Below are positions 1-49,337 of a stretch of 49,337 nucleotides of DNA, piece by piece. Source of the stretch: an uncultured Candidatus Saccharibacteria bacterium (GTDB lineage: Bacteria; Patescibacteriota; Minisyncoccia; Phycocordibacterales; JAACPR01); assembly GCA_964589635.1 (NCBI GenBank), contig CAZPRI010000003.1, positions 1-49,337 on the forward strand, in the 5' to 3' direction. The translations under genes and the position numbers were made by a program. The notes beneath the pieces are model-generated. The model saw only the letters and a list, made by a program, of their open reading frames with translations. It made no database searches and was not told where the DNA came from. Positions within the stretch are counted from its first letter, which is position 1. Every line of letters begins with the position of its first letter.

Positions 1-30
1 GTATTTATTATATCAGTGTTTTGAGTTCTT

Positions 31-120
31 CCCCCCCCCCGTTTATGGAGAGGTTATGTGGAAAAGTATTTATGTAGTTCTGATACAAGCACATAGTCAC
101 CCTCTCCATAAACGGAGGGG
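31..120. repeat. Long imperfect inverted repeat starting in a C10 homopolymer
   Basis: The arms at about 35-53 (CCCCCCGTTTATGGAGAGG) and 100-120 (CCCTCTCCATAAACGGAGGGG) are reverse complements with one mismatch. The C10 run lies at 31-40. Confidence 0.7.
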
Positions 121-156
121 TGTTGCGGAGGATTATGTTAATAAAAATCCCTCTCT

Positions 157-302
157 CGTCATTCCTGCGCAGGCAGGGATCCAGGCCTTAAAAATACTAT
201 TTACGATAGTTTAAAACATGCCTGCACTTTGTAGCTTTAGCGAAAAAGTGGGTCCCCGGCTCAACCTGCCTGCCGGTAGGCAGGGGCCGAGGATGACGCA
301 GG
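157..302 (+). repeat. GC-rich palindromic MITE/REP-like element, composite copy R1
   Basis: It starts CGTCATTCCTGCGCAGGCAGGGATCC (a hairpin) and has an AT-rich spacer. It ends GGGTCCCCGG..CCTGCCTGCCGGTAGGCAGG..CCGAGGATGACG. It is collinear with 16077-16163, and its 3' half is the reverse complement of 6491-6547. Confidence 0.75.
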
Positions 303-387
303 AGTTGTTACGATGAAGGTTTGGTGGGATGAAGATAGTTTTCTAGAGTTCGATGTTGGTTTTGTGTAAAGATTATTATAGAGAAAA

Positions 388-2061
388 CTAAATCTCTTCA
401 TTAACTTCAGGTGAAATAGTTTTTGCTTTCCAGAATTTGGTCTTCAATGTTTTTATTACAGTATTAACTTCATTGTTATCAATCACAATAAAGAAAATAA
501 ATGCAACAAATAGACCGATTAAACCAGAGATGAAACCATGAAAGAAAACGCCAAAGAATGTATTAAGATCAAAAAATCTATCGAAAAAATTCAAGGAAAC
601 AAAGGCAACAATAAATGCGATTAGAGAGCCTGTAATACTTTGCCATGTTGTTCTAATTAAGTCCTTATCGATAATCTTACTAATACCTCTGAATAATCCA
701 GCAAGAAGAACCATATAGATTATCTGACCCAATGTATACGCCATCGATAATGAAAGAACAGTAACATCTGAGAGATTACCTAATCTTAAAAATTCTTTTA
801 CGTAAACAGAAACAGGTGTCTCCATTACAGCTAGGAAAACAAATGAGAAAGATATTACAGAAAAAAACATTGTTATCGTTATAATAAAAGGCTTTAGTGT
901 TTTGCCCATTGCATAATATGCTCGTAAGAAAAGAAGTGAAATACTTTGTGCAAAAATAGACAAAGTAAAAATTGCCAAAGATGCAGCGACCATTCTTGTT
1001 GATTCCCAATCAAAATTACCTGAACCTAGGATAACTCTAACTATCTGAGCTCGTAAAACAACAAACATTGCCATAACAGGAAAAGACCAGAAAATTATAT
1101 GTCGAAGAGCCTTCTGCATATTGGAATAAAATTTATTCATTTCTCCGGAATGGAAATATTTTGAGAGTGTTGGGAAAGCAGCCAAAGAATATGAAACTCC
1201 AATAATAGCAAGGGGTACCGACTGTAGATTATAAGAAAGATTGAAGATAGAAAGTGATCCAAAAGCCATTGATGACGCAAGGAATGTCATAAAGATTAGA
1301 ATACCTTGATTTGCGAGCATTGAGGCCGTTCTCGGCAATGAATTAGAAATTACATACCATTTTTTTTTGAATTGAACTTTAAATGTAAGTTTTGGATAAA
1401 TATCTTCTTCAAAGATAAAAGGAAGTTGAATTAACAAGTGGAAAAATGAACCGAGAACTACTCCGTACGCAAGACCTACTATTCCATATTTTGGATAAAA
1501 GAATAATATCCCCAAAACAATTCCGATATTATAAAGAATTGGAGAAAAAGCATAAATTGTAAATTTTCTATACACCTGCACCAAACTCCCCATAAAACTT
1601 GAAACTGAAAGAATAATCGGCTGGATTAGTAAAATTCTTGTAATGACAATCAGTTCATTTCCTAAGCTTGAATCAAATAGATCCGGAACCATCAGACTTA
1701 GAAATTTTGGTGTCAGGAAGAAAGCAGAAACCAAAACAATGAAAGATACCAAACTTAGGACAGTGAATACAGAGTCTATAAGTTTTTTCAATTCTTCTCT
1801 TGATTCAAGGTACTTTATAAATTGTGGCACAAGAACTGATACAGAAACCAATGTTGAAACTACAACAAACATCAAGTCTGGTAACTTAAATGCGGCATAA
1901 TAAATATCCAACTCTAACCCTGTTCCAAAATGCCCAGCAAGTAATCTATCTCTAAAAAGTGCGACCAATTGAGATATGATTGAGAAAAAAGCTAAGAGAT
2001 ACGCAGCCTCGTGAAGTCCTTTTATTTCTCGACTAAATAGATCTCTTAACTTTTTTACCAT
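388..2061 (-). CDS. murJ: Lipid II flippase MurJ/MviN
   Basis: The 557-aa ORF is a polytopic membrane protein. The N-terminal segment IISQLVALFRDRLLAGHFG..DIYYAAFKLPD matches the conserved MurJ N-terminus. Confidence 0.85.
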   Translation of the reverse strand: MVKKLRDLFSREIKGLHEAAYLLAFFSIISQLVALFRDRLLAGHFGTGLELDIYYAAFKLPDLMFVVVSTLVSVSVLVPQFIKYLESREELKKLIDSVFTVLSLVSFIVLVSAFFLTPKFLSLMVPDLFDSSLGNELIVITRILLIQPIILSVSSFMGSLVQVYRKFTIYAFSPILYNIGIVLGILFFYPKYGIVGLAYGVVLGSFFHLLIQLPFIFEEDIYPKLTFKVQFKKKWYVISNSLPRTASMLANQGILIFMTFLASSMAFGSLSIFNLSYNLQSVPLAIIGVSYSLAAFPTLSKYFHSGEMNKFYSNMQKALRHIIFWSFPVMAMFVVLRAQIVRVILGSGNFDWESTRMVAASLAIFTLSIFAQSISLLFLRAYYAMGKTLKPFIITITMFFSVISFSFVFLAVMETPVSVYVKEFLRLGNLSDVTVLSLSMAYTLGQIIYMVLLAGLFRGISKIIDKDLIRTTWQSITGSLIAFIVAFVSLNFFDRFFDLNTFFGVFFHGFISGLIGLFVAFIFFIVIDNNEVNTVIKTLKTKFWKAKTISPEVNEEI

Positions 2062-2065
2062 TTTA

Positions 2066-4399
2066 TTATTCTTCCTCTACTGTTTCTTCAAGTGGTAATT
2101 CTTCTATTTCCTCTATTTCTTCTTTAGTAGTAATCCCTCCTGTTTTTAGTTGTTCTAGTATTCTATCTACTTCTTCATTTTCTGGATTCAATAATTTCAA
2201 ATCCTCAAACTGTAGAATAGCCTCTTCCGATCTTCCTACTTGATCGTAACTCAATCCTAAGAAATATTTTGCATTAGAAAATAGAGGTCTTAGTATTACA
2301 GATCTTTCAAAAGCATTTACAGCTAGTTGATATTCACCCTGTTCGTACTGAAGAAGTCCTAGCTGGAAATACAGGTTTGGATCATTAGGTTGAATATTAA
2401 TTGATGACTGAACACTTACTATTGCATCATCTATATTGCCCTCTGATACTTGAATTCTAGACAGTAAATATACAGCTTCTACAAACATTGGATTTATTTC
2501 TAGAGCCTCTGAAATAAATTCTTTTGCTTCGGAATTTTTTTCTGCGTAAAATGCTGCACTAGCCATACCTACAATTAGACCAGGATTTTTAGGATTTACT
2601 TCTCTTGCAGCCTCATATGCTTTTATACTTTGTTCATAAGAACCTTCGACACCTAATTGAATCAATTGTTCATAGATGTTTGCTAATGAAACATAGTTAA
2701 TATAATTGTTTCTATCAATATTGATTGCTGCTGAAGATGCTGCGATTGAGCCTGAGAGTAGCTCTCTAAAAGCATCAACATTGCCAAGTTCTTCAATATT
2801 TCCCTGCTGAAGGAGTCTCCCTATTTCAATTTGATAATACTCACTCAAACCTCTCAAACTTATTTCATTAGTGAATACATTTACTGAATTCAAAAGGTTA
2901 ACTCTTGCACCATCATAGTCCCCCTCTAAAATACTTGCATTTGCTTTCTCAAACAATATTACTGATGAGAATTGTCTCGCAGACATATAACCAATATAAA
3001 TAGATCCAATCATCAAGACGATTACTGAAAATATATACAAGAAACCAATTTTTGGTTTTTCATCTATTTTTACCACTACACAATTGTAAAGTTTATTCCT
3101 TGTAAGTGATCCGATAAACAATCCTAAAATAGCGAATGAGACCACTAGAACAGAAATAGATGGGATATGCATAGACAGAACAAGAACGACAAATAAAATA
3201 GAGAATGAATGAATAAGATTTAATTTACTATTGATAAAGTCATCTGTTTCTTTAAATAAGAGTTTTATAATACTCCAGATAACCATGATGATAAAGAATA
3301 ACCAAGCAATCGAACCAAATATACCAACCTTTGCTGGAATACTTAGTAAATAAGAATATCCAAAGACAAAATCTGTTCCCCAATAACTAGTCTTATTAAT
3401 ATCATCTGACTTGTATACTTGCCAAGCTCTATCAAATCTATTCTCACCCACGCCTAAAATAGGTTTTTCAGATAGTACATTTTTAGACACTTCTAGAGTA
3501 CTTTCAATTCCCGGTTTTGTTTCTGTAAAAACTATATTTAACCAAGAATCTGTAAATTGAGAAAAAATATTTCCTCCAAGGATCATAACAAATGATAATA
3601 GTATGACTGCAATGGTTGTATAAGGAAGGTTTTTATTTATAGAATCACTAGATATTTTTCTTGAATGAACTATTTTATAAACCAGGTACACAATTGAAAG
3701 AGCTCCCAGTATTAACCAGATGATGAATTCATTAATAACAAGTGCTGATATTCCAGAGACAACTAGTCCAAACCAAGCAAACATCTTTAGTCCATTCTTT
3801 GTCTTCTGTTTTTCAATAATAAGGTATGAAATAATTACAACCAAAACAGAAATCATACCGAAGTCAGACCATTTACCAAAAGTATTAACTGAATTTGACA
3901 GAAAGAATCCAAAGTTAGGTAAAGCGCCTAAAAATACATAGAGAATATTAATAAATAGAGATAATACAAGGGAAAAATATACTGTAATTGTAGCAACATA
4001 AGAACTCTTCTTTGAACTAAACATTGACCCAATCAAAAGAGATGTTACGAATAGCATCAATAGTCCTACAAAAGTAGAGGCAGAAAGCCTGTTACCAAAT
4101 ATAGAAATAAACGGATTCTCTGAAAAAATAGATGAGGAAAGTGACGATACTAAAACTAGAAGTATAGATAGAGATAGTAGATTCTTAGGAAATTTGAATT
4201 CATCCTTTTTAAGTCTAGAAATAGACCAGAGTATAAGTGCAATCAGAACAGCACCAAAAAATAATCCTATTTTCATGTTGTAAATAGAATACAAGTTATT
4301 TGGATAAAACAGGAATGGAGTCAAAAAGACTGACACCAATAAAACGAACTTCGATATAGATAGAACATCTATCTTATTTTTTTTAATTTTCAAATTCAT
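2066..4399 (-). CDS. O-antigen ligase (Wzy_C)-like polytopic membrane protein with C-terminal TPR repeats
   Basis: The 777-aa ORF has about 12 hydrophobic helices followed by roughly 300 aa of TPR-like repeats (A..Y..A...NP pattern). Confidence 0.55.
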   Translation of the reverse strand: MNLKIKKNKIDVLSISKFVLLVSVFLTPFLFYPNNLYSIYNMKIGLFFGAVLIALILWSISRLKKDEFKFPKNLLSLSILLVLVSSLSSSIFSENPFISIFGNRLSASTFVGLLMLFVTSLLIGSMFSSKKSSYVATITVYFSLVLSLFINILYVFLGALPNFGFFLSNSVNTFGKWSDFGMISVLVVIISYLIIEKQKTKNGLKMFAWFGLVVSGISALVINEFIIWLILGALSIVYLVYKIVHSRKISSDSINKNLPYTTIAVILLSFVMILGGNIFSQFTDSWLNIVFTETKPGIESTLEVSKNVLSEKPILGVGENRFDRAWQVYKSDDINKTSYWGTDFVFGYSYLLSIPAKVGIFGSIAWLFFIIMVIWSIIKLLFKETDDFINSKLNLIHSFSILFVVLVLSMHIPSISVLVVSFAILGLFIGSLTRNKLYNCVVVKIDEKPKIGFLYIFSVIVLMIGSIYIGYMSARQFSSVILFEKANASILEGDYDGARVNLLNSVNVFTNEISLRGLSEYYQIEIGRLLQQGNIEELGNVDAFRELLSGSIAASSAAINIDRNNYINYVSLANIYEQLIQLGVEGSYEQSIKAYEAAREVNPKNPGLIVGMASAAFYAEKNSEAKEFISEALEINPMFVEAVYLLSRIQVSEGNIDDAIVSVQSSINIQPNDPNLYFQLGLLQYEQGEYQLAVNAFERSVILRPLFSNAKYFLGLSYDQVGRSEEAILQFEDLKLLNPENEEVDRILEQLKTGGITTKEEIEEIEELPLEETVEEE

Positions 4400-4461
4400 A
4401 CAATAAAATTACCCTTTTAATATCTTAAATTATACCCTACTTTTCTGGTTTAATAAAAAAG

Positions 4462-4493
4462 AAAAAACCAGTTTATATATAAACTGGTTTTTT
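4462..4493 (-). terminator. Rho-independent terminator after the RNase P RNA (palindromic, bidirectional)
   Basis: AAAAAACCAGTTTA-TATAT-TAAACTGGTTTTTT forms a perfect stem flanked by A and T runs. Confidence 0.7.
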
Positions 4494-4500
4494 CTTTTTA

Positions 4501-4832
4501 TCATACCTATAAGCCGAATTCTGTAACTCGTTAGACGAGCCGGTAATCATTTATCTGGACCACACATTACTCTGTGGTTCTAGCGGCACTCCCCTCGATT
4601 ACTCTCGGGACTCGGCCTTGCACGAAGGTAAGGATTTTGCCGTTTCATTCTTATGTTTCCATAAGATTATTCCCTAGGGAATCCTAGATCTTTCGATTTC
4701 GGCGTCACTGCTCGCACCTCTACAATTACTTGCGACGGGTGTTACCCGCTACCATTCTCTCCTGCTCTACAAAAGTTTCACAGGACCCGTGTTCGGACTT
4801 TCCTCCCCTAAATTAGAGGTAATTACCCAGTA
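4501..4832 (-). ncRNA. rnpB: RNase P RNA, bacterial type A
   Basis: The reverse strand carries GGGGAGGAAAGTCCGAAC, the universal GAGGAAAGUCC P4 motif. It also has GGTAACACCCG, GCAAGGCCGAG, AGATAAATGATTACCGG and the 3' ACAGAATTCGGCTTATAGG, in the E. coli M1 RNA order. No ORF is present. The ends are approximate to about 10 nt. Confidence 0.9.
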
Positions 4833-4856
4833 CGATTATTTTATTATATAATATAT

Positions 4857-5357
4857 TTAATATAAATCAATAGTATCTCCAAGCTTAATATTTGATCTTC
4901 CTACAAAACCTGCGGGAACCTCCAGAACGAAAGATGCATCTTTTTCGGGCTCGAAGACTGTTGGATATGTATCAGGAGAAACACTTTCTTCAATATGAAC
5001 GATTGAACCAAATCTATCAAACCAGATTATATCAATCGAAAAGTTCATATCTTTCATCCAAATTCCATGAGTATCAGCATCTTCAAATATAAAAAACATA
5101 CCTGTTCCATCATTTAATTCCTTAGTGTCAGATAACCCTTTTAACCTTTTCTGCACAGTATCTGCAACCTTTACTTTTATTACAGATGGTCCAAATACAA
5201 GAATCCTACTCTGGTAACCAGATAAGATTTCCTGAAAAGCAGATTTTGTAAAACCATACATTGTTGGGGTGTAGACTAAAAATAAAAAATAAACAGCAAT
5301 AATTAATATTCCCCTTAAAGATAATAGGACCCAATGTTTAATTTTTTCGTAACACAT
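4857..5357 (-). CDS. DUF192 family protein
   Basis: The ORF has an N-terminal TM segment, then VADT..KR.KGLS...L....GM.F.F......WMKDM...IDIIW.D..G.IV.I......P..F.LE.PAG, which fits the DUF192 pattern. Confidence 0.7.
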   Translation of the reverse strand: MCYEKIKHWVLLSLRGILIIAVYFLFLVYTPTMYGFTKSAFQEILSGYQSRILVFGPSVIKVKVADTVQKRLKGLSDTKELNDGTGMFFIFEDADTHGIWMKDMNFSIDIIWFDRFGSIVHIEESVSPDTYPTVFEPEKDASFVLEVPAGFVGRSNIKLGDTIDLY

Positions 5358-5868
5358 AAATAGAAGAGATGATTATCACTATAAAAACTATCAATGATAC
5401 GAAGGGAATAGTAACAAAACCAAATTTCACAAACTCAGGAACACTACAATCGGATCCCGCAGTAGGAGAACAAAGAACCGCAGACTCACCTACAAACGAA
5501 GTCATTTGTAATAAGTAATGATATAAAGCAATCAAGCCTCCGATAATAGCAAAGACTATTGAATAAATTGCACCTCCTCTTAGATCTTTTCTATACAAGG
5601 AAATACCAGATGTAAAAGCTATTGGGTACATGAAAATTCTTTGGTACCAACAAAGGTCGCATGGGGGGAAGGTGAAAGCAAGAGATAAAATCATACTACC
5701 AACCAAGGAAAGGGACGCCAATATAAAAATAAACTGTGTACCATACTTATTTAAGAATTTTATATAAAAATTAGCATTTTTTGTGCTAACAGCCAAAATA
5801 TACGATAGAATCAAAACACTCATTAATAGTGCTCCAAGAGATAGTATTGTTATAAATAAATATTGCAT
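5338..5868 (-). CDS. Disulfide bond formation protein, DsbB/BdbC family
   Basis: The ORF predicts four TM helices. PPCDLCWYQRIFMYP matches the BdbC-type CxxC motif, and a second Cys pair (CSPTAGSDC) is present. Confidence 0.8.
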   Translation of the reverse strand: MQYLFITILSLGALLMSVLILSYILAVSTKNANFYIKFLNKYGTQFIFILASLSLVGSMILSLAFTFPPCDLCWYQRIFMYPIAFTSGISLYRKDLRGGAIYSIVFAIIGGLIALYHYLLQMTSFVGESAVLCSPTAGSDCSVPEFVKFGFVTIPFVSLIVFIVIIISSIYVLRKN

Positions 5869-5878
5869 ATAATTTACA

Positions 5879-6400
5879 TTAAGGCGTTGTTAAAAGTAAC
5901 CCAAACAGTCTAACACGTATTAATTTTAACCAATCATTTGTCTCCTTATTTTGGCCAAAGTAAAATCTAACCCCCCTATTTAAAATGGATTGGTTTTTAC
6001 TCTTCTCAATAATAGTTACTTCAGTATCATTCTCTTTTTCATCAAAAATAAAAACCCAGGAACCTGTAACACCATAACTACTTTCAGTCATTTCAATTAC
6101 GACTTCTTTGTTTTCTACTATCTTTATGTGTCTAAACTTTCGGTAATTTTTAGTGTTTAGATTTTCTATCCATGAATATAAATTTCTATATTTTCCTAGT
6201 ATTTCGACTGAATCGACCTCGCTCTTACCATCAGGTATTTTCTCAACATCGGTTAAAACCAAGATAATATCTCTAGGAGAAAAATCAACTGAAAAAGTTG
6301 TCTCATTATTATACTCTTCTGGAATAAGGTACCCCGTTACAAATAGAACTAAATAGATAAATCCTATAGTTGCGAAAATTAAAGAAAATATTCTTAACAT
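5879..6400 (-). CDS. Membrane-anchored hypothetical protein, possibly SRPBCC-like fold
   Basis: The 173-aa ORF has an N-terminal TM helix. The fold assignment is only a weak pattern impression. Confidence 0.45.
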   Translation of the reverse strand: MLRIFSLIFATIGFIYLVLFVTGYLIPEEYNNETTFSVDFSPRDIILVLTDVEKIPDGKSEVDSVEILGKYRNLYSWIENLNTKNYRKFRHIKIVENKEVVIEMTESSYGVTGSWVFIFDEKENDTEVTIIEKSKNQSILNRGVRFYFGQNKETNDWLKLIRVRLFGLLLTTP

Positions 6401-6490
6401 TGGTTTAATTATAGCAAAATATATCCATTATAGTTATAACCTATAATATGATTGTCACACACAAACTCCACAGTCATACTCCGCAAACCC

Positions 6491-6547
6491 CCACCGTCAT
6501 CATCGGGCCCTGTCTACCGGCAGGCAGGTTTAACCCGGGGATCCATG
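6491..6547 (-). repeat. GC-rich palindromic element, copy R2
   Basis: CCACCGTCATCATCGGGCCCTGTCTACCGGCAGGCAGGTTTAACCCGGGGATCCATG is near-identical to the reverse complement of 250-302. Confidence 0.8.
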
Positions 6548-6595
6548 TTTAAAAACATACAGAGCCTATTCCTGTGTTATTATTGAAACAACAAC

Positions 6596-6928
6596 ATGGA
6601 AAAATTTAGATCAGAAAAAAACCCTGTCTCAGATGAGATTGGATTAATGAATCATGAAATTACTCCCAAAGATAGGTTGCAAAACCAAATTAGATTAGCA
6701 ACAGATGTTTTTTCAATATTAAAATCAGACTCGAAAATAGATTTTGAATCTACAGAAGGCAGAAACGAGATTATGAATCTTTGGGGTAAAGAAAATTTTT
6801 CTAAAATTTACAGAGAACTTGAAGAAGACGCCGCGTTTAAATTTCATAAAAGACTCAGTGGGGATATTTACAAAATTACCGCAGAGGACATTATAAAGTA
6901 TAAAGATTCTGGAGAACTACCTGAATAA
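6596..6928 (+). CDS. Hypothetical protein (110 aa)
   Basis: A clean ORF followed directly by a terminator. No motif recognised. Confidence 0.5.
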   Translation: MEKFRSEKNPVSDEIGLMNHEITPKDRLQNQIRLATDVFSILKSDSKIDFESTEGRNEIMNLWGKENFSKIYRELEEDAAFKFHKRLSGDIYKITAEDIIKYKDSGELPE

Positions 6929-6933
6929 TTATA

Positions 6934-6962
6934 AAAAGCGGCGACCGAAGGTCGCTGCTTTC
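6934..6962. terminator. Rho-independent terminator (GC clamp, GAAG loop)
   Basis: AAAGCGGCGACC-GAAG-GTCGCTGCTTT lies between convergent genes. Confidence 0.8.
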
Positions 6963-7892
6963 TTAATCCCAATTAGTATCTTCTCCAGTCAATGCCTGTA
7001 TTCTTTCTTCTACAGGTGGATGAGTTAAGAAAATCTTATTAAAGAAACTTCTTTTTTTATTTTTATGTAATTCTTGTAATTTAATACCACTATTAAATGG
7101 ATCAGAAATAAAGAGATGAGCAGTAGCATGACTAGCTTTTTTCATAGCTACAGGATATTCACTAATCTTTTTTAATGCAGAAGCCAAACCCTGAGGATAC
7201 CTAGTCATTAATGCACCAGTTGAATCAGCAAGAAATTCTCTTTTCCTTGAAATAGCTAATTGCATGAAACCTGCAATGATTGGAATAATTATTGCCCCAA
7301 TCAGGCCAATAATCATGATCAGACCATTACCCTTATTATCTCTATCACCCAGGAAAAAAGTACTCCTAATGAAGAAATCTGTCACTAATGCAATAAGTCC
7401 GACCAAAACAACAACAACTGATTGAAGCAATATATCCCTATTTTTTATGTGTGAAAGTTCATGTGCGATAACACCCTCAAGCTCACTCTTATTAAGAAGC
7501 GCCAAAAGGCCACTAGTGAATGCAACGGCACTATGTTCATAATCACGTCCAGTAGCAAAAGCGTTAGGAGCAGATTCATCTATCACATATATTTTTGGCA
7601 TTGGTAGACCTGCAGTAATACATAAATTCTCGACCAAAGTATATAGGCCATAATATTCCTCTTTATCCACTTTCTTTGCTCCAGTTAATTTTAGAACAAT
7701 CTTGTCACTAAACCAGAAAGAGAAAACATTCATCAGTAATGCAAAAAGAAAGAACACGTAAATTATTGTTAGAGAATCATAATAGAGGCTAAAAAACCAC
7801 CCAATTAAAACAATAATTAATGCAAAACCTGACATCAGTAGCCAAGTTTTTGAAACATTACTTTCTCCTACTTTGTATAAATTTGAAGACAT
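6963..7892 (-). CDS. htpX: Zinc metalloprotease HtpX (M48)
   Basis: The ORF has the HELSHIKNRD HExxH motif, TM helices and a THPP..ERI C-terminal motif. It is adjacent to lemA. Confidence 0.9.
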   Translation of the reverse strand: MSSNLYKVGESNVSKTWLLMSGFALIIVLIGWFFSLYYDSLTIIYVFFLFALLMNVFSFWFSDKIVLKLTGAKKVDKEEYYGLYTLVENLCITAGLPMPKIYVIDESAPNAFATGRDYEHSAVAFTSGLLALLNKSELEGVIAHELSHIKNRDILLQSVVVVLVGLIALVTDFFIRSTFFLGDRDNKGNGLIMIIGLIGAIIIPIIAGFMQLAISRKREFLADSTGALMTRYPQGLASALKKISEYPVAMKKASHATAHLFISDPFNSGIKLQELHKNKKRSFFNKIFLTHPPVEERIQALTGEDTNWD

Positions 7893-7905
7893 TTATATAC
7901 TTTTC

Positions 7906-8460
7906 TTAGAATTTTACTTTTACGGGTTCTCTTGCTGCGGCTTCTTCAAACTCAAAGAAGTCCTTTTTTGTAAACTTAAATATATTGGCAATAATATTAC
8001 TTGTGAACGATTCAACTGCAATATTTAGATCTCGCACATTTGTATTGTAAAACCTTCTTGAAGCTTGAATTTTATTTTCGGTATCAGTTAATTCTCTTTG
8101 AAGTTCTAAAAAGTTTTCATTAGCCTTTAGATCAGGATAACTTTCTGAGACAGCAAACAGAGACTTCAAAGCTCCTGAAAGCATGTTCTCAGCGTCAGCC
8201 TGTTCTTCTACACTTTGAGCTCCCATTGCGGCAGTTCTTGCCTCTGTAACTTTTTGGAATGTGGCACTTTCGTGTGCAGCATAACCCTTAACAGTTTCAA
8301 TAAGATTTGGAATAAGGTCATACCTTCTTTTTAATTGAACATCAATGTCTGACCACGCTTCTTTAGCTCTTGTACTTAGCTTTACGAATTTATTGTAGAA
8401 TCCAGCAACCATCAAGGCCACAAGAACTACAATAATTAATATAATTGTTGTAATACCCAT
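7906..8460 (-). CDS. lemA: LemA family protein
   Basis: The ORF has an N-terminal TM helix plus YN..V........AWS.IDVQLKRR.DLIPNL....K typical of LemA. Confidence 0.85.
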   Translation of the reverse strand: MGITTIILIIVVLVALMVAGFYNKFVKLSTRAKEAWSDIDVQLKRRYDLIPNLIETVKGYAAHESATFQKVTEARTAAMGAQSVEEQADAENMLSGALKSLFAVSESYPDLKANENFLELQRELTDTENKIQASRRFYNTNVRDLNIAVESFTSNIIANIFKFTKKDFFEFEEAAAREPVKVKF

Positions 8461-8505
8461 AAAAAATTAATTAATTTTAACAATAATAGTATACCATTTT
8501 AATTT

Positions 8506-8539
8506 AAAAAGCGGTCACGTTTTACGTGACCGCTTTTTT
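8506..8539. terminator. Rho-independent terminator
   Basis: AAAAAGCGGTCACGT-TTT-ACGTGACCGCTTTTTT. Confidence 0.8.
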
Positions 8540-8559
8540 AACTGCATTAACCCTAATGA

Positions 8560-9267
8560 TTAATTAACTTTTTTAAGATTTTGATAAACTTCAACTGAGT
8601 CAACAGTATCAAACAGAGATACTGTTTCAACTATTTGAGTAATAGCTAAATCTTTCTTACAAGTAGAATTTTCTTCCTCTGCAAAATCACCTTTCAAATA
8701 AACTTTTGCAACACCCTCCTCAAGGACAGCGTTTTCAAAAAGAAGATTAGTGTGATATGTAGGAATAATATTTCCTGGCATAAAATCAGTTGCAACTTTA
8801 TCTTCAAAAATAGATTTTAATGTCTCATTAATAACACCAGGAACCTCAGGGACTCGTGTTGATACAAAAGCAAACTTTCCACAAGAAACCTCTCCAGCAC
8901 CTTCCACAGAATATTCGACATTATCGAAGACAACAGCAACCTGAACTTCTCTTGTGTTATTTACGAATAATGTTGCTGACTCTACTGAGTTTTCATATTG
9001 ACCATTAAAAACATCCTCAACTGACAAAACTGCGTCATTTGCATTATTGAATACTCTTTCAAGTTCTTCTTCATCAAACGATATTTCATAATTTTCCTCT
9101 TCTTCTGAAGGATTATTATTAAATGGCCATATGTCTTTACCACTCTTTACTAATAAGAAACCAACAATTACTAATAAAATTAATGCGACCACAATCTCAA
9201 CAATTATCCAACCTGTCTTACTGACATTACCACAAGTTTCCCTGCAAAAATTCTTTATCTTTTCCAT
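8560..9267 (-). CDS. Membrane-anchored protein with a GerMN-like C-terminal domain
   Basis: The ORF has a TM helix and an acidic linker. The C-terminal pattern ..GVAKVYLKGDF......AITQIVETV..F..V..VEV resembles GerMN. Confidence 0.45.
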   Translation of the reverse strand: MEKIKNFCRETCGNVSKTGWIIVEIVVALILLVIVGFLLVKSGKDIWPFNNNPSEEEENYEISFDEEELERVFNNANDAVLSVEDVFNGQYENSVESATLFVNNTREVQVAVVFDNVEYSVEGAGEVSCGKFAFVSTRVPEVPGVINETLKSIFEDKVATDFMPGNIIPTYHTNLLFENAVLEEGVAKVYLKGDFAEEENSTCKKDLAITQIVETVSLFDTVDSVEVYQNLKKVN

Positions 9268-9349
9268 ATGCCCCTATATTGCACTCGAGTAAAAGAAAAA
9301 TCAAGTTTTACACCAAACCTGTTTCTAGGTTTGACAATATATAATTTTA

Positions 9350-10018
9350 ATGTATAAAGAAAAAAGAATGCGTACAATTAACAGAAAACACGATCCTTGG
9401 TTTTCTAGTCATTCAAGAGAATCATTATCAGAGCGATTCTATGGTTCTGAAGAGTGTATATTGAATTACCTAAAGCAGGACAGATTTATCCCCTACTATG
9501 TCAGACCTAATTCCGTGAGGACATGTAAACTCATCTTTATCAAAGAGCTCAATGTTTTTATCACGGTTGTTCAGGATGAGTCCAATGGCGGAATAATTAC
9601 AATCTTGGACAAGATTAAATTATCACCAATTAATTCCAAATCCGCTCATAAAATCATCTTGGGAATGCTCAAAGGCAATAGGCTGACTTCAGAAGCACCT
9701 GATGAAACACTGGTCAAAAAAATCCTTGCTGGAAAGGATGCCTACCCGGAATTTCGAAACATCGGTATCTCTTTAATCATAAGAGAAAAATTGATGACCG
9801 AAAAGGGTGTCATTATAAAAACTCGCAAAAGAGAAGGTGGTATCTCTACGAACGATCTTTTGAACTTATCAAAGGAATCTTCTCTTGAGAATTACTTTAG
9901 TGACATGATTCGTTTTCGTTTCAGTCGACACATCAACCCTAATGTATTTTTCGTTTGTCTTTTTTTAAAACCAGACAAGAATTCTTACCCCATTCCGGTA
10001 TTCTGGGGAAATATCTAA
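9350..10018 (+). CDS. Hypothetical protein (222 aa)
   Basis: A clean ORF with slightly higher GC than its neighbours, followed by a terminator and a repeat element. Confidence 0.5.
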   Translation: MYKEKRMRTINRKHDPWFSSHSRESLSERFYGSEECILNYLKQDRFIPYYVRPNSVRTCKLIFIKELNVFITVVQDESNGGIITILDKIKLSPINSKSAHKIILGMLKGNRLTSEAPDETLVKKILAGKDAYPEFRNIGISLIIREKLMTEKGVIIKTRKREGGISTNDLLNLSKESSLENYFSDMIRFRFSRHINPNVFFVCLFLKPDKNSYPIPVFWGNI

Positions 10019-10020
10019 AC

Positions 10021-10056
10021 AAAAGTCGTGACTAATCACATTGTCGCGACTTTTTT
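10021..10056 (+). terminator. Rho-independent terminator
   Basis: AAAAGTCGTGAC..GTCGCGACTTTTTT. Confidence 0.65.
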
Positions 10057-10070
10057 ATATCTATCTTCTT

Positions 10071-10176
10071 GCCTTCGGCAGGATCCGAGTGATTGCCGTG
10101 GGCGATAAGGTGAGATAAAACTTGGGTCCCCGGGTCAAGCCCGAGGATGACGGTGGTTTTTGGAGGATGACGATGG
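10071..10176 (+). repeat. GC-rich palindromic element, copy R3
   Basis: GGGTCCCCGGGTCAAGCCCGAGGATGACGGTGG is followed by a second GGAGGATGACGATGG. Confidence 0.7.
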
Positions 10177-10227
10177 ACTTATCTATCTATTCCCTATTTC
10201 AAAGCTTTGTGCTATATTTTTAATCCT

Positions 10228-10452
10228 ATGAATACAATTCTTGCAATCATACAGATAGTATTATCTGTGACATTAGTTGGAGCGATATTACTTCAGAACT
10301 CAGAATCTGGACTCGGAAGTGCTTTTGGTGGTGATGATGGTGGAACTACAAAGACAACACGAAGAGGGGCTGAGAAGTTCATTTTTAGAGGAACTATTGT
10401 TTTATCTATTATTTTTGTAACTGTTTCTTTTACTGTGTTTGCGATATCATAA
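10228..10452 (+). CDS. secG: Preprotein translocase subunit SecG
   Basis: ILAIIQIVLSVTLVGAILLQNSESGLGSAFGG is the SecG signature. The ATG at 10228 is preferred over the TTG at 10207 used by the ORF track. Confidence 0.85.
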   Translation: MNTILAIIQIVLSVTLVGAILLQNSESGLGSAFGGDDGGTTKTTRRGAEKFIFRGTIVLSIIFVTVSFTVFAIS

Positions 10453-10480
10453 ACAGATAATCTTGTCTGTTTCGAACTTT

Positions 10481-12172
10481 ATGAGTCTCGGAAAAAAAAT
10501 AAAAAACATAATACATCAATTTTCATTGACAGAAAAAATTGTCTTTGGTTTTTTCTTTACGATATTACTATTTTCTACCCTATCTTCATTGATAAAAATA
10601 AACACAACTTATTTAGTTGAGGTGCCCCAAAGGGGTGGAGAAATAAAAGAAGGTCTCATTGGAGCACCTAGATTTATAAATCCTGTCATTTCTATCTCTG
10701 ATACTGACAGAGATCTATCAACACTTATTTATTCTGGGCTATTGAAACTTAATTCAGATGGAGAACTTGTAAATGATTTAGCCCAGGAGTTTACAGTTTC
10801 AGAGGATGGTCTGACTTATTACATTAAAATAAGAGATGATGCTTTTTTTCATGACGGAAAACCTATTACAACTGACGATTTAATATTCACTATTCAAAAG
10901 ACTCAAGATCCAGCAATAAAATCTCCAAAAAGACCAAATTGGGACGGAGTTATTATTGAAAAGATAAATGAAAAGGAAATTGAATTTATTCTAGGAGAAA
11001 CATACTCACCCTTCGTACATAATCTAACACTTGGAGTCTTACCTAAACATATTTGGGAAAACATAACCACAGATGAATTTGCTTTTTCAAATTACAACAT
11101 AGAACCAATTGGATCTGGGCCTTATACAGTAGAAGATGTTTCTAGGGATAAAAATGGTGTTGTAAAAAAATACAAACTTGATAGTTATAAAAAATACACA
11201 CAAGGAGAACCTTTTGTAGAAAGAATTGAATTTAGTTTTTTCAAAAACGAAAATGAACTAATAGAAGCTTTGAATAAAAACATAATCGATTCAGCTCATA
11301 GTATTTCTCCTAACAAAATTTCCGAATTACACAAAAAAAACAAAGAACTAAATGTGTCTTCTTTCTCTAGAATCTTTGCACTGTACTTTAATCAAGCGGA
11401 GAATGATGTACTCAAGAATAAAACAATCAGAGAAGCCTTGAATCTTGCTACGCCGAAAGATGAAATCATTGAAAATATACTATCTGGATTCGGAAGTCCT
11501 ATCGAAAGCCCTTTACCTCAAACACAAATACTTGATGAAGTTTTCAGTAAATATGATAAAGAAAAAGCAGTGGCGTTACTAGAAGATGATGGATGGGAAA
11601 AAAATGAAAATGGAGTATTCAGTAAGGAAACAGATGACGCAATTCTTACATTTGAATTTAGTATCTCAACTGCAAACGTAAAGGAACTTGTTGATGTCAC
11701 AGAATTCATCGCGAATAATTATAGAGAAATAGGGGCCGATGTGACAGTTAAAGTTTTTGAACCAAATGATTTAACATTAAATGTTATACGCCCACGAGAA
11801 TTCGAATCAATATTTTTTGGACAAATAATCAAGAGAGATAATGATCTCTATGCATTCTGGCACTCATCACAACGAAATGATCCAGGCCTAAATATTGCAG
11901 ATTACACAAATATTGAAGCAGATAAGGCTCTTGAAAAAATACGGTCCTCTTTCAACACAGAAGATGTACAAAATAACTTGCAAATTTTTGAGAAAGAAGT
12001 TATAAATGATGTACCAGCAATCTTCTTATATTCTCCAGATTTTATTTACATTTCGCCTAGAAACCTAAAACTAGAAGTTCCTAAAAATATTGTGACTTCT
12101 TCTGACAGGTTCGCTGATGTAGAAAAATGGTTTATAGAAACTGATTCAGTTTGGAAGATATTTGCTAATTAA
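10481..12172 (+). CDS. Solute-binding protein family 5 (peptide/nickel ABC-type substrate-binding protein)
   Basis: The ORF has an N-terminal TM/signal segment and a roughly 520-aa SBP_bac_5-like body (LIGAPRFINP.., LV..LA..). The ATG at 10481 is the likely start. No permease gene is adjacent. Confidence 0.7.
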   Translation: MSLGKKIKNIIHQFSLTEKIVFGFFFTILLFSTLSSLIKINTTYLVEVPQRGGEIKEGLIGAPRFINPVISISDTDRDLSTLIYSGLLKLNSDGELVNDLAQEFTVSEDGLTYYIKIRDDAFFHDGKPITTDDLIFTIQKTQDPAIKSPKRPNWDGVIIEKINEKEIEFILGETYSPFVHNLTLGVLPKHIWENITTDEFAFSNYNIEPIGSGPYTVEDVSRDKNGVVKKYKLDSYKKYTQGEPFVERIEFSFFKNENELIEALNKNIIDSAHSISPNKISELHKKNKELNVSSFSRIFALYFNQAENDVLKNKTIREALNLATPKDEIIENILSGFGSPIESPLPQTQILDEVFSKYDKEKAVALLEDDGWEKNENGVFSKETDDAILTFEFSISTANVKELVDVTEFIANNYREIGADVTVKVFEPNDLTLNVIRPREFESIFFGQIIKRDNDLYAFWHSSQRNDPGLNIADYTNIEADKALEKIRSSFNTEDVQNNLQIFEKEVINDVPAIFLYSPDFIYISPRNLKLEVPKNIVTSSDRFADVEKWFIETDSVWKIFAN

Positions 12173-12252
12173 AAAATAAATAGTGAGTAATGAGCAATAA
12201 GCAGTATCGATTTTAGTGCTTATCTCTTATTACTTACAAATTAACTTAAAAT

Positions 12253-14106
12253 ATGGAAAGAAATATAAAGCCGCGAGTTTTTACAAAAAATAGAAACACA
12301 AATCCAAATAACAATAGAGGCCCTAAAAAGCCTGTTAATGGGATGAGAAGAAAAGGAATGAAATTAGACAGACGTCCAAGATCAAATCCTAGACCTCAAA
12401 GAAAGAAATTTGAGAAAGCAAATGAAATTCCTGCAATTGGAAACAATATTAGAATCATTCCTCTTGGAGGAGTAGAAGAAGTCGGAAAGAATATGACTGC
12501 TATTGAAATTGGTGATGACATTATCATTGTCGATGGTGGTTTTCAATTCAAGGATGAAACAACTCCCGGTATTGATTACATTATTCCCAACACAAAATAT
12601 CTTGAAGAAAGAAAAGATAAAATTAGAGCAATGTTTATTACTCATGGTCACCTCGATCACATCGGAGGAATACCTTATTTCATAGAAAAGATTGGTAATC
12701 CTAAAATCTATTCAAGAGAATTTGGAGCAATCATGATCAAGAAAAGACATGAAGAATTTCCTCACCTACCACCTTTAGATATTGTCACTCTTGATGGAGA
12801 CGAGACAACAATAATTGGTGAATCAATGAAGGTTGAATCATTTTCAATCTCACACACAATTCCTGATGCAATGGGACTGATTATTCATACACACTTTGGG
12901 AAAATAGTTTTTGTAGAGGATGTTCGAGTAGACAATATAAAAGGAATCCCGACAGATGAAGAAATTAACCAATACAAGAGATTTAAAGACGAAGATGTAC
13001 TTCTATTAACTCTTGACTCTACTTCTGTGGAGAAACCAGGGTGGTCACTTTCAGAGAGTGTGGTTGTAGAAAACTTTGAAAAAATTATTAGGGATGTAGA
13101 CAGTAGATTGATTATTGGTACCTTCGCTTCTCAAGTGGAAAGAATCCTAGCAATTATTGAAATATCAGATCGATACGGGAAAAAAGTAGTTATCGAGGGA
13201 AGAAGTATGGTTTCAAACGTTGAAATAATTAAATATCTGAAACTTATAAAAACAGATAACATTATTTCAATTAACGACATGGAGAATTATGCTCCTGACA
13301 AGATTGTAATGCTTGTGACTGGTTCTCAAGGTGAAGAATTTGCTGCTCTGATGAGAATGGCAAACAAGTCTCATAAACACATTCAACTAAGAAAAACGGA
13401 CACCATTCTCTTATCTTCATCAATCATTCCATCTAACCATAATGCTGTTATTAGATTGAAAGATAAACTATATAGATCAGAAGCAAAAATCATTACATAT
13501 CTTGATTCCGATGTTCATGCTTCTGGACACGGAAACAGAGAGGAGTTGAAATGGATTCATGAACAAATAAACTATAAGTTCTTCATTCCACTCCATGGAA
13601 ACCACTTCATGCTTCGGCAACACGGTGAACTTTCTAAATCACTAGGAACTCCTGAAGATAATGTAATCATTCCAGACAACGGATCTATTATTGAAATTTC
13701 TGACAACGGAAATAAGATTGAGGTTCTTCCTGTTAAAGCTCCAAATGAAATTGTTACTGTTGATGGATTCTCAGTTTCAGATATCCAGGATGTTGTTCTC
13801 AGAGACAGATCGTTACTTTCTGAAGCAGGAATTTTTGTCATTGTTGCAAGCATCAACACAAGAACAGGTAAGCTTAAAAAATCTCCTGATATTATTTCAA
13901 GAGGATTTGTATACCTAAGAGAATCTCAAGATCTCTTACAAGAATCACGAAACCTTATCAAAAGAGTCATTGAAAGAAATATTGATGGCAAAGGACAAAT
14001 TGATTTTGAAATGCTAAAGAAAAAAGTTACAGATGAGCTTATGAAATTCTTATTCCAAAGAACTGCTAAGCAACCTCTGGTCATTCCTGTTATATTAGGA
14101 GTGTAA
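12253..14106 (+). CDS. rnj: Ribonuclease J (metallo-beta-lactamase/beta-CASP)
   Basis: The ORF has the HGHLDHIGG motif, IIPLGG..EVGKNM and ...SGHG..EEL. It carries an extra N-terminal extension of about 60 aa rich in K, R, N and P. Confidence 0.9.
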   Translation: MERNIKPRVFTKNRNTNPNNNRGPKKPVNGMRRKGMKLDRRPRSNPRPQRKKFEKANEIPAIGNNIRIIPLGGVEEVGKNMTAIEIGDDIIIVDGGFQFKDETTPGIDYIIPNTKYLEERKDKIRAMFITHGHLDHIGGIPYFIEKIGNPKIYSREFGAIMIKKRHEEFPHLPPLDIVTLDGDETTIIGESMKVESFSISHTIPDAMGLIIHTHFGKIVFVEDVRVDNIKGIPTDEEINQYKRFKDEDVLLLTLDSTSVEKPGWSLSESVVVENFEKIIRDVDSRLIIGTFASQVERILAIIEISDRYGKKVVIEGRSMVSNVEIIKYLKLIKTDNIISINDMENYAPDKIVMLVTGSQGEEFAALMRMANKSHKHIQLRKTDTILLSSSIIPSNHNAVIRLKDKLYRSEAKIITYLDSDVHASGHGNREELKWIHEQINYKFFIPLHGNHFMLRQHGELSKSLGTPEDNVIIPDNGSIIEISDNGNKIEVLPVKAPNEIVTVDGFSVSDIQDVVLRDRSLLSEAGIFVIVASINTRTGKLKKSPDIISRGFVYLRESQDLLQESRNLIKRVIERNIDGKGQIDFEMLKKKVTDELMKFLFQRTAKQPLVIPVILGV

Positions 14107-14111
14107 ATAAA

Positions 14112-14147
14112 AAGAAAAGGCGCGACCGAAGGTCGCGCCTTTTCTTT
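14112..14147 (+). terminator. Rho-independent terminator (GC clamp, GAAG loop)
   Basis: AAGAAAAGGCGCGACC-GAAG-GTCGCGCCTTTTCTT. Confidence 0.85.
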
Positions 14148-14179
14148 TTAATATATTTTAAAGTGATAAAATATAAGCA

Positions 14180-15340
14180 ATGCATTCCCCAAAATCTCTA
14201 AACAAGCATCTTATATATCTTCTTGTATTTTTATTCACACTTCACTTAACACCAGCGATTTATATTCACTCTAGTTTTTTAGAGCAATTCATAAATAAGG
14301 ATTATGTTGGTTATATATTTTCTATTGCATCAGTTTTTACACTCGTATCATTCTTAGTAACAAGGAAATTCCTAAAAAAATATGGAAACTACAAGACTAC
14401 ACTCTACTTGATGATAATAAGCTTTTTTACAAGTATTGCCCTGGCACTTGCAACAAACATATACATAGCAGTCCCATTTTATATTTTAAATTTTCTAGCG
14501 ACATCTCTTATTTTTTTCAATTTGGACATATTTCTTGAATCAAGTACTAAGGATTCTGAAACCGGTGATGTGAGAGGTCATTACATGACATTCTTAAATC
14601 TTGCATTTCTGCTCGGTCCCTTTATAACTAGTTTTGTTCTTATAGATCATGACTTTTGGAAAGTTTTTACACTAGGGGCGATAATCCAAATTCCTCTTAT
14701 CTACATTCTTATTAAGTATCTGAAAAATTTCAAAGATCCAATTTACCAAAAACCTAAACTCTGGAAAAACTTTCTTAAGCTTAGAAATAATTCCGATCTA
14801 CTTTCTACTTTTTCTTGTGCATTCTTACTTAGATTTTTCTTTTCATGGATGATTGTGTACACTCCCATATATTTAATAAACGAAATAGGGTTCACTGTTT
14901 CTCAAACAACATTCATAATTGGATTAGCGCTCATTCCTTTTGTATTACTTGAAATAGGCCTAGGAAAAATTTCCGATAAATACATCGGAGAAAAAGAGAT
15001 CATGACAGCCGGTTTTCTTATAATGGGAATATCAACAATACTCATTACCTTTATTGATTCAGCGAATATTGTTATCTGGGCAACGATATTATTCATAACA
15101 AGAATAGGTGCCACAATGGTCGAAATAATGAGTGAAATTCACCTATTCAAAAGGGTTGATGCTAAAAACATAAACATAATAGGAATTTTTAGATCTGTAC
15201 GACCTGTTGCTTATGTTATATCCCCTATTGTCGCTTCTCTCTTATTGATCTATATTGATTTTAAATTTCTATTCTTAATCCTTGGTATAATCATGTTATA
15301 TGGAATGAGATTTTCTTTGAGTATAAAGGATACTAAATAA
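14180..15340 (+). CDS. MFS transporter
   Basis: The 386-aa ORF predicts about 12 TM helices in a 6+6 layout. Confidence 0.7.
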   Translation: MHSPKSLNKHLIYLLVFLFTLHLTPAIYIHSSFLEQFINKDYVGYIFSIASVFTLVSFLVTRKFLKKYGNYKTTLYLMIISFFTSIALALATNIYIAVPFYILNFLATSLIFFNLDIFLESSTKDSETGDVRGHYMTFLNLAFLLGPFITSFVLIDHDFWKVFTLGAIIQIPLIYILIKYLKNFKDPIYQKPKLWKNFLKLRNNSDLLSTFSCAFLLRFFFSWMIVYTPIYLINEIGFTVSQTTFIIGLALIPFVLLEIGLGKISDKYIGEKEIMTAGFLIMGISTILITFIDSANIVIWATILFITRIGATMVEIMSEIHLFKRVDAKNINIIGIFRSVRPVAYVISPIVASLLLIYIDFKFLFLILGIIMLYGMRFSLSIKDTK

Positions 15341-15372
15341 AAAACTGCAACGAAATTAATCGTTGCAGTTTT
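15341..15372. terminator. Rho-independent terminator between convergent genes
   Basis: AAAACTGCAACG-AAATTAAT-CGTTGCAGTTTT. Confidence 0.75.
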
Positions 15373-15375
15373 GGT

Positions 15376-15819
15376 TCAGTCCTCGACATCAAAACCATGA
15401 TCTCGCAAAGCAGACAGGATTAGCGTTCTTTCCCATTTTCCTGAAATTTTTTCTAGAATAAATTTTCTTTCTGAAAGAATTTCTTCAAGAGTAAGATCGA
15501 GAAGTGCTTCTTTCTCAAATTTATCCAGTGAATAACCACTGAAATTTGGAACATCTTTCAACTTAAGCTTTCTATAGGAAGACCTTTCATTTTCTGAAAA
15601 AGGTACATTCATACCTAGAGACAAACCAAGACCTCTCAGAGAATCAAGAAGTCTAAAGAGACTTGTTCTTCCAACATTTCTATAGCTAAGAACCCTGGAA
15701 GCGTCTAGCATGCGTACAAGCTGTCCGTAAAACTTAAAATTAAACTTTTTTAGGTTTGTAACAATCCTGGCGGGTAATAAATCGTAATCTATTTCTGTAG
15801 CCAACAAATTACCTAACAA
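15376..15819 (-). CDS. Free-standing RNA polymerase alpha C-terminal-domain-like protein
   Basis: LLPARIVTNLKKFNFKFYGQLV....RVLSYRNVGRTSLFRLLDSLRGLGLSLGMNV aligns by eye with the E. coli alpha-CTD (..RSANCLK..I.YIGDLV...[31 protein letters not shown]). It has a TTG start and no alpha N-terminal domain. Confidence 0.6.
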   Translation of the reverse strand: MLGNLLATEIDYDLLPARIVTNLKKFNFKFYGQLVRMLDASRVLSYRNVGRTSLFRLLDSLRGLGLSLGMNVPFSENERSSYRKLKLKDVPNFSGYSLDKFEKEALLDLTLEEILSERKFILEKISGKWERTLILSALRDHGFDVED

Positions 15820-16076
15820 TGTTTCTGTTTCAAAATTCTCAAAATTGACAGAGACTATTTTTATAGGAACAGCTTTCCATGTTATTTCAATTCTCTCATT
15901 CGAAGTATTAGAAATACCTTATTTAATCAACCAATCTGTAATCAATCCCTCTAGCTCTGGTTTTTTCTCTTCTAGTAGTTTTTTATTCATTTTTTTGGTG
16001 TTCTGTTTCTATAAGTGAAACTACCACATCACTTGAATTCTACCTTGAATGTAACCTTTCATATATCGTCATTCCT

Positions 16077-16163
16077 GCGCAGGCAGGAACCTAGTCCTTA
16101 GGAATATTATTAACTATAGTTTAGAAAAGGTCTGGGTCCCCGCCTACACGGGGATGACGGTGG
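16077..16163 (+). repeat. GC-rich palindromic MITE/REP-like element, composite copy R4
   Basis: CGTCATTCCTGCGCAGGCAGGAACC is followed by an AT-rich spacer and then GGGTCCCCGCCTACACGGGGATGACGGTGG. The ends CGTCATTCC and GGGATGACG form an inverted repeat. Confidence 0.8.
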
Positions 16164-16203
16164 TTGTATAAGGGCTCTGCCCTGAGCAGACATTTGGATT
16201 AAT

Positions 16204-16443
16204 TTAAATAACCCCTTCAATTTTCAAAAACTCTCTCACCTCATCTTCTCCGGCATCTGCCAGAATTTTTCCATCGAGATCAAGTGTTGGAGCTTTTGTT
16301 TGATTTGATTTTGAAATCATTTCTTCCATGAATAATGGGTCCTCCACGACATTCCTCTCTTCAAAGACAACCTTGTTTTCTAATAAAAAATCTCTCACTT
16401 CTATGCACCAAGGACACACTGTTTTTGTATAAAGTATTAACAT
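16204..16443 (-). CDS. Glutaredoxin-like protein (NrdH/Grx family)
   Basis: The 79-aa ORF has a CPWC active site at the N-terminus and thioredoxin-fold length. Confidence 0.8.
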   Translation of the reverse strand: MLILYTKTVCPWCIEVRDFLLENKVVFEERNVVEDPLFMEEMISKSNQTKAPTLDLDGKILADAGEDEVREFLKIEGVI

Positions 16444-16478
16444 ATAGATATTTTAACTTTTTTTAGTGGAGAAAAAAA

Positions 16479-16499
16479 GCCGCGCCCGAAGGGCGCGGC
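16479..16499. terminator. Rho-independent terminator stem (GC clamp, GAAG loop)
   Basis: GCCGCGCCC-GAA-GGGCGCGGC. Confidence 0.7.
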
Positions 16500-16506
16500 A
16501 ATTAAA

Positions 16507-16974
16507 TCAATAGAGATCTTTGCACCTAATCTCTGAAGGAACATTTACACTTTTCGTCTTCTCTGTCCAAACCCACCCCTCCTCAGTGGCCACTTCTTTT
16601 ATTCTACTTTGAAAATTTTTCATACTTTTCTGAAAGTCTTCTCTGTAAAAGAAGACTTCCCTAAATGCAGTCTTATCGATATTGTCTGCAAAAATCACTT
16701 TGACCTCATGATTATAATAATCATGAGTTGTATATAGTCTCTCAAGAGATTCATCATAACCTAAAACAGGAATTTCTACATGAAAGATCAAGTCAAGATA
16801 CTGCCATTCTTTTCCATTCTCGTCTCTTCCTGGCATAAGAATTTCTACATTATCTCGAACACCTATTCTATATTTTGGAGCATCATCATCAACTGACCCC
16901 TCCCTTATCCATGAAACAATCGTAAAAATTATTCCTATTAACGTAAGACAATTCAGATATTTCATCGTTTTCAT
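16507..16974 (-). CDS. Secreted or membrane-anchored hypothetical protein (155 aa)
   Basis: The ORF has an N-terminal hydrophobic segment and sits between two terminators. Confidence 0.5.
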   Translation of the reverse strand: MKTMKYLNCLTLIGIIFTIVSWIREGSVDDDAPKYRIGVRDNVEILMPGRDENGKEWQYLDLIFHVEIPVLGYDESLERLYTTHDYYNHEVKVIFADNIDKTAFREVFFYREDFQKSMKNFQSRIKEVATEEGWVWTEKTKSVNVPSEIRCKDLY

Positions 16975-17024
16975 GATTTTTAGAACATGTCTCTGTTCCT
17001 AAATTCAGCACGAAAATTCATTTT

Positions 17025-17055
17025 AAAAAAGCGGCGCCTTCGGCGCCGCTTTTTT
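17025..17055. terminator. Rho-independent terminator
   Basis: AAAAAAGCGGCGCC-TTCG-GCGCCGCTTTTTT. Confidence 0.85.
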
Positions 17056-17076
17056 AAAATCCATAGAAAATATTCT

Positions 17077-17760
17077 CTATTTCTTTACTACTTTTTTCTT
17101 TGGAAGCGCAGAGTCCATAAGTTCTTCTGCTTTTTTCTTTCCACCAAGGCCAAATGCTAATGCGAGAGCTAAAACTATACCAGCAAATAGAATTTGAATC
17201 AAAGATGGAGCAATTCCAAGCTGTAGAAGCGCAGCAAGAGATGTAAACAAAATAAGTGCCCATTTTGTAATATCCCCCATCATTCCTGGTTTCTCTATTG
17301 GAGTATTTGAGCCTTCAATAGATTTTGTAACAATTGCTCCAAAAAAGTTTCCAGCGATAACTCCAAAAACAAGAATTATTACCGCAATCAATACTTGAGG
17401 TACATAGAAAATAATTTCGTTCAAGAACTCTGTAACCCTATCCCATCCAAGAACATCGGCCGCTGCCATAATGAAAGCAAGAATGAAGAACCATTTTACA
17501 ATTTTTCCTAGCAATAATGAAACTGAAAAGTTTGGTGAGTAACCACTCATCATTTCTTTTAATCCCATTTTTGCAGAAAGCTCATCGATTTTCAAAACAT
17601 CGATAATTTTCTTTACAATTCCTCCCAAGATTGGGGCAACAATAAATCCAACTAGGACTATTATTGCTGCTCCAATTAGGTCAGGAAGAATTCCAAGTAC
17701 TCTTACCCATAAATCAATAAGAGATGCTTGTACAACTTGTGCGAATGAATATCCAGACAT
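17077..17760 (-). CDS. Membrane protein with conserved TM-helix repeats (TM_helix-like)
   Basis: The 227-aa ORF has repeated units of the form ..LP.LIGA.IILVVGF.VA.. and a Lys-rich C-terminus. Confidence 0.5.
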   Translation of the reverse strand: MSGYSFAQVVQASLIDLWVRVLGILPDLIGAAIIVLVGFIVAPILGGIVKKIIDVLKIDELSAKMGLKEMMSGYSPNFSVSLLLGKIVKWFFILAFIMAAADVLGWDRVTEFLNEIIFYVPQVLIAVIILVFGVIAGNFFGAIVTKSIEGSNTPIEKPGMMGDITKWALILFTSLAALLQLGIAPSLIQILFAGIVLALALAFGLGGKKKAEELMDSALPKKKVVKK

Positions 17761-17949
17761 AAAAAATTTAAATAATTATTAATAATAAATCTGTACTTAT
17801 AATTTTAACACCTATGCAACTAAACAGACCTTATTTTATACACATATCCAAGGTCCAACCTTAGATATAAATTTATTCTAAATTTTATTCCACATGTTTT
17901 CCTATTTTACAAGTTGACCAATATCATAATTTTGATAAATTGGAATCTA

Positions 17950-18618
17950 ATGAAGATTTTAATCATCGAAGATGATAGTTCAATAAGAAATGTCCTGAGA
18001 ATGGGCTTTGAATCAAAATCATTCGCCGTTGATGTTGCAGAGGACGGCGAACTAGGCTCATTTATGGCCAGAACAAATGAATATGATGTAATTATTCTAG
18101 ATAATGTCCTTCCAAAGAAAATGGGAGGACATGTTTGTAAAGAAATACGTGAAAACAATAAGAATACGCCAATCATTATGCTTTCAGCGAAATCAGAAGT
18201 CCTAACAAAAATACAGATACTTAACGATGGAGCAGATGATTACATGACAAAACCCTTCTCTTTTGAAGAACTTGGAGCACGAATTAATGCACTACTTAGA
18301 AGACCTGCCCAAATCGAGAGGAGAATCATTAAAATTAAGAACCTAGTACTTGATAGGGACAGACAAGAGATCCAGAAGAATGGTAAAGACATTTATTTGA
18401 CCAGAAAAGAATACGGGATCCTTGAATACCTAATGGTTAATAAGGAACTAATAATTTCAAGGGGTCAACTCCTGGAACATGTTTGGGATTCAAGCGGTGA
18501 CCCCTTCTCAAACACTATAGAAACTCATATTTTAAACGTACGAAAAAAAATCGGAGATAAATCGAAAAAGATAATAGAGTCTATACCAAGCAGAGGTTAT
18601 AGATTCAATAATTACTAA
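17950..18618 (+). CDS. OmpR-family response regulator
   Basis: MKILIIEDD and the DVIILD (Asp) and KPF motifs mark the receiver domain. The C-terminal winged-helix has ..LT.KE..ILEYL... and ..RGYRF. The ATG at 17950 is preferred. Confidence 0.9.
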   Translation: MKILIIEDDSSIRNVLRMGFESKSFAVDVAEDGELGSFMARTNEYDVIILDNVLPKKMGGHVCKEIRENNKNTPIIMLSAKSEVLTKIQILNDGADDYMTKPFSFEELGARINALLRRPAQIERRIIKIKNLVLDRDRQEIQKNGKDIYLTRKEYGILEYLMVNKELIISRGQLLEHVWDSSGDPFSNTIETHILNVRKKIGDKSKKIIESIPSRGYRFNNY

Positions 18619-18622
18619 ATAT

Positions 18623-19360
18623 ATGTCCAATTTAATTCAAAAACTAATAAGTAAAAGCAGTCGTGGGACTGTTATTTTTTTGCCAAAAATTTATAGAGAG
18701 AAAATTAGTCTCGTAGAAAAGTATGCACAAATTGGACAGATATCTTCTGGAATAATTCATGACTTAATATCACCAATTACTGTGTTGAACATGCAAATCG
18801 AAATGTTAGACGAAAATATTATTAAAAATCCTGAATATCTTAGAACATTAAGAGCGGCAGTTTCAAGTATCGAAAGCTATTCTAGCTTGATCAAGGATTA
18901 CATTTCAGGAAACACAGATAAGGAGTTTTTGATTTTAGATGATGAAATTCAAAAAGCTATAGAATTAATATCGTACAAGGCCGTAAAGGAGAACATTCAG
19001 ATTCAATTTATAAGAAATCCAGGAATTCAACTATATGCAAATAAAGTTCATATTTATCAAATAGCAATTAGTGTCATTTCAAATGCAATCGAGTCTTTTA
19101 GAGAATCTGACCAATATAGAAAAATAATTATTAAACTAGAAAAAATAGGAGACCAAAAATTTTTAACAGTGAAAGATCATGGAGAAGGAATAAAACATAT
19201 AAGAAAAATATTCACCACTTTTTACACAACAAAAAAGAGTTCTGGAGGAACAGGAATTGGTCTTTCCAGCGTAAAACATTTAGTAGAAAAAGAGCTGAAT
19301 GGAGAAATTGAAATAAAGAGTGAACTAAATAAAGGAACGGAATTCAAAATTATTTTTTAA
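18623..19360 (+). CDS. Cytoplasmic histidine kinase (no TM segment)
   Basis: The ORF has an H-box (SSGIIHDLISP), an N-box (SNAIES) and a G-box (GGTGIGLS). Confidence 0.8.
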   Translation: MSNLIQKLISKSSRGTVIFLPKIYREKISLVEKYAQIGQISSGIIHDLISPITVLNMQIEMLDENIIKNPEYLRTLRAAVSSIESYSSLIKDYISGNTDKEFLILDDEIQKAIELISYKAVKENIQIQFIRNPGIQLYANKVHIYQIAISVISNAIESFRESDQYRKIIIKLEKIGDQKFLTVKDHGEGIKHIRKIFTTFYTTKKSSGGTGIGLSSVKHLVEKELNGEIEIKSELNKGTEFKIIF

Positions 19361-20351
19361 AGATTTCCTTTCCTCTTTCCCAATACCAATCATTACCTTG
19401 CAAATCCATGTAGTACCACCATTCAGCACCCCAGAGATATTGAGTTTTAAATCCTGTTTTTCGAGAAAATTCTAGAACATTATCAAACTTCTTTGGACTC
19501 ATTCTATGAATCTGAACATCCAAATCCTCTTCTACGACAGGCTTATCAAGCCATGGCTCAAGAGCTAGCTCAGCTATAATCGCCTCCTTTTCTCCATAAA
19601 TAGCATTCCAAATATTTCTTTTTGCAGAATAAAAACCTGGCATGACGAAACTTCTGAAATCTCCCATCCATTCATTCCATGCATAAACATACAAAGTATT
19701 GCCAAAAATATCCCCTCTTTTATATGCATTTCTCCATGTACTCAATTCCCCACTATCTGTTATTAAAATCTCTCTTGATGAATCAAGTTTTCGAACTAAT
19801 TCAATCTCTTTGTCTAGAAAATCAGCGTCGAAATCCTTGCAATGTTCTTTTGCAAAAATACCCAAGAAAGGTTCATTTTCAACCTGCCAAATCTTGATAT
19901 TTTTATTTTCTTTATATCTGCTTACAACAGTCTCAACATATTCTAATATTTCCTTCTCCTGAGCATCTTTATTTAGATCTTCTGCCCAATATGGGATATG
20001 ACACTCGGGCCATCTTGGAAGTCTTTTACCTACCGCAAGAATTATTTCTACATCATTTTGTGTAGCCTTATTAACTTGGTAATCCATTTCAGAGAAAGAA
20101 TATTCACCGTTTTCTGGCTCAACTAAATCCCAATGTGCAGCTAGTCTAATTTTTTTTACATTTAAATCATCTAGAATAGCATCATAGACATCTTTCCATT
20201 CAAGCCCTAGCTCTCTTGCATACAGTGTATTAAATGAAACTCCATAATCCACTTCTTCTGGAATATTCCTAAATGAAATAACGAAGTAAGCGACAAGAAT
20301 TATTGAGATCATAATTATAATTTTTTTAATTTTTTTGTTTACTCGAATCAT
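19350..20351 (-). CDS. Glycoside hydrolase, clan GH-A TIM barrel (GH5/GH42-like)
   Basis: The ORF has an N-terminal TM/signal segment, W.LVEPENGEY.F...D and the WQVENEP acid/base motif. Confidence 0.6.
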   Translation of the reverse strand: MIRVNKKIKKIIIMISIILVAYFVISFRNIPEEVDYGVSFNTLYARELGLEWKDVYDAILDDLNVKKIRLAAHWDLVEPENGEYSFSEMDYQVNKATQNDVEIILAVGKRLPRWPECHIPYWAEDLNKDAQEKEILEYVETVVSRYKENKNIKIWQVENEPFLGIFAKEHCKDFDADFLDKEIELVRKLDSSREILITDSGELSTWRNAYKRGDIFGNTLYVYAWNEWMGDFRSFVMPGFYSAKRNIWNAIYGEKEAIIAELALEPWLDKPVVEEDLDVQIHRMSPKKFDNVLEFSRKTGFKTQYLWGAEWWYYMDLQGNDWYWERGKEIFKK

Positions 20352-21284
20352 TTAAATAAATAATAATACAAATCCTAGTAAAATAAATAACATTGATATA
20401 GTCTTCTGAATAATATCTTTTTTACCAACATTTTCTCCTAAATCTCTATGTGTTTTTTTACCAAGGAATATAGCAAAAAGAAACAAGAAAAAATATTGTA
20501 GACCAGCTAGAGATTGGACCACAGCAACATCCCCTAAATCAATAGCTTTTGTAATTAGAAGTCCTCCTATACCTGCCAAAATTTTTCCAACAATGATTAG
20601 TTTATCTGTTTTTTTAACATTTGTAGATTTTCTATGACTAAACAACGATTTACGTATCGATTTTGAAAAAAGCATACATAAAGATATTAAAATTGCAGAA
20701 GTACTAAACCAAAAGAAACCATCATCAAAACCTGCATCTAGAAATAATCTCTTAAGAGAGAATGAGTGCAGAGCAAGAAGTAATGCAGCAGCCATTGTTA
20801 AATAAAAAGTATTTTTATGAAATCTAAAATGAGAAACAAAAAGTGTTCCAGAGATCAGAAGGATAAAACCAAAAAAGAATGTTGGCTTCAAAACCTGACC
20901 AAAGGCAAAATAACTAAAGAGCAAAACAAAGAAAGCTGAGATAGATCCAACAACTGGAAAAACATCCGAAGCGTCAGCTTTTACCAAAGATTTAAATAGA
21001 AAATAGAGCCCAGACAACATAAATCCTGCAGACAAAATGGCATGAATAGCAACGTAAAAATCAGGAACATTAACATTACTAAAACTAGGTATACCCTGAA
21101 TCCAATTACCTACCAACAAATCAAGAACGTATAAAGATAGTGAAAATATAACTAGAATCCCTGTATAAAAAACATAAAGGCTAGGCCTAGGGACTTGCTT
21201 CGAAGTCACAACAAATTTGTCGATCAGCGCTACGACTGAGTTAAATAATTGACCTATTACAGCTAACAATATCCAAATTTGCAT
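20352..21284 (-). CDS. EamA/DMT-like transporter
   Basis: The 310-aa ORF predicts about 10 TM helices. Confidence 0.5.
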   Translation of the reverse strand: MQIWILLAVIGQLFNSVVALIDKFVVTSKQVPRPSLYVFYTGILVIFSLSLYVLDLLVGNWIQGIPSFSNVNVPDFYVAIHAILSAGFMLSGLYFLFKSLVKADASDVFPVVGSISAFFVLLFSYFAFGQVLKPTFFFGFILLISGTLFVSHFRFHKNTFYLTMAAALLLALHSFSLKRLFLDAGFDDGFFWFSTSAILISLCMLFSKSIRKSLFSHRKSTNVKKTDKLIIVGKILAGIGGLLITKAIDLGDVAVVQSLAGLQYFFLFLFAIFLGKKTHRDLGENVGKKDIIQKTISMLFILLGFVLLFI

Positions 21285-21285
21285 A

Positions 21286-22458
21286 TTACGTTGTTACAGA
21301 ATTAGACTCGCAAATTTTCTTGTATTCATATGCGGAAGATCTTATTTTTCTTTCAAAAGTTTTTGGATCAACTTCAACAAGTCCGAACTTTTTTGAGTAT
21401 GCAAAAAGCCACTCATAATTATCAAGAAGCGACCAGTACATATAACCACGAACATCTACTCCATCTTCTATTGCCTTATTTATTGCAACAACTAAATCCT
21501 TTATATATTCAGCTCGGAAGTGATCTTTTTCATCAGCAATACCTGCCTCTGTAATATAAATTGGTTTATTGAATTTTTTAAGGTCTTTCAAAACATGAGT
21601 GATTCCTTCTGGATACAAGTCCCAACCCATATCACTTTTTACATATTTTTCTTTTCTTCCAAACTCCGTATGAAAGTAGTAATTCAAACCGATTGTATCA
21701 ATGTGATCTTTAACCTTATTCATAAAATATCTATTCCAAAAATAATCATTGAAAATTCTATTTACATACAAAAAAGGATTAAATCTTGAATACCTTGAAA
21801 CGTGCATGTACATATTATTTTTTACAATACCTACACTTGCGCTAGGGGTAGTTTCCTTTATCTCATTGTATGCGTGCTTATGAGATTTAATTAAATTTCT
21901 TATGACCTTTAAAAATACTCCTGTCTTGAAGAGTTCAAATGGTGGCCACTGTCCCCAGAGATATGCAAAAGTAGACCAGACAATTGGTTCATTCATTGTA
22001 GTCCAAATAATTCCCTCCTCATTCAGCTCATCAACAACATGCTTACAATATCTTGAAAAAAAAGCGGGGCTTTCCTTGGAAGCAAAACCTCCCCTATTTG
22101 CAAACCATAATGGCAAGGTGAAATGCCACAAAGTAATCAATGGAGTTAATCCTCTTTCCCTCATAGCTTTTATAACATTTTTGTAGTGTTCAATTTCTTT
22201 ATGATCAAACTTCCCTTCTTCAGGTTCAATTCGCGACCACTCAATCGAGATTCTATGAGAATTGTGCCCCAGAGACTTTGCAATATCAAAATCCTCTTTA
22301 TATCTATGATAATGATCGGTCGATTTACCTGCAGGCATAATTCGACCATCTTCTGCTGCTTTTGCCCAATCATTATTACTTATTCCTCCCTCAACCTGAT
22401 ATGAAGCAGACGCTGCGCCCCATAAAAAGCCATCTGGAAATTTAAAAACTCTTGTCAT
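21286..22458 (-). CDS. GH1 beta-glucosidase
   Basis: FPDGFLWGAASASYQVEG, TMNEP (acid/base) and YITEAG (nucleophile, a variant of ITENG) are present. The ATG at 22458 is preferred. Confidence 0.85.
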   Translation of the reverse strand: MTRVFKFPDGFLWGAASASYQVEGGISNNDWAKAAEDGRIMPAGKSTDHYHRYKEDFDIAKSLGHNSHRISIEWSRIEPEEGKFDHKEIEHYKNVIKAMRERGLTPLITLWHFTLPLWFANRGGFASKESPAFFSRYCKHVVDELNEEGIIWTTMNEPIVWSTFAYLWGQWPPFELFKTGVFLKVIRNLIKSHKHAYNEIKETTPSASVGIVKNNMYMHVSRYSRFNPFLYVNRIFNDYFWNRYFMNKVKDHIDTIGLNYYFHTEFGRKEKYVKSDMGWDLYPEGITHVLKDLKKFNKPIYITEAGIADEKDHFRAEYIKDLVVAINKAIEDGVDVRGYMYWSLLDNYEWLFAYSKKFGLVEVDPKTFERKIRSSAYEYKKICESNSVTT

Positions 22459-22511
22459 TGGATAAATTATACCACTCAATATCATTTTATTTTATGTTAG
22501 AATCTCTCAAC

Positions 22512-23177
22512 ATGAATGTGAGAATTTTTGGTAAGAATACAGAAGAAATAGAGAAAATTGTAAGAGAAAAATCTATTGAAAATTTAGATATGGTAATCAC
22601 CTATGGTGGAGATGGCACTTTTTTAATGGCAGAAAGTAAATTTCCTGAGGTGCCAAAACTTCTCCTCAGAGAAAATAATATCTGTAAACTCTGTGTAAAT
22701 GTAGACAAAGAAACTGCATTAGAGCAAATTAGAAAAGGTAGATATAGAATTGAAGAAACAAATAAGGTTGAAGCTGCCTTCAAGGACCAAGCATTAAATG
22801 CTACTAATGAAATTATTGTCCACAACGCAGACCCTCGACATGCTATTCGATACGAAGTTCAAATAAACAATAAGAGAATACATGATCATGATGTTATAGG
22901 AGATGGAATAGTTGTTTCTACTAAACTTGGAGCGACTGGTTACTACAGAAGCATTACTGATAGTATTTTCTATACAGGAATAGGTCTCGCTTTCAACAAC
23001 AGTACGGAAGCTTATGATCATATGGTTTTAGATGAAAACTCTGAAATAAAAATTATTATTAAAAGAGGTCCTGCACATGTTTATGCAGATAATCAAAAAG
23101 AATTCATAGAATTAACAGAGGGAGACGACATTATCATCAAAAAGTCAGATGAGGTTACAAGACTAGTAAGGTTTTAG
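22512..23177 (+). CDS. nadK: NAD kinase
   Basis: The GGDGTFL motif and DGIVVSTKLGATGYYRS are present. The ATG at 22512 is preferred. Confidence 0.8.
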   Translation: MNVRIFGKNTEEIEKIVREKSIENLDMVITYGGDGTFLMAESKFPEVPKLLLRENNICKLCVNVDKETALEQIRKGRYRIEETNKVEAAFKDQALNATNEIIVHNADPRHAIRYEVQINNKRIHDHDVIGDGIVVSTKLGATGYYRSITDSIFYTGIGLAFNNSTEAYDHMVLDENSEIKIIIKRGPAHVYADNQKEFIELTEGDDIIIKKSDEVTRLVRF

Positions 23178-23295
23178 TTTCCGTGTCGTCACATCAGATA
23201 ATCCCAACATTGGTTATGCCAGATTTTTCTGGAATCCTCGCCTTTTGAAAAATAACTAGTAACAAAAAACATAAAACCTGTTAATATAACCTCAT

Positions 23296-23366
23296 TGCCT
23301 GATCGTCTAATGGTAGGACTACGGTTTCTGGTACCGTCAATTGGGGTTCGAGTCCCTATCAGGCAG
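23296..23366 (+). tRNA. tRNA-Gln (CUG)
   Basis: Manual cloverleaf: acceptor TGCCTGA/TCAGGCA with U1-A72, a 3-bp D stem, anticodon arm ACGGT-TTCTGGT-ACCGT, and T arm TGGGG-TTCGAGT-CCCTA. CCA is not encoded. Confidence 0.9.
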
Positions 23367-23369
23367 CAT

Positions 23370-23417
23370 AAAGTAGTCAGGTCCGTAAGCGATTAAGCTT
23401 TCGGACCTTTCTACTTT
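23370..23417 (+). other. Hairpin directly after tRNA-Gln
   Basis: AAAGTAGTCAGGTCCG pairs with CGGACCTTTCTACTTT, giving 14 bp with a 2-nt internal mismatch. Confidence 0.6.
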
Positions 23418-23428
23418 AACTGATTAAG

Positions 23429-23555
23429 AGGACGAGAAAACCGGAGGCTCAGGGCCCCTGTATCCGTAACCTGTGGAAGATCTGGGATAGCCGAGTCGAG
23501 GTCGCGAAAATTTTGTTTGGCAAAATTATTTGTGACCGAGTCCCTATCAGGCAGC
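23429..23555 (+). other. tRNA-linked conserved non-coding element, copy A, ending in a 19-nt copy of the tRNA-Gln 3' end
   Basis: 23429-23537 is about 90 percent identical to the reverse complement of 33831-33938. 23537-23555 is identical to 23349-23367. It contains a bulged hairpin at 23500-23537. Confidence 0.8.
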
Positions 23556-23616
23556 CACGTAAAAAACATAACAAAAAAGCAGGTATACTAACCTGCTTTT
23601 TTGTTATGTTCACGTG
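23556..23616. terminator. Very long perfect hairpin, terminator-like and bidirectional
   Basis: AACATAACAAAAAAGCAGGT-ATACTA-ACCTGCTTTTTTGTTATGTT is a 20-bp stem, extended by CACGT/ACGTG. Confidence 0.7.
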
Positions 23617-23764
23617 GCGCAGCCGGGTGAACAATTTCCCGTTAGGAAATAGTTTTTACGTGGTCGCGTGAGACGACTGAAAGGAAGATTATACGCGACT
23701 GATTCTCATAAAAATTTTAACTTTTCTTTACAACTCATTGAGAACTTTTAGTTAATCTTTCAAT

Positions 23765-24022
23765 ATGTTTTATGTTTATCTTTTAGATCATATACAAGAC
23801 AAAACTTGGTATATAGGATACACCACAAATCTGGAAAGAAGACTTAGCGAACATCAAAATGGTGGTGGTTCGAGAACAACAAGCCTTAAAAAAGGAAACT
23901 ATAAACTCATATACTACGAAGCTTATTTGAATAAGCAAGATGCAACAAGCAGAGAGAAATATCTCAAAAGTGGCTCAGGAAGAAAATATATTAAAAAACA
24001 ACTAAGGAATTATTTATCCTGA
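23765..24022 (+). CDS. GIY-YIG nuclease superfamily protein (UPF0213-like, 85 aa)
   Basis: FYVYLL......WYIGYTTNLERRLSEHQNG is the GIY-YIG signature. Confidence 0.8.
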   Translation: MFYVYLLDHIQDKTWYIGYTTNLERRLSEHQNGGGSRTTSLKKGNYKLIYYEAYLNKQDATSREKYLKSGSGRKYIKKQLRNYLS

Positions 24023-24071
24023 CTCGTCTTAAACGATAGAGCTTTTTGTATAAAATGCTAAAATTTATCTG

Positions 24072-24314
24072 ATGAATAAACAAAAAGGCCTTTCAACTTT
24101 ATGGAGAATTATTATTTTATTAGTTATTGGTGTTGGTGATTATTATTTTACTAATAAAAATACTGAAAGTATTCCCATAAATGAAAATAATAATCCTCTT
24201 GAAGACACAAACAACACCACTAAGACATCTCTACAAAATCTACAGAATGAAAATAATTATAAATTAGTTCCAAAAGAGTCACAGAAAATAATAGAAAGTT
24301 ATGATGACGATTGA
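24072..24314 (+). CDS. Small membrane-anchored hypothetical protein
   Basis: The 80-aa ORF has one TM helix and an Asn-rich tail. Confidence 0.4.
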   Translation: MNKQKGLSTLWRIIILLVIGVGDYYFTNKNTESIPINENNNPLEDTNNTTKTSLQNLQNENNYKLVPKESQKIIESYDDD

Positions 24315-24327
24315 CAAAAATATTTTT

Positions 24328-24408
24328 TGGCGCACAGGATGTTTTTATGAGAAAGAGGGAGCCTTCACTGGAGAAATATCAAATGAAATGGTTCACCTGC
24401 CACCGAAA
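24328..24408 (+). pseudogene. tpiA: Relic fragment of triosephosphate isomerase
   Basis: The frame reads WRTGCFYEKEGAFTGEISNEM. GAFTGEIS preceded by (N)xFYExx matches the conserved TIM segment AQNvfyE..GAFTGEIS. It has no start and runs into a stop after about 27 codons. Confidence 0.5.
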
Positions 24409-24622
24409 TAGAGGTTAATGACTCCACCGATTTACCTACAACATATCTTCTTGTGTACGAAAATGATACAACCTACATTATCCATTACTTTAAAGGTAAT
24501 GATAAAACCTATATCACGAAAGAATGCTTTCGACACTTTTTTTCAATTAATTTATTGATTCTGATTAATATTGAATCACCAGATATGTTTTAACTTCATC
24601 CAATGAGTAAGGTTCCTAGGCT

Positions 24623-24829
24623 TTGGAATCTAAAGACGCTGCAAGAATTAGCGAAGCGGCTCTAAAAATTGCAGAAGCTGGTACTACCATGAGTGCAGAA
24701 CAAGGAAAGATGGAAACAGAAATAAATGACTGGTTCTCAGTACACATTAATGAACCCATGCTTGAAGTAGAAGATAGACTAGAAGCAATACTAAGCGTAT
24801 GTTCTGAAGCTGAAAAGGCACTTAAATAG
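24623..24829 (+). CDS. Doubtful small ORF in a decayed region
   Basis: The ORF track gives 68 aa with a non-ATG start. There is no SD and no recognised motif. Confidence 0.2.
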   Translation: MESKDAARISEAALKIAEAGTTMSAEQGKMETEINDWFSVHINEPMLEVEDRLEAILSVCSEAEKALK

Positions 24830-24925
24830 TGCAACGCTAGAATACGTGAAGTTCAAAGACTAAATTTGACAGATTAAGTAATATAGTATATAAATATAAA
24901 ACTGTTCCTCAACAAAAAAGACTAA

Positions 24926-25087
24926 ATGGGAAGAAAAAAGAAGTCTAAAAAAAGTCCTCCACTATTAATGAAAGATATATCGGAATATGACCCACATGAT
25001 CAGTTTCTGATCAGGGAGATACTCCGGCCGATGCAAACAGAGTTATTGGCAAAGTATATCGAATCTTTTCAATGTAAGGTGAAATGA
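24926..25087 (+). CDS. Small basic ORF (53 aa), below the ORF-track cutoff
   Basis: From an ATG it reads MGRKKKSKKSPPLLMKDISEYDPHDQFLIREILRPMQTELLAKYIESFQCKVK, followed 5 nt later by a strong terminator. The SD is weak. Confidence 0.35.
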   Translation: MGRKKKSKKSPPLLMKDISEYDPHDQFLIREILRPMQTELLAKYIESFQCKVK

Positions 25088-25091
25088 CTTT

Positions 25092-25121
25092 GTGCCCCGT
25101 CCGAAGGACGGGGCACTTTTT
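25092..25121 (+). terminator. Rho-independent terminator (GAAG loop)
   Basis: GTGCCCCGTCC-GAA-GGACGGGGCAC followed by TTTTT. Confidence 0.85.
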
Positions 25122-25218
25122 ATAATAAAAATCTAGTCCAATCAATCATTCTACAATCAATAAAACAATATTACTTCTTTAAAAGAAATTTATTTCTCCA
25201 TGGTATACTCCTTGTATA

Positions 25219-26895
25219 ATGACACAAAAAGAAGCCTTAAAAGTACTAAAAATGGGTAAAAATGTCTTTCTGACTGGGGCCGCTGGTTCTGGTAAGACTC
25301 ACCTACTGAATCAATATATCGACTTTTTAAAAGAAAGAGGTGTTGAAGTTGCTGTGACTGCTTCAACAGGAATAGCAGCAACACACATTAAAGGTCTTAC
25401 AATCCACTCTTGGTCAGGAATTGGTATCAAAGACACTCTAACAGACTACGACCTAGATTTTCTCGAACAAAAACAATATCTATACAAAAGATATGAAAAA
25501 ACAAAAGTTTTGATAATCGATGAGATTTCAATGTTGAGTTCATCAGTTTTGGACTCAATCAACAAGGTTGCAAAGATGTTCAAGAGAAATAATTTACCTT
25601 TCGGAGGGATGCAGGTTATATTTTCTGGCGACTTTTTCCAACTCCCCCCTATCCAAAGATATAACCCTGAGACCATGTCATCAAACCAGGCTGCTCCAAA
25701 AATACCTTTTGCATTTAATTCAGACGCATGGGCAAATTCCGATTTACATGTTTGCTATTTGTCTGAACAATTTAGACAGACTGATAATAAACTTCTAGAT
25801 ATATTAAATTCCATACGGGATCAAATTCAGACCGATGAAATAAACAAAACTCTCTCTGATAGGATTATTCCAATCGAGGATGATGAAATCACAAAGCTTT
25901 TTACGCACAATGCGAATGTAGATACATACAATCAAGGAAAATTGGACTCTATTGATATACCAGGGAAAACATACAAAATGTCATCAAAAGGAAAAAGTAA
26001 TTTGGTCGAAACATTGAAAAAGGGATGTCTTGTACCGGAAAATCTCGTCCTAAAAAAAGGAGCACTTGTTATGTTTGTAAAAAATAATCCAGCTGCAGGA
26101 TATATAAACGGTACTGTTGGGAGAATTATAGATTTTGATGATAGTTTCCCTGTTGTTGAAACAAAGAACGGAGAAAAATTCACCGCACTCCCCCAGTCTT
26201 GGTCCGTAGAGGAGGGTCAGAAAATTTTAGCTGAGATCACACAGGTTCCATTAAAACTAGCATGGGCCGTAACAATTCATAAAAGCCAAGGGATGACGTT
26301 AGATCGAGCGTATATTGATTTATCAAACTCCTTTGTAGAAGGACAAGGCTACGTTGCACTATCTAGAATTCAAACTCTAGACGGGCTATTCTTAAAGGGC
26401 TTTAATGCAAAATCACTAACAATTCACAATGATGTAAAAACCAGAGATGATGATTTCAGAAATATTTCTGATGAAATTTTTGAGAAGACAAAAAAAATAA
26501 CAGAGAAGGATTTTGAAAAAGAACATAAGGCATTTTTGGAAAAAATTGATGCAAAAAAATTTAAGGTCTCTGATCCTGAAGGGAATAAATTAAGCACATT
26601 TCAAATAACAAAGAATTTTCTAAAGGATAAAAAGAGTCTGGATAGTATTGCCTCAGAAAGAAAATTAACAGTTGGTACAATATTAAGTCATATAGAAAAA
26701 CTACTTGAAGAAAAAGCTATCAAGAAAGAAGACTTCGTGTACCTAAAACCTTCTACAAAAGAATTCAAAGAAATGTATAATGAGATATCAGAAAAGATTG
26801 AAGAAAAAGAGGACAAGAAACTTACACCAATCTTTCAATCACTTAATGGAAAATATACCTACGAAGATATTAGATTTATAAAAATATTTTTATAA
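25219..26895 (+). CDS. PIF1/RecD-like SF1 DNA helicase
   Basis: Walker A is GAAGSGKT and Walker B is IIDEISM. GDFFQLPPI and HKSQGMT..A.IDLS are also present, with an additional C-terminal domain of about 150 aa. Confidence 0.85.
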   Translation: MTQKEALKVLKMGKNVFLTGAAGSGKTHLLNQYIDFLKERGVEVAVTASTGIAATHIKGLTIHSWSGIGIKDTLTDYDLDFLEQKQYLYKRYEKTKVLIIDEISMLSSSVLDSINKVAKMFKRNNLPFGGMQVIFSGDFFQLPPIQRYNPETMSSNQAAPKIPFAFNSDAWANSDLHVCYLSEQFRQTDNKLLDILNSIRDQIQTDEINKTLSDRIIPIEDDEITKLFTHNANVDTYNQGKLDSIDIPGKTYKMSSKGKSNLVETLKKGCLVPENLVLKKGALVMFVKNNPAAGYINGTVGRIIDFDDSFPVVETKNGEKFTALPQSWSVEEGQKILAEITQVPLKLAWAVTIHKSQGMTLDRAYIDLSNSFVEGQGYVALSRIQTLDGLFLKGFNAKSLTIHNDVKTRDDDFRNISDEIFEKTKKITEKDFEKEHKAFLEKIDAKKFKVSDPEGNKLSTFQITKNFLKDKKSLDSIASERKLTVGTILSHIEKLLEEKAIKKEDFVYLKPSTKEFKEMYNEISEKIEEKEDKKLTPIFQSLNGKYTYEDIRFIKIFL

Positions 26896-26896
26896 A

Positions 26897-27103
26897 CTAA
26901 AGCCCAAGAGAGCTAATGTCAGTATAACTACTTAAAAAGCTTGGAATCACAAACATCATTCCAATTAATGGTAGAAGAAATCCTATTACAGAGACAACTA
27001 TTATTATGAGGAAATATTTTCGTGTCTTCTCTACTGATACATATATTTCATCAATTTTTTTTGATTGTTCTTCTATTTTATCTAATATTTCTTGTTCATT
27101 CAT
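26897..27103 (-). CDS. Small membrane protein (68 aa)
   Basis: The ORF has one or two TM helices and is tightly packed upstream of ftsX. Confidence 0.45.
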   Translation of the reverse strand: MNEQEILDKIEEQSKKIDEIYVSVEKTRKYFLIIIVVSVIGFLLPLIGMMFVIPSFLSSYTDISSLGL

Positions 27104-27115
27104 AATATGTACATA

Positions 27116-28051
27116 TTAACCCTTTCTTTGCTCTCGTAAGTATTTTTTAATAGCGAAGAAACTTGAAATTGAACCAATCAAAATACTTGAGAAGAATATA
27201 ATCAGGAATATTTCACCAAATGATTTTAGGTAATATTCGAATACGCTCAAGCCACCAAAGAATGATGCTGTTGTCGGCCCTATCCAATAGGTTATTGGGT
27301 AAAGTAGAACTAAAGTAATAATTGATGCTGTAATTCCATACATAATTCCTGTGATAATAAATGGTCCAGAAATATATGAACCTGAGGCCCCAACTAATCT
27401 CATAACTTTAATTTCATTTCTAGAAATATGCATTGATAATCTAATAGTATTGAATGTGATCAGAATTGATATAAGAATAAACAGTGCAGTAATGAATGTT
27501 CCAAGGTTTTCTCCTGAATCAATTATTTCAGTCAATTTATCAATGATTTCTTTATTTTGATTGAAGTTAACATTGTCGACGATAGATTCTGGAAGATCTA
27601 CTGGGTAATTTTGTTCAAGAAATATTGAAACACTTTCATATTGAGAAGTCTCTTTTGTCTTAATGTTTAAAATAGCTCCCAGTGGGTTTTCTTCTAGTTC
27701 ATCCAACGCTTCAAGTATTTCCTCATTGTTTCTGTAGTTAAATTCAAAATCTTCCAGGGCTTGCTCTCTTGAGACATACTGAACAAAATCAACTTCAGGA
27801 AGATTTTCTATTTGCTTTTGAACTTCAAGAACAGCGTTCTCGCTAGCCTCTGGAAGAAAATATACATTTACATCAACTTTATCCTTTATATCACTTAAAG
27901 TGTTTTTCAGTAGTGCTCCAGAAAGAACAATTGTAGACAATACAAAAAGCGTAATTGTCATAATTAAAACAGCAGATAAGGTTACGAAACCATTTCTAAA
28001 AAAGTTTACGAAACCAGTCCTTGAAATTCTTTTTACATTAAGCCAAAACAT
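27116..28051 (-). CDS. ftsX: Cell division permease-like protein FtsX
   Basis: The ORF has 4-TM FtsX topology with a large first periplasmic loop and lies downstream of ftsE. Confidence 0.85.
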   Translation of the reverse strand: MFWLNVKRISRTGFVNFFRNGFVTLSAVLIMTITLFVLSTIVLSGALLKNTLSDIKDKVDVNVYFLPEASENAVLEVQKQIENLPEVDFVQYVSREQALEDFEFNYRNNEEILEALDELEENPLGAILNIKTKETSQYESVSIFLEQNYPVDLPESIVDNVNFNQNKEIIDKLTEIIDSGENLGTFITALFILISILITFNTIRLSMHISRNEIKVMRLVGASGSYISGPFIITGIMYGITASIITLVLLYPITYWIGPTTASFFGGLSVFEYYLKSFGEIFLIIFFSSILIGSISSFFAIKKYLREQRKG

Positions 28052-28069
28052 ATTTATTTACTATTTTAA

Positions 28070-28750
28070 TTACATTGAATAAAGTCCTCCTGAGTCATCA
28101 CGTGTAATCTTACCATTTTCAATAGTGATTACTCTTTTTTGCAACTCATCTACAACTCCCTTGTTATGTGTTGTAAGAATTACAGTTGTTCCAAGATCAT
28201 TTATTTTCCTTAAAATCTGAACAATATCGTAGGTATTTGTTGGATCAAGATGACCAGTAGGTTCGTCAGCAATCAATACGTCTGGTTGATTAACGATAGC
28301 TCTAGCAATTGCAACTCTTTGTCTTTCACCACCTGATAAATCATCTGGAAAAGAGTTCATCTTTCGTTCTAAACCGACAAGTCTTAAGGCATGAGGAACA
28401 TCAGCCTCAATTTCCTCGTCTTCTCTTCCTGCAATTTCCATAGCAAAAGCGACATTCTCATATACAGTCTTATCTGGAATTAGACGATACTCCTGGAAAA
28501 TAGATCCTACTTTCCTTCTAAGAGAAGTAATTTGGCTTGATTTTAAACTATGAATATCTTCTGATTCATAATACACAGAGCCTTGTGTTGGGGTTTCTTC
28601 AGCAAGAAGGAGTTTAAGCAGTGTTGTCTTCCCTGCACCAGAATGACCAACAACAGAAACAAACTCCCCGGGTTCGATTTTTAAATCAATATCCAGAAGT
28701 GCATTTGTACCGTCTTCATATATTTTTGAAACTTTATCAAAATAAATCAT
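28070..28750 (-). CDS. ftsE: Cell division ATP-binding protein FtsE
   Basis: The ABC ATPase motifs are present: GHSGAGKTT, LSGGERQRV and LIADEPTG. Confidence 0.9.
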   Translation of the reverse strand: MIYFDKVSKIYEDGTNALLDIDLKIEPGEFVSVVGHSGAGKTTLLKLLLAEETPTQGSVYYESEDIHSLKSSQITSLRRKVGSIFQEYRLIPDKTVYENVAFAMEIAGREDEEIEADVPHALRLVGLERKMNSFPDDLSGGERQRVAIARAIVNQPDVLIADEPTGHLDPTNTYDIVQILRKINDLGTTVILTTHNKGVVDELQKRVITIENGKITRDDSGGLYSM

Positions 28751-29635
28751 TTAATTTTCTTTTTCTTTCATCTTAATAATAAATTCGTCTATGTCTCCAT
28801 CGAATACTTTGTCTATGTTTCTTATCTCAAAATTTGTCCTATGGTCTTTCACCATCTTGTATGGATCCAAGACATAAGACCTTATTTGACTACCCCATTC
28901 TGGAGAAACATTTTTCGTAATGGATAAATCCCTCACCTGTTCTTTTTCTTGCTCCTTAAGTAAATTATACAATTTTGCGCGGATTATTTCCATCGCCTTC
29001 TCCTTGTTCTGTAATTGACTCCTTTCGTTGGAAACAAAAGCTGATATTCCTGTAGGAGTATGTACTACTCGAACAGCTGTTTCTCTTTTGTTTACATTTT
29101 GGCCACCTGGCCCACTTGCCTTAGTGAACTGGATATCTAAATCATCTTCTGGGATATTAAAATCTACTGATGTTGAATCTATAACAGGAAGGACTTCAAC
29201 CATTGCAAATGAGGTTTGTCGCTTACCTGCAGAATTGAAAGGAGATTTTCTCACCAATCTATGTACTCCCGCCTCATACTTTAGATTTCCAAAAACTTTT
29301 TTCCCTGAAACCTCTAAAACAATATTCTTATATCCGCCATGGTCAGACTTGTTTTCATCCAAAAAATCGTATTTCCAATTTTTCAAATCAAAAAACTTCA
29401 TATACATTTCCAAAAGTATTCGTACAAAATCTTCCGCATCATCCCCTCCTACACCAGAAAAAATGGTCATGATTGCACTTCCGTTATCATATTTTGAACC
29501 ACCTTCTAATTGTATTTTTAAATCAGACATTTCCTTTATCATTTTCTGAGCTTTATCACTATCATTCCAGAAATCAGGAAGATTCATCAATACCTCAATT
29601 TCATTTATTCGTTCCTGTATCTCATTTTTATGCAT
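28751..29635 (-). CDS. prfB: Peptide chain release factor 2, short form, single uninterrupted ORF
   Basis: The SPF tripeptide (RKSPFNS) and the GGQ motif (SGPGGQNVNK) are present. At 294 aa it is shorter than about 365 aa in E. coli. Confidence 0.9.
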   Translation of the reverse strand: MHKNEIQERINEIEVLMNLPDFWNDSDKAQKMIKEMSDLKIQLEGGSKYDNGSAIMTIFSGVGGDDAEDFVRILLEMYMKFFDLKNWKYDFLDENKSDHGGYKNIVLEVSGKKVFGNLKYEAGVHRLVRKSPFNSAGKRQTSFAMVEVLPVIDSTSVDFNIPEDDLDIQFTKASGPGGQNVNKRETAVRVVHTPTGISAFVSNERSQLQNKEKAMEIIRAKLYNLLKEQEKEQVRDLSITKNVSPEWGSQIRSYVLDPYKMVKDHRTNFEIRNIDKVFDGDIDEFIIKMKEKEN

Positions 29636-29642
29636 TGAAATG

Positions 29643-29651
29643 ATTATAACA
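29643..29651 (-). promoter_or_regulatory. Extended -10 promoter element (TGtTATAAT) 7 nt upstream of the prfB ATG
   Basis: The reverse strand reads TGTTATAAT-CATTTCA-ATG. It lies between the upstream terminator and the start codon. Confidence 0.4.
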
Positions 29652-29655
29652 TTTT

Positions 29656-29682
29656 AAAAGCGGCGCCGAAGGCGCCGCTTTT
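29656..29682 (-). terminator. Rho-independent terminator (GAAG loop)
   Basis: AAAAGCGGCGCC-GAAG-GCGCCGCTTTT. Confidence 0.85.
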
Positions 29683-29715
29683 AAAAGCCTAAAGCCACAC
29701 TACAAATCGAACTGA

Positions 29716-30660
29716 TTAAACAATCTCTGAGAAAACATTAACAATCACTTCATTAAAATATATAAAACCAAAAAGTATGATTAATAATATTATCCCATTG
29801 AGTATCAATTTTGGATGTTGAATTTTTATCTTAATTAAAACCTTCAGTAAGATGGCCAACATTACGACAATACCAAATATATACAACACAAACGTTATTA
29901 AACTTTTTGGGGAAGTTTTTATCTTTTCAATTAAGCTCAATTCTACATTCTCAGAATTAGAAAAAGTAGAGGTTTCTACTCCTAAAACCAAACTTTCATT
30001 CTCATTGAGCTGACTTTTGTCTTCATAAGAGAGAGTTAGATCTACAACATCATCATCTATCGCATCAACTTGCTGAATTATTGGCTCCAGTTCTAGAGAA
30101 GGTTCTCCAAAAAATTGAGCAACAAAAATAGCTTTTCTTCCTTTATAAAGACCCTCTGCGGTAGCAATACCCATCTCAGCAAAATCACCTCTTAAAATAT
30201 TTTGTCTATGAGTTGGACTATTCATCCATGCATTATGAACATCATTTGAATCGATGAAATTTACTGCAAGATTCTCACCTGCATTTAGATATTGATACCC
30301 AGACAAATTAACCCAATACCAAGGATCCTTTCCATCAGGACTAACATGAGAAAAATATCCCTTTTCTGCCATGTCGTTAGCTTTCATTTGAGCAGCTAAT
30401 ATTAATTTGTCATTACTACTTAAAACATTTTCACCAAAATCAACTCTTTCATCATTAACTTTTTCAAATAGAACTGCCGGAAAAACTGCTGAAAGGTTTT
30501 CAAATTTTTCAGAAAAAAGCGGAGTAAAAAAGGTTAGAGTAACTAGCTCAAACAGAACAGCCCCTACTATGAAAAAAAGCACACTTTTTTTTCTCAAAAA
30601 ATGAGGCTGGTGATCATTATGGTCTCCAGGAATGAAGTACTTATCTACTATCTTTTTCAT
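29716..30660 (-). CDS. CAP/SCP (PR-1-like, YkwD-like) domain protein with a C-terminal TM anchor
   Basis: GYFSH.SPDG......W......Y...GENLA.......V..AWM.SP.HR.NIL fits the CAP domain. The ATG at 30660 is preferred. Confidence 0.75.
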   Translation of the reverse strand: MKKIVDKYFIPGDHNDHQPHFLRKKSVLFFIVGAVLFELVTLTFFTPLFSEKFENLSAVFPAVLFEKVNDERVDFGENVLSSNDKLILAAQMKANDMAEKGYFSHVSPDGKDPWYWVNLSGYQYLNAGENLAVNFIDSNDVHNAWMNSPTHRQNILRGDFAEMGIATAEGLYKGRKAIFVAQFFGEPSLELEPIIQQVDAIDDDVVDLTLSYEDKSQLNENESLVLGVETSTFSNSENVELSLIEKIKTSPKSLITFVLYIFGIVVMLAILLKVLIKIKIQHPKLILNGIILLIILFGFIYFNEVIVNVFSEIV

Positions 30661-30758
30661 ACGGTATATAAAATAGTACAACGTTTTACAGAATTTAACA
30701 ATAGCTCCAGTACATACACGTTATCGAATATATCTTTTTTCATGATAAAATTTAGGTA

Positions 30759-31496
30759 ATGAATTTAAGGAAAACCTTTACCTCTAAACAATCACTTTTT
30801 GCAATGTCTGGAATAGCACTTATAGGTTTGATCTTATTTCTAGTAATCCAAAATCAAATTGTCGACATTGAGACTAAGTCCATAGAAACTGAAGTACGAA
30901 TTAAACTACAGACAGAAAGGTTACTTTTTGATTTAAGAGAAACTCTTGTTTCTGGAGCATCAATAGAAGATAAGGCTACAGAATCTCTTTCAATAATTAA
31001 TGAGATAAGGAAACTGCTTGATTCTGAATATATCTACTTAAGACTAGATGCCCAGAGAAATATCAACATAATTCATGGGAAAATCAACAAAATAGAAGAA
31101 TCCATTCTTGAGGGAAACATAGATGAAGCTGTGGAATTAGTTGATGAGCTTATTAATACGTTGGAGAAATCAGACAACCTTGGAGAACTCGGTGGAAGTG
31201 GTGGAAATTCATCAAATGGTAACTCAGGGACGAACACAGAGAATAATCCTGATTTTTCGGAAAATGAAAATACTAGTCCGACAAACACTGACAACAGCAA
31301 TAATTCAAACAATAATAACAACACAGGCGCAACAGGGACAGAAGTAATTACAGACACAGAAGGAACAGAAGAACAAAATCCTTTCATAGAAAATGAAAAT
31401 GGAACATACGATGGAATTGTTCCAGATTTTGATAGAGATCGATCGAAAAGGAAGCACACAGAAGAAGAATCTGTTGACCTGAAAATTGGTGAGTAA
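30759..31496 (+). CDS. Secreted hypothetical protein with a low-complexity N/T/S/G-rich region
   Basis: The 245-aa ORF has an N-terminal TM/signal segment. Confidence 0.45.
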   Translation: MNLRKTFTSKQSLFAMSGIALIGLILFLVIQNQIVDIETKSIETEVRIKLQTERLLFDLRETLVSGASIEDKATESLSIINEIRKLLDSEYIYLRLDAQRNINIIHGKINKIEESILEGNIDEAVELVDELINTLEKSDNLGELGGSGGNSSNGNSGTNTENNPDFSENENTSPTNTDNSNNSNNNNNTGATGTEVITDTEGTEEQNPFIENENGTYDGIVPDFDRDRSKRKHTEEESVDLKIGE

Positions 31497-31549
31497 ACAT
31501 ATCTACTTACAACCTCTAAAATCTATCCGATTCTTGTTATACTTAAGAC

Positions 31550-31945
31550 ATGAATACATATAATTGGTACTCGACATTACTAAAGCCATCATGGGCTCCA
31601 CCTTCATGGATTTTTGGTCCAGTCTGGACGGTTTTATATATATTAATAGCAATTTCTTTTGGAAAAGTTTTTATTATGTTTTTTCAAAAAACAATTCCTT
31701 TTATAGTTTTTCTACCATTCCTATTAAACATAATATTCAACCTATCCTTCACCCCACTGCAATTTGGTCTAAGAAATAATTTACTTGCATCGATTGATAT
31801 CTTACTTGTACTCGCAACATTAATTTGGGCAATGAATGCAATATTTCCATATGCAAAATGGATTTCATATATACAGATCCCTTACCTATTATGGGTTTCT
31901 TTTGCGACAGTACTTCAGCTGACAATTACAATAATGAATAAATAA
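31550..31945 (+). CDS. TspO/MBR family protein (short)
   Basis: WYSTLLKPSWAPPSWIFGPVWTVLYILIAIS matches the TspO N-terminal signature. Confidence 0.8.
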   Translation: MNTYNWYSTLLKPSWAPPSWIFGPVWTVLYILIAISFGKVFIMFFQKTIPFIVFLPFLLNIIFNLSFTPLQFGLRNNLLASIDILLVLATLIWAMNAIFPYAKWISYIQIPYLLWVSFATVLQLTITIMNK

Positions 31946-31954
31946 ACTATATAT

Positions 31955-32434
31955 TTATTTAAGAATTGAGAACCTAGATACAAGTTTTGACTTCTTCCAC
32001 TTATTACCAAATCCCAAATAATCTCCAGCATTAAGAAGTGAGAAAAGTAACAACACAATTGCATAAATTATGTGTTCATCAATAAAAGGGTTGTGTTCTG
32101 GTGGCAAAACAGAAGCGTACATTAGAATAAGCATTACTACTCCTAGATATGATGTTAATCTAACACCAATTCCTAAGATTAGTGATATTCCAATACCAAG
32201 TAAACCAATCATAAAAATCCAATCTATTAAAGGATTACCTGCTAAACCTTTAAAGAATTCTTCGAAAGGACCTTTTGTAGCAAAGCTCAGAAAACCAGTT
32301 GTCGGTGATGATCCATCTATCCAGCCTTTTCCAGATTCTGTCGCATACCCTAAACCTAATAATTTATCTAGAAACGGCCACAAAAAAATCCAACCTGTCA
32401 AAATTCTTAATAAACCTAAAAAATAATTTTTCAT
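31955..32434 (-). CDS. DoxX family membrane protein
   Basis: The 159-aa ORF has 4 TM helices and LLRILTGWIFLWPFLDKL, typical of DoxX. Confidence 0.7.
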   Translation of the reverse strand: MKNYFLGLLRILTGWIFLWPFLDKLLGLGYATESGKGWIDGSSPTTGFLSFATKGPFEEFFKGLAGNPLIDWIFMIGLLGIGISLILGIGVRLTSYLGVVMLILMYASVLPPEHNPFIDEHIIYAIVLLLFSLLNAGDYLGFGNKWKKSKLVSRFSILK

Positions 32435-32462
32435 ATATTAAATTATACCTCTACCTCAGATC

Positions 32463-32493
32463 AAAAAACACCTTGGCTATAAAGGTGTTTTTT
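32463..32493. terminator. Rho-independent terminator
   Basis: AAAAAACACCTT-GGCTATA-AAGGTGTTTTTT. Confidence 0.75.
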
Positions 32494-32553
32494 GAGTTGT
32501 AAGCTTTCGTGGTTTTTCTAGAGCTTGTCGAGGGGAGATTGTCGGATCAATAA

Positions 32554-33077
32554 TTACTCAGACTTACTATTGAAATCTTTGAATTTATTAAATAAATCCA
32601 ATACTTTTTCTTTGCTTAATTTTTTAAAATAAGCTACCTTATCCCCATAAGACTTTGGAACATCGAAAATACCATGCCTTACTATAGGCCCCAGGCCCAT
32701 TTAGATACTACTTTGTCGTCACTATCCAATAATCCTGAATGTGTTATTTCACCGGGATAATCTTCTTCATTTTCATAAATAATATAATCTCCTTTTTCTG
32801 GAATTTGCGTCTCTTCTAATAAGTTATCTCCAATAAGTTTTTTAAAAAATGAACTGTAAATAAATCCATTTGTATCGTCTATAATTTTCTGGTCAAAATT
32901 CAGGCCTAGGGCATATACAAAGCAATTATAGTTTCTATTTTCTTCGGGTGGATTCTGGATTATTTCCAAACTACTAGGCAATAAATCTAAAACTTTTTCT
33001 TCAAATAAGTCTGGTTTCCACCAATTTTCTTTTTTATTCGATTCAATTATTCTATCTAGCTCTTTTCTGTCTAGCAT
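32554..33077 (-). pseudogene. Cys/His (papain- or NlpC/P60-like?) hypothetical gene interrupted by a frame change near its 3' end
   Basis: The ORF 32682-33077 (NYNCFVYALG ... EITHSGLL ... SKWAWGL*) stops in a G/C-rich run at about 32686-32698. A second frame continues cleanly with (P)IVRHGIFDVPKSYGDKVAYFKKLSKEKVLDLFNKFKDFNSKSE* to 32554. Confidence 0.5.
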
Positions 33078-33078
33078 T

Positions 33079-33680
33079 TTAATTAGTTCTTATTGATTTT
33101 ATAATATTCATATAACCTTCTTCTTCAACAATTTGCCAAGCACGATAATATTCCTCATTTTTAGTAGCACTCGATTTTAATTTTTCTTTTTCTATTCTTT
33201 CTGGTTCCTCAAAAATATCCTTAAATAAATATTCTAATATTGCAAAAGTGTAAATATGATTTCTAGTACTATCTGTCTCTTCTCTATATTCATATTTTTT
33301 GCCAAATTATGATCTGCAAATAAATTATGTATTAGTTCATGACATAAAACACTAACGAACTCTTTTGGTGAATATTTTGCTCTTAATATCATAGGAGCAC
33401 TCATATCTCTAGTGGTAGCAGAAACTATAAATACATCAATTCTATTTCTAATATATCTCAATCCAATCTTGTCCAAACCATCAATAAACTTATCTTCATA
33501 TCTTGACCATTCATCCTTAAATATACCGACTTTTTGAAGTACTTCGTCTGGAGTAAGAAAAACATGCTCTGGATACTTTTGTTCTATATAAGGCTTGAAA
33601 AAAGGTTCAATGAGTCTTCCATATCTAATTACTATTTTAGGTTTCATACACAAAATATTACCACAGTTCCCCTTCTTCAT
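33079..33680 (-). pseudogene. HExxH-motif hypothetical gene interrupted by a -1 frame change at an A6 run
   Basis: The ORF 33234-33680 (..CHELIHNLFADHNLAK..) leaves its frame at the A6 run (plus strand T6 at 33295-33300). The -1 frame continues for 70 clean codons (KYEYREETDSTRNHIYTFAILEYLF...IIKSIRTN*), ending 1 nt before the next start codon. Confidence 0.55.
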
Positions 33681-33817
33681 AACATTTCGAAGGACAGGCA
33701 GGTTCCTAAAACCGTATCAAAAAACCTTGTAATTAGGGTCTTTTTCATCTGCGCGCCGTGTCCTTCCGAAGCTTTGCTTGTCCTGCGAAGCTTTAGCGTA
33801 TTAGGAGCGAAGGAGGA

Positions 33818-33938
33818 ATCGAAGGGACTCGGTCACAAATATTTTCTACGAAAATTTCGCGACCCCGACTCGACCATCCCAGATCCTCCACAAGTTACGG
33901 ATACAGGGGCCCTGGGCCTCCGTCTTTCTCGTCCCTGT
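33818..33938 (-). other. tRNA-linked conserved non-coding element, copy B, ending in a 14-nt copy of the tRNA-Asp T-arm and acceptor start
   Basis: The reverse complement of 33831-33938 is about 90 percent identical to 23429-23537. 33818-33831 is identical to 33997-34010 within tRNA-Asp. It contains a bulged hairpin at 33831-33864. Confidence 0.8.
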
Positions 33939-33946
33939 TCGCTGTT

Positions 33947-33988
33947 AAAAATAAAGACCTAAGTATGAAATACTTAGGTCTTTATTTT
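33947..33988 (-). terminator. Strong terminator directly after tRNA-Asp
   Basis: AAAATAAAGACCTAAGTA-TGAAA-TACTTAGGTCTTTATTTT forms a perfect stem of about 18 bp flanked by A and T runs. Confidence 0.85.
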
Positions 33989-33992
33989 AATG

Positions 33993-34066
33993 CGCGATCG
34001 AAGGGACTCGAACCCTCAACCTCCCGCGTGACAGGCGGGTGCTCTAACCAGTTGAGCTACGACCGC
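33993..34066 (-). tRNA. tRNA-Asp (GUC)
   Basis: Manual cloverleaf: acceptor GCGGTCG/CGATCGC, D arm GCTC-AACTGGTTA-GAGC, anticodon arm CCCGC-CTGTCAC-GCGGG, and T arm GAGGG-TTCGAGT-CCCTT. Confidence 0.9.
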
Positions 34067-34126
34067 ATTTACTTCGTAAATACGACAGTCACAATAATAT
34101 ACCAAATTCTCTATTTAAATCAATAA

Positions 34127-34154
34127 AAAAGCGGCGACCGAAGGTCGCCGCTTT
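34127..34154. terminator. Rho-independent terminator (GAAG loop)
   Basis: AAAAGCGGCGACC-GAAG-GTCGCCGCTTT. Confidence 0.85.
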
Positions 34155-34159
34155 CAGAA

Positions 34160-34327
34160 TCAGAAAAGTCTAAGCTTCATCTGGTAATCTCCGACTGGGA
34201 TGTCCAGTGCGAGCTGTTTTTCAGAACAGATACAGGAATTATCACAACTGCAGTCTTCCACTTTTTTTGGTGGAGTCGGATTCAACTGAAACCATTCCAT
34301 GATAGATTTAAAATAAGTTTGTTTCAT
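34160..34327 (-). CDS. Small Cys-rich protein (55 aa), below the ORF-track cutoff
   Basis: It reads MKQTYFKSIMEWFQLNPTPPKKVEDCSCDNSCICSEKQLALDIPVGDYQMKLRLF. A strong SD (GGAGGT) lies 7 nt upstream of the ATG, and terminators bound it on both sides. Confidence 0.55.
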   Translation of the reverse strand: MKQTYFKSIMEWFQLNPTPPKKVEDCSCDNSCICSEKQLALDIPVGDYQMKLRLF

Positions 34328-34429
34328 AGTGTACCTCCAGCTATGAATTATAAATGAACAAGATTAATAATAAAAAATATTTGGTGGAAAACTGAAACTG
34401 TGATATAAAAAATTTTTAATGTAAAGAAA

Positions 34430-34460
34430 AAGCGCCGCGAACCTTTGGTTCGCGGCGCTT
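34430..34460 (-). terminator. Rho-independent terminator
   Basis: AAGCGCCGCGAACC-TTT-GGTTCGCGGCGCTT. Confidence 0.8.
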
Positions 34461-34476
34461 GTGAATTTTTGTGGTA

Positions 34477-35823
34477 CTAACCTTTTCCGGGTGACCATGT
34501 TGGCCACTCGAACATGAAGTAGTACGTTCCGGCCTCAAGATAGACAGAAGGATTTGAACCTTCGTATCCTACGATTGAAACTTCTCCTCCTTCATTCAAA
34601 TTTTGAAGCGTTGTGTAACGCATCAAAATTGGTTTGAAATAGGAGTTGGAACCATCGGCAATGTCGAATGTGACAAATTGATCACTTTCGACAGTGACTT
34701 CCAAAACAGGGTTGTAGCCATACTCCTTCCAGAAGCTTCGACTGTACACAACTCCGTTTCTTGTGATCGTAGAACGGTTTATACCGTTAACCTGACTATT
34801 ACCGAATTCCACTTCGACATGTTCAGGATTAATGATGACGCCGTTCTCGTCGTAAAATATAACGAGACCACTTTTAAACTCAAACTTGAGAGTGTTGAAA
34901 CCATCAAAATTAAGTACATATTCTGGAATATGCACACGATCACCATTCACTCTGATTTCATATTCTGAATAATCAGAGAGTGCGGTAACCTTTGCAATTC
35001 CATGAACATCAAAGGATACACCTTTATAAAAGTCCCAGTAGAAGTCAGTGGCGTAGGACGGGATTTCATATTGAATCTCGCCATTCACCACTTTTTTCTG
35101 AAGAAGGAAACTGTTTGACGAACTGAAGAGTTCGTTTCCACCTTCATCTTCGAGGTATGCTTCGATATATACACGACTACGAGGATCATCGAGCGTAAAG
35201 TCGAGTTCCTCATATTTGAGGGCCTCGTCAATATCCTCGATCTTCTCGAGTTGTCCTGTGTATTCTTCAAGATGGTCCAAATCAACCCTTTCCCCACGAA
35301 TAAAAGTGTAGGCTTGGATTGAGATGTCTGTCACTTGAGACAGTGCCCAGACCCTTGCAAAATTCCCAAAGGGAATTTGTTCGGGTGGAACAGTCTCTGG
35401 CTGAGAATCATTACAACGAGCTGCAATGTAGGCCTTTGTGATAGGACCAAAGTATCCAGAAGCTGGAGAAATTCCGTTGGCTGCTTGGTATTGAGCCAAA
35501 GCGGCCTTGACACTTGCACCAAAGTAACCCTTTGCAACTCCAGCTGGAATTGTAAGGTGACCTTGTTCCTCAAGAAAATTCTGAAGTTTTACAACATCAG
35601 AACCCGTTGATCCAAGCGTGAGGTCCCTTGTGAAGCGACCACATACAGAATCAGATTCATCATGGACAACTGGTCCACCGTAGTAGACGTAATCAGATGA
35701 ATCGTAGGTTTCGTAATTATATGAATAGTCCGAAGAATACTCATACGAATACTCGGACTCCTGTGCAAGGCACGGGAGTCCGATACTGGTCATAATTGCG
35801 ATAATGCAAATAAGCGCTTTCAT
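34477..35823 (-). CDS. Secreted protein with a peptidoglycan-binding (PG_binding_1) domain
   Basis: The ORF has a signal peptide and a Tyr/Ser/Asp-rich stretch. LTLGSTGSDVVKLQNFLEEQG......GYFG..V..AL..YQ..NGI..SGYFG..T fits PG_binding_1. GC is clearly higher than in the flanking genes. Confidence 0.7.
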   Translation of the reverse strand: MKALICIIAIMTSIGLPCLAQESEYSYEYSSDYSYNYETYDSSDYVYYGGPVVHDESDSVCGRFTRDLTLGSTGSDVVKLQNFLEEQGHLTIPAGVAKGYFGASVKAALAQYQAANGISPASGYFGPITKAYIAARCNDSQPETVPPEQIPFGNFARVWALSQVTDISIQAYTFIRGERVDLDHLEEYTGQLEKIEDIDEALKYEELDFTLDDPRSRVYIEAYLEDEGGNELFSSSNSFLLQKKVVNGEIQYEIPSYATDFYWDFYKGVSFDVHGIAKVTALSDYSEYEIRVNGDRVHIPEYVLNFDGFNTLKFEFKSGLVIFYDENGVIINPEHVEVEFGNSQVNGINRSTITRNGVVYSRSFWKEYGYNPVLEVTVESDQFVTFDIADGSNSYFKPILMRYTTLQNLNEGGEVSIVGYEGSNPSVYLEAGTYYFMFEWPTWSPGKG

Positions 35824-35876
35824 TTTTTCTTTTGTCTTTCTATTGTTTGTGTTTGTTGTGGAAATTACTTTCCGTT

Positions 35877-36107
35877 TTACTTAGGTTCGCCCCAAGCAGA
35901 TTTGAATCCACTCAAGACAACCCTGACTGGTTGTTTCTCTTTTTGAGGTCGCTCCAAAAGTTTGGCCGTCAAAGGACGGACTCTTTCAGGGACGACTTTT
36001 TGTTTCTTCTGCGGCTCCTCGGCATTCGTCATCTTGAAAAAGACAACAGAAATGGCGACGATTAGCAGGAAAAACCCGACAATTTTCATTTTCAAGGATC
36101 TATTCAT
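35877..36107 (-). CDS. Small membrane-anchored basic protein (76 aa)
   Basis: The ORF has one TM helix and a K/Q/P-rich tail. It lies upstream of the PG-binding gene and shares its higher GC. Confidence 0.4.
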   Translation of the reverse strand: MNRSLKMKIVGFFLLIVAISVVFFKMTNAEEPQKKQKVVPERVRPLTAKLLERPQKEKQPVRVVLSGFKSAWGEPK

Positions 36108-36180
36108 TTCTGCGAAAGAATATCACATATTATATAAGAAGTCAACCCTACACATCATTAATACTTCTCCTTACTTTTTG

Positions 36181-36254
36181 TCCCGAGGGACGGAATTGAA
36201 CCGTCGACCTTAGCTTTATGAGTGCTACGCTCTAACCAACTGAGCTACCCCGGG
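36181..36254 (-). tRNA. tRNA with CAU anticodon (elongator Met or Ile2)
   Basis: Manual cloverleaf: acceptor CCCGGGG/CCTCGGG, D arm GCTC-AGTTGGTTA-GAGC, anticodon loop CTCATAA, and T arm GACGG-TTCAATT-CCGTC. Confidence 0.85.
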
Positions 36255-36322
36255 ATTTAACCCTGTAAATATAATACATTTTGTCCAAAATTTAAAGCTT
36301 TTTGTTTTAGTTTAGATGATTT

Positions 36323-36357
36323 AAAAAAGAGGCGCACCGAAGGTGCGCCTCTTTTTT
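36323..36357 (-). terminator. Rho-independent terminator (GAAG loop)
   Basis: AAAAAAGAGGCGCACC-GAAG-GTGCGCCTCTTTTTT. Confidence 0.85.
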
Positions 36358-36360
36358 ATT

Positions 36361-36434
36361 TGGTAGCGGGGCCCAGAATCGAACTGGGACCTTCAGGTTA
36401 TGAGCCTGACGAGGTGCCTTTCCTCCACCCCGCT
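36361..36434 (-). tRNA. tRNA-Met (CAU), initiator-like, CCA encoded
   Basis: AGCGGGGTGGAG..CTCGTCAGGCTCATAACCTGAAGGTC..CCAGTTCGATTCTGGGCCCCGCTACCA closely parallels E. coli tRNA-fMet. Confidence 0.85.
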
Positions 36435-36633
36435 ATGGATATTTTGTTTTAAAACCTTTGTATAGATATTCAATGTTACTTTAGGCATGAGCTCTATAAT
36501 ACTCTCTCGGAGGTGCCTTTCCTCCACCCCGCTATGGATATTTTGTTTTAAAACCTTTGTATAGATATTCAATGTTACTTTAGGCATGAGCTCTATAATA
36601 CTCTCTCGGAGGTGCCTTTCCTCCACCCCTCTA
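36411..36633 (-). repeat. 99-bp tandem repeat (about 2.25 units), each unit carrying the first 24-25 nt of the initiator-like tRNA plus about 74 bp of its upstream region
   Basis: Units start at 36411, 36510 and 36609. The first two units are identical by eye, and the third is truncated and diverges after CCACCCC. Confidence 0.9.
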
Positions 36634-36646
36634 TATGATCGAAATT

Positions 36647-36699
36647 CGTCATCCCAGATCGGCAGGCCGTTTACAGGCCGCAGTAGTCTGGGATCCATG
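36647..36699 (-). repeat. GC-rich palindromic element, copy R5
   Basis: CGTCATCCCAGATCGGCAGGCCGTTTACAGGCCGCAGTAGTCTGGGATCCATG has the same CGTCATCC...GGGATCCATG ends as R2 and R6. Confidence 0.7.
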
Positions 36700-36942
36700 C
36701 TTCCCTAAATCCTTAATATCCTATATATGCTATAGGTTTTGGACGAATCAAAATCTTTATCCACACCTAAGGTATTTGACATTATATATAAATCGGAGAC
36801 AATATCAAGCCCTAAAGCTGTTTCTAAGCTTGTAAATTAATAATAAATTCCAGTAAATCATATGACACATGTCCTAAGACTCTTTAAAAAAGTTGCTTAT
36901 TTTGAAATTTTTAATCTTAAAAGTGATACAATAAAATACAAG

Positions 36943-37263
36943 ATGAGCAATGTAGAATTCTTGGAAAACAATGAGTTTCATATAAAGTCTAGACAACTGC
37001 TAGGAGAGGCAACTACTCCTTCAATGGTTACCCTTCTCCTGAAAACTGGAATCGCAAAAAATGAGAAACAAGCTCTATTTATTATCTTAGGTTTTATTGG
37101 TTTTGTACTTTTCTTAACAATCTATTTAGGAAAGGTATTACTAGGAAGTCCTGAAGGTGCTCAGTTTGTGAAGGACCAATATGGAAATCAATATACATCA
37201 GAGGAGTACTTCTCACTCTTAAAAGAAGGTAAGGATCCACTCTCTCCAAACTTTAAACAATAA
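36943..37263 (+). CDS. Small membrane protein
   Basis: The ATG at 36943 is preferred. The ORF has one TM helix and abuts the pilin-like gene. Confidence 0.45.
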   Translation: MSNVEFLENNEFHIKSRQLLGEATTPSMVTLLLKTGIAKNEKQALFIILGFIGFVLFLTIYLGKVLLGSPEGAQFVKDQYGNQYTSEEYFSLLKEGKDPLSPNFKQ

Positions 37264-37797
37264 ATGAAAAATAAAAGTAGGACAAAGGAAATAGCGACTT
37301 TACATCAAGGATTTACCCTGATCGAACTTCTAGTCGTTATTTCTATCATTGCCCTACTGTCTGTGATTGTGCTTGGTTCTATACAGGATGCGAGAACGAA
37401 AGCTCAGAATACGAAAAAGAATGAAATTGCTAGACAATATTTAAATGCACTAGAATTATACTCAGTAAGTAATAATTCAAATTATCCAAGTACAAATGGA
37501 GATGATGTATGCTTAGGGTATGATGACCTAGAACCTTGTTATGGTATCTACACGGGAGATATAAATGTAAACAATATGCTGATTGATTATTATCCAGATA
37601 TGCCTAAAAACGATGACTTCATCACACCATTAACTAGTAGTTTCAATACTACAGGCATCTTATATAGTTGTAACTCTTCTACATGCATAATGTATTGGAT
37701 TCTTTCTGGAAATGATCAAAGATGCCTCTCTGACTCAACACAATATTCACCAACAGGATCTATTTTTACACGATGCACATTCGATTTATTAAATTAA
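37264..37797 (+). CDS. Type IV pilin/pseudopilin-like protein
   Basis: The prepilin leader ends ..LHQG, followed by FTLIELLVVISIIALLS with Gly at -1, Phe at +1 and Glu at +5. Confidence 0.85.
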   Translation: MKNKSRTKEIATLHQGFTLIELLVVISIIALLSVIVLGSIQDARTKAQNTKKNEIARQYLNALELYSVSNNSNYPSTNGDDVCLGYDDLEPCYGIYTGDINVNNMLIDYYPDMPKNDDFITPLTSSFNTTGILYSCNSSTCIMYWILSGNDQRCLSDSTQYSPTGSIFTRCTFDLLN

Positions 37798-37840
37798 AAT
37801 GCCTCTCGTTTTCACAAGAGGCATTAGGAAGGTTTTTTTA

Positions 37841-38521
37841 TCATCTTACACGTCGAAATAGTGATATTAAAATGAATACTCCTCCAAGAATAGAAATCGA
37901 AGGTTCAGGAATACTGGAGATGTTAATTCCAGTAAAAGTTACCCCCGCGTCAGGAGATGCTCCAGAGAAATCTCCAAAGAAATCACCAGTCAAGGTAAAT
38001 TCAGGACTATCTAGATTAAGATCGACTTTATAGAAAATTGATCCTTCATCAACCACTAGATCTTGAATTGGGCCCAGATCACCACCGAATATTCCATTCT
38101 TATACGATGTTCCTGATATTCCAGAACCAGAATCTACCACCTTTATTAAGATAGTATTAAATCCAAGAACTGGCTGTGATTGTATCGTATTTAGCCCAAC
38201 AGTAACTGATAGATTTCCTGAGCCATCATAGATAATTTCTGTTTCATAATACTCATCTATCAGAAAATTCCAATCGAATTGTCCCAAGATAAGACTATTA
38301 GAACTAGAAAAAAATTCAGCATCTGAATAGACAGTCGAGACATCTGAACTAGCATCCCCATACTTGAATCCTGCTTGCCATGCAGTAGCATTTTCAGCAA
38401 CATAGTCGTCGTACTCACTTTGACTAATCTCAGTGACTACAACGGCTGCGGAAGCCTGCGCGAGCAGGCCGAACGACAACACCCCAATGAGGGCTGCCAG
38501 GATTTTAATGATGTTTTTCAT
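37841..38521 (-). CDS. Secreted protein with a C-terminal PEP-CTERM-type sorting signal
   Basis: The ORF has a signal peptide (..LLAQASA). The C-terminus is IPEPSISILGGVFILISLFRRVR: a PEP motif, a hydrophobic helix and an Arg cluster. Confidence 0.7.
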   Translation of the reverse strand: MKNIIKILAALIGVLSFGLLAQASAAVVVTEISQSEYDDYVAENATAWQAGFKYGDASSDVSTVYSDAEFFSSSNSLILGQFDWNFLIDEYYETEIIYDGSGNLSVTVGLNTIQSQPVLGFNTILIKVVDSGSGISGTSYKNGIFGGDLGPIQDLVVDEGSIFYKVDLNLDSPEFTLTGDFFGDFSGASPDAGVTFTGINISSIPEPSISILGGVFILISLFRRVR

Positions 38522-38558
38522 CTTTGTTTTTCCTTTCTATTTTTTTGTTTGTTTGTCT

Positions 38559-38575
38559 GATCACAGAATGTGATC
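38559..38575. promoter_or_regulatory. Perfect 7-bp inverted repeat (GATCACA-GAA-TGTGATC) about 40 nt upstream of the PEP-CTERM gene start
   Basis: The palindrome is visible in the sequence. An operator role is only an inference. Confidence 0.25.
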
Positions 38576-38694
38576 GAGAACATTGCTCTGTTGCAATTAT
38601 ATACACGTATTTGTATATATGTCAATGCATTATATTAAAAATAAAACCCCTCTGTTTGTCAGACAAAGGGGTTACTTTTTTAATTTTTTGATTA

Positions 38695-38982
38695 TCACCA
38701 TACCCAACCATATCTTGGGTGCCAATATTGTGTACGATACCTTCCCCAAGGACCGTACCAAACATTACGACTTCTTCTTGATTCACGCTTCAATAATGCA
38801 ACCGAACCGACTGCTGCGGCTGCACCTAGAAGGCCGATACCTACACTCTGCGCCATTCTAGAGTTAGCCTCTACTGCACGAGCCTGTTGTTCTTGTGTGC
38901 CCGTTACAGGCATACAACTAACCAGACCAAACGAAGTCACAAGCATTACTGCCGTGACATGAATCATTTTCATGTTTTTCAT
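38695..38982 (-). CDS. Small lipoprotein with a glycine-zipper-like segment and a W/Y/R-rich tail
   Basis: The lipobox is LVSC, and GIGLLGAAAAVGSVAL is present. GC is higher than in the flanks. Confidence 0.55.
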   Translation of the reverse strand: MKNMKMIHVTAVMLVTSFGLVSCMPVTGTQEQQARAVEANSRMAQSVGIGLLGAAAAVGSVALLKRESRRSRNVWYGPWGRYRTQYWHPRYGWVW

Positions 38983-39104
38983 CAGTTCATATGTGGAGGT
39001 TTGATGTACTCCTCTTTTACCGTAGACTGAATTTATAATTATGTCAACTACTTGAGCTGAATTAACACCTTAATTGCACAAAATCAATTCATTTTCCGGC
39101 CACA

Positions 39105-39158
39105 CGTCATCCTTCATAAAAACCCACCGTCATCCTCGGGCCAAACCCGGGGACCCAT
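39105..39158 (-). repeat. GC-rich palindromic element, copy R6
   Basis: CGTCATCC..CCACCGTCATCCTCGGGCCAAACCCGGGGACCCATG is the reverse complement of the R3 type. Confidence 0.75.
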
Positions 39159-39171
39159 GTTTTTTAAAAAA

Positions 39172-39209
39172 CCTATTTTGTAGGAAAGATAAGTACAAAA
39201 TCAGTCCCC
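39172..39209 (-). repeat. Displaced copy of the 3' end of the histidine kinase gene (the original lies at 40152-40189)
   Basis: In frame the copy reads ..KGTDFVLIFPTK*, against ..KGTDFVLTFPVK* in the intact gene. The core TAAGTACAAAATCAGTCCCCTT is identical in both. Confidence 0.8.
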
Positions 39210-39234
39210 TTTTTAAGCAACATTAATAAATGTA

Positions 39235-39726
39235 TCAACTAGCATAACCCAACAGCAACTTTATTATTTCTTCTTTATATTTATCATTTAAAATATGCCC
39301 CGAACCATCAACCGTACGGTAGTCAAACTTATCCATATCTTTCCAAGATTCTTCTGAACCAAAAAGTACATGGATGAAATCTACTTCGGGTTTCAGATAT
39401 GTCATTTTTTGGATATCTTTAATATTATTAATATTTAAAAATTCCAACATTAGATCAAACTTGTCTTCATTAGAGTAATCTAATATTGGGGTTGGTGAAG
39501 CGTAGATTCCAAATTTCATAGGCGTGGATTGCTTATATGCAACCAATCCTTCTAAAGAATGTCCAATTACCACAGATTCTTTTTCAAGCTTTTTTTCTAT
39601 ATAAAAATAAATATTTTTTTCTAGTAAATCCACTTCAACAAATTCAATATCAAAAAATTTCTTTACTTTTTCTGTAAGCCAAAAATAGTCATCATCTTTT
39701 TTTTTAAAAATATAAAGTTTCTGCAT
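39235..39726 (-). CDS. Alpha/beta-hydrolase-like hypothetical protein
   Basis: The 163-aa ORF has GHSLEG (near GxSxG) and a C-terminal GSGH. The assignment is weak. Confidence 0.4.
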   Translation of the reverse strand: MQKLYIFKKKDDDYFWLTEKVKKFFDIEFVEVDLLEKNIYFYIEKKLEKESVVIGHSLEGLVAYKQSTPMKFGIYASPTPILDYSNEDKFDLMLEFLNINNIKDIQKMTYLKPEVDFIHVLFGSEESWKDMDKFDYRTVDGSGHILNDKYKEEIIKLLLGYAS

Positions 39727-39768
39727 AAAAAAACGGCTTTTGTAAGAGTGCCGTAAAACTCATTTATT

Positions 39769-40041
39769 TCAGATATCAAACTCACCATCCTTAACCGCCT
39801 TGATGAAGGAGCTCCATTCCTTTGAATTGAAGGTTAGAGTAGTATCGCTCTGATCTTTTGTGTCGCGAACCGAAACAACTCCGTCTTCTCTTTTCACAGC
39901 AACGCAAAAGCACCAACTACTACCTGTTGGTTTTCCGCAAAGAAAACCATCTCTCTCCTTCCTATTATCATATTCAGGATTTGGACTATAACGCTTTGCA
40001 GCATCTTGTTGCTCTTCCAGTGACAATTCAATCGTTTTCAT
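39769..40041 (-). CDS. DUF397-like protein
   Basis: ..CFCVAVKREDGVVSVRDTKDQSDTTLTFNSKEWSSFIKAVKDGEFD fits the DUF397 pattern (V.VRDSKDP....L.F....W..F...VK.GEFD). Confidence 0.6.
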   Translation of the reverse strand: MKTIELSLEEQQDAAKRYSPNPEYDNRKERDGFLCGKPTGSSWCFCVAVKREDGVVSVRDTKDQSDTTLTFNSKEWSSFIKAVKDGEFDI

Positions 40042-40151
40042 ATGTTTAGTTTTGTTGTTTTCCTGTTTATCGTGTACAGGTCTAAATTCATTATACTAAA
40101 AAAATAGACCTCCACCAGACAAAAATCCACAATAGTAAACGCTCCCAAGAT

Positions 40152-41528
40152 TTACTTAACAGGAAAAGTAAGTACAAAATCAGTCCCCTTTCCTTTTATA
40201 GATTCTACTGAAATTTTTCCTTTCATCTTCTCCACAAGCTGTTTTGTAATCCAAAGACCGAGACCTGTTCCTTGAACATCTTCTGTCTCTTTTGATTTAA
40301 CTCTATAAAATTTTCCGAATAATTGTGCCACTTCTTCTTGTGTCATTCCAATACCTGAATCACTAATTCGTATTTCTACTTTTTCGTTCTTTTCTCTTAC
40401 TGTCACAGTAACATTTCCTTTTTTTGTATACTTGATTGCGTTACTAATGAAATTAACAAAAATTTGTCTTAGTTTATTTTGATCAAGATAAACATTTATC
40501 TGTCCGTCATTTTCAGATTCAAATGTAAACTCTAAACCTTTTTCCTTTGCCTGCATTTCAAAGTTTTTAAACTCTTCTTTCAAAAAAGGAACCAGAGCGA
40601 ACCTCGTATATTCAAAAACCATTCTATCTTGTTCAATTCTCGAAACATCAAGCATGTCCCCCACAAGTGAAACTAATTGCTTTGATGAAACACCTATCCT
40701 TCTCGCATATTCTTTATTTTCGTCGCTTAATTCTCGTGCATCTCGCAAGAATTCTGCATACCCCCTAATAGCAGCCAGGGGAGACTTCAGCTCATGTGAC
40801 GCCATAGAAATAAAATCATCCTTAAGTGAATCGACTTCCTTCAATTTTTTATAAAGTGAAACATAGTCAATAATTTTTGCATGCCTTAGGAACAGGAGCA
40901 TAACAATGAAAAGAATTATTATAAATATTAAAATACTTGTTTTTATATTATCTCCAATTGCCTTATCAGCTTCAGAAAGCGTTTGTCTTGTTTCAATATA
41001 CCCAGCAATCTCGCCATTCTTATTTTTAAAAGCACCAATAGTTACAAAATTTCTTTCATCATCATCAAACACTTCAGTTGTATAGGAATTATCAGGATCA
41101 GAAATAGCAAACTTTGCTAACTGATTTATCTCCTCAATTTTAGAACCTTTTTCAGAAACATCTAGCGATGATTTTATAAAATATTCATTATCAACAAAAG
41201 ATACAACTTTAAAATCATTTATAGTTTGGTTACGAATAGCGATATTTGTGATGATTCTATCAAGATCTTCATGTGACTCCACATCATCAACATACTGAAT
41301 CAACGTATCATGGATTGAACCCATTCTTACATTGATCAATCTATCTTGTGCATCTTTTGCAAGAGAAATGAAGATATTTGCAATAAAAACAAATGCAAAG
41401 AAAATAACTACAGCAACAATCAATGTCCACCAGAGTTGCGGATTTGCCTTAAGTCGCAAGAAGCCTTTTTTCAACATTGATCCTTGTGTTTTTTCCATTT
41501 GGATTATTTTTTTATTTTGAATCGTCAA
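40152..41528 (-). CDS. Membrane-bound sensor histidine kinase
   Basis: The ORF has two TM helices flanking an extracytoplasmic domain, an H-box (SMASHELKSPL), an N-box (NAIKYT) and G-boxes (DSGIGM, GTGLGL). Confidence 0.9.
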   Translation of the reverse strand: MTIQNKKIIQMEKTQGSMLKKGFLRLKANPQLWWTLIVAVVIFFAFVFIANIFISLAKDAQDRLINVRMGSIHDTLIQYVDDVESHEDLDRIITNIAIRNQTINDFKVVSFVDNEYFIKSSLDVSEKGSKIEEINQLAKFAISDPDNSYTTEVFDDDERNFVTIGAFKNKNGEIAGYIETRQTLSEADKAIGDNIKTSILIFIIILFIVMLLFLRHAKIIDYVSLYKKLKEVDSLKDDFISMASHELKSPLAAIRGYAEFLRDARELSDENKEYARRIGVSSKQLVSLVGDMLDVSRIEQDRMVFEYTRFALVPFLKEEFKNFEMQAKEKGLEFTFESENDGQINVYLDQNKLRQIFVNFISNAIKYTKKGNVTVTVREKNEKVEIRISDSGIGMTQEEVAQLFGKFYRVKSKETEDVQGTGLGLWITKQLVEKMKGKISVESIKGKGTDFVLTFPVK

Positions 41529-42801
41529 TCTCCTTTTTCAGGTCGGCTAGTACATCCTTTGCATTACTTCTTCCTCCAATAACCATTAAGGCAAGAACAA
41601 CGATTGCAATCAGTATAGCTAGAGAAATTAAAATTAAATTATCTTTAAGAAAACCACCCGTCTGTGCAGCCTCAATATCGAGACCTACTATTCCAATAGA
41701 AGCAGCTTCAGCTGTTTTGGTAAAGGATACAGCATCTGATCTAGCAATAATTTTTCCTGAATTATTTACAGTCGCAACATACATTTTATGTTCTCCATCC
41801 TCCAATTCTTTATCTAACTCATAATTCCAGTCTCCATTTTTATCCGTCTTGATTGTCACGATTATTGGAGTCGAGTAAATGTAAAGAGTTATAAATGAGT
41901 TTGGTAAAGCTCTCCCCTCAAATCTTAAAGACTTCTTTTCATTCTGCTTAATAATTGAAACTGTCTCAAGTTTATATGCTTGAGTTACAAATGATTCAGA
42001 ATCCTCTCTTGGATCTTGGAATTCAATCTTTTGACCCGTCGCTGGATTTATTCCTGATAAAATCTTATCTGAATCACTCTCTTCATCTCCTGATGTGGAT
42101 GCCTGCTCGGGATCAGTATTATAAATAAATTTCTCGTCATAGTCTGAAATACCATCTCCATCAGTATCTTCGTAAACTTTTTCTCCATCTCTATTTTGAA
42201 TCAATTCTTTTCTCTGATTGATTTCTCCTTGTAACTTTAATAACGTATTTTTTATTGATCTTCTCTCTTGATCAAAATTAGCCTCAAGTCCAGTTTTTTC
42301 TTCTAAAACTCTTTCTATGTTTGAAACTTTTGACTCAACAGTGTTTGAAAAACTCTCTAATGTATCAGCATTAGTTACATTTATATTTTTTAGAGTTCTT
42401 GATACGGAATCAAAAAGATCTACCCTTGACACATCGACAGCTTTTTGTAATTCAAATGAAGGAGTGTCCATCCTTTTTCTTATATCTATAATATTTCTAT
42501 CAATCCCCTTCTTTACCTGAGCCCTAACTTCATCCTCAGCTTTCTCGGCTTCAACACGAACTTCTTCTACAGTCTCAGCAATAGATTTTAGATTTTCTTT
42601 TGTCTCTTCTATAGTTTTCTCGGTAGGACTTGTATCAAGTTTAGACTCTTCCTTAACCAAAGAAACATCCTCTAAAACCTTAACGCTATCATCAATTGGA
42701 GCTAATCTATAATCTTGAGCATATACAGCATTCAAAACAAAAAGGGAGACGAATAAAAATATTGAGACATTTATTATTTCGTATTTTCTAATGTTTTTCA
42801 T
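41512..42801 (-). CDS. Cell-surface protein with a coiled-coil region, a TSP3-like Ca-binding repeat, an Ig-like domain and a C-terminal TM anchor
   Basis: The ORF has a signal peptide, DTDGDGISDYDE, and an Ig-like beta-rich segment (..ITLYIYSTPIIVTIKTDKNGDWNYEL..). A hydrophobic helix lies near the C-terminus. Confidence 0.55.
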   Translation of the reverse strand: MKNIRKYEIINVSIFLFVSLFVLNAVYAQDYRLAPIDDSVKVLEDVSLVKEESKLDTSPTEKTIEETKENLKSIAETVEEVRVEAEKAEDEVRAQVKKGIDRNIIDIRKRMDTPSFELQKAVDVSRVDLFDSVSRTLKNINVTNADTLESFSNTVESKVSNIERVLEEKTGLEANFDQERRSIKNTLLKLQGEINQRKELIQNRDGEKVYEDTDGDGISDYDEKFIYNTDPEQASTSGDEESDSDKILSGINPATGQKIEFQDPREDSESFVTQAYKLETVSIIKQNEKKSLRFEGRALPNSFITLYIYSTPIIVTIKTDKNGDWNYELDKELEDGEHKMYVATVNNSGKIIARSDAVSFTKTAEAASIGIVGLDIEAAQTGGFLKDNLILISLAILIAIVVLALMVIGGRSNAKDVLADLKKEIDDSK

Positions 42802-42820
42802 ATAAATTTTTTATTGATTC

Positions 42821-42846
42821 GGATCCTCGCTTCTACGAGGATGATG
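42821..42846. repeat. Short member of the GC-rich hairpin family (ATCCTCG-CTTCTA-CGAGGAT followed by GATG)
   Basis: It resembles TCCCCG-CCTACA-CGGGGA-TGACGG in R4. It is followed by a 10-bp inverted repeat, GATGTAAATA at 42843-42852 and TATTTACATC at 42870-42879. Confidence 0.5.
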
Positions 42847-42877
42847 TAAATATAGTCTCTGTCACTCCTTATTTACA

Positions 42878-43867
42878 TCACTTTTTTGATAAAACTCTTG
42901 CTACAGCTTTCTTAATTGACTCGCAGTCCATTTTGTAATGCAAAACCAATTCCTCAGGATCTCCAGACTGACCGTACTGATCATTCACTCCCACGAATTC
43001 CATCAATGTTGGTTTATTCTTTGATAAAAACTCAGATACAGCAGAACCCATTCCTCCTGCAATTTGATGCTCTTCAACTGTTACAATCGCTCCAGAATCT
43101 TCTGCAATATTTAAAATTGCTTTCTCATCCAAAGGTTTAATTGTTGAGAGATTTATAACTCTTACTTTTACACCTTCTTCATCTAATTCTTTTGCAGCTT
43201 TTAAGGCTTCAAAAACTAAAGGACCCGTAGCAACAATACCTACATCTATTGTATCACCCTTGGATTCAAAAAAAGTTTGCGCTTCCCCAATTTTAAAAGG
43301 TGTTTCCTCTGTCGTAATAACAGGCGTATTCGATCGTCCTAATCTTATATATGTTGGTTCACTTGTTTTCGCCAGAGCAAGCGTAGCTTTTTTTGCCTCT
43401 ATATGATCGCAGGGAGAAATGACAACAACGTTTGGTAATACTCTCATTATTGCAATATCCTCCAGTGCTTGATGTGTTCCACCATCTGGTCCTGTGGAAA
43501 CACCAGCATGAGAACCAATTATTTTTACAGGTTGATCGTTATAACAAATTGTAGTTCTTATTTGTTCCCAATTTCTTCCTGGTGAAAAAGTTGCGTAACC
43601 AGCAATAAAAGGAATCTTCCCCATGGCTGCCATACCTGAACCCATTGAGGCCATATGTTGTTCTGTAATTCCTACTTGAAAAAATCTTTCTGGGAACTCC
43701 TCTGCAAACCAATGCATTCTTGTTGACTCTGTTAGATCAGCACAAAGTCCTACTATTCTTTCGTCCATTTTTGCAGCCTCAACAAGCCCATGACCCATAC
43801 CATCTCTAGTTGGAACTTTTTCAACGTCACTATTGAAAATATTTGGATTTAAATTTAAATTACTCAT
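42878..43867 (-). CDS. Transketolase, C-terminal (pyrimidine-binding) subunit
   Basis: The 329-aa ORF has ..FQVGITEQHM....GMA..G.IPF and overlaps the N-terminal subunit gene by 8 nt. Confidence 0.9.
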   Translation of the reverse strand: MSNLNLNPNIFNSDVEKVPTRDGMGHGLVEAAKMDERIVGLCADLTESTRMHWFAEEFPERFFQVGITEQHMASMGSGMAAMGKIPFIAGYATFSPGRNWEQIRTTICYNDQPVKIIGSHAGVSTGPDGGTHQALEDIAIMRVLPNVVVISPCDHIEAKKATLALAKTSEPTYIRLGRSNTPVITTEETPFKIGEAQTFFESKGDTIDVGIVATGPLVFEALKAAKELDEEGVKVRVINLSTIKPLDEKAILNIAEDSGAIVTVEEHQIAGGMGSAVSEFLSKNKPTLMEFVGVNDQYGQSGDPEELVLHYKMDCESIKKAVARVLSKK

Positions 43868-44729
43868 GTTCGCTTTCTATTTTACCTCGTAAAGTTCTCA
43901 AATCTTTCAACGCTTTCTTTGCCTCTTCTTCATTAGGTGGTTTTCCATGCCAAACAGGAAGTCTTTCAAAGTCACTCACACCTTTTCCTGGTATTGTATT
44001 TGCGATAATTACAGACGGCATATCAAATATAGCTTTTGCTTGATGAATAGCATTATCAATTGCTTCAATATTATGTCCATCTATTTCTTGAACATGCCAA
44101 TTAAAAGCAGCGAATTTATCATTTAAAGCATTTAGGGGTAAAACATCTTCTGTATATCCATCAATTTGAATATTATTTCTATCGACAATAACAATTAAAT
44201 TGTGTGGCTTGTATTTAGCAGCAACCATTATTGCTTCCCAATTCTGACCTTCTTGTAATTCACCATCACCGGTTAGACAATAGAAAAACTTGTTCGAGGT
44301 TTTTCCTGAATTAATTCTATCTGCAAGTACCATACCTAATGCTTGTGATATTCCTGAACCAAGTGGGCCAGAAGAAGTCTCGATTCCAGGTAGAAATTCT
44401 CTGTGAGGATGTCCCTGCAATCTTGAACCGAGTTTCCTTAAAGTCATCAACTCATCAACCGGAAAATAACCTGAATGTGCCATTGTTGCATAAAGTACCG
44501 GATTTATGTGACCATTCGATAGAACTAATCTATCCCTTTCTTCCCAATCTGGTTTTTGCGGATCATGATTTAATTCATAGAAATATAAATATGCAAAAAT
44601 ATCGCTCATACCAAGTGGTCCAGCTGTGTGACCTGAACCTGCTTCAAGTAACATTTCTATAATTGATTGTCTTATATCATTGGCTTTCTCTCTTATTTTT
44701 AAAACTTCTTTGTCTGTTATATTTCCCAT
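43860..44729 (-). CDS. Transketolase, N-terminal (TPP-binding) subunit
   Basis: GSGHTAGPLGMSDI, GHPH.. and GDGELQEGQNWEA are present. The ATG at 44729 is preferred, because the longer ORF-track N-terminus runs into the REP hairpin. Confidence 0.9.
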   Translation of the reverse strand: MGNITDKEVLKIREKANDIRQSIIEMLLEAGSGHTAGPLGMSDIFAYLYFYELNHDPQKPDWEERDRLVLSNGHINPVLYATMAHSGYFPVDELMTLRKLGSRLQGHPHREFLPGIETSSGPLGSGISQALGMVLADRINSGKTSNKFFYCLTGDGELQEGQNWEAIMVAAKYKPHNLIVIVDRNNIQIDGYTEDVLPLNALNDKFAAFNWHVQEIDGHNIEAIDNAIHQAKAIFDMPSVIIANTIPGKGVSDFERLPVWHGKPPNEEEAKKALKDLRTLRGKIESEHE

Positions 44730-44774
44730 TAGACAAATTATAACAAATTTTCCAAAATTAAAATGCAAAGTGAT

Positions 44775-45440
44775 TGACAACGTCGGACGTTGCCAAAATT
44801 ATTATTAATATTTTAAAGTTTATTTAGATATTCTTTATGAAATTATAGTAAAAAATAATACATGGAGAGTTTTTTTGAAAATGAGTATTATCATATTTAT
44901 GTTAGAGGAAAAAATAAAGAGAACATTTTTTTAGAAGAAAATGATTATTTAAGAATGATGGCTTTAATAAACAATTGCAATAAGATCGATTCAGACTCCC
45001 TGTCTAGAATATTAAGAAAAAATAACATCAAAGAACTATGTGCATATAAAGAACTATGTGCATATAAAGAAAACCAAACTTCTTTTCTAGAAATGCAGTC
45101 TTTTACAATAATGCCAAATCACTTACATCTTATGTTTAAAAGCTTAAGTCCTAAATTTACGGGGCATTTCATGAGAAGAATACTTACATCATATGCAAAA
45201 TACTTTAACCTAAAATATTCAAACATAGGACATGTCTTTGAGAGTAAATATAAATTTGAACATGTAAACACACAAGAATACTTTGATATCTTACTTAGTT
45301 ATATAAGGAACAATCCTTTAAAATTATTAGACAAAAAATATAAACACATAGACCTTATAAACGGGATCTACAAAATTTCACCTGAAATAGATATCTTTAT
45401 TAAAAATTATCCCTATTCTTGGCAACGTCCGACGTTGACA
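44775..45440 (+). mobile_element. RAYT/IS200-like unit: HUH-Y1 transposase gene bracketed by inverted 22-bp REP hairpins
   Basis: The left end at 44775-44796 is TGACAACGTCGGACGTTGCCAA. The right end at 45419-45440 is TTGGCAACGTCCGACGTTGACA. Each contains the palindrome CAACGTC-N-GACGTTG. Confidence 0.8.
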
Positions 45441-45467
45441 GACTCAACCATGTCATTCATTTCCTGA
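44862..45467 (+). CDS. REP-associated tyrosine transposase (IS200/IS605 TnpA-like, HUH-Y1)
   Basis: YHIYVRGKNKENIF, the HUH motif in IMPNHLHLMF, and the catalytic Tyr region LSYIRNNPLK are present. The ORF contains an in-frame 18-bp tandem duplication, and its 3' end reads through the right REP into rpe. Confidence 0.8.
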   Translation: MESFFENEYYHIYVRGKNKENIFLEENDYLRMMALINNCNKIDSDSLSRILRKNNIKELCAYKELCAYKENQTSFLEMQSFTIMPNHLHLMFKSLSPKFTGHFMRRILTSYAKYFNLKYSNIGHVFESKYKFEHVNTQEYFDILLSYIRNNPLKLLDKKYKHIDLINGIYKISPEIDIFIKNYPYSWQRPTLTDSTMSFIS

Positions 45468-46138
45468 ATTGCATCTGTGATGTCTTCTGCCTTTAGTAGA
45501 GCACTCCCTGATACAAAAATATTTGCTCCTGCTTCTGCAAGCTCCTCCACTGTCTCAAAATTAACAGACCCATCAACCATAATATCCATATCTGGCTTTA
45601 ATACCCTCAATGCCTTTATTTTTTCTAAAACTTTTTCATCAAATTCCTGACCTTGATATCCAATCTTTTCAATTCCCATAAATTGCACAAAATCTACAAT
45701 ATCGAGAAAAGGTTCAAGCTCATCATTTGGTGTTTTTGTTTGAATTGCAATCCCGATATCAATCATATTCTCCTCTTTAACTTTTTGTATAAAAGCTACC
45801 TTGTCTCCAGATAAACTTTCTAAATGAAAAATCAATGAACTTGCACCCGCAGTAACCCATTTTTGATATTTCTCTTCTGGATTAACAACCATCAAATCCA
45901 AATCAAAGTTGAAGCTTTCCCAATAAGGCATTCCCTCTTTTTGACCTGAAATACTTTCAAAAATAGAATCAAATTTTGAATGATATGGCCATGTGACATT
46001 AGGAGTATAATTTCCGTCAGTAACATCTATCTGTACACGATTCACTTTATTTTTTAAATACTGAAGTTCTTTTTTCAGGTAGTTAAAATCTGTTGGTATT
46101 ATCGCTGGGACTATTGTTATTTTTTTATTCATCTCCAC
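45413..46138 (-). CDS. rpe: Ribulose-phosphate 3-epimerase
   Basis: ..VQIDVTDGNY.PN.. and ..MVDGSVN.ETV.ELAEAGANIFVSGSAL are present. The last 8 codons (VNVGRCQE*) are encoded by the REP hairpin. Confidence 0.8.
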   Translation of the reverse strand: MEMNKKITIVPAIIPTDFNYLKKELQYLKNKVNRVQIDVTDGNYTPNVTWPYHSKFDSIFESISGQKEGMPYWESFNFDLDLMVVNPEEKYQKWVTAGASSLIFHLESLSGDKVAFIQKVKEENMIDIGIAIQTKTPNDELEPFLDIVDFVQFMGIEKIGYQGQEFDEKVLEKIKALRVLKPDMDIMVDGSVNFETVEELAEAGANIFVSGSALLKAEDITDAIQEMNDMVESVNVGRCQE

Positions 46139-46625
46139 CTATCATTAAATTATCTAAATTGTCAATCTTATGAATCCTTCTCACATGTCTTTGCTCATTA
46201 GAGAAAGAAGTCTCGAGCCACAGATCGACGGCCTCCTCGGCCTCCTCATGCGTCAAAAATCTTGCACCCAATGATAGAATATTTGCATCATTATGTTGTT
46301 TTGAAAGTGTAATAATATCTTCTTCTGATCCTGCACTTCCATAAAAAACAGTTGCTCTAATTCCTGGAATCCTATTAGCAACCATTGCTTCCCCTTGTCC
46401 TGATCCACCCAAAATTATCCCAAGAGAGTGTTCATCTTGAGAAACAGCGATTGCTGCCGGCAAAATAAAATCTGGGTAATCATCATTTTCGTCGAGCTCG
46501 AAGGCTCCATGATCAATTACTTCATAGTCTTTTTTCTCTAAAAAGAATCTCAAATCTTCTTTCATTTCAAACCCTGCATGGTCTGAAGCTATATGTATTG
46601 TTCGTATATCTTTTTCGTTAATCAT
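46125..46625 (-). CDS. rpiB: Ribose-5-phosphate isomerase B
   Basis: IHIASDHAGFEMKEDL and GIILGGSGQGEAMVANRIPGIRA are present. The ATG at 46625 is preferred. Confidence 0.85.
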   Translation of the reverse strand: MINEKDIRTIHIASDHAGFEMKEDLRFFLEKKDYEVIDHGAFELDENDDYPDFILPAAIAVSQDEHSLGIILGGSGQGEAMVANRIPGIRATVFYGSAGSEEDIITLSKQHNDANILSLGARFLTHEEAEEAVDLWLETSFSNEQRHVRRIHKIDNLDNLMIGGDE

Positions 46626-46836
46626 ATTATTTATTATTTTTTTTAAAAAAACCAATATATACACATTTTTTGTATATATCTTTTTCGTTTTCTTTTTTAG
46701 TAAAAGTATTGACAGGAATTTTTGTGTTTTGTTCCTCATACACACCTATGCATGATAACCTCATATATCCAAGAAAAATTGTGAATAATAGTGCCGAAAA
46801 AATCAATATTTTTATTAACATATATTGAATTATAGA

Positions 46837-47679
46837 TTAATTATCATATAAAACAAACGACCCTTGTCCAGGTCTACGATCTTTAATTTCTAGTACATAT
46901 TCTCCAATAGTAAGCCGTGATTTTTCAGCATCAATAAAATCATACTCTTGAAAACCATCTCCTTGCATGATTTGCACAGTAATACCATTTTTATTACTTT
47001 CCTGGTCTGATTTTGAATTTTTTACAGAATTAATTACATTTTTTGTCGCTTTTATTTTTACGTCTTTAATGACTACAGTCTCTCCAATTCTTAGAATAAA
47101 TTCTCTACCCAAAAATTCTTCTCTTTCTGAACCAAAAATATCTAACATCGATTTACCTTCTGCATTTTTACAATTCAAAATAAGCTCTTTTTTCTTATCA
47201 TTACTTTCGTTATCATTTGTTATATTTAGTCGTAGTGATTTCTGATCATTATAAATAGTGGCAATCCTTTCTTCACTGTATTTAAATAGCTTTTTTTCAT
47301 AGAGATAGACAGAAGATATAGGATTTTCGGGAGTAAATATATTAATAAAGGAGTTTTCATTACAAACAAAATCTTTGTGCAGTGTTTCATAATTTTCTTT
47401 TTGTGCGTTATTTCCTAAAAAGAAAAAGTTATAGACTAGAAACACTAACGGCAAGAGTGCAAGAAGAGACAGAAGAATAGAGTTCTGTATTCTAGATAGG
47501 ATAATCAGAGATATAATATATATAGGATACCCCACTGAAACAATAAAAATCGTCCACGCAAGCACACTTTTTCCACTACCTGGTGCATCAAAAGACATTG
47601 CACCTGCAATAAAAATAATTGGATACAATAAAATAGGTATTAAAGATACTATATTTATTAATGTTAACATTGTTTTCAT
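46837..47679 (-). CDS. Membrane protein, hypothetical (280 aa)
   Basis: The ORF has three or four N-terminal TM helices and a soluble C-terminal half. Confidence 0.5.
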   Translation of the reverse strand: MKTMLTLINIVSLIPILLYPIIFIAGAMSFDAPGSGKSVLAWTIFIVSVGYPIYIISLIILSRIQNSILLSLLALLPLVFLVYNFFFLGNNAQKENYETLHKDFVCNENSFINIFTPENPISSVYLYEKKLFKYSEERIATIYNDQKSLRLNITNDNESNDKKKELILNCKNAEGKSMLDIFGSEREEFLGREFILRIGETVVIKDVKIKATKNVINSVKNSKSDQESNKNGITVQIMQGDGFQEYDFIDAEKSRLTIGEYVLEIKDRRPGQGSFVLYDN

Positions 47680-47683
47680 ATTT

Positions 47684-48787
47684 TTAGTTATTTTCAGTAA
47701 AGGAATTAATAATACCTTTATGGATTTTCTTACTTTTTTCTTTTTTGACTACATCCGAAGTACCTGTTGCTATAACATGTTTTACTAAAGTATTTGCATA
47801 CCCTATTTCATTGTCATACCAAGCTAAAACTTTTACTAAATTTCCTCCTGCAACTCTTATCATGTTCAGGTCGACAATTGAAGCATTTGGATTTCCAACT
47901 ATGTCTTGAGATACAACTTCTTCTTCAGTAACTTGAAGTACTCCTCGAAACCTATCATCCATTGATGCCCTCTTCAAAATCTGATTCACCTCTTCAACTG
48001 TTGTAGTTCTTTTCGCGATGAAAGTTACATCTGCCACAGAACCTGCGACAACAGGAACTCGAAGTGCAATCCCATCAAACTTCCCAATAAGCGAAGGGAT
48101 AACAAGTCCTGTTGCTTTAGCCGCGCCAGTCGAAGATGGGATAATGTTTATAGCTGCTGCTCTTCCTTTTCTAAAATCCTTACTTGGACCATCCACAATT
48201 GATTGGGTTGCTGTATACGCATGAACAGTGTTCAAAATAGCACTTTCAACCCCAATAGCCTCATCAAGAGCCGACATCATTGTTCCAACAGCATTTGTAG
48301 TACAAGACGCATTTGAAGAGATGTTGCAAGTCTTTAATTTCTCATCATTAACTCCCATCAATACCGTTGCTTCTGTTTCATCTTTTGGATCACTTTTTGC
48401 AGGTGCCGAGATTACAACCTTTTTTGCTCCTGCCTTTATATGTAATCGTGCATCTTCATATTTACTAAATACTCCTGTTGATTCAACAACAACATCTATT
48501 TCTAATTCTTTCCATGGTAATTTTTTTGGATCTTTCTCAGAATATATTTTTACTTTATGTTCTCTATCTATCAAAAGATATGTCTCCTTTTTTTCTACAA
48601 TTAAATCAACTTCAAAATTTGATCGCCCGTAAACAGAATCATATTTCAATAGGTAGGCCAGATTTTCAGGTTCTCCTAAATCATTTATGGCTACTAATTT
48701 AATTTCTGGCCTAGTAATTGCTAATTTTAAAAATGCTCTTCCAATTCTACCAAAACCATTTATGGCCACGTTTAACTTTTTATCCAT
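47684..48787 (-). CDS. gap: Glyceraldehyde-3-phosphate dehydrogenase, type I
   Basis: INGFGRIGR and the SNASCTTN active site are present, with WYDNE near the C-terminus. A Lys-rich C-terminal extension of about 30 aa follows. Confidence 0.9.
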   Translation of the reverse strand: MDKKLNVAINGFGRIGRAFLKLAITRPEIKLVAINDLGEPENLAYLLKYDSVYGRSNFEVDLIVEKKETYLLIDREHKVKIYSEKDPKKLPWKELEIDVVVESTGVFSKYEDARLHIKAGAKKVVISAPAKSDPKDETEATVLMGVNDEKLKTCNISSNASCTTNAVGTMMSALDEAIGVESAILNTVHAYTATQSIVDGPSKDFRKGRAAAINIIPSSTGAAKATGLVIPSLIGKFDGIALRVPVVAGSVADVTFIAKRTTTVEEVNQILKRASMDDRFRGVLQVTEEEVVSQDIVGNPNASIVDLNMIRVAGGNLVKVLAWYDNEIGYANTLVKHVIATGTSDVVKKEKSKKIHKGIINSFTENN

Positions 48788-48850
48788 GAGAATATTATAA
48801 CAAACTCCTCTAGTTTTTGAATTTTACTTATTATTAATAGTATTAAAGAT

Positions 48851-48881
48851 AAAAGCGGCCCCGCTTGACGAGACCGCTTTT
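48851..48881 (-). terminator. Rho-independent terminator
   Basis: AAAAGCGG...CCGCTTTT with a GC-rich interior. Confidence 0.6.
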
Positions 48882-48883
48882 AT

Positions 48884-49337
48884 TTAAACTACAGGAACTT
48901 CTTCTACCTCAGGTGTATCATCTTCCACAGCCTCAGGTTCTGGATCTGGATCTGATTCTTGTGCGGCTGTTTCTTCTTCCTCCACAGGTGAAGCAATCTC
49001 CTCTCCTGATTCTGCTGTGTCATCTGGCACATCTTCTGGGATAGTTTCTTCTGCATCTTCTCCAATAACTTCTTCAGGATCTGTATTTTCATTTTCAGTT
49101 ACCTCTTCTTCATTATTTGCTGATACATCAGTTTCATCAGTATTTGTTGATGAACTTCCACCACCATCATTATTTGAAGTTGTATGAGTAACTTTTTTCT
49201 CTGAAAGAAGTTCTGCAAATTCTGTCTCTGTTATACAAACATCTCCGACACACAATTTATCTGTTCTAATTTCACTGAAGTATCCCACAATCCCATCCGC
49301 TGTCCTCGTAATATAATCGCCTATCCAATCGATCTTG
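48884..49337 (-). CDS. Hypothetical protein with a highly acidic C-terminal tail, 5'-partial at the window edge
   Basis: The reading frame stays open to position 49337 (..KIDWIGDYITRTADGIVGYFSEIRTDKLCVGDVCITETEF..). The tail is E/D/T-rich. Confidence 0.5.
   Translation of the reverse strand, partial: KIDWIGDYITRTADGIVGYFSEIRTDKLCVGDVCITETEFAELLSEKKVTHTTSNNDGGGSSSTNTDETDVSANNEEEVTENENTDPEEVIGEDAEETIPEDVPDDTAESGEEIASPVEEEETAAQESDPDPEPEAVEDDTPEVEEVPVV

Follow-up and report, generated by a model that had tools for sequence, protein, structure and literature searches.

In Islander, an intact tRNA gene together with a displaced fragment of its own 3′ end in direct orientation is the signature of an integrase island, and the T-stem region is the commonest attP sublocation (1836 of 3919 islands; PMC4383910). 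Tyrosine-integrase islands and prophages of this kind (e.g., phages P4 and Ms6, and the Islander “attP site J”) share with their target a stretch of identity that runs from the T loop to the tRNA 3′ end, bring a replacement 3′ end and terminator, and can form tandem arrays at one tRNA gene. The T-loop integrase of phage Ms6 was retargeted by a change of the attP core alone (PMC1762012). Cis-mobilizable elements (CIMEs) are defined as att-bounded elements that have lost their integration and transfer genes, and they often occur in tandem accretion (PMC6323972). Those of streptococcal ICE and IME families are bounded by attL and attR, span kilobases with cargo, and share their att sites with identified cognate ICEs or IMEs, mobilization having been demonstrated.

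The stretch of DNA analyzed here (49,337 nt, hereafter the window) contains two loci of this general anatomy, and a third was recovered from metagenomic data. At all three, an intact tRNA gene (tRNA-Gln, tRNA-Asp, and tRNA-Lys, respectively) is accompanied by a cognate 3′ fragment of 19, 14, and 18 nt lying 179–193 bp away, with an identity block that extends from the T loop and T stem toward the 3′ end; a tandem array is found at the Lys locus. In contrast to integrase islands, the insert measures only 170–190 bp, holds neither a tyrosine integrase gene between tRNA and fragment nor any other gene, and carries near-identical G+C-rich arms (89–90% identity) at three tRNA species. The units resemble CIMEs in keeping attL and attR without internal genes, whereas they have no known cognate element, would be essentially a bare attP, and reside in a Patescibacteria (CPR) bacterium. 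This host, an uncultivated groundwater organism, is placed among Patescibacteria of Paceibacteria type by the names that homologs of its NAD kinase and Fpg carry. Among named categories, the cis-mobilizable element comes closest.

Two tRNA genes followed by a shared block

The tRNA-Gln gene is intact and ends in ...CAGGCAG followed by CAT, CCA not being encoded. Its last 19 nt, CGAGTCCCTATCAGGCAGC, recur exactly at 23537–23555, 188 bp downstream and in direct orientation; our repeat search agrees with the first-pass annotation of the window, which had reported this copy. The proximal repeat spans T-loop position 56 to the discriminator plus one base of the tRNA. The features of the locus are as follows.

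23296–23367 (end at 23366 or 23367), plus strand: intact tRNA-Gln(CTG) (ARAGORN; Rfam tRNA, 53.8 bits)
23349–23367, plus strand: proximal 19-nt repeat copy, attL-like core (exact direct repeat, spacing 188)
23368–23429, plus strand: trailer of tRNA-Gln, with an A-rich run, hairpin, T-rich run, and TTTAAC (inverted repeat)
23430–23536, plus strand: conserved block, 107 bp, 50% G+C (alignment with the Asp copy; no Rfam match)
23537–23557, plus strand: displaced tRNA-Gln 3′ end, attR-like core (19 nt exact at 23537–23555, and CCA at 23555–23557)
23555–23617, plus strand: distal terminator hairpin (CCACGT, A-run, perfect 20-bp stem, T-run, CACGTGG)

Both hairpins described in that annotation, one between the repeat copies and a very long one after the junction, were located as inverted repeats. 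Complementarity between the arms of the first (23369–23390 and 23397–23418) is 86%; the second forms a 20-bp stem without mismatches (23565–23584 with 23591–23610), is extended by CCACGT/ACGTGG to 23555–23617, and is directly followed by CGCAGCC. The displaced copy runs ...GCAG-CCA, so that CCA is encoded there and is missing from the working tRNA gene. The trailer acts as terminator of the working tRNA-Gln and could be either the P′ arm of an element or the native tRNA terminator. The latter option, which the first-pass annotation had left unconsidered, may apply to the hairpin next to the tRNA and would complicate a simple attL/attR picture.

Genes around the Gln locus encode housekeeping functions (NAD kinase, a small GIY-YIG protein, and a Pif1-like helicase). 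The small nuclease gene (GIY-YIG), 210 bp downstream of the locus, has no counterpart at the Asp or Lys loci. A further relic resembling a tRNA 3′ end occurs on the minus strand at 23653–23690.

In the block, GGACGAGAAA, CAGGGCCCCTG, GATCTGGGAT, and GGTCGCGA occur in this order, followed by an A+T-rich hairpin and then TTTGTGAC. A second copy lies on the opposite strand behind tRNA-Asp, which likewise is followed by CAT without an encoded CCA and whose neighbors are hypothetical proteins.

33992–34066, minus strand: intact tRNA-Asp(GTC) (ARAGORN, Rfam)
33997–34010, minus strand: proximal 14-nt repeat CGAGTCCCTTCGAT within tRNA-Asp (direct repeat, spacing 179)
33935–33991, minus strand: Asp trailer and hairpin, between tRNA-Asp and block (inverted repeat; arms 33939–33966 and 33970–33997)
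33832–33934, minus strand: second block copy, 53% G+C, 4 nt being deleted from its hairpin loop (89% identity with the Gln copy)
33818–33831, minus strand: displaced tRNA-Asp copy CGAGTCCCTTCGAT, 14 nt (direct repeat)

In the alignment of the two blocks, 92 positions match and 11 do not (9 being transitions), and there is one 4-nt indel, i.e., 89% identity ungapped and 86% with gaps counted, close to the 90% noted on first reading for the reverse complement near 33831–33938. A 41-nt block pattern occurs exactly twice in the window and in none of 100 shuffled versions. That the Asp block ends in a copy of the T arm of tRNA-Asp was right but incomplete: the 14-nt copy takes in half of the T loop, the 3′ side of the T stem, and the first four bases of the acceptor, after which it is truncated or diverged and stops short of the tRNA end. 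No terminator follows it. The Gln and Asp loci have nothing but the block in common, and an ordinary segmental duplication, the origin that the first-pass annotation had set against its own interpretation, was rejected on this ground.

The statement that the block contains no credible ORF needs some qualification, since an antisense ORF is open through both window copies. It is not conserved: the 4-nt indel shifts it, a third copy described below interrupts it with a stop codon (CAA to TAA), and by our reading about five of eight differences within it would alter an amino acid. A protein-coding block was therefore rejected. We also rejected a link to the repeats upstream of tRNA-Met, which have only the 10–11-mer GATCTGGGAT(G) in common with the block and whose similarity score was equaled by 3 of 500 shuffles for the Asp copy and 22 of 500 for the Gln copy.

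A third locus behind tRNA-Lys and the tRNA loci of relatives

A metagenome scan recovered one further locus (L028/L029), behind tRNA-Lys(UUU), of which 6.6 kb were examined; the other matches belonged to the same strain as the window. Read on the tRNA strand, L029 consists of tRNA-Lys, a CAT trailer with hairpin, a first module, an exact 18-nt copy of the tRNA-Lys 3′ end, and a second module. The first 16 nt of module 1, GGACGAGAAAGACGGA, are as in the block; its middle differs, and the 3′ architecture of the block is retained (GGTCGYGA, an A+T-rich hairpin, and ...TGAC). Module 2 is a 90% block copy without its first 6 nt, and downstream of it follow a degenerate CGGGTCCTATG and then the fpg stop codon. 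The repeat that belongs to module 1 is intact and the junction copy of module 2 is truncated. A 12-bp repeat, GAGAAAGACGGA, stands on both sides of module 1, and neither module is followed by a terminator. The neighbors (Fpg, a SpoU methylase, and PolA) are again housekeeping proteins.

Across the three loci the architecture is strikingly uniform. The junction reads ...GAC|CGAGTCC in every case and starts at tRNA position 56, and from there the identity runs to about the tRNA 3′ end (19 nt in Gln, 18 in Lys, and at least 14 in Asp). GGTT precedes the matching sequence in all three tRNA genes, and GTGAC precedes it at the module. The spacing from copy to copy is nearly constant (188, 179, and 193 bp), the interval between tRNA and displaced copy measures 160–175 bp without a conserved ORF, and the block begins at the same base in all three loci, 8–12 nt past the trailer hairpin. 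The three blocks are equidistant (89–90% identity). The G+C content of the block is 50–53% compared with 34% in the window and genome; the trailers of the Gln, Asp, and Lys loci are only about 55% alike (z = 2.7–4.7). At Gln and Lys the displaced copies have remained perfect; those of Asp and of L029 module 2 are truncated, showing decay. Three tRNA-linked copies constitute a real, lineage-restricted family of non-coding modules.

About 20 contigs of the same strain, from several samples, all contained the insert, with a single SNP (at 23441) at the Gln locus. In related genomes the tRNA genes occur without it. L031 (76% nucleotide identity) is syntenic to position 23369, just past tRNA-Gln, and continues in unrelated DNA; L033 has tRNA-Gln followed by CCATGTACC...GGTACATGG; and in L040 (80% identity to L029), CCACGTAAAA, a hairpin, and CACGTGGCACAGCC come after tRNA-Lys. 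The block is absent from all three. Their downstream DNA is unrelated, and so, although tRNA genes without a block were found, neither these relatives nor the same-strain contigs provided a clean empty site. L039, a relative of the Asp-side gene, has no tRNA, and L041, being rearranged, was uninformative. Among the loci collected here, partial tRNA 3′ copies were found only where the block is present.

These relatives also allowed the trailers to be compared. Past the displaced Gln copy stands a trailer (CCACGTAAAAAAC, hairpin, CACGTGGCGCAGCC) of the type seen at the block-free tRNA-Lys of L040, and its CCACGT...CACGTGGCGCAGCC resembles the CCATGT... trailer of tRNA-Gln in L033. This makes the distal Gln copy look like the 3′ end that the host had to begin with, as expected of an attR. 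At L029 it is the tRNA-proximal trailer that is homologous to the native L040 trailer (ATAAAAACNAAAG ... GCTTTTGGTTTTTA), although 8 nt shorter, which points to a proximal terminator that is either native or taken from a native locus. The two comparisons (Gln distal vs. L029 proximal) suggest opposite directions, and the homology of L029 and L040 is equally compatible with an insertion beyond a native terminator.

Searches beyond the lineage were negative. The block had no match in 185,579 reference genomes (exact 21-mer and purine/pyrimidine-degenerate 32-mer), neither block nor junction had more than chance matches in IMG/VR, and distant blastn found no block among phages and plasmids. Mostly exact or near-exact matching across genomes, IMG/VR, metagenome contigs, phages, and plasmids returned no autonomous element with the block or junction, and no circular form of the insert was seen. 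Among the scanned genes of the 49-kb window and L029, none encoded an integrase, TnpB, IscB, Cas or Cas12, Tns, IS110, casposase, or reverse transcriptase. The sole transposase-like ORF in the window is an IS200-like Y1_Tnp (44862–45467), at a distance of 21 kb from the Gln and 11 kb from the Asp locus.

Possible routes to att-bounded modules

Our best explanation, to which we lean without giving it even chances, is that the block marks miniature elements with attL/attR-like bounds that were made by tyrosine-integrase recombination in the T loop, about 170–190 bp long, lacking a recombinase gene, and amounting to little more than a bare attP. A tyrosine integrase with T-loop strand exchange, encoded elsewhere in the genome or since lost, would have put a small circle into the tRNA gene. 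The circle would have comprised the block (P arm, ending ...GTGAC), the core CGAGTCC, and the remainder of the cognate tRNA with its terminator (P′ arm). Exchange inside CGAGTCC would leave an intact tRNA whose end is element DNA and, at the other boundary, a junction at tRNA position 56 where the block meets the 3′ end and trailer that the host had originally. The P′ arms, each specific to its tRNA, would result from swapping: on a change of target the element would have captured host 3′ ends and trailers, and such capture would explain why the trailers are native-like and so little alike. At the Lys locus, tandem accretion could have been succeeded by a deletion through microhomology of two similar hexamers, GGCGGA and GGACGA. 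In this scheme the recombinase and the circular intermediate are inferred, as are P′ swapping and any present mobility.

Constant architecture and length, together with the shared first base of the block, argue that the miniature unit itself spread, and equal distances among the three blocks are expected for copies of one element family. Of the three interpretations offered in the first-pass annotation (a miniature non-autonomous element that targets the T loop, the conserved arm of a decayed family of integrative elements, and a tRNA-linked structured RNA or DNA site), the first is the best supported. The Lys locus with its identical junction, the confinement of partial tRNA copies to loci with a block, and the block-free tRNA-Gln and tRNA-Lys genes of relatives all speak for it; a recombinase is missing from both the window and the third locus. 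Counting against miniature elements, one block stands at three different tRNAs, each time with the right tRNA-specific 3′ end, which calls for an extra and undocumented P′-swapping step.

Alternatively, the modules could be passive scars, in which three larger, related integrase islands lost their interiors independently and left only their att arms, with no miniature movement. The attL/attR anatomy would be the same, the truncated Asp and L029 module 2 copies and the tRNA-3′-end-like relic beyond the Gln locus would fit, and the region behind tRNA-Gln is variable: in distant relatives NAD kinase adjoins FtsX, without the 3.9 kb that hold tRNA-Gln, the GIY-YIG gene, and Pif1. We nevertheless regard this as distinctly improbable, given that three deletions would have had to end within a few bases of one another to leave the same block start at every locus and units of nearly equal length. 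No further att copy closing a larger island was found behind tRNA-Gln at up to 6 mismatches.

Staggered cuts with gap-fill duplication are a feature of Cas1-type casposases and of target-primed reverse transcription. One cut in the T loop and another close to the 3′ end of the tRNA, with gap filling that doubles 14–19 nt, would give each copy the right tRNA sequence without an element having to bring it. Such a target-site duplication would thus accommodate tRNA-specific repeats beside nearly identical blocks at three tRNAs, as well as a left edge fixed at position 56 with a variable right edge, and the GIY-YIG gene near the Gln locus offers a nuclease. We consider it very unlikely all the same: the proximal trailer would then be element DNA and should be ∼90% conserved among loci, far from the similarity seen; in L029 it is instead homologous to the native L040 trailer; terminal inverted repeats are missing, as are a casposase and a reverse transcriptase; and the GIY-YIG gene is confined to the Gln locus.

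Several known classes of small element were tried and set aside. The modules share with MITEs that they are small, non-coding, multi-copy, and non-autonomous, whereas they have no terminal inverted repeat beyond GGAC/GTCC, lack a short duplication of fixed length (the repeats are tRNA-specific and 14–19 nt long), and occur strictly at one position of tRNA genes. IS200/IS605 or REP/RAYT elements were rejected on the grounds that the unit's two hairpins have unrelated sequences and that the Y1_Tnp ORF is distant from both loci. A diversity-generating retroelement was discounted as well, with 9 of the 11 differences being transitions of both kinds, no reverse transcriptase, and intergenic copies. 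Finally, a primer-binding site, in which the antisense strand is complementary to the tRNA 3′ end, would fit Gln including its CCA; the Asp copy is without the terminal 6 nt, and this reading too was rejected.

On the likeliest reading, the block marks miniature, integrase-less remnants of site-specific integration into the tRNA T loop, a mildly unusual variant of a well-known process.

RNA readings of the block and the meaning of the modules

The conservation pattern leaves room for another view. A conserved high-G+C block between poorly conserved trailers and perfect Gln and Lys tails suggests selection on block and tail, as opposed to neutral att scars. The block could then be a structured RNA gene of ∼125 nt on the tRNA strand with a functional tRNA-identical 3′ tail (14–21 nt), which could, for instance, guide an RNA-guided DNA-binding or recombination protein that homes to tRNA genes, or imitate the tRNA 3′ end toward an enzyme that handles tRNAs. 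Structured RNAs typically have a high G+C content in A+T-rich genomes. This feature and the strong conservation of the block relative to the trailers somewhat favor the tRNA-linked structured RNA that the first-pass annotation had listed as its third option. In addition, a stem (GGUCGC/GUGACC) encloses the hairpin directly 5′ of the tail, is kept in the Asp copy despite the 4-nt indel and a G-C to C-G swap, and has an analogous stem-loop in the divergent L029 module 1, and a strong terminator follows the Gln copy.

We nonetheless judge a structured RNA unlikely, although the strongest competitor to integration. No promoter-like site precedes any of the copies, the tRNA terminator lies directly upstream of them, and terminators are lacking behind the Asp copy and both L029 modules. 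Single-sequence folds were no more stable than those of shuffled sequences (z = −0.7 and −1.0), the covariation term was −0.11 on three sequences only, and in L029 module 2 the outer stem is disrupted. With three loci there are too few for statistics. At the gathering score of Rfam 15 only the four tRNAs of the window pass, and even at E values up to 10 there was no match on the block itself (23430–23536), in keeping with the initial impression that it is not a known RNA; the weak matches center on the terminator hairpin, a few of them starting in the last bases of the block (23500–23526). Under the miniature-element reading, the lack of a promoter and the near absence of covariation count in its favor.

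A more specific form of the RNA reading would have the block act as a guide-RNA scaffold whose tail matches the adjacent tRNA, an effector encoded elsewhere homing on, binding, or recombining at tRNA genes, and the modules being retargeted paralogs. The layout is that of TnpB and type V guides, in which a conserved scaffold precedes a variable tail, here of 14–19 nt and matching the nearby tRNA gene. A short constant motif (GGTT) stands before the target and is absent at the putative RNA gene, where GTGAC is found, as a distinction of self from non-self would require. Guide RNAs that match tRNA-adjacent homing sites are known from CRISPR-associated transposons, whose delocalized homing crRNAs match sites beside tRNA genes (PMC11656645). 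Unlike in guide systems, no effector or transposase gene (TnpB, IscB, Cas12, Tns, or IS110) lies near any copy, transposon ends and transcription signals are lacking, and the tail repeats part of a tRNA gene only 180–190 bp away. A TnpB omega RNA or type V guide RNA encoded in or beside its effector gene does not fit in spite of the layout, with TnpB, Cas12, and IscB absent from the window and L029, and the guide reading as a whole seems to us a long shot.

What the modules mean depends on which reading holds. If the block were an expressed RNA whose tail matches a tRNA, it would represent a new class of RNA, by far the more interesting outcome, and as a guide RNA it would point to a stand-alone, tRNA-programmed, RNA-guided system in Patescibacteria. 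On any reading there is the puzzle of how one conserved arm comes to stand with the fitting 3′ end at each of three tRNAs. Should the miniature-element reading be true, gene-less DNA of the size of an attP can persist, and perhaps spread, behind several tRNA genes of a streamlined CPR genome. It would extend the CIME concept to its smallest possible form, and the modules would serve to mark integrase activity and the turnover of tRNA loci in Patescibacteria, whose mobile elements are poorly known.

The variable region at tRNA-Gln

Positions 23178-27115 of the window form a variable, island-like region anchored on tRNA-Gln. In the more distant relatives L034-L037, NAD kinase directly adjoins FtsX, FtsE and PrfB; in the window, approximately 3.9 kb separates it from these genes. 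This stretch holds tRNA-Gln, the block (the conserved non-coding segment that lies behind both tRNA-Gln and tRNA-Asp), a GIY-YIG protein, an 80-aa ORF and a Pif1-like helicase. The features located within it, together with the second copy of a hairpin that recurs behind tRNA-Asp, are:

23765-24022, GIY-YIG protein gene
25219-26895, Pif1-like helicase with an HTH_40 domain
23444-23458 (minus strand) and 33906-33920 (plus strand), small G+C-rich hairpin (GGGGCCCTGRGCCTC), antisense strand of each block copy

Read on that antisense strand, the hairpin is followed by a T-rich run and scores as terminator-like in both copies. These bases read as a near-palindrome, CAGGG-C-CCCTG, on the sense strand, to which a protein dimer could bind.

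Block-free and rearranged relatives

Behind tRNA-Gln in L031, a relative's contig that lacks the block, one stretch was considered:

L031 7644-7910, stretch following tRNA-Gln

The tRNA is followed here by what scores well as a promoter (TTGACA, 17 nt, TATTAAAT) and then by approximately 200 nt with a strong terminator at their end, which could encode an uncalled 57-aa peptide or else a small RNA. At L029, the metagenome contig carrying two tandem modules behind tRNA-Lys near fpg, the comparison was with contig L041, which is 98% identical across fpg as far as L029 position 1185 and departs from it within the final 95 bp of that gene. In L041 the gene immediately after fpg is SpoU-like and inverted, with no tRNA-Lys and no block there; this is a strain-level rearrangement whose breakpoint adjoins the module array.

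Tandem units at tRNA-Met and a transposase-like ORF

Two further loci in the window were recorded:

36361-36434 (minus strand), tRNA-Met(CAT)
36435-36660 (minus strand), tandem units of ~96 bp upstream of tRNA-Met(CAT)
44862-45467 (plus strand), solitary IS200-like Y1 (HUH) transposase or RAYT-like ORF (Pfam Y1_Tnp, E = 1.6e-7)

The first 24 nt of tRNA-Met (AGCGGGGTGGAGGAAAGGCACCTC) are duplicated at the head of each tandem unit, ahead of the 72 nt usually found just before the gene. There are two extra 5' fragments, at ~36533 and 36629-36632. The units may reflect the same turnover of tRNA loci, here involving 5' fragments, or they may have arisen by simple tandem duplication. The ORF at 36393-36698 is probably spurious because it passes through the units and extends into the tRNA. 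The transposase-like ORF is flanked by transketolase and ribulose-phosphate epimerase genes, one on each side.

A trailer type shared by different tRNAs

One type of trailer occurs at three sites, with an inverted partial copy:

23555-23630, trailer behind the displaced second copy of the tRNA-Gln 3' end
L040 11984-12054 (minus strand), trailer behind tRNA-Lys
L033 10781-10810, CCATGT variant behind tRNA-Gln
23653-23690 (minus strand), inverted partial copy of the CCA-CGT/CACGTGG trailer type

Its parts run in the order CCA fused to CGT, A-run, hairpin, T-run and CACGTGG, with CRCAGCC coming next. The inverted copy, 84% complementary to 23547-23565, reads ...CAGTCGTCTCACGCGA-CCACGTAAAAAC with a small hairpin, and resembles the 3' end of a further tRNA-like sequence that runs towards the Gln locus; its AGTCG...CGCGA portion is similar to the block-internal CGAGTCGAGGTCGCGA. 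The trailer type is conserved across different tRNAs of different organisms (the window, L040 and L033), and may represent a lineage-specific 3'-processing or terminator module of tRNA genes.

Follow-up and report, generated by a model that had tools for sequence, protein, structure and literature searches.

A conserved single-strand stem in tiny, gene-less and probably mobile DNA elements behind tRNA genes of ultra-small Parcubacteria

Layout of the module at two tRNA genes

The window, by which we mean the whole stretch of 49,337 nucleotides that was analysed, contains two copies of a short hairpin, each situated behind an intact tRNA gene. Copy A is located on the forward strand at 23500-23537, behind tRNA-Gln(CUG), and copy B on the reverse strand, behind tRNA-Asp(GUC). 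The hairpin, named P3, belongs to a module without genes that folds as a three-way junction; P3 is the best conserved of its stems and the one at the 3' end. In the following list, the tRNA genes were called by ARAGORN and Rfam, and the junctions and P2 of copy A were defined by consensus and covariation. The left tRNA segment and first terminator-like hairpin of copy A, like the X' arm, junctions and P2 of copy B, were read from the sequence; the second terminator-like palindrome comes from the sequence alone.

23296..23367, + strand: tRNA-Gln(CUG), intact, host of copy A
23349-23367, + strand: X_left of copy A, the tRNA-Gln 3' segment from T-loop C56
23370..23417, + strand: terminator-like hairpin between tRNA-Gln and the module
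23420..23436, + strand: X' of copy A, degenerate antisense of the tRNA-Gln 3' segment (CTGAT..GGAC-GAG)
23437..23499, + strand: copy A junction GAAA, P2 and junction GGG (here GAG)
23500..23537, + strand: P3 of copy A, 16 bp; pair 5 is the conserved G.U, the bulged A lies at 23528, and the C (23537) of the closing G-C pair is tRNA position C56
23537..23555, + strand: X_right of copy A, exact 19-nt direct copy of the tRNA-Gln 3' segment
23565..23610, + strand: second terminator-like palindrome, 3' of X_right of copy A
33992..34066, - strand: tRNA-Asp(GUC), intact, host of copy B
33928..33946, - strand: X' of copy B, AACAGCGAACAGGGAC-GAG
33865..33927, - strand: copy B junction GAAAG, P2 and junction GGG
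33831..33864, - strand: P3 of copy B, 15 bp, with the bulged A as in copy A
33818..33831, - strand: X_right of copy B, 14 nt equal to tRNA-Asp from C56 (CGAGTCCCTTCGAT), diverged beyond
44862-45467: PF01797 gene, a weak match to REP-associated tyrosine transposase

The module is about 100-160 nt in size, does not contain any ORF and always has the orientation of the tRNA. It starts with X', an antisense version of the 3' segment of the tRNA, continues with GAAA, the stem P2, GGG and the stem P3, and ends with X, a sense copy of the same segment. P1 is formed by X' paired with X, both derived from the adjoining tRNA's own 3' segment, which is thus present in three copies per locus, in the order direct, inverted, core, direct. 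P2 is a stem with a conserved purine-rich internal loop (CGGAG/CGAG) and a variable tip; in copy A it contains a GGCT/AGCC helix. The X' arm of copy A provides the 5' strand of P1 and ends opposite C56, and X_right, spanning C56 through the base after the discriminator, provides the 3' strand. The core of copy B (junction, P2 and P3) is 91% identical to that of a tRNA-Val copy on another contig and 86% identical to that of copy A. When a whole module is folded from a single sequence, the three-way junction is not recovered; comparative data alone recover the fold.

Between the tRNA and X', both copies contain an A-rich trailer and a GC-rich terminator-like hairpin. At copy A, a long imperfect palindrome reaches from X_left to X', its tip being made up of the hairpin at 23370..23417, the A-rich trailer and the T-rich complement of this trailer. 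Hairpins of like style are also present behind tRNA genes of this genome that have no module. A terminator is found 3' of X_right in several copies. Past the one at 23565..23610, a weak X'-like and P3-like stretch can be seen, which, judged by its letters, may be the wreck of an older module.

The P3 strands and loop of copy A are GGTCGCGAAAATTTTG-TTTGG-CAAAATTATTTGTGACC (as one string, 23500-23537 reads GGTCGCGAAAATTTTGTTTGGCAAAATTATTTGTGACC), and they form a stem of 16 bp in which two pairs are G.T and one A is bulged out. In copy B, the reverse complement of 33831-33864 is GGTCGCGAAATTTTC-GTA-GAAAATATTTGTGACC (as one string, GGTCGCGAAATTTTCGTAGAAAATATTTGTGACC). Coordinates and sequences of both hairpins had been given in a preliminary description of this DNA and were exact on re-reading. 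As described there, copy B forms the stem of copy A with an equal bulged A and another loop, in 15 bp versus 16 bp; the loop-closing pair is changed from G-C to C-G, and one A-T pair has gone from both strands. In both copies the bulged A is on the 3' strand and the stem contains two G.U pairs. Elsewhere the same description had reported a bias to transitions, which is roughly right, with seven transitions and one transversion outside the hairpin. It had also proposed a second covarying helix, GGCT at 23446-23449 with AGCC at 23489-23492. This helix is real, corresponding to P2b, and shows two-sided changes in all four of its pairs.

Covariation and strand specificity of the P3 stem

Two sets of homologues were used: A3, with 71 distinct modules, and A4, with 76 distinct modules from copy-rich genomes and other classes. 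In A3, 15 of the 16 pairs of P3 show two-sided changes and 96.6% of the cells are paired, and in A4 these values are 14 of 16 and 95.5%; both sets were fitted to the model, which somewhat inflates the pairing and leaves the number of distinct pair types unaffected. The compensatory changes noted from the two copies in the window are thus borne out on 131 distinct homologues, with about 96% of cells paired and 14-15 of the 16 pairs changed on both sides. For the whole structure, 93.5% of the cells in A3 are paired versus 72% in shuffled alignments, and none of 500 shuffles reached the observed value. When the partner columns were slid by one to three positions, only 36-47% of the cells were paired in A3, and 36-52% over both sets. 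Matching helices were obtained with RNAalifold from an unfitted MAFFT alignment of 15 copies, in which the fold is unchanged and 20 of the 31 pairs contain compensatory changes.

The base of the P3 stem (GGUCG/UGACC) is nearly invariant, and 68 of 69 sequences have the bulged A. Pair 5 of P3 is a near-invariant G.U, in 63 of the 71 modules of A3 and 72 of the 76 modules of A4. Pair 6 is C-G, replaced by A.G in one subfamily, and pair 7 varies among G.U, G-C and A-U. P1 covaries strongly with the identity of the tRNA in both A3 and A4, and its inner five to eight pairs with X_right are always kept.

The stem is better formed by one strand of the DNA than by the other. Among 2034 P3 cells of the 131 modules there are 181 G.T cells versus 10 A.C cells, so that 96.3% of the cells are paired on the tRNA-sense strand versus 87.9% on the opposite strand. 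The calculated folding energies of the tRNA-sense strand are -15.9 kcal/mol for copy A and -13.3 kcal/mol for copy B (z = -5.5 and -4.9, respectively, against shuffled sequences, with none of 200 shuffles equally good), about two times better than those of the opposite strand (-7.7 and -6.3 kcal/mol). Recognition of duplex DNA would not yield such an asymmetry between G.T and A.C, which indicates that the functional form is a single strand of the tRNA sense. P3 is therefore a conserved single-strand structure, working on the tRNA-sense strand only.

The tRNA junction, distribution and turnover of the module

That the hairpin ends where the tRNA-derived sequence begins, as the preliminary description had stated, holds to the nucleotide: sharing with the tRNA starts at C56, and this base also closes P3. 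In 46 of the 47 modules that directly follow a tRNA, X_right starts at G57, after the shared C56, independent of the isoacceptor and of the T-loop sequence (GAGUC, GAUUC, GAAUC, AAGUC, AAUUC and others); in the lone exception, the repeat begins in the last bases of the tRNA. An independent, pattern-selected, named sample comprised 77 modules, 58 of them with a tRNA no more than 360 nt upstream. The T-loop start position is found in 41 of these 58, while most of the other 17 stand second in an array, have decayed or belong to a minority type in which X consists of the last bases of the tRNA plus trailer. The exact repeat is from 4 to at least 60 nt long, with a mode of 18-24 nt, corresponding to a segment that starts in the T-loop and extends a few bases beyond the tRNA. 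The direct repeats are 145-233 bp apart, with no ORF inside.

The inverted arm resembles the tRNA gene more than it resembles the distal repeat. X' complements X_left better than X_right in 34 cases versus 8, with mean duplex energies of -25.8 and -20.5 kcal/mol, respectively. In several modules X_right is reduced to 6-10 nt while X' is still a near-perfect complement, 16-20 nt long, of the tRNA end. In these modules (e.g. L009, L050, L065, L027 and L054), X' includes gene-encoded trailer bases. A single long palindrome is formed by X_left, trailer, hairpin, complementary trailer and X'; in young copies it can be perfect, as in L117 (18 of 18 positions, 3-nt loop). In modules with a long X', P1 reproduces the full 12-bp stack of acceptor and T stems (e.g. 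in L006 and L009). It appears that the long antisense arm is maintained, and so is the closure of the junction.

A search with a covariance model of the genome that contains the window (590 kb, 93% complete, labelled G000) located eight modules, behind tRNA-Gln, Asp, Val, Lys, Cys, Arg(CCU) and Leu(UAG) and behind the tmRNA gene. This amounts to about 31% (8 of 26) of the tRNA and tmRNA genes detected in G000. The Leu(UAG) module apparently spans a contig break, with one part at the end of contig 19 and the other at the start of contig 22. In an order-level sample, the module is present in 125 of 151 genomes (83%), with up to 22 copies each, and in a phylum-wide sample in 8 of 151 genomes, other classes included. 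A core of about 100 nt is found behind at least 19 tRNA isoacceptor types and the tmRNA gene. Among the matches listed for a strict P3 pattern are contigs labelled Taylor-, Adler-, Wolfe-, Yonath- and Niyogibacteria, Harrison-, Kaiser-, Lloyd- and Nomurabacteria and Paceibacteria, many labelled Saccharibacteria and a few labelled Elusimicrobiota or Gammaproteobacteria (labels as deposited). With Rfam 15, only the tRNAs were matched, at gathering as well as at permissive thresholds, and two patterns did not reveal any copy among 2.9 million viral contigs of IMG/VR. A full-text literature search returned no description of such a structured RNA or mobile element, and the module family is apparently undescribed.

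The cores group by genome rather than by tRNA. For 34 of 75 modules the nearest-relative core lies in the same genome, and the tRNA type is almost never shared. Identity among the Val, Asp and Gln cores of G000 is 86-91%, yet the spacers of these modules are unrelated. Cores that are close relatives tend to share the 9-mer C56-C64 of the host tRNA (5 of 12 pairs versus 5 of 175, the pairs being non-independent). The congener G001 has nothing behind its tRNA-Gln(CUG); behind its tRNA-Asp there is a module of another subtype, with a quite different P3 sequence and a like architecture. Whole units can be repeated in tandem, such as a 139-nt unit in L052; arrays also occur in L058, L013 and L117, in some cases with decaying distal members. 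In G130, a second, unrelated core type is located at the equivalent position between like X' and X flanks. Core similarity and arrays fit a repeat that spreads or is homogenised within genomes, but these signs of turnover could equally stem from gene conversion among ancient modules that were inherited vertically. DNA of the congeners is too diverged to be aligned, and the public contigs that carry the neighbouring proteins are all identical or broken at the element. Neither a pair of near-identical strains with an empty and a filled site nor an excised form was seen.

Origin and possible function of the module

No consistent element-specific enzyme was found. The tyrosine recombinases of G000 are two Xer-like proteins and no others; the genome also has one reverse transcriptase and two distant Y1 (PF01797) genes. 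PF01797 is found in 91 of the 151 genomes: 79 have both the module and Y1, 46 the module only, 12 Y1 only and 14 neither, which does not amount to an association (odds ratio 2.0, p = 0.13). G003, G037, G060 and G075 have 9-15 modules each without any PF01797 match, while G073 has 13 PF01797 matches and no module. Reverse transcriptase, present in 62 of the 151 genomes, does not track the module either. The divergent second recombinase of G000 was discarded as a partner, having an orthologue in only one (G150) of the 150 other genomes. TnpB (PF07282 and PF01385) gave no match in the 93% complete G000, and the best score for integron integrase (TIGR02249), 138.5 bits against a cut-off of 265, belongs to an Xer-like protein. 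No integrase gene adjoins a module, although genomes of about 0.8 Mb contain up to 22 copies. A scan for dif-like sites in this AT-rich genome produced pure noise. Whatever acts on the module, if anything does, is host machinery of a universal kind or the nucleic acid itself.

Our best explanation, to which we assign about an even chance, is that P3 is the junction-defining single-strand stem of a non-autonomous mini-element that targets tRNA ends and is moved by host functions. The module would be, or would once have been, a mobile element acting as a folded single strand, in which P3 and the adjoining P1 would define the point where element and target are joined. Such an element could spread by template switching during replication, or by recombination through the shared 8-10 nt of T-arm sequence, the target end being copied in inverted and in direct orientation at each new site. 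An arrangement of direct, inverted and direct segments with the core at the second turn is the trace to be expected of two template switches. The first would be a fold-back at the trailer or terminator hairpin, and the second a jump through a donor module via the 8-10 nt of T-arm common to the donor flanks and the recipient tRNA. Template switching would account at once for four observations: X' and X invariably match the tRNA next to them, C56 is passed on as the boundary, cores that are related have T-arm sequence in common, and no enzyme dedicated to the module shows up. The left and right terminators of the core differ in most copies, which it explains poorly. Against the mini-element stands that no transposition event was seen, the strain contigs found being all identical, and that the candidate catalysts (Y1/HUH, reverse transcriptase, the second Xer-like protein, TnpB and integron integrase) are absent or uncorrelated. 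The similarity of cores within genomes could result from gene conversion instead of movement. Furthermore, the core is conserved across the order and in other classes, beyond what is seen for most selfish miniature elements, and this depth of conservation equally fits a cellular RNA or a protein-binding role.

In an alternative version of the mini-element, equally compatible with the topology, a folded single-strand site would be recombined by host Xer proteins, in analogy to CTXphi; recognition of module sequences by Xer is hypothetical here. CTXphi-type IMEX elements have a folded single-strand attP(+) that mimics dif and is recombined at the chromosomal dif site by the host XerCD. As a folded single-strand attachment site, the module may find its closest analogy in this attP(+). 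Shared features are that there is no recombination gene of its own, that the folded strand is made from two inverted target-like arms (P1 in the module), that target-like segments are direct, inverted and direct when integrated, that tandem arrays occur and that host Xer-type enzymes are the only tyrosine recombinases in G000. Xer genes are near-universal, and their presence in G000 is uninformative about catalysis by XerC/D. Unlike these elements, the module has the T-loop of any tRNA or tmRNA gene as its target (56/57 in 46 of 47 cases) and not dif, its paired arms change with the target, and it measures 100-190 bp and has no cargo; the dif scan, being noise, did not show any resemblance of P3 or P1 to dif. 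The module is not a member of the IMEX family, nor of the attC or IS200/IS605 families.

The main rival, a possible reading that we judge clearly the weaker, is a structured non-coding RNA, transcribed from the tRNA promoter by read-through. In it, P1 would imitate the acceptor/T-arm minihelix of the adjoining tRNA, so that the RNA would be trimmed and stabilised by RNase P, RNase Z and the CCA-adding enzyme; P2 and P3 would be catalytic or serve as binding sites for a conserved cellular factor. The constant orientation of the module with the tRNA agrees with this, as do the G.U wobbles, the invariant bulged A, the tandem G.A-type loops and the purine-rich junctions, which are typical of functional RNA. 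Copies with a long X' reproduce the whole 12-bp acceptor and T stack (L006 and L009), a terminator follows X_right in several copies, the module is conserved across the order and beyond, and a transposition enzyme was not found. However, a strong terminator-like hairpin with a T-tract lies between tRNA and module, where there is no room for a separate promoter. X_right often has only 6-10 nt, so that the minihelix mimic is not conserved, while X' still complements the real tRNA. Copy number, tandem arrays, decayed copies and the clustering of cores by genome look repeat-like, and Rfam has no matching family.

The preliminary description had likened the hairpin to the folded single-strand sites of integrons and HUH transposases. 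What stands of this is a conserved single-strand stem with an extrahelical A, exactly on the junction of element and target; membership of either group fails on the defining features, i.e. boxes, integrase, Y1 co-occurrence and geometry. A miniature element of the IS200/IS605 or REP/REPIN type, cut and pasted as single-stranded DNA by a RAYT-like Y1 HUH enzyme in trans, is very unlikely. Its attraction lies in the strand-specific stem with an extrahelical base at the end of the element and in the two distant PF01797 genes of G000, one inside the window. REP/REPIN sequences with RAYT, and PATEs, are likewise short, gene-less, hairpin-forming, multi-copy and strand-specific, and Y1-like genes are present in many module genomes. 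Over the 151 genomes, however, PF01797 and the module are unassociated, the relation of hairpin and cut differs and the repeats are target-derived. The ends of IS200/IS605 have hairpins 10-19 nt from the cut and no target repeat. In contrast, P3 abuts the junction, closing on the junction base, and an 18-24-nt direct target repeat and an inverted target copy are not products of peel-and-paste transposition; TnpB was not found in G000. Less probable still is the scar (attL/attR) of an integrase-carrying island or prophage that entered the tRNA T-loop and later lost its genes. A direct repeat from the T-loop to just past the tRNA is the signature of a T-loop-type integrase, and a classification by Williams from 2002 reportedly covers integrative elements that target tRNA genes with att sites of the T-loop type. 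In these, as here, the tRNA gene is left whole, and the far end is marked by a directly repeated, displaced 3' end of the tRNA that starts in the T-loop and ends just beyond the tRNA. They differ from the module, which lacks an integrase gene and cargo, serves about 20 tRNAs with one core family, and has an inverted target copy and a single-strand three-way junction. A single core of about 100 nt behind at least 19 isoacceptor types and the tmRNA gene argues against such a scar, as do the number of copies without an adjoining integrase, the presence of just two Xer-like recombinases in G000 and the two patterns without a hit on viral contigs; RNA-like covariation and strand asymmetry would be needless for double-stranded arm sites. 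An attC-type site recombined by an integron integrase has a next to negligible probability. Its imperfect hairpin, used as a single strand in a structure-specific way and with an extrahelical base, is matched by P3 with its bulged A (68 of 69), but RYYYAAC/GTTRRRY boxes are absent in and around the module (23420-23560 was read), and the base of the stem is GGUCG/UGACC instead of R''/R'. There are neither IntI, the TIGR02249 score being far below the cut-off, nor cassette ORFs, and the target is a tRNA T-loop. The omega-RNAs of TnpB/IscB also have a structured scaffold abutting a variable stretch equal to the local target; in the module this "guide" pairs in cis with an antisense copy, TnpB was not found, and no HEARO or omega-RNA family of Rfam was matched.

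We consider it unlikely that catalysis, or all of the specificity, resides in the conserved P2-P3 core with the purine-rich junction, which would cut and rejoin nucleic acid precisely at 56/57 with X' as a re-programmable guide. If catalytic, it would represent a new class of self-cleaving and self-ligating RNA or a structure-guided DNA element, and a mobile element, protein-independent or driven by host enzymes, that can colonise any tRNA gene end.

The elements are probably tiny mobile DNAs behind tRNA genes of ultra-small Parcubacteria. Streamlined genomes of 0.5-1 Mb contain up to about 20 copies of one strongly conserved folded element without a visible enzyme of its own, at the ends of their tRNA genes, the most conserved sites of a cell. 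If mobile, a structure of about 100 nt spreads by host functions and target-templated copying alone, and probably causes breaks of contigs at tRNA genes when CPR genomes are assembled. If it is an RNA, few unclassified structured RNAs of Patescibacteria are as widespread. Either way, assays of cleavage, ligation or binding have a concrete substrate in the strand-specific stem, the re-targetable antisense arm and the fixed C56/G57 junction.

Several further identities were considered and rejected. A hammerhead ribozyme is suggested by the three-way junction and GAAA, but its CUGANGA and NUH motifs would have to sit in covarying P3 pairs. Domain VI of a group II intron, suggested by a bulged A 8-9 nt from the end and by an "AC" end, was ruled out by the missing domain V-like AGC helix and by the unit size of less than 200 nt. 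HDV-like, twister, pistol and hatchet ribozymes gave no Rfam match even at E <= 5. In P2, a K-turn is contradicted by a bulge of just 1 nt and by C.A replacing G.A in a subfamily. A phage-borne attP had no IMG/VR match with the two patterns used. Reverse transcriptase, found in just 62 of the 151 genomes, speaks against an origin by reverse transcription. In four cases X_right has CCA where the gene has CA, which, judged by eye, is about the chance expectation; the informative X' copies match the trailers of their genes, not CCA.

Second core type and tandem arrays

In one array behind tRNA-Gln (locus L117), ordinary modules are intermingled with a second core type, whose sequence is unrelated to that of the ordinary core (junction, P2 and P3). 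In another locus, a complete module is tandemly repeated.

L117 273–360 and 681–770 (G130 contig 3): second core type, AAGCCCGATTGAG...GGGGTACTGCTCCTGTAAGGAG
L052 1450–1800 (G044 contig 26): tandem array behind tRNA-Leu(UAG)

The flanks of the second core in L117, X' GTCAGGGACTCG and X CGAGTCC..., are those of ordinary modules, and it occupies the same position at C56, the T-loop residue at which P3 closes in ordinary modules. The end of the second core type is also present in L012. In L052, the complete unit of 139 nt (X, spacer, X' and core) is repeated perfectly up to the end of the contig. Several other contigs start or end in the interior of a module; the element thus breaks assemblies.

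Modules with unusual hosts, X segments or lineage labels

L044 ~1240–1470 and L017 ~1220–1440: modules after uncalled tRNA-like 3' ends
L023 1430–1561, L007 612–703 and G120 (L138 155–250): minority-type modules
L188, L211, L230, L251 and L200: contigs labelled Elusimicrobiota or Gammaproteobacteria with a P3 match

The tRNA-like 3' ends preceding the modules of L044 and L017 escape ARAGORN; GATATAGTCC-type motifs upstream of these modules suggest host tRNA genes split by a group I intron. In the minority type, X does not come from the T-loop but from the extreme 3' end of the tRNA together with trailer (CCACAAA / CACCAATT), and is matched by an X' of sequence TTTGTGG; some of these modules lack the GAAAG junction.

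Among the matches listed for the strict P3 sequence pattern, four on three contigs of one MAG and one in a second MAG carry an Elusimicrobiota label, and Gammaproteobacteria-labelled contigs are matched as well. Mis-binning, mislabelling or genuine transfer could account for these matches.

Surroundings of module A and Y1-like ORFs

Window 23611–23690, 3' of the second terminator behind copy A: GGCGCAGCCGGG ... GGTCGCGTGAGACGAC
Window 23634–23650, between module A and the GIY-YIG ORF: short palindrome ATTTCCCGTTAGGAAAT
Window 23765–24022 (+): GIY-YIG nuclease ORF, 85 aa (Pfam GIY-YIG, 6e-17)
Window 44862–45467 (+): Y1-like ORF, ~200 aa
G000 contig 9, 17504–17755: second Y1-like ORF, ~200 aa

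The first stretch resembles a degenerate X' and the 5' strand of P3, and may be an older module, now wrecked. The nuclease ORF lies closely 3' of module A; no connection of the tRNA module with this ORF or with the palindrome was seen. Both Y1-like ORFs are distantly similar to Y1_Tnp and REP-associated tyrosine transposase (32 bits). Their family, present in 91 of 151 genomes of the order and frequently multi-copy (maximum 13), showed no association with the module in these genomes.

Partial tRNA copies in G000

G000 contig 19, 4693–4760: region downstream of tRNA-Tyr
L002 1298–1376 (G000 contig 21): duplicated tRNA-Val 5' end, upstream of tRNA-Val

The tRNA-Tyr gene on contig 19 is without a module. 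Directly past its terminator, 55 nt 3' of the gene, lies GAATCCTC, an 8-nt copy of G57–C64 of this tRNA, which may be a footprint, or else a chance match. The 5' end of tRNA-Val is also partly duplicated, since AGAAGGAAGGGCGATTAGCT, comprising its first ~20 nt and upstream bases, is present twice, the copies being ~60 nt apart.

Follow-up and report, generated by a model that had tools for sequence, protein, structure and literature searches.

A structured element behind tRNA genes of an uncultured bacterium looks like a tiny mobile element rather than an inversion switch

The tRNA-Asp gene analysed here is followed by a hairpin, a conserved GC-rich block and a short copy of part of the same tRNA, and the question is what this arrangement represents. 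An earlier note on the sequence had favoured either a role in DNA-level recombination or an independent RNA, and these are still the two live classes of explanation. We analysed the window, which is the whole stretch of 49,337 nucleotides around the locus, together with related genomes. The tRNA, the hairpin, the block and the 14-nt copy were all confirmed in place (Table 1). Read in the sense of the tRNA, the unit consists of the tRNA from C56, a terminator-like hairpin (t1), an inverted arm (A'), a GC-rich core (P2', P2 and P3) and a direct copy (S) that again starts from C56. The segment copied downstream of tRNA-Asp is the 3' part of the gene from C56 (34010) onward, and the 14-nt copy CGAGTCCCTTCGAT (33831-33818) equals tRNA positions 34010-33997. 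The Asp S stops sharply inside the acceptor strand: the next letters are TCCTCC in the copy and CGCGCA in the tRNA. A 17-mer search with up to 3 mismatches returned those two Asp sites only (0.00 expected).

The sister copy behind tRNA-Gln has the same architecture, as had been proposed, with a 19-nt cognate S identical to 23349-23367. The two blocks aligned over 116 nt at 85% identity (blastn, E=7e-33) and, in a global alignment, at 82% across 125 aligned columns. They share identical runs of 21 and 18 nt, and the 21-nt core CAGGGCCCCTGTATCCGTAAC occurs exactly twice in the window against 0 expected by chance. The inverted-repeat arms are 23415-23516/33848-33949 (102 nt, 83%) and 23523-23545/33823-33845 (23 nt, 96%). 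The G+C content of the blocks is 51-54% in a window of 34%, the inserts at the two loci measure 174-188 nt, and two of the four tRNAs in the window carry the element.

Table 1. Features of the two element copies and of the adjoining cassette
Feature	Position	Strand	Basis
Host gene tRNA-Asp(GUC)	33992-34066	minus	ARAGORN; Rfam RF00005 70.2 bits
t1, palindromic terminator-like hairpin between tRNA-Asp and element	33947-33988	minus	self-complementarity
A' arm GCGAACAGGGACGAG of Asp copy	33928-33942	minus	sequence, family-wide inverted copies, constrained fold
Core part 1 of Asp copy: P2' + GGA/GA loop + P2 domain, then GG	33865-33924	minus	covariation
Core part 2 of Asp copy: P3 long hairpin GGUCGCGAAAUUUUC-GUA-GAAAAUAUUUGUGACC	33831-33864	minus	alignment, RNAalifold, covariance model
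S, 14-nt direct copy of tRNA-Asp from C56, CGAGUCCCUUCGAU	33818-33831	minus	sequence identity
Host gene tRNA-Gln(CUG) of sister copy	23296-23367	plus	ARAGORN, Rfam
t1 of Gln copy, long imperfect hairpin AAAGTAG..AGGTCCG..CGGACCT..CTACTTT	23370-23417	plus	sequence; self-match 81%
A' arm CTGATTAAGAGGACGAG of Gln copy	23420-23436	plus	sequence, constrained fold
Core of Gln copy: P2' + GGA/GA loop + P2 domain 23440-23499; P3 hairpin 23500-23537	23440-23537	plus	
S of Gln copy, 19-nt direct copy of tRNA-Gln, C56 to gene 3' end	23537-23555	plus	
GIY-YIG cassette, separate adjacent element	23556-24900 (right limit approximate)	plus	

The terminator suspected between tRNA-Asp and the block is present as a terminator-like hairpin. 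Its arms are 28 nt long with 86% complementarity and include an 18-bp perfect core, and it is preceded by an A-tract and followed by a T-run. A promoter-like TTGATT-16-TATATT lies ahead of tRNA-Asp (34123-34096), and no promoter-like site was found for the element itself. It had been missed earlier that each block opens, at its 5' end, with a degenerate copy of part of its tRNA in inverted orientation. The Asp arm corresponds to the T-loop, the 3' strand of the T-stem and the first acceptor bases, and is able to pair with S by CGAA/UUCG and GGGAC/GUCCC. The Gln arm corresponds to the T-stem/acceptor region and is able to pair with S by CUGAU/AUCAG and GGAC/GUCC. At the G4·U69 pair the Asp arm has A opposite the U, not the G of the real 5' strand, which indicates that the arm represents the 3' strand in reverse complement; the same character was seen in the T-stem of a tRNA-Arg in a relative (locus L076).

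The core is modelled as a three-way junction of the P2' helix with its GGA/GA loop, P2 and P3. P2' of the Asp copy pairs GAC (33924-33922) with GUC (33869-33867) around the GGA/GA internal loop and encloses the window-specific P2 domain GGCC...GGUC, which holds the 21-nt identical core. The last pair of P3 uses C33831, the first base of S. At Gln, P2' is weakened in the window allele, and a population SNP (23441 C>A, common allele A) restores an A-U pair. Alignment with RNAalifold gave 15 pairs for P3, and compensatory double changes were seen at 10 of these; on the tRNA-sense strand one G·U was invariant in 11/11 sequences. With the covariance model R1, P3 scored 59.2 bits (E=1.8e-11) in the Asp copy and 59.9 bits (E=1.2e-11) in the Gln copy. 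P2' covaries in relatives (GAC/GUC, GUC/GAC, GGC/GCC, GCC/GGC, AGC/GCU), and matches to its motif were complementary in 27/52 cases downstream of tRNAs versus 3/38 upstream. The two window copies themselves differ by a compensatory U-A versus C-G change (GGCU/AGCC versus GGCC/GGUC). Whole elements folded far better than shuffled sequences (z=-4.5 and -3.2), and the family fold of the Asp copy lies at most 2.6 kcal/mol from its MFE. The MFE fold also pairs GGAGGA with the UCCUCC that follows the Asp copy; since this pairing is not conserved at Gln, it was treated as chance.

The structure was compared with known RNA families by Rfam 15, a test that took in hammerhead, HDV-like, twister, pistol, hatchet and hairpin ribozymes, group I/II introns, tmRNA and HEARO/omega-RNA types. 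It returned only the four tRNAs for the window at the gathering threshold, only chance-level matches below 30 bits for the Asp locus at E<=10, tRNAs alone for seven related loci, and nothing relevant for type C and type A elements at E<=10. As to a group I intron in the tRNA, no Rfam intron match was obtained in the window, the Asp locus or the seven related loci; the base before S varies (C, G or others), which leaves no regular terminal G, and U55 would face A, not G. The core topology resembles a three-way-junction ribozyme. Assignment of the core to the hammerhead, HDV-like, group I or group II domain V classes was rejected, their consensus nucleotides being absent and Rfam giving no match.

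The block encodes no conserved protein, and no ORF in the insert is under selection. An open antisense frame was rejected as a gene: a profile search against 5.8 billion proteins returned the window's own ORF only, and most of the changes that separate the two copies are non-synonymous in this frame, indicating that it is not coding. Recombinase, transposase and reverse-transcriptase families gave no match among most ORFs of the window, namely the 30 scanned and those covered by precomputed annotations of contigs that match other parts of the window.

The expectation that further copies exist was borne out in other genomes, where relatives of the P3 domain were found, the clearly placed ones behind tRNAs. 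We surveyed 144 isolated tRNAs in about 60-80 related Paceibacteria/Minisyncoccia loci for copies of at least 11 nt of the tRNA's own last 24 nt within 350 nt downstream. A direct copy was present at 33 tRNAs, an inverted copy at 39 and either at 49; 0/144 tRNAs had such a copy upstream. The P3 covariance model gave 22 matches at E<=1 in 1.25 Mb of relatives, of which 19 sit 70-410 nt downstream of a same-strand tRNA; one of the others is at a contig edge and two are weak (E=0.0017 and 0.84). The common plan runs from a terminator palindrome through an inverted T-arm/acceptor copy and a structured core to a direct copy that starts from U55|C56 or 59|60. For the family of types B/C the rule is an inverted and then a direct copy of the tail, 20-250 nt downstream of a same-strand tRNA, with a core of an NNC-GGA...GA-GNN helix and a P3 of GGUCG...GUGAC abutting the direct copy at C56. 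All of these features are present in the Asp copy, and in the Gln copy with the weakened P2'. Neither window copy has the H1 hairpin that many relatives conserve, and the exact subfamily of the window, with the P2 domain, was found in this organism only. Elements of the family measure ~100-230 bases, the window unit being about 190 bp including the duplicated tRNA tail.

The boundaries are defined by the tRNA. In at least 13 independent cases, with different tRNAs, the first base of the direct copy is exactly C56, and in 15 cases it is position 60; its 3' end lies between -12 and +17 when counted from the end of the tRNA, and the duplicated length ranges from ~10 to 36 nt. The earlier note had stated that the tail is specific to each host tRNA, and in relatives it always matches the local one (Lys, Arg, Ala, Asp, Pro, Gly, Val, His, Asn, Ser), which argues against simple copy-paste of one locus. 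The inverted arms are likewise copies of the local tRNA that differ at every tRNA, and the same kind of arms is found on at least four unrelated core types. A' is complementary across tRNA positions 53-66/74 and tracks unusual T-loops, reading AATCGGA where the tRNA has TCCGATT (L063, L097). Many copies have decayed arms, and A' is often kept where S has decayed (L098 Gly, L101 Val). In L063 two S copies share an indel absent from the tRNA, whereas A' matches the tRNA, so that either S or the tRNA may be the pairing partner of A'. Orientation and distance from the tRNA are fixed across the family.

Occupancy is patchy. One relative (L007) has the NAD kinase and tRNA-Gln without the element. 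At tRNA-Gly(UCC) the site is empty in L072 and L073, holds different core types in L041, L098 and L096, and carries tandem arrays in L058 and L063; at tRNA-Arg(UCG) a type A element is present in L065 and a type B element in L100. Exact-word scans with 19-/15-nt words of the core gave no match in genome contigs, only the Asp locus of the same organism in metagenome contigs and only five chance matches in viral contigs, and these negatives are weak since the scan missed at least nine element-carrying JGI contigs. No match was obtained by blastn of the element against phage and plasmid records, and a scan of viral contigs for the H1 hairpin and the type-C motif gave nothing convincing. Full-text literature searches on CPR/Patescibacteria with tRNAs, T-loops, tRNA-like sequences, introns, structured RNAs or integrative elements brought up no account of such elements. 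In Paceibacteria/Minisyncoccia (Patescibacteria, CPR) there is apparently a large, so far unannotated family that adjoins tRNA genes on their 3' side, and the element belongs to it.

The two copies do form inverted repeats that bracket 23.5-33.8 kb, as had been noted, and this is what speaks for an inversion. That the pair serves to invert the 10.3-kb ftsEX-prfB segment, or regularly does so, did not survive comparison with the population and is now highly improbable: 10 contigs across the Gln junction and 10 across the Asp junction, from independent assemblies of different samples, were all collinear with the window. The organism occurs in the JGI metagenomes 3300007986-3300008093 and 33000250xx and in ENA ERZ17986938/44/47 and ERZ272933xx. 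Moreover, both tails are cognate to their own tRNA, whereas an odd number of inversions within the blocks would swap them, and the same elements occur singly in other genomes. The copies are inverted because two convergent tRNA genes each have a downstream element. Chance similarity, or a decayed tRNA-Asp pseudogene, has nothing in its favour beyond the shortness of the 14-nt match and is refuted by the present results. The expectation is 0.00, the block (33818-33945) gives no match to the Rfam tRNA model, the same block stands behind a different tRNA with the tail of that tRNA, and copies in relatives lie downstream of the tRNA and never upstream.

We propose that the feature is a small, enzyme-less, selfish structured insertion element of tRNA T-loops, and assign this reading a probability of about 0.5. 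In its favour are the restriction of the copies to the 3' side of tRNAs, the precise start of S, the covarying structure on the tRNA-sense strand, the patchy and multiple occupancy, the older junction at Gln and the lack of coding capacity; mobility as such, the chemistry of insertion and the enzyme are inferred. The unit would enter the tRNA gene at the T-loop, at U55/C56 in the window subfamily and at 59|60 in others, in such a way that the gene would retain a complete 3' end and terminator and the displaced tail would be left as S. Since the gene keeps its full 3' end and terminator, the host would be unharmed. The active form may be RNA or ssDNA, folded as a single strand with the polarity of the tRNA. 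A' reaches across the point of insertion, which suggests that the tRNA is recognised by pairing with its T-arm or by mimicking it. An enzyme would act in trans, the candidates being GIY-YIG nucleases of tRNA-tail cassettes, a host tyrosine recombinase and a reverse transcriptase. Against mobility, all 20 population contigs carry both copies unchanged, with no event caught, and the GIY-YIG candidate is tied to the element by proximity alone. The restriction of the exact subfamily to this organism and the lack of convincing matches in viral contigs also count against it. In addition, many S copies, including the 14-nt Asp copy, end sharply inside the acceptor strand, which is not expected of a displaced native tail without later deletion; such ends fit arms copied from the tRNA at insertion, or functional guide-like segments.

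A bolder version, which we regard as doubtful, is that the family represents a new class of mobile elements that homes to tRNA T-loops via its own folded strand, with an insertion that is target-templated and guided by nucleic acid and needs no element-encoded protein. The antisense arm would then read the T-arm across the U55|C56 junction, and recruitment of a small enzyme acting in trans would fall to the structured core with its GGA/GA loop and invariant P3 base; the tRNA-riding GIY-YIG nucleases are obvious candidates for this enzyme and a reverse transcriptase another. Insertion or copying would generate the inverted and direct target copies at each new site. In a sub-variant, the core may be a new self-cleaving/ligating ribozyme that acts at the P3|P1 boundary.

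The strong structural conservation would equally suit an RNA useful to the host, and this is a real, though lesser, possibility beside the selfish insertion element. Such an RNA, whether a small structured molecule of its own or a part of the tRNA transcription unit that acts in cis, would be directed at the cognate tRNA: A' would pair with the 3' strand of the T-arm/acceptor of the tRNA or its precursor, S would be an internal anti-guide closing P1, and the GGA/GA loop and the invariant P3 base would bind a protein, giving an RNP in tRNA maturation, quality control, modification or sequestration. In a variant, the unit would be an optional T-loop 'intron' removed from read-through transcripts. 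The covariation and the unchanging G·U, both on the strand with the sense of the tRNA, the strong folds and the GC-rich composition in an AT-rich genome all favour such an RNA, as do the complementarity of A' to its tRNA even at unusual T-loops, its persistence beyond S, and the fixed orientation and distance. Cis-acting guides inside archaeal pre-tRNA introns provide a precedent. On the other hand, occupancy is patchy even at identical tRNAs, and close relatives such as L007 would not lack something on which the tRNA depends; two of the four window tRNAs do without the element. The same arms on unrelated cores, the tandem arrays and the many half-decayed copies are also difficult to reconcile with a host RNA, as are the terminator-like hairpin ahead of the element and the lack of a promoter-like site.

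Two known kinds of mobile DNA leave comparable traces. A direct repeat of the tRNA gene that begins in the T-loop and extends to the 3' end is reportedly the classic signature of tRNA-targeting integrases, and both loci have such a bounding repeat (14 nt at Asp, 19 nt at Gln). Islands of this kind (P4-type, other tyrosine-integrase and tycheposon-like arrays) also target the 3' part of the tRNA and leave the gene intact, the repeat sometimes extends into the trailer, and they accumulate in tandem behind one tRNA. The elements found here differ from them in a size of 100-230 nt without integrase, other gene or kb-long cargo, in the inverted tRNA-tail copy and covarying core, and in never having distant att repeats. 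That they are attL-attR scars of an integrase-borne prophage or island whose interior was lost later is therefore extremely unlikely. No integrase was found in the window ORFs scanned or adjoining any member of a set of about 50 elements. Among the tRNAs in 1.25 Mb of relatives, none has a distant direct repeat of its tail bounding a larger island, indicating that the elements are never large islands. Independent deletions would not leave the same 100-nt covarying structured core, and an inverted tRNA copy is foreign to attL/attR.

An orphan guide RNA of the IS200/IS605-OMEGA type (TnpB/IscB omega-RNA), with the core as the right-end scaffold of a transposon and S as the locus-specific guide, is very unlikely, if marginally better placed. 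The likeness lies in a scaffold of ~100 nt with a precise end (...GUGAC|C56), followed by 14-19 nt identical to the adjacent target, which is preceded by the fixed motif GTT (G53-U54-U55). Unlike in these systems, no tnpB, iscB or tnpA was found in the window ORFs scanned or beside any family member, the left side consists of variable terminators without a conserved end hairpin, and no Rfam match to omega-RNA/HEARO-type families was obtained. The target is duplicated, not split, leaving the upstream tRNA complete, which is not the outcome of a simple IS605-type insertion, and the inverted, antisense arm is left unexplained. The features of a MITE are absent as well: there are neither element-specific terminal inverted repeats nor a target-site duplication of fixed length.

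Folded single strands serve as recombination sites in integron attC cassettes and in the forked-hairpin attP of CTX phage. Like these, the element has an imperfect palindrome (A'...S) around a variable structured loop, the palindrome mimicking a duplex target, with informative non-Watson-Crick features (G·U) on one strand. Arrays occur, and the order of the unit is site remainder, short 'cargo', inverse arm, loop and arm. The R''/R' consensus RYYYAAC/GTTRRRY of attC is not shared: the arms here end in GAAC and begin with GTTC, so that position 4 is C and not a purine. In contrast to attC, no integrase was found among the scanned ORFs, the arms repeat the local tRNA, and the 'cargo' is a terminator only.

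Introns of Thermoproteales archaea occupy tRNA positions that include the T-loop, and bacteria are not known to have the archaeal splicing endonuclease. The mobile non-canonical tRNA introns of these archaea (Fujishima et al. 2010, cited in PMC10714607) are, as far as the citing account goes, similar to the present elements in being small non-coding inserts at the T-loops of many tRNAs that spread and pair with the exon. Here, the host is bacterial and no bulge-helix-bulge is evident. Since the upstream gene copy is complete and is then followed by a terminator, splicing is not required.

If the family is as it appears, about one third of the tRNA genes in a major ultra-small uncultured lineage carry an unannotated structured element. 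Behind CPR tRNAs, long palindromes, 'intergenic' blocks rich in GC and incomplete tRNA copies would then have an explanation, and a covariance model is able to find them. The inverted and direct target copies point to a manner of target choice or copying unlike that of integrases, DDE transposases or IS605, and insertion could be guided by RNA or ssDNA, in a system both compact and programmable. An antisense arm across the T-loop beside every affected tRNA could also influence tRNA maturation. Together with the GIY-YIG cassettes, the elements would make tRNA genes of reduced genomes hotspots where selfish DNA survives with spare tRNA parts.

The GIY-YIG cassette next to the Gln copy contains its nuclease gene, for a protein of 85 aa, at 23765-24022 as well as small ORFs. 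Its leader starts with CACGTAAAA, and a 20-bp hairpin (23565-23610) and then CACGTGGCGCAGCC follow. In the window it starts exactly at the tRNA 3' end, a junction conserved in relatives; such cassettes occur at different tRNAs and also at non-tRNA sites, and the cassette is missing from L007. The Gln S is followed by a tRNA-end|C(G/A)CGTAAA leader, the same leader that follows complete tRNAs in L136 and L140, indicating that the tRNA-GIY cassette junction is the older one and that the 188-nt unit sits within it. The 'GCCA' behind the Gln copy is where this leader begins and not an encoded CCA; its interpretation as copied mature tRNA-CCA, a signature of reverse transcription, was ruled out because CA belongs to the start of the conserved leader. 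Direct copies in relatives often run into the gene trailer, which points to DNA or a precursor, not mature tRNA, as the source.

Free-standing GIY-YIG homing-endonuclease genes, such as T4 SegB, adjoin tRNA genes. The neighbouring cassette of the window is similar in having a small GIY-YIG gene beside a tRNA, whereas the 190-nt element is itself gene-less and its functional tie to the cassette is only a lead. A likeness between the sequences downstream of S, CACGTGGCGCAGCC and CACGGCGCGCAG, was not significant (local alignment score 20 versus 17±2.2 for shuffles). The loop motif TGACGAC was likewise rejected as a tie to the GIY leader, with mild enrichment only (9/98 occurrences in 3.8% of positions). 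Small GIY-YIG genes were found near tRNAs in 5/8 cases, a small sample, and two types of GIY-YIG cassette were met in these genomes.

On the minus strand from 34066 downwards, tRNA-Asp(GUC) is followed by a palindromic hairpin, a GC-rich block, a 14-mer and then unrelated sequence. The 14-mer is a repeat of tRNA sequence that starts at C56 in the T-loop and extends into the 3' strand of the acceptor. The earlier note had described the tRNA, the terminator-like hairpin, the block and the tail copy at these positions, which was confirmed, and its proposal that tRNA-Gln and tRNA-Asp share one plan, each with the tail of its own tRNA, was borne out by copies of 19 and 14 nt, respectively. An inverted-repeat search gave a block identity of 83% over 102 nt plus 96% over 23 nt, and blastn aligned 116 nt at 85% (E = 7e-33). 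A 21-nt identical core occurred only twice within the window (zero expected), and the tail copies were found at their own loci only (0.00-0.02 expected by chance). The similarity between the two blocks is well beyond chance. Their G+C content is 51-54%, compared with 34% for the window. The block matched no family in Rfam 15 even at E ≤ 10. Its antisense frame is open in both copies, yet the differences are mostly non-synonymous, and a profile of this frame searched against 5.8 billion proteins matched only the window's own ORF. Just past the Asp tail copy, at 33794-33786 and again at 33775-33767 on the minus strand, lies the 9-nt sequence AAAGCTTCG, directly repeated. A tandem pair of tRNA-Met(CAU) genes (36180-36434, minus strand) is free of the element, so that two of the four tRNAs in the window are occupied.

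Locations of the tRNA-linked elements, GIY-YIG cassettes and tandem arrays
Feature	Location	Strand	Remark
tRNA-Asp(GUC)	34066-33992	minus	
Palindromic hairpin with A- and T-tracts, behind tRNA-Asp	33988-33947	minus	
Tail copy (S) of Asp element, 14-mer CGAGTCCCTTCGAT	33831-33818	minus	repeats tRNA-Asp 34010-33997
tRNA-Gln	23296-23367	plus	then hairpin, same block, tail copy
Tail copy (S) of Gln element, 19 nt	23537-23555	plus	tRNA-Gln from C56 to gene end
Mobile GIY-YIG cassette	window 23556-~24900		gene 23765-24022
GIY-YIG cassette homologues	L136 1-552; L138 9740-10264; L140 9762-10270; L141 740-1212		
Second GIY-YIG subfamily	L046 5600-6400; L053 10600-11330; L074 15540-16330; L078 6440-6980; L059 1355-1950		
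Tandem arrays	L063 6695-7020; L058 9802-10170; L098 1-400; L054 7204-7560	minus (L098)	

We searched 80 Paceibacteria loci around NAD kinase (1.15 Mb) for copies of each tRNA's own tail (≥11 nt, within 350 nt of the tRNA). Among 144 isolated tRNAs, 33 had a direct and 39 an inverted copy downstream, and 49 (34%) had either, whereas neither type was found upstream of any of them. The hosts include tRNAs for Lys, Arg, Ala, Asp, Pro, Gly, Val, His, Asn and Ser, and the arms match the local tRNA in all cases. The tRNA is followed by a palindromic terminator-like hairpin (t1) beginning right at the tRNA end and then by the reverse complement of the acceptor 3' strand with the discriminator. Next comes the reverse complement of the T-stem 3' strand and T-loop (e.g. 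GGAGGGATTCGAAC), often preceded by a conserved 9-bp hairpin, H1 (GCAAGCAAA-CUGC-UUUGCUUGC). A structured core of 60-150 nt, the direct tail copy (S) and usually a further terminator complete the element. The inverted arm (A') complements the 3' strand at G·U pairs and contains the reverse complement of the T-loop, indicating that it is truly inverted and not a duplicate of the 5' half. For the direct copy two start points are sharply preferred, namely C56 exactly (at least 13 cases) and position 60 (15 cases). Its 3' end varies from -12 to +17 relative to the tRNA end, some copies extending into the gene trailer. No distant tail copy that could bound a larger island was found for any tRNA in the loci searched. 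Family elements had no match in Rfam, and full-text literature searches found no description of such tRNA-linked elements. The window feature belongs to a family of structured mini-elements linked to tRNAs, which is widespread in CPR bacteria and apparently undescribed. Sequence-word scans of public contig collections (genomes, viral, metagenome) detected no relatives of the core; since the metagenome scan for a 19-mer gave one contig and missed at least nine other JGI contigs known from a protein look-up to hold it, its negatives are weak evidence of absence.

At least four core types share the same arms. That of the window reads NNC-GGA-(P2)-GA-GNN-GG-GGUCGCGA and ends in UUGUGAC directly before C56. 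In an alignment of 11 domains, the core helix P3 is a hairpin of 15 pairs, 10 of which show compensatory double changes. One P3 pair is G·U in all 11 sequences; because it would be C·A on the opposite strand, the folding strand has the polarity of the tRNA. A covariance model built from this alignment gave 22 matches at E ≤ 1 in 1.25 Mb, five of them elements outside the seed. Nineteen matches lie 70-410 nt downstream of a same-strand tRNA, one lies at a contig edge, and two are weak (E = 0.0017 and 0.84). P2' consists of three base pairs around the GGA/GA internal loop and shows covariation (GAC/GUC, GUC/GAC, GGC/GCC, GCC/GGC, AGC/GCU), and its complementarity was found in 27 of 52 motif matches downstream of tRNAs versus 3 of 38 upstream. 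A compensatory change distinguishes the P2 stems of the two window copies, with U-A in one (GGCU/AGCC) and C-G in the other (GGCC/GGUC). Whole elements folded much better than shuffled sequences (z = -4.5 and -3.2), with the arms closing a multi-helix junction. The two window copies conform to the family fold, and in the Asp copy the family structure comes to within 2.6 kcal/mol of the MFE. Both window copies lack H1 and have degenerate inverted arms, and thus look like somewhat eroded family members.

A relative (L007; NAD kinase 73% identical) is syntenic with the window from 17245 to the final base of tRNA-Gln, which is followed there by a small ORF with a homologue at 24926 in the window. 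The window therefore carries ~1.5 kb extra behind tRNA-Gln, including a GIY-YIG cassette that is absent in L007. The cassette encodes an 85-aa URI-domain protein with close homologues at 74-88% identity. Its gene is preceded by a conserved leader of ~200 nt that begins exactly at a tRNA 3' end: AGC is joined to C(G/A)CGTAAA, followed by a long hairpin, CCACGYGGCRCAGCC and repeated TTTACGYGG. In L136 and L140 the leader joins a complete tRNA (tRNA-Asn and tRNA-Gln(UUG), respectively); in L138 it joins an orphan tRNA tail of 25 nt, and in L141 a degenerate remnant. The cassette is found behind tRNA-Gln(CUG), tRNA-Gln(UUG), tRNA-Asn and an orphan tail, and at a non-tRNA site. In the window the same junction comes after the S copy (23555/23556), which indicates that S and the sequence beyond it represent an older junction of tRNA end and cassette, and that U55 and C56 are separated by 188 nt made up of new tail, t1, A' and core. 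The CCA seen after the Gln S copy is explained by the start of the leader at this junction. Between the near-identical relative contigs L007 (7540-7700) and L008 (1820-1850), the whole tRNA-Gln gene, bounded by TGATATT repeats, is present in one and absent in the other; a deletion, an assembly variant or a mobile tRNA could account for this difference.

Small GIY-YIG genes lie less than 400 nt from a tRNA in five of eight cases. Members of a second small subfamily (32-45% identical) precede a complete tRNA in the same orientation at a distance of 0-150 nt. The gene follows tRNA-Ala 5' fragments cut within the anticodon loop (CATTCG/TCCCGATTT) in L046, L053 and L078, and L074 has 5' tRNA fragments of a similar kind. 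These 5' fragments are the mirror image of the 3'-tail duplications. Nuclease cassettes with spare tRNA parts are thus common in these genomes and, linked by proximity, are candidate helpers.

The elements occur specifically at tRNA 3' flanks and have a structure on the tRNA-sense strand and a boundary at a precise T-loop position; the tRNA gene stays intact and keeps its own terminator. We consider, at a probability of about 0.5, that the window element is a selfish, tRNA-targeting mobile element. It would be inserted into the T-loop as a unit of tail, t1, inverted tail and core, by an enzyme probably supplied in trans. Recognition may occur by pairing with the T-arm or by duplex mimicry of it, as in folded attC or CTX attP sites, which is attractive because the inverted arm extends across the point of insertion (positions 53-66/74). 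Many S copies, including that of Asp, end abruptly inside the acceptor strand, an ending easier to reconcile with arms that are copied from the target during insertion than with displacement of the native tail. Two S copies of L063 have the same indel, which is missing from the tRNA, while A' agrees with the tRNA. That the element represents a new nucleic-acid-guided insertion mechanism is unlikely.

The main rival is a host-useful RNA aimed at the cognate tRNA, as the strong structure and the antisense arm would suggest. Against it stand patchy occupancy, multiple core types, tandem arrays and decayed copies. Behind tRNA-Gln(CUG) an element is present in one of seven loci, the window alone. 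At tRNA-Gly(UCC), with an identical tail, the site is empty in L072 and L073, has a single element in L041, L096 and L098, and a tandem pair in L058 and L063. The core types at tRNA-Arg(UCG) differ between L065 and L100, and many copies have lost one arm. Such occupancy, core types and arm loss are the behaviour of selfish DNA. In the tandem arrays a single tRNA is followed by two or three elements that differ in core type; tRNA-Pro of L054 has three tail copies, one of 30 nt, and a 35-36-nt repeat including 17 nt of trailer.

Known systems resemble the element in part. Integrase-borne islands share the direct repeat of the tRNA tail and tandem arrays, whereas the element has neither integrase nor cargo, and its inverted arm and structured core are additional features. 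Omega-RNA guides likewise place a target-identical segment after a scaffold, but the element has neither a TnpB/IscB gene nor a conserved left end. Folded attC/CTX sites are similar in geometry, although their consensus and enzymes are lacking, and mobile archaeal T-loop introns are similar in position, although here the host is bacterial and the upstream gene complete. The tested defining features of a MITE, a group I intron, a tRNA pseudogene and every Rfam family were not found in the element.

The window is ordinary chromosomal DNA; it belongs to a bacterium of the Patescibacteria (CPR), of Minisyncoccia/Paceibacteria type, and named homologues of its NAD kinase come from MAGs of this type. 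Genes around and between the copies are housekeeping genes (ftsE, ftsX, prfB, a PIF1-type helicase, TspO, glycosidases, RNase J, transketolase), and the window ORFs scanned did not match an integrase, transposase, TnpB or reverse transcriptase. At 28751-29635, the homologue of release factor 2 is one 294-aa ORF from ATG 29635, with an N-terminus short relative to the Pfam PCRF model and no evident upstream frameshift segment. The earlier note had suggested that the segment between the copies (23.5-33.8 kb) could invert. This was unsupported by 20 independently assembled contigs of the same organism from many samples that cross the two elements: all were collinear with the window, with no inversion isomer among them. 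Neither excision, a circle nor a new insertion was seen among the contigs compared. The sole element difference among the population contigs was a SNP at 23441, where A stands in eight of the nine other contigs that span the site and C in the window. With A, the common allele, an A-U pair of P2' is restored in the Gln element, and this allele agrees with the Asp copy. The population contig L019 lacks 51 nt (24195-24245) within an 80-aa ORF downstream of the GIY-YIG gene; this deletion is in frame and leaves a product of 58 aa.
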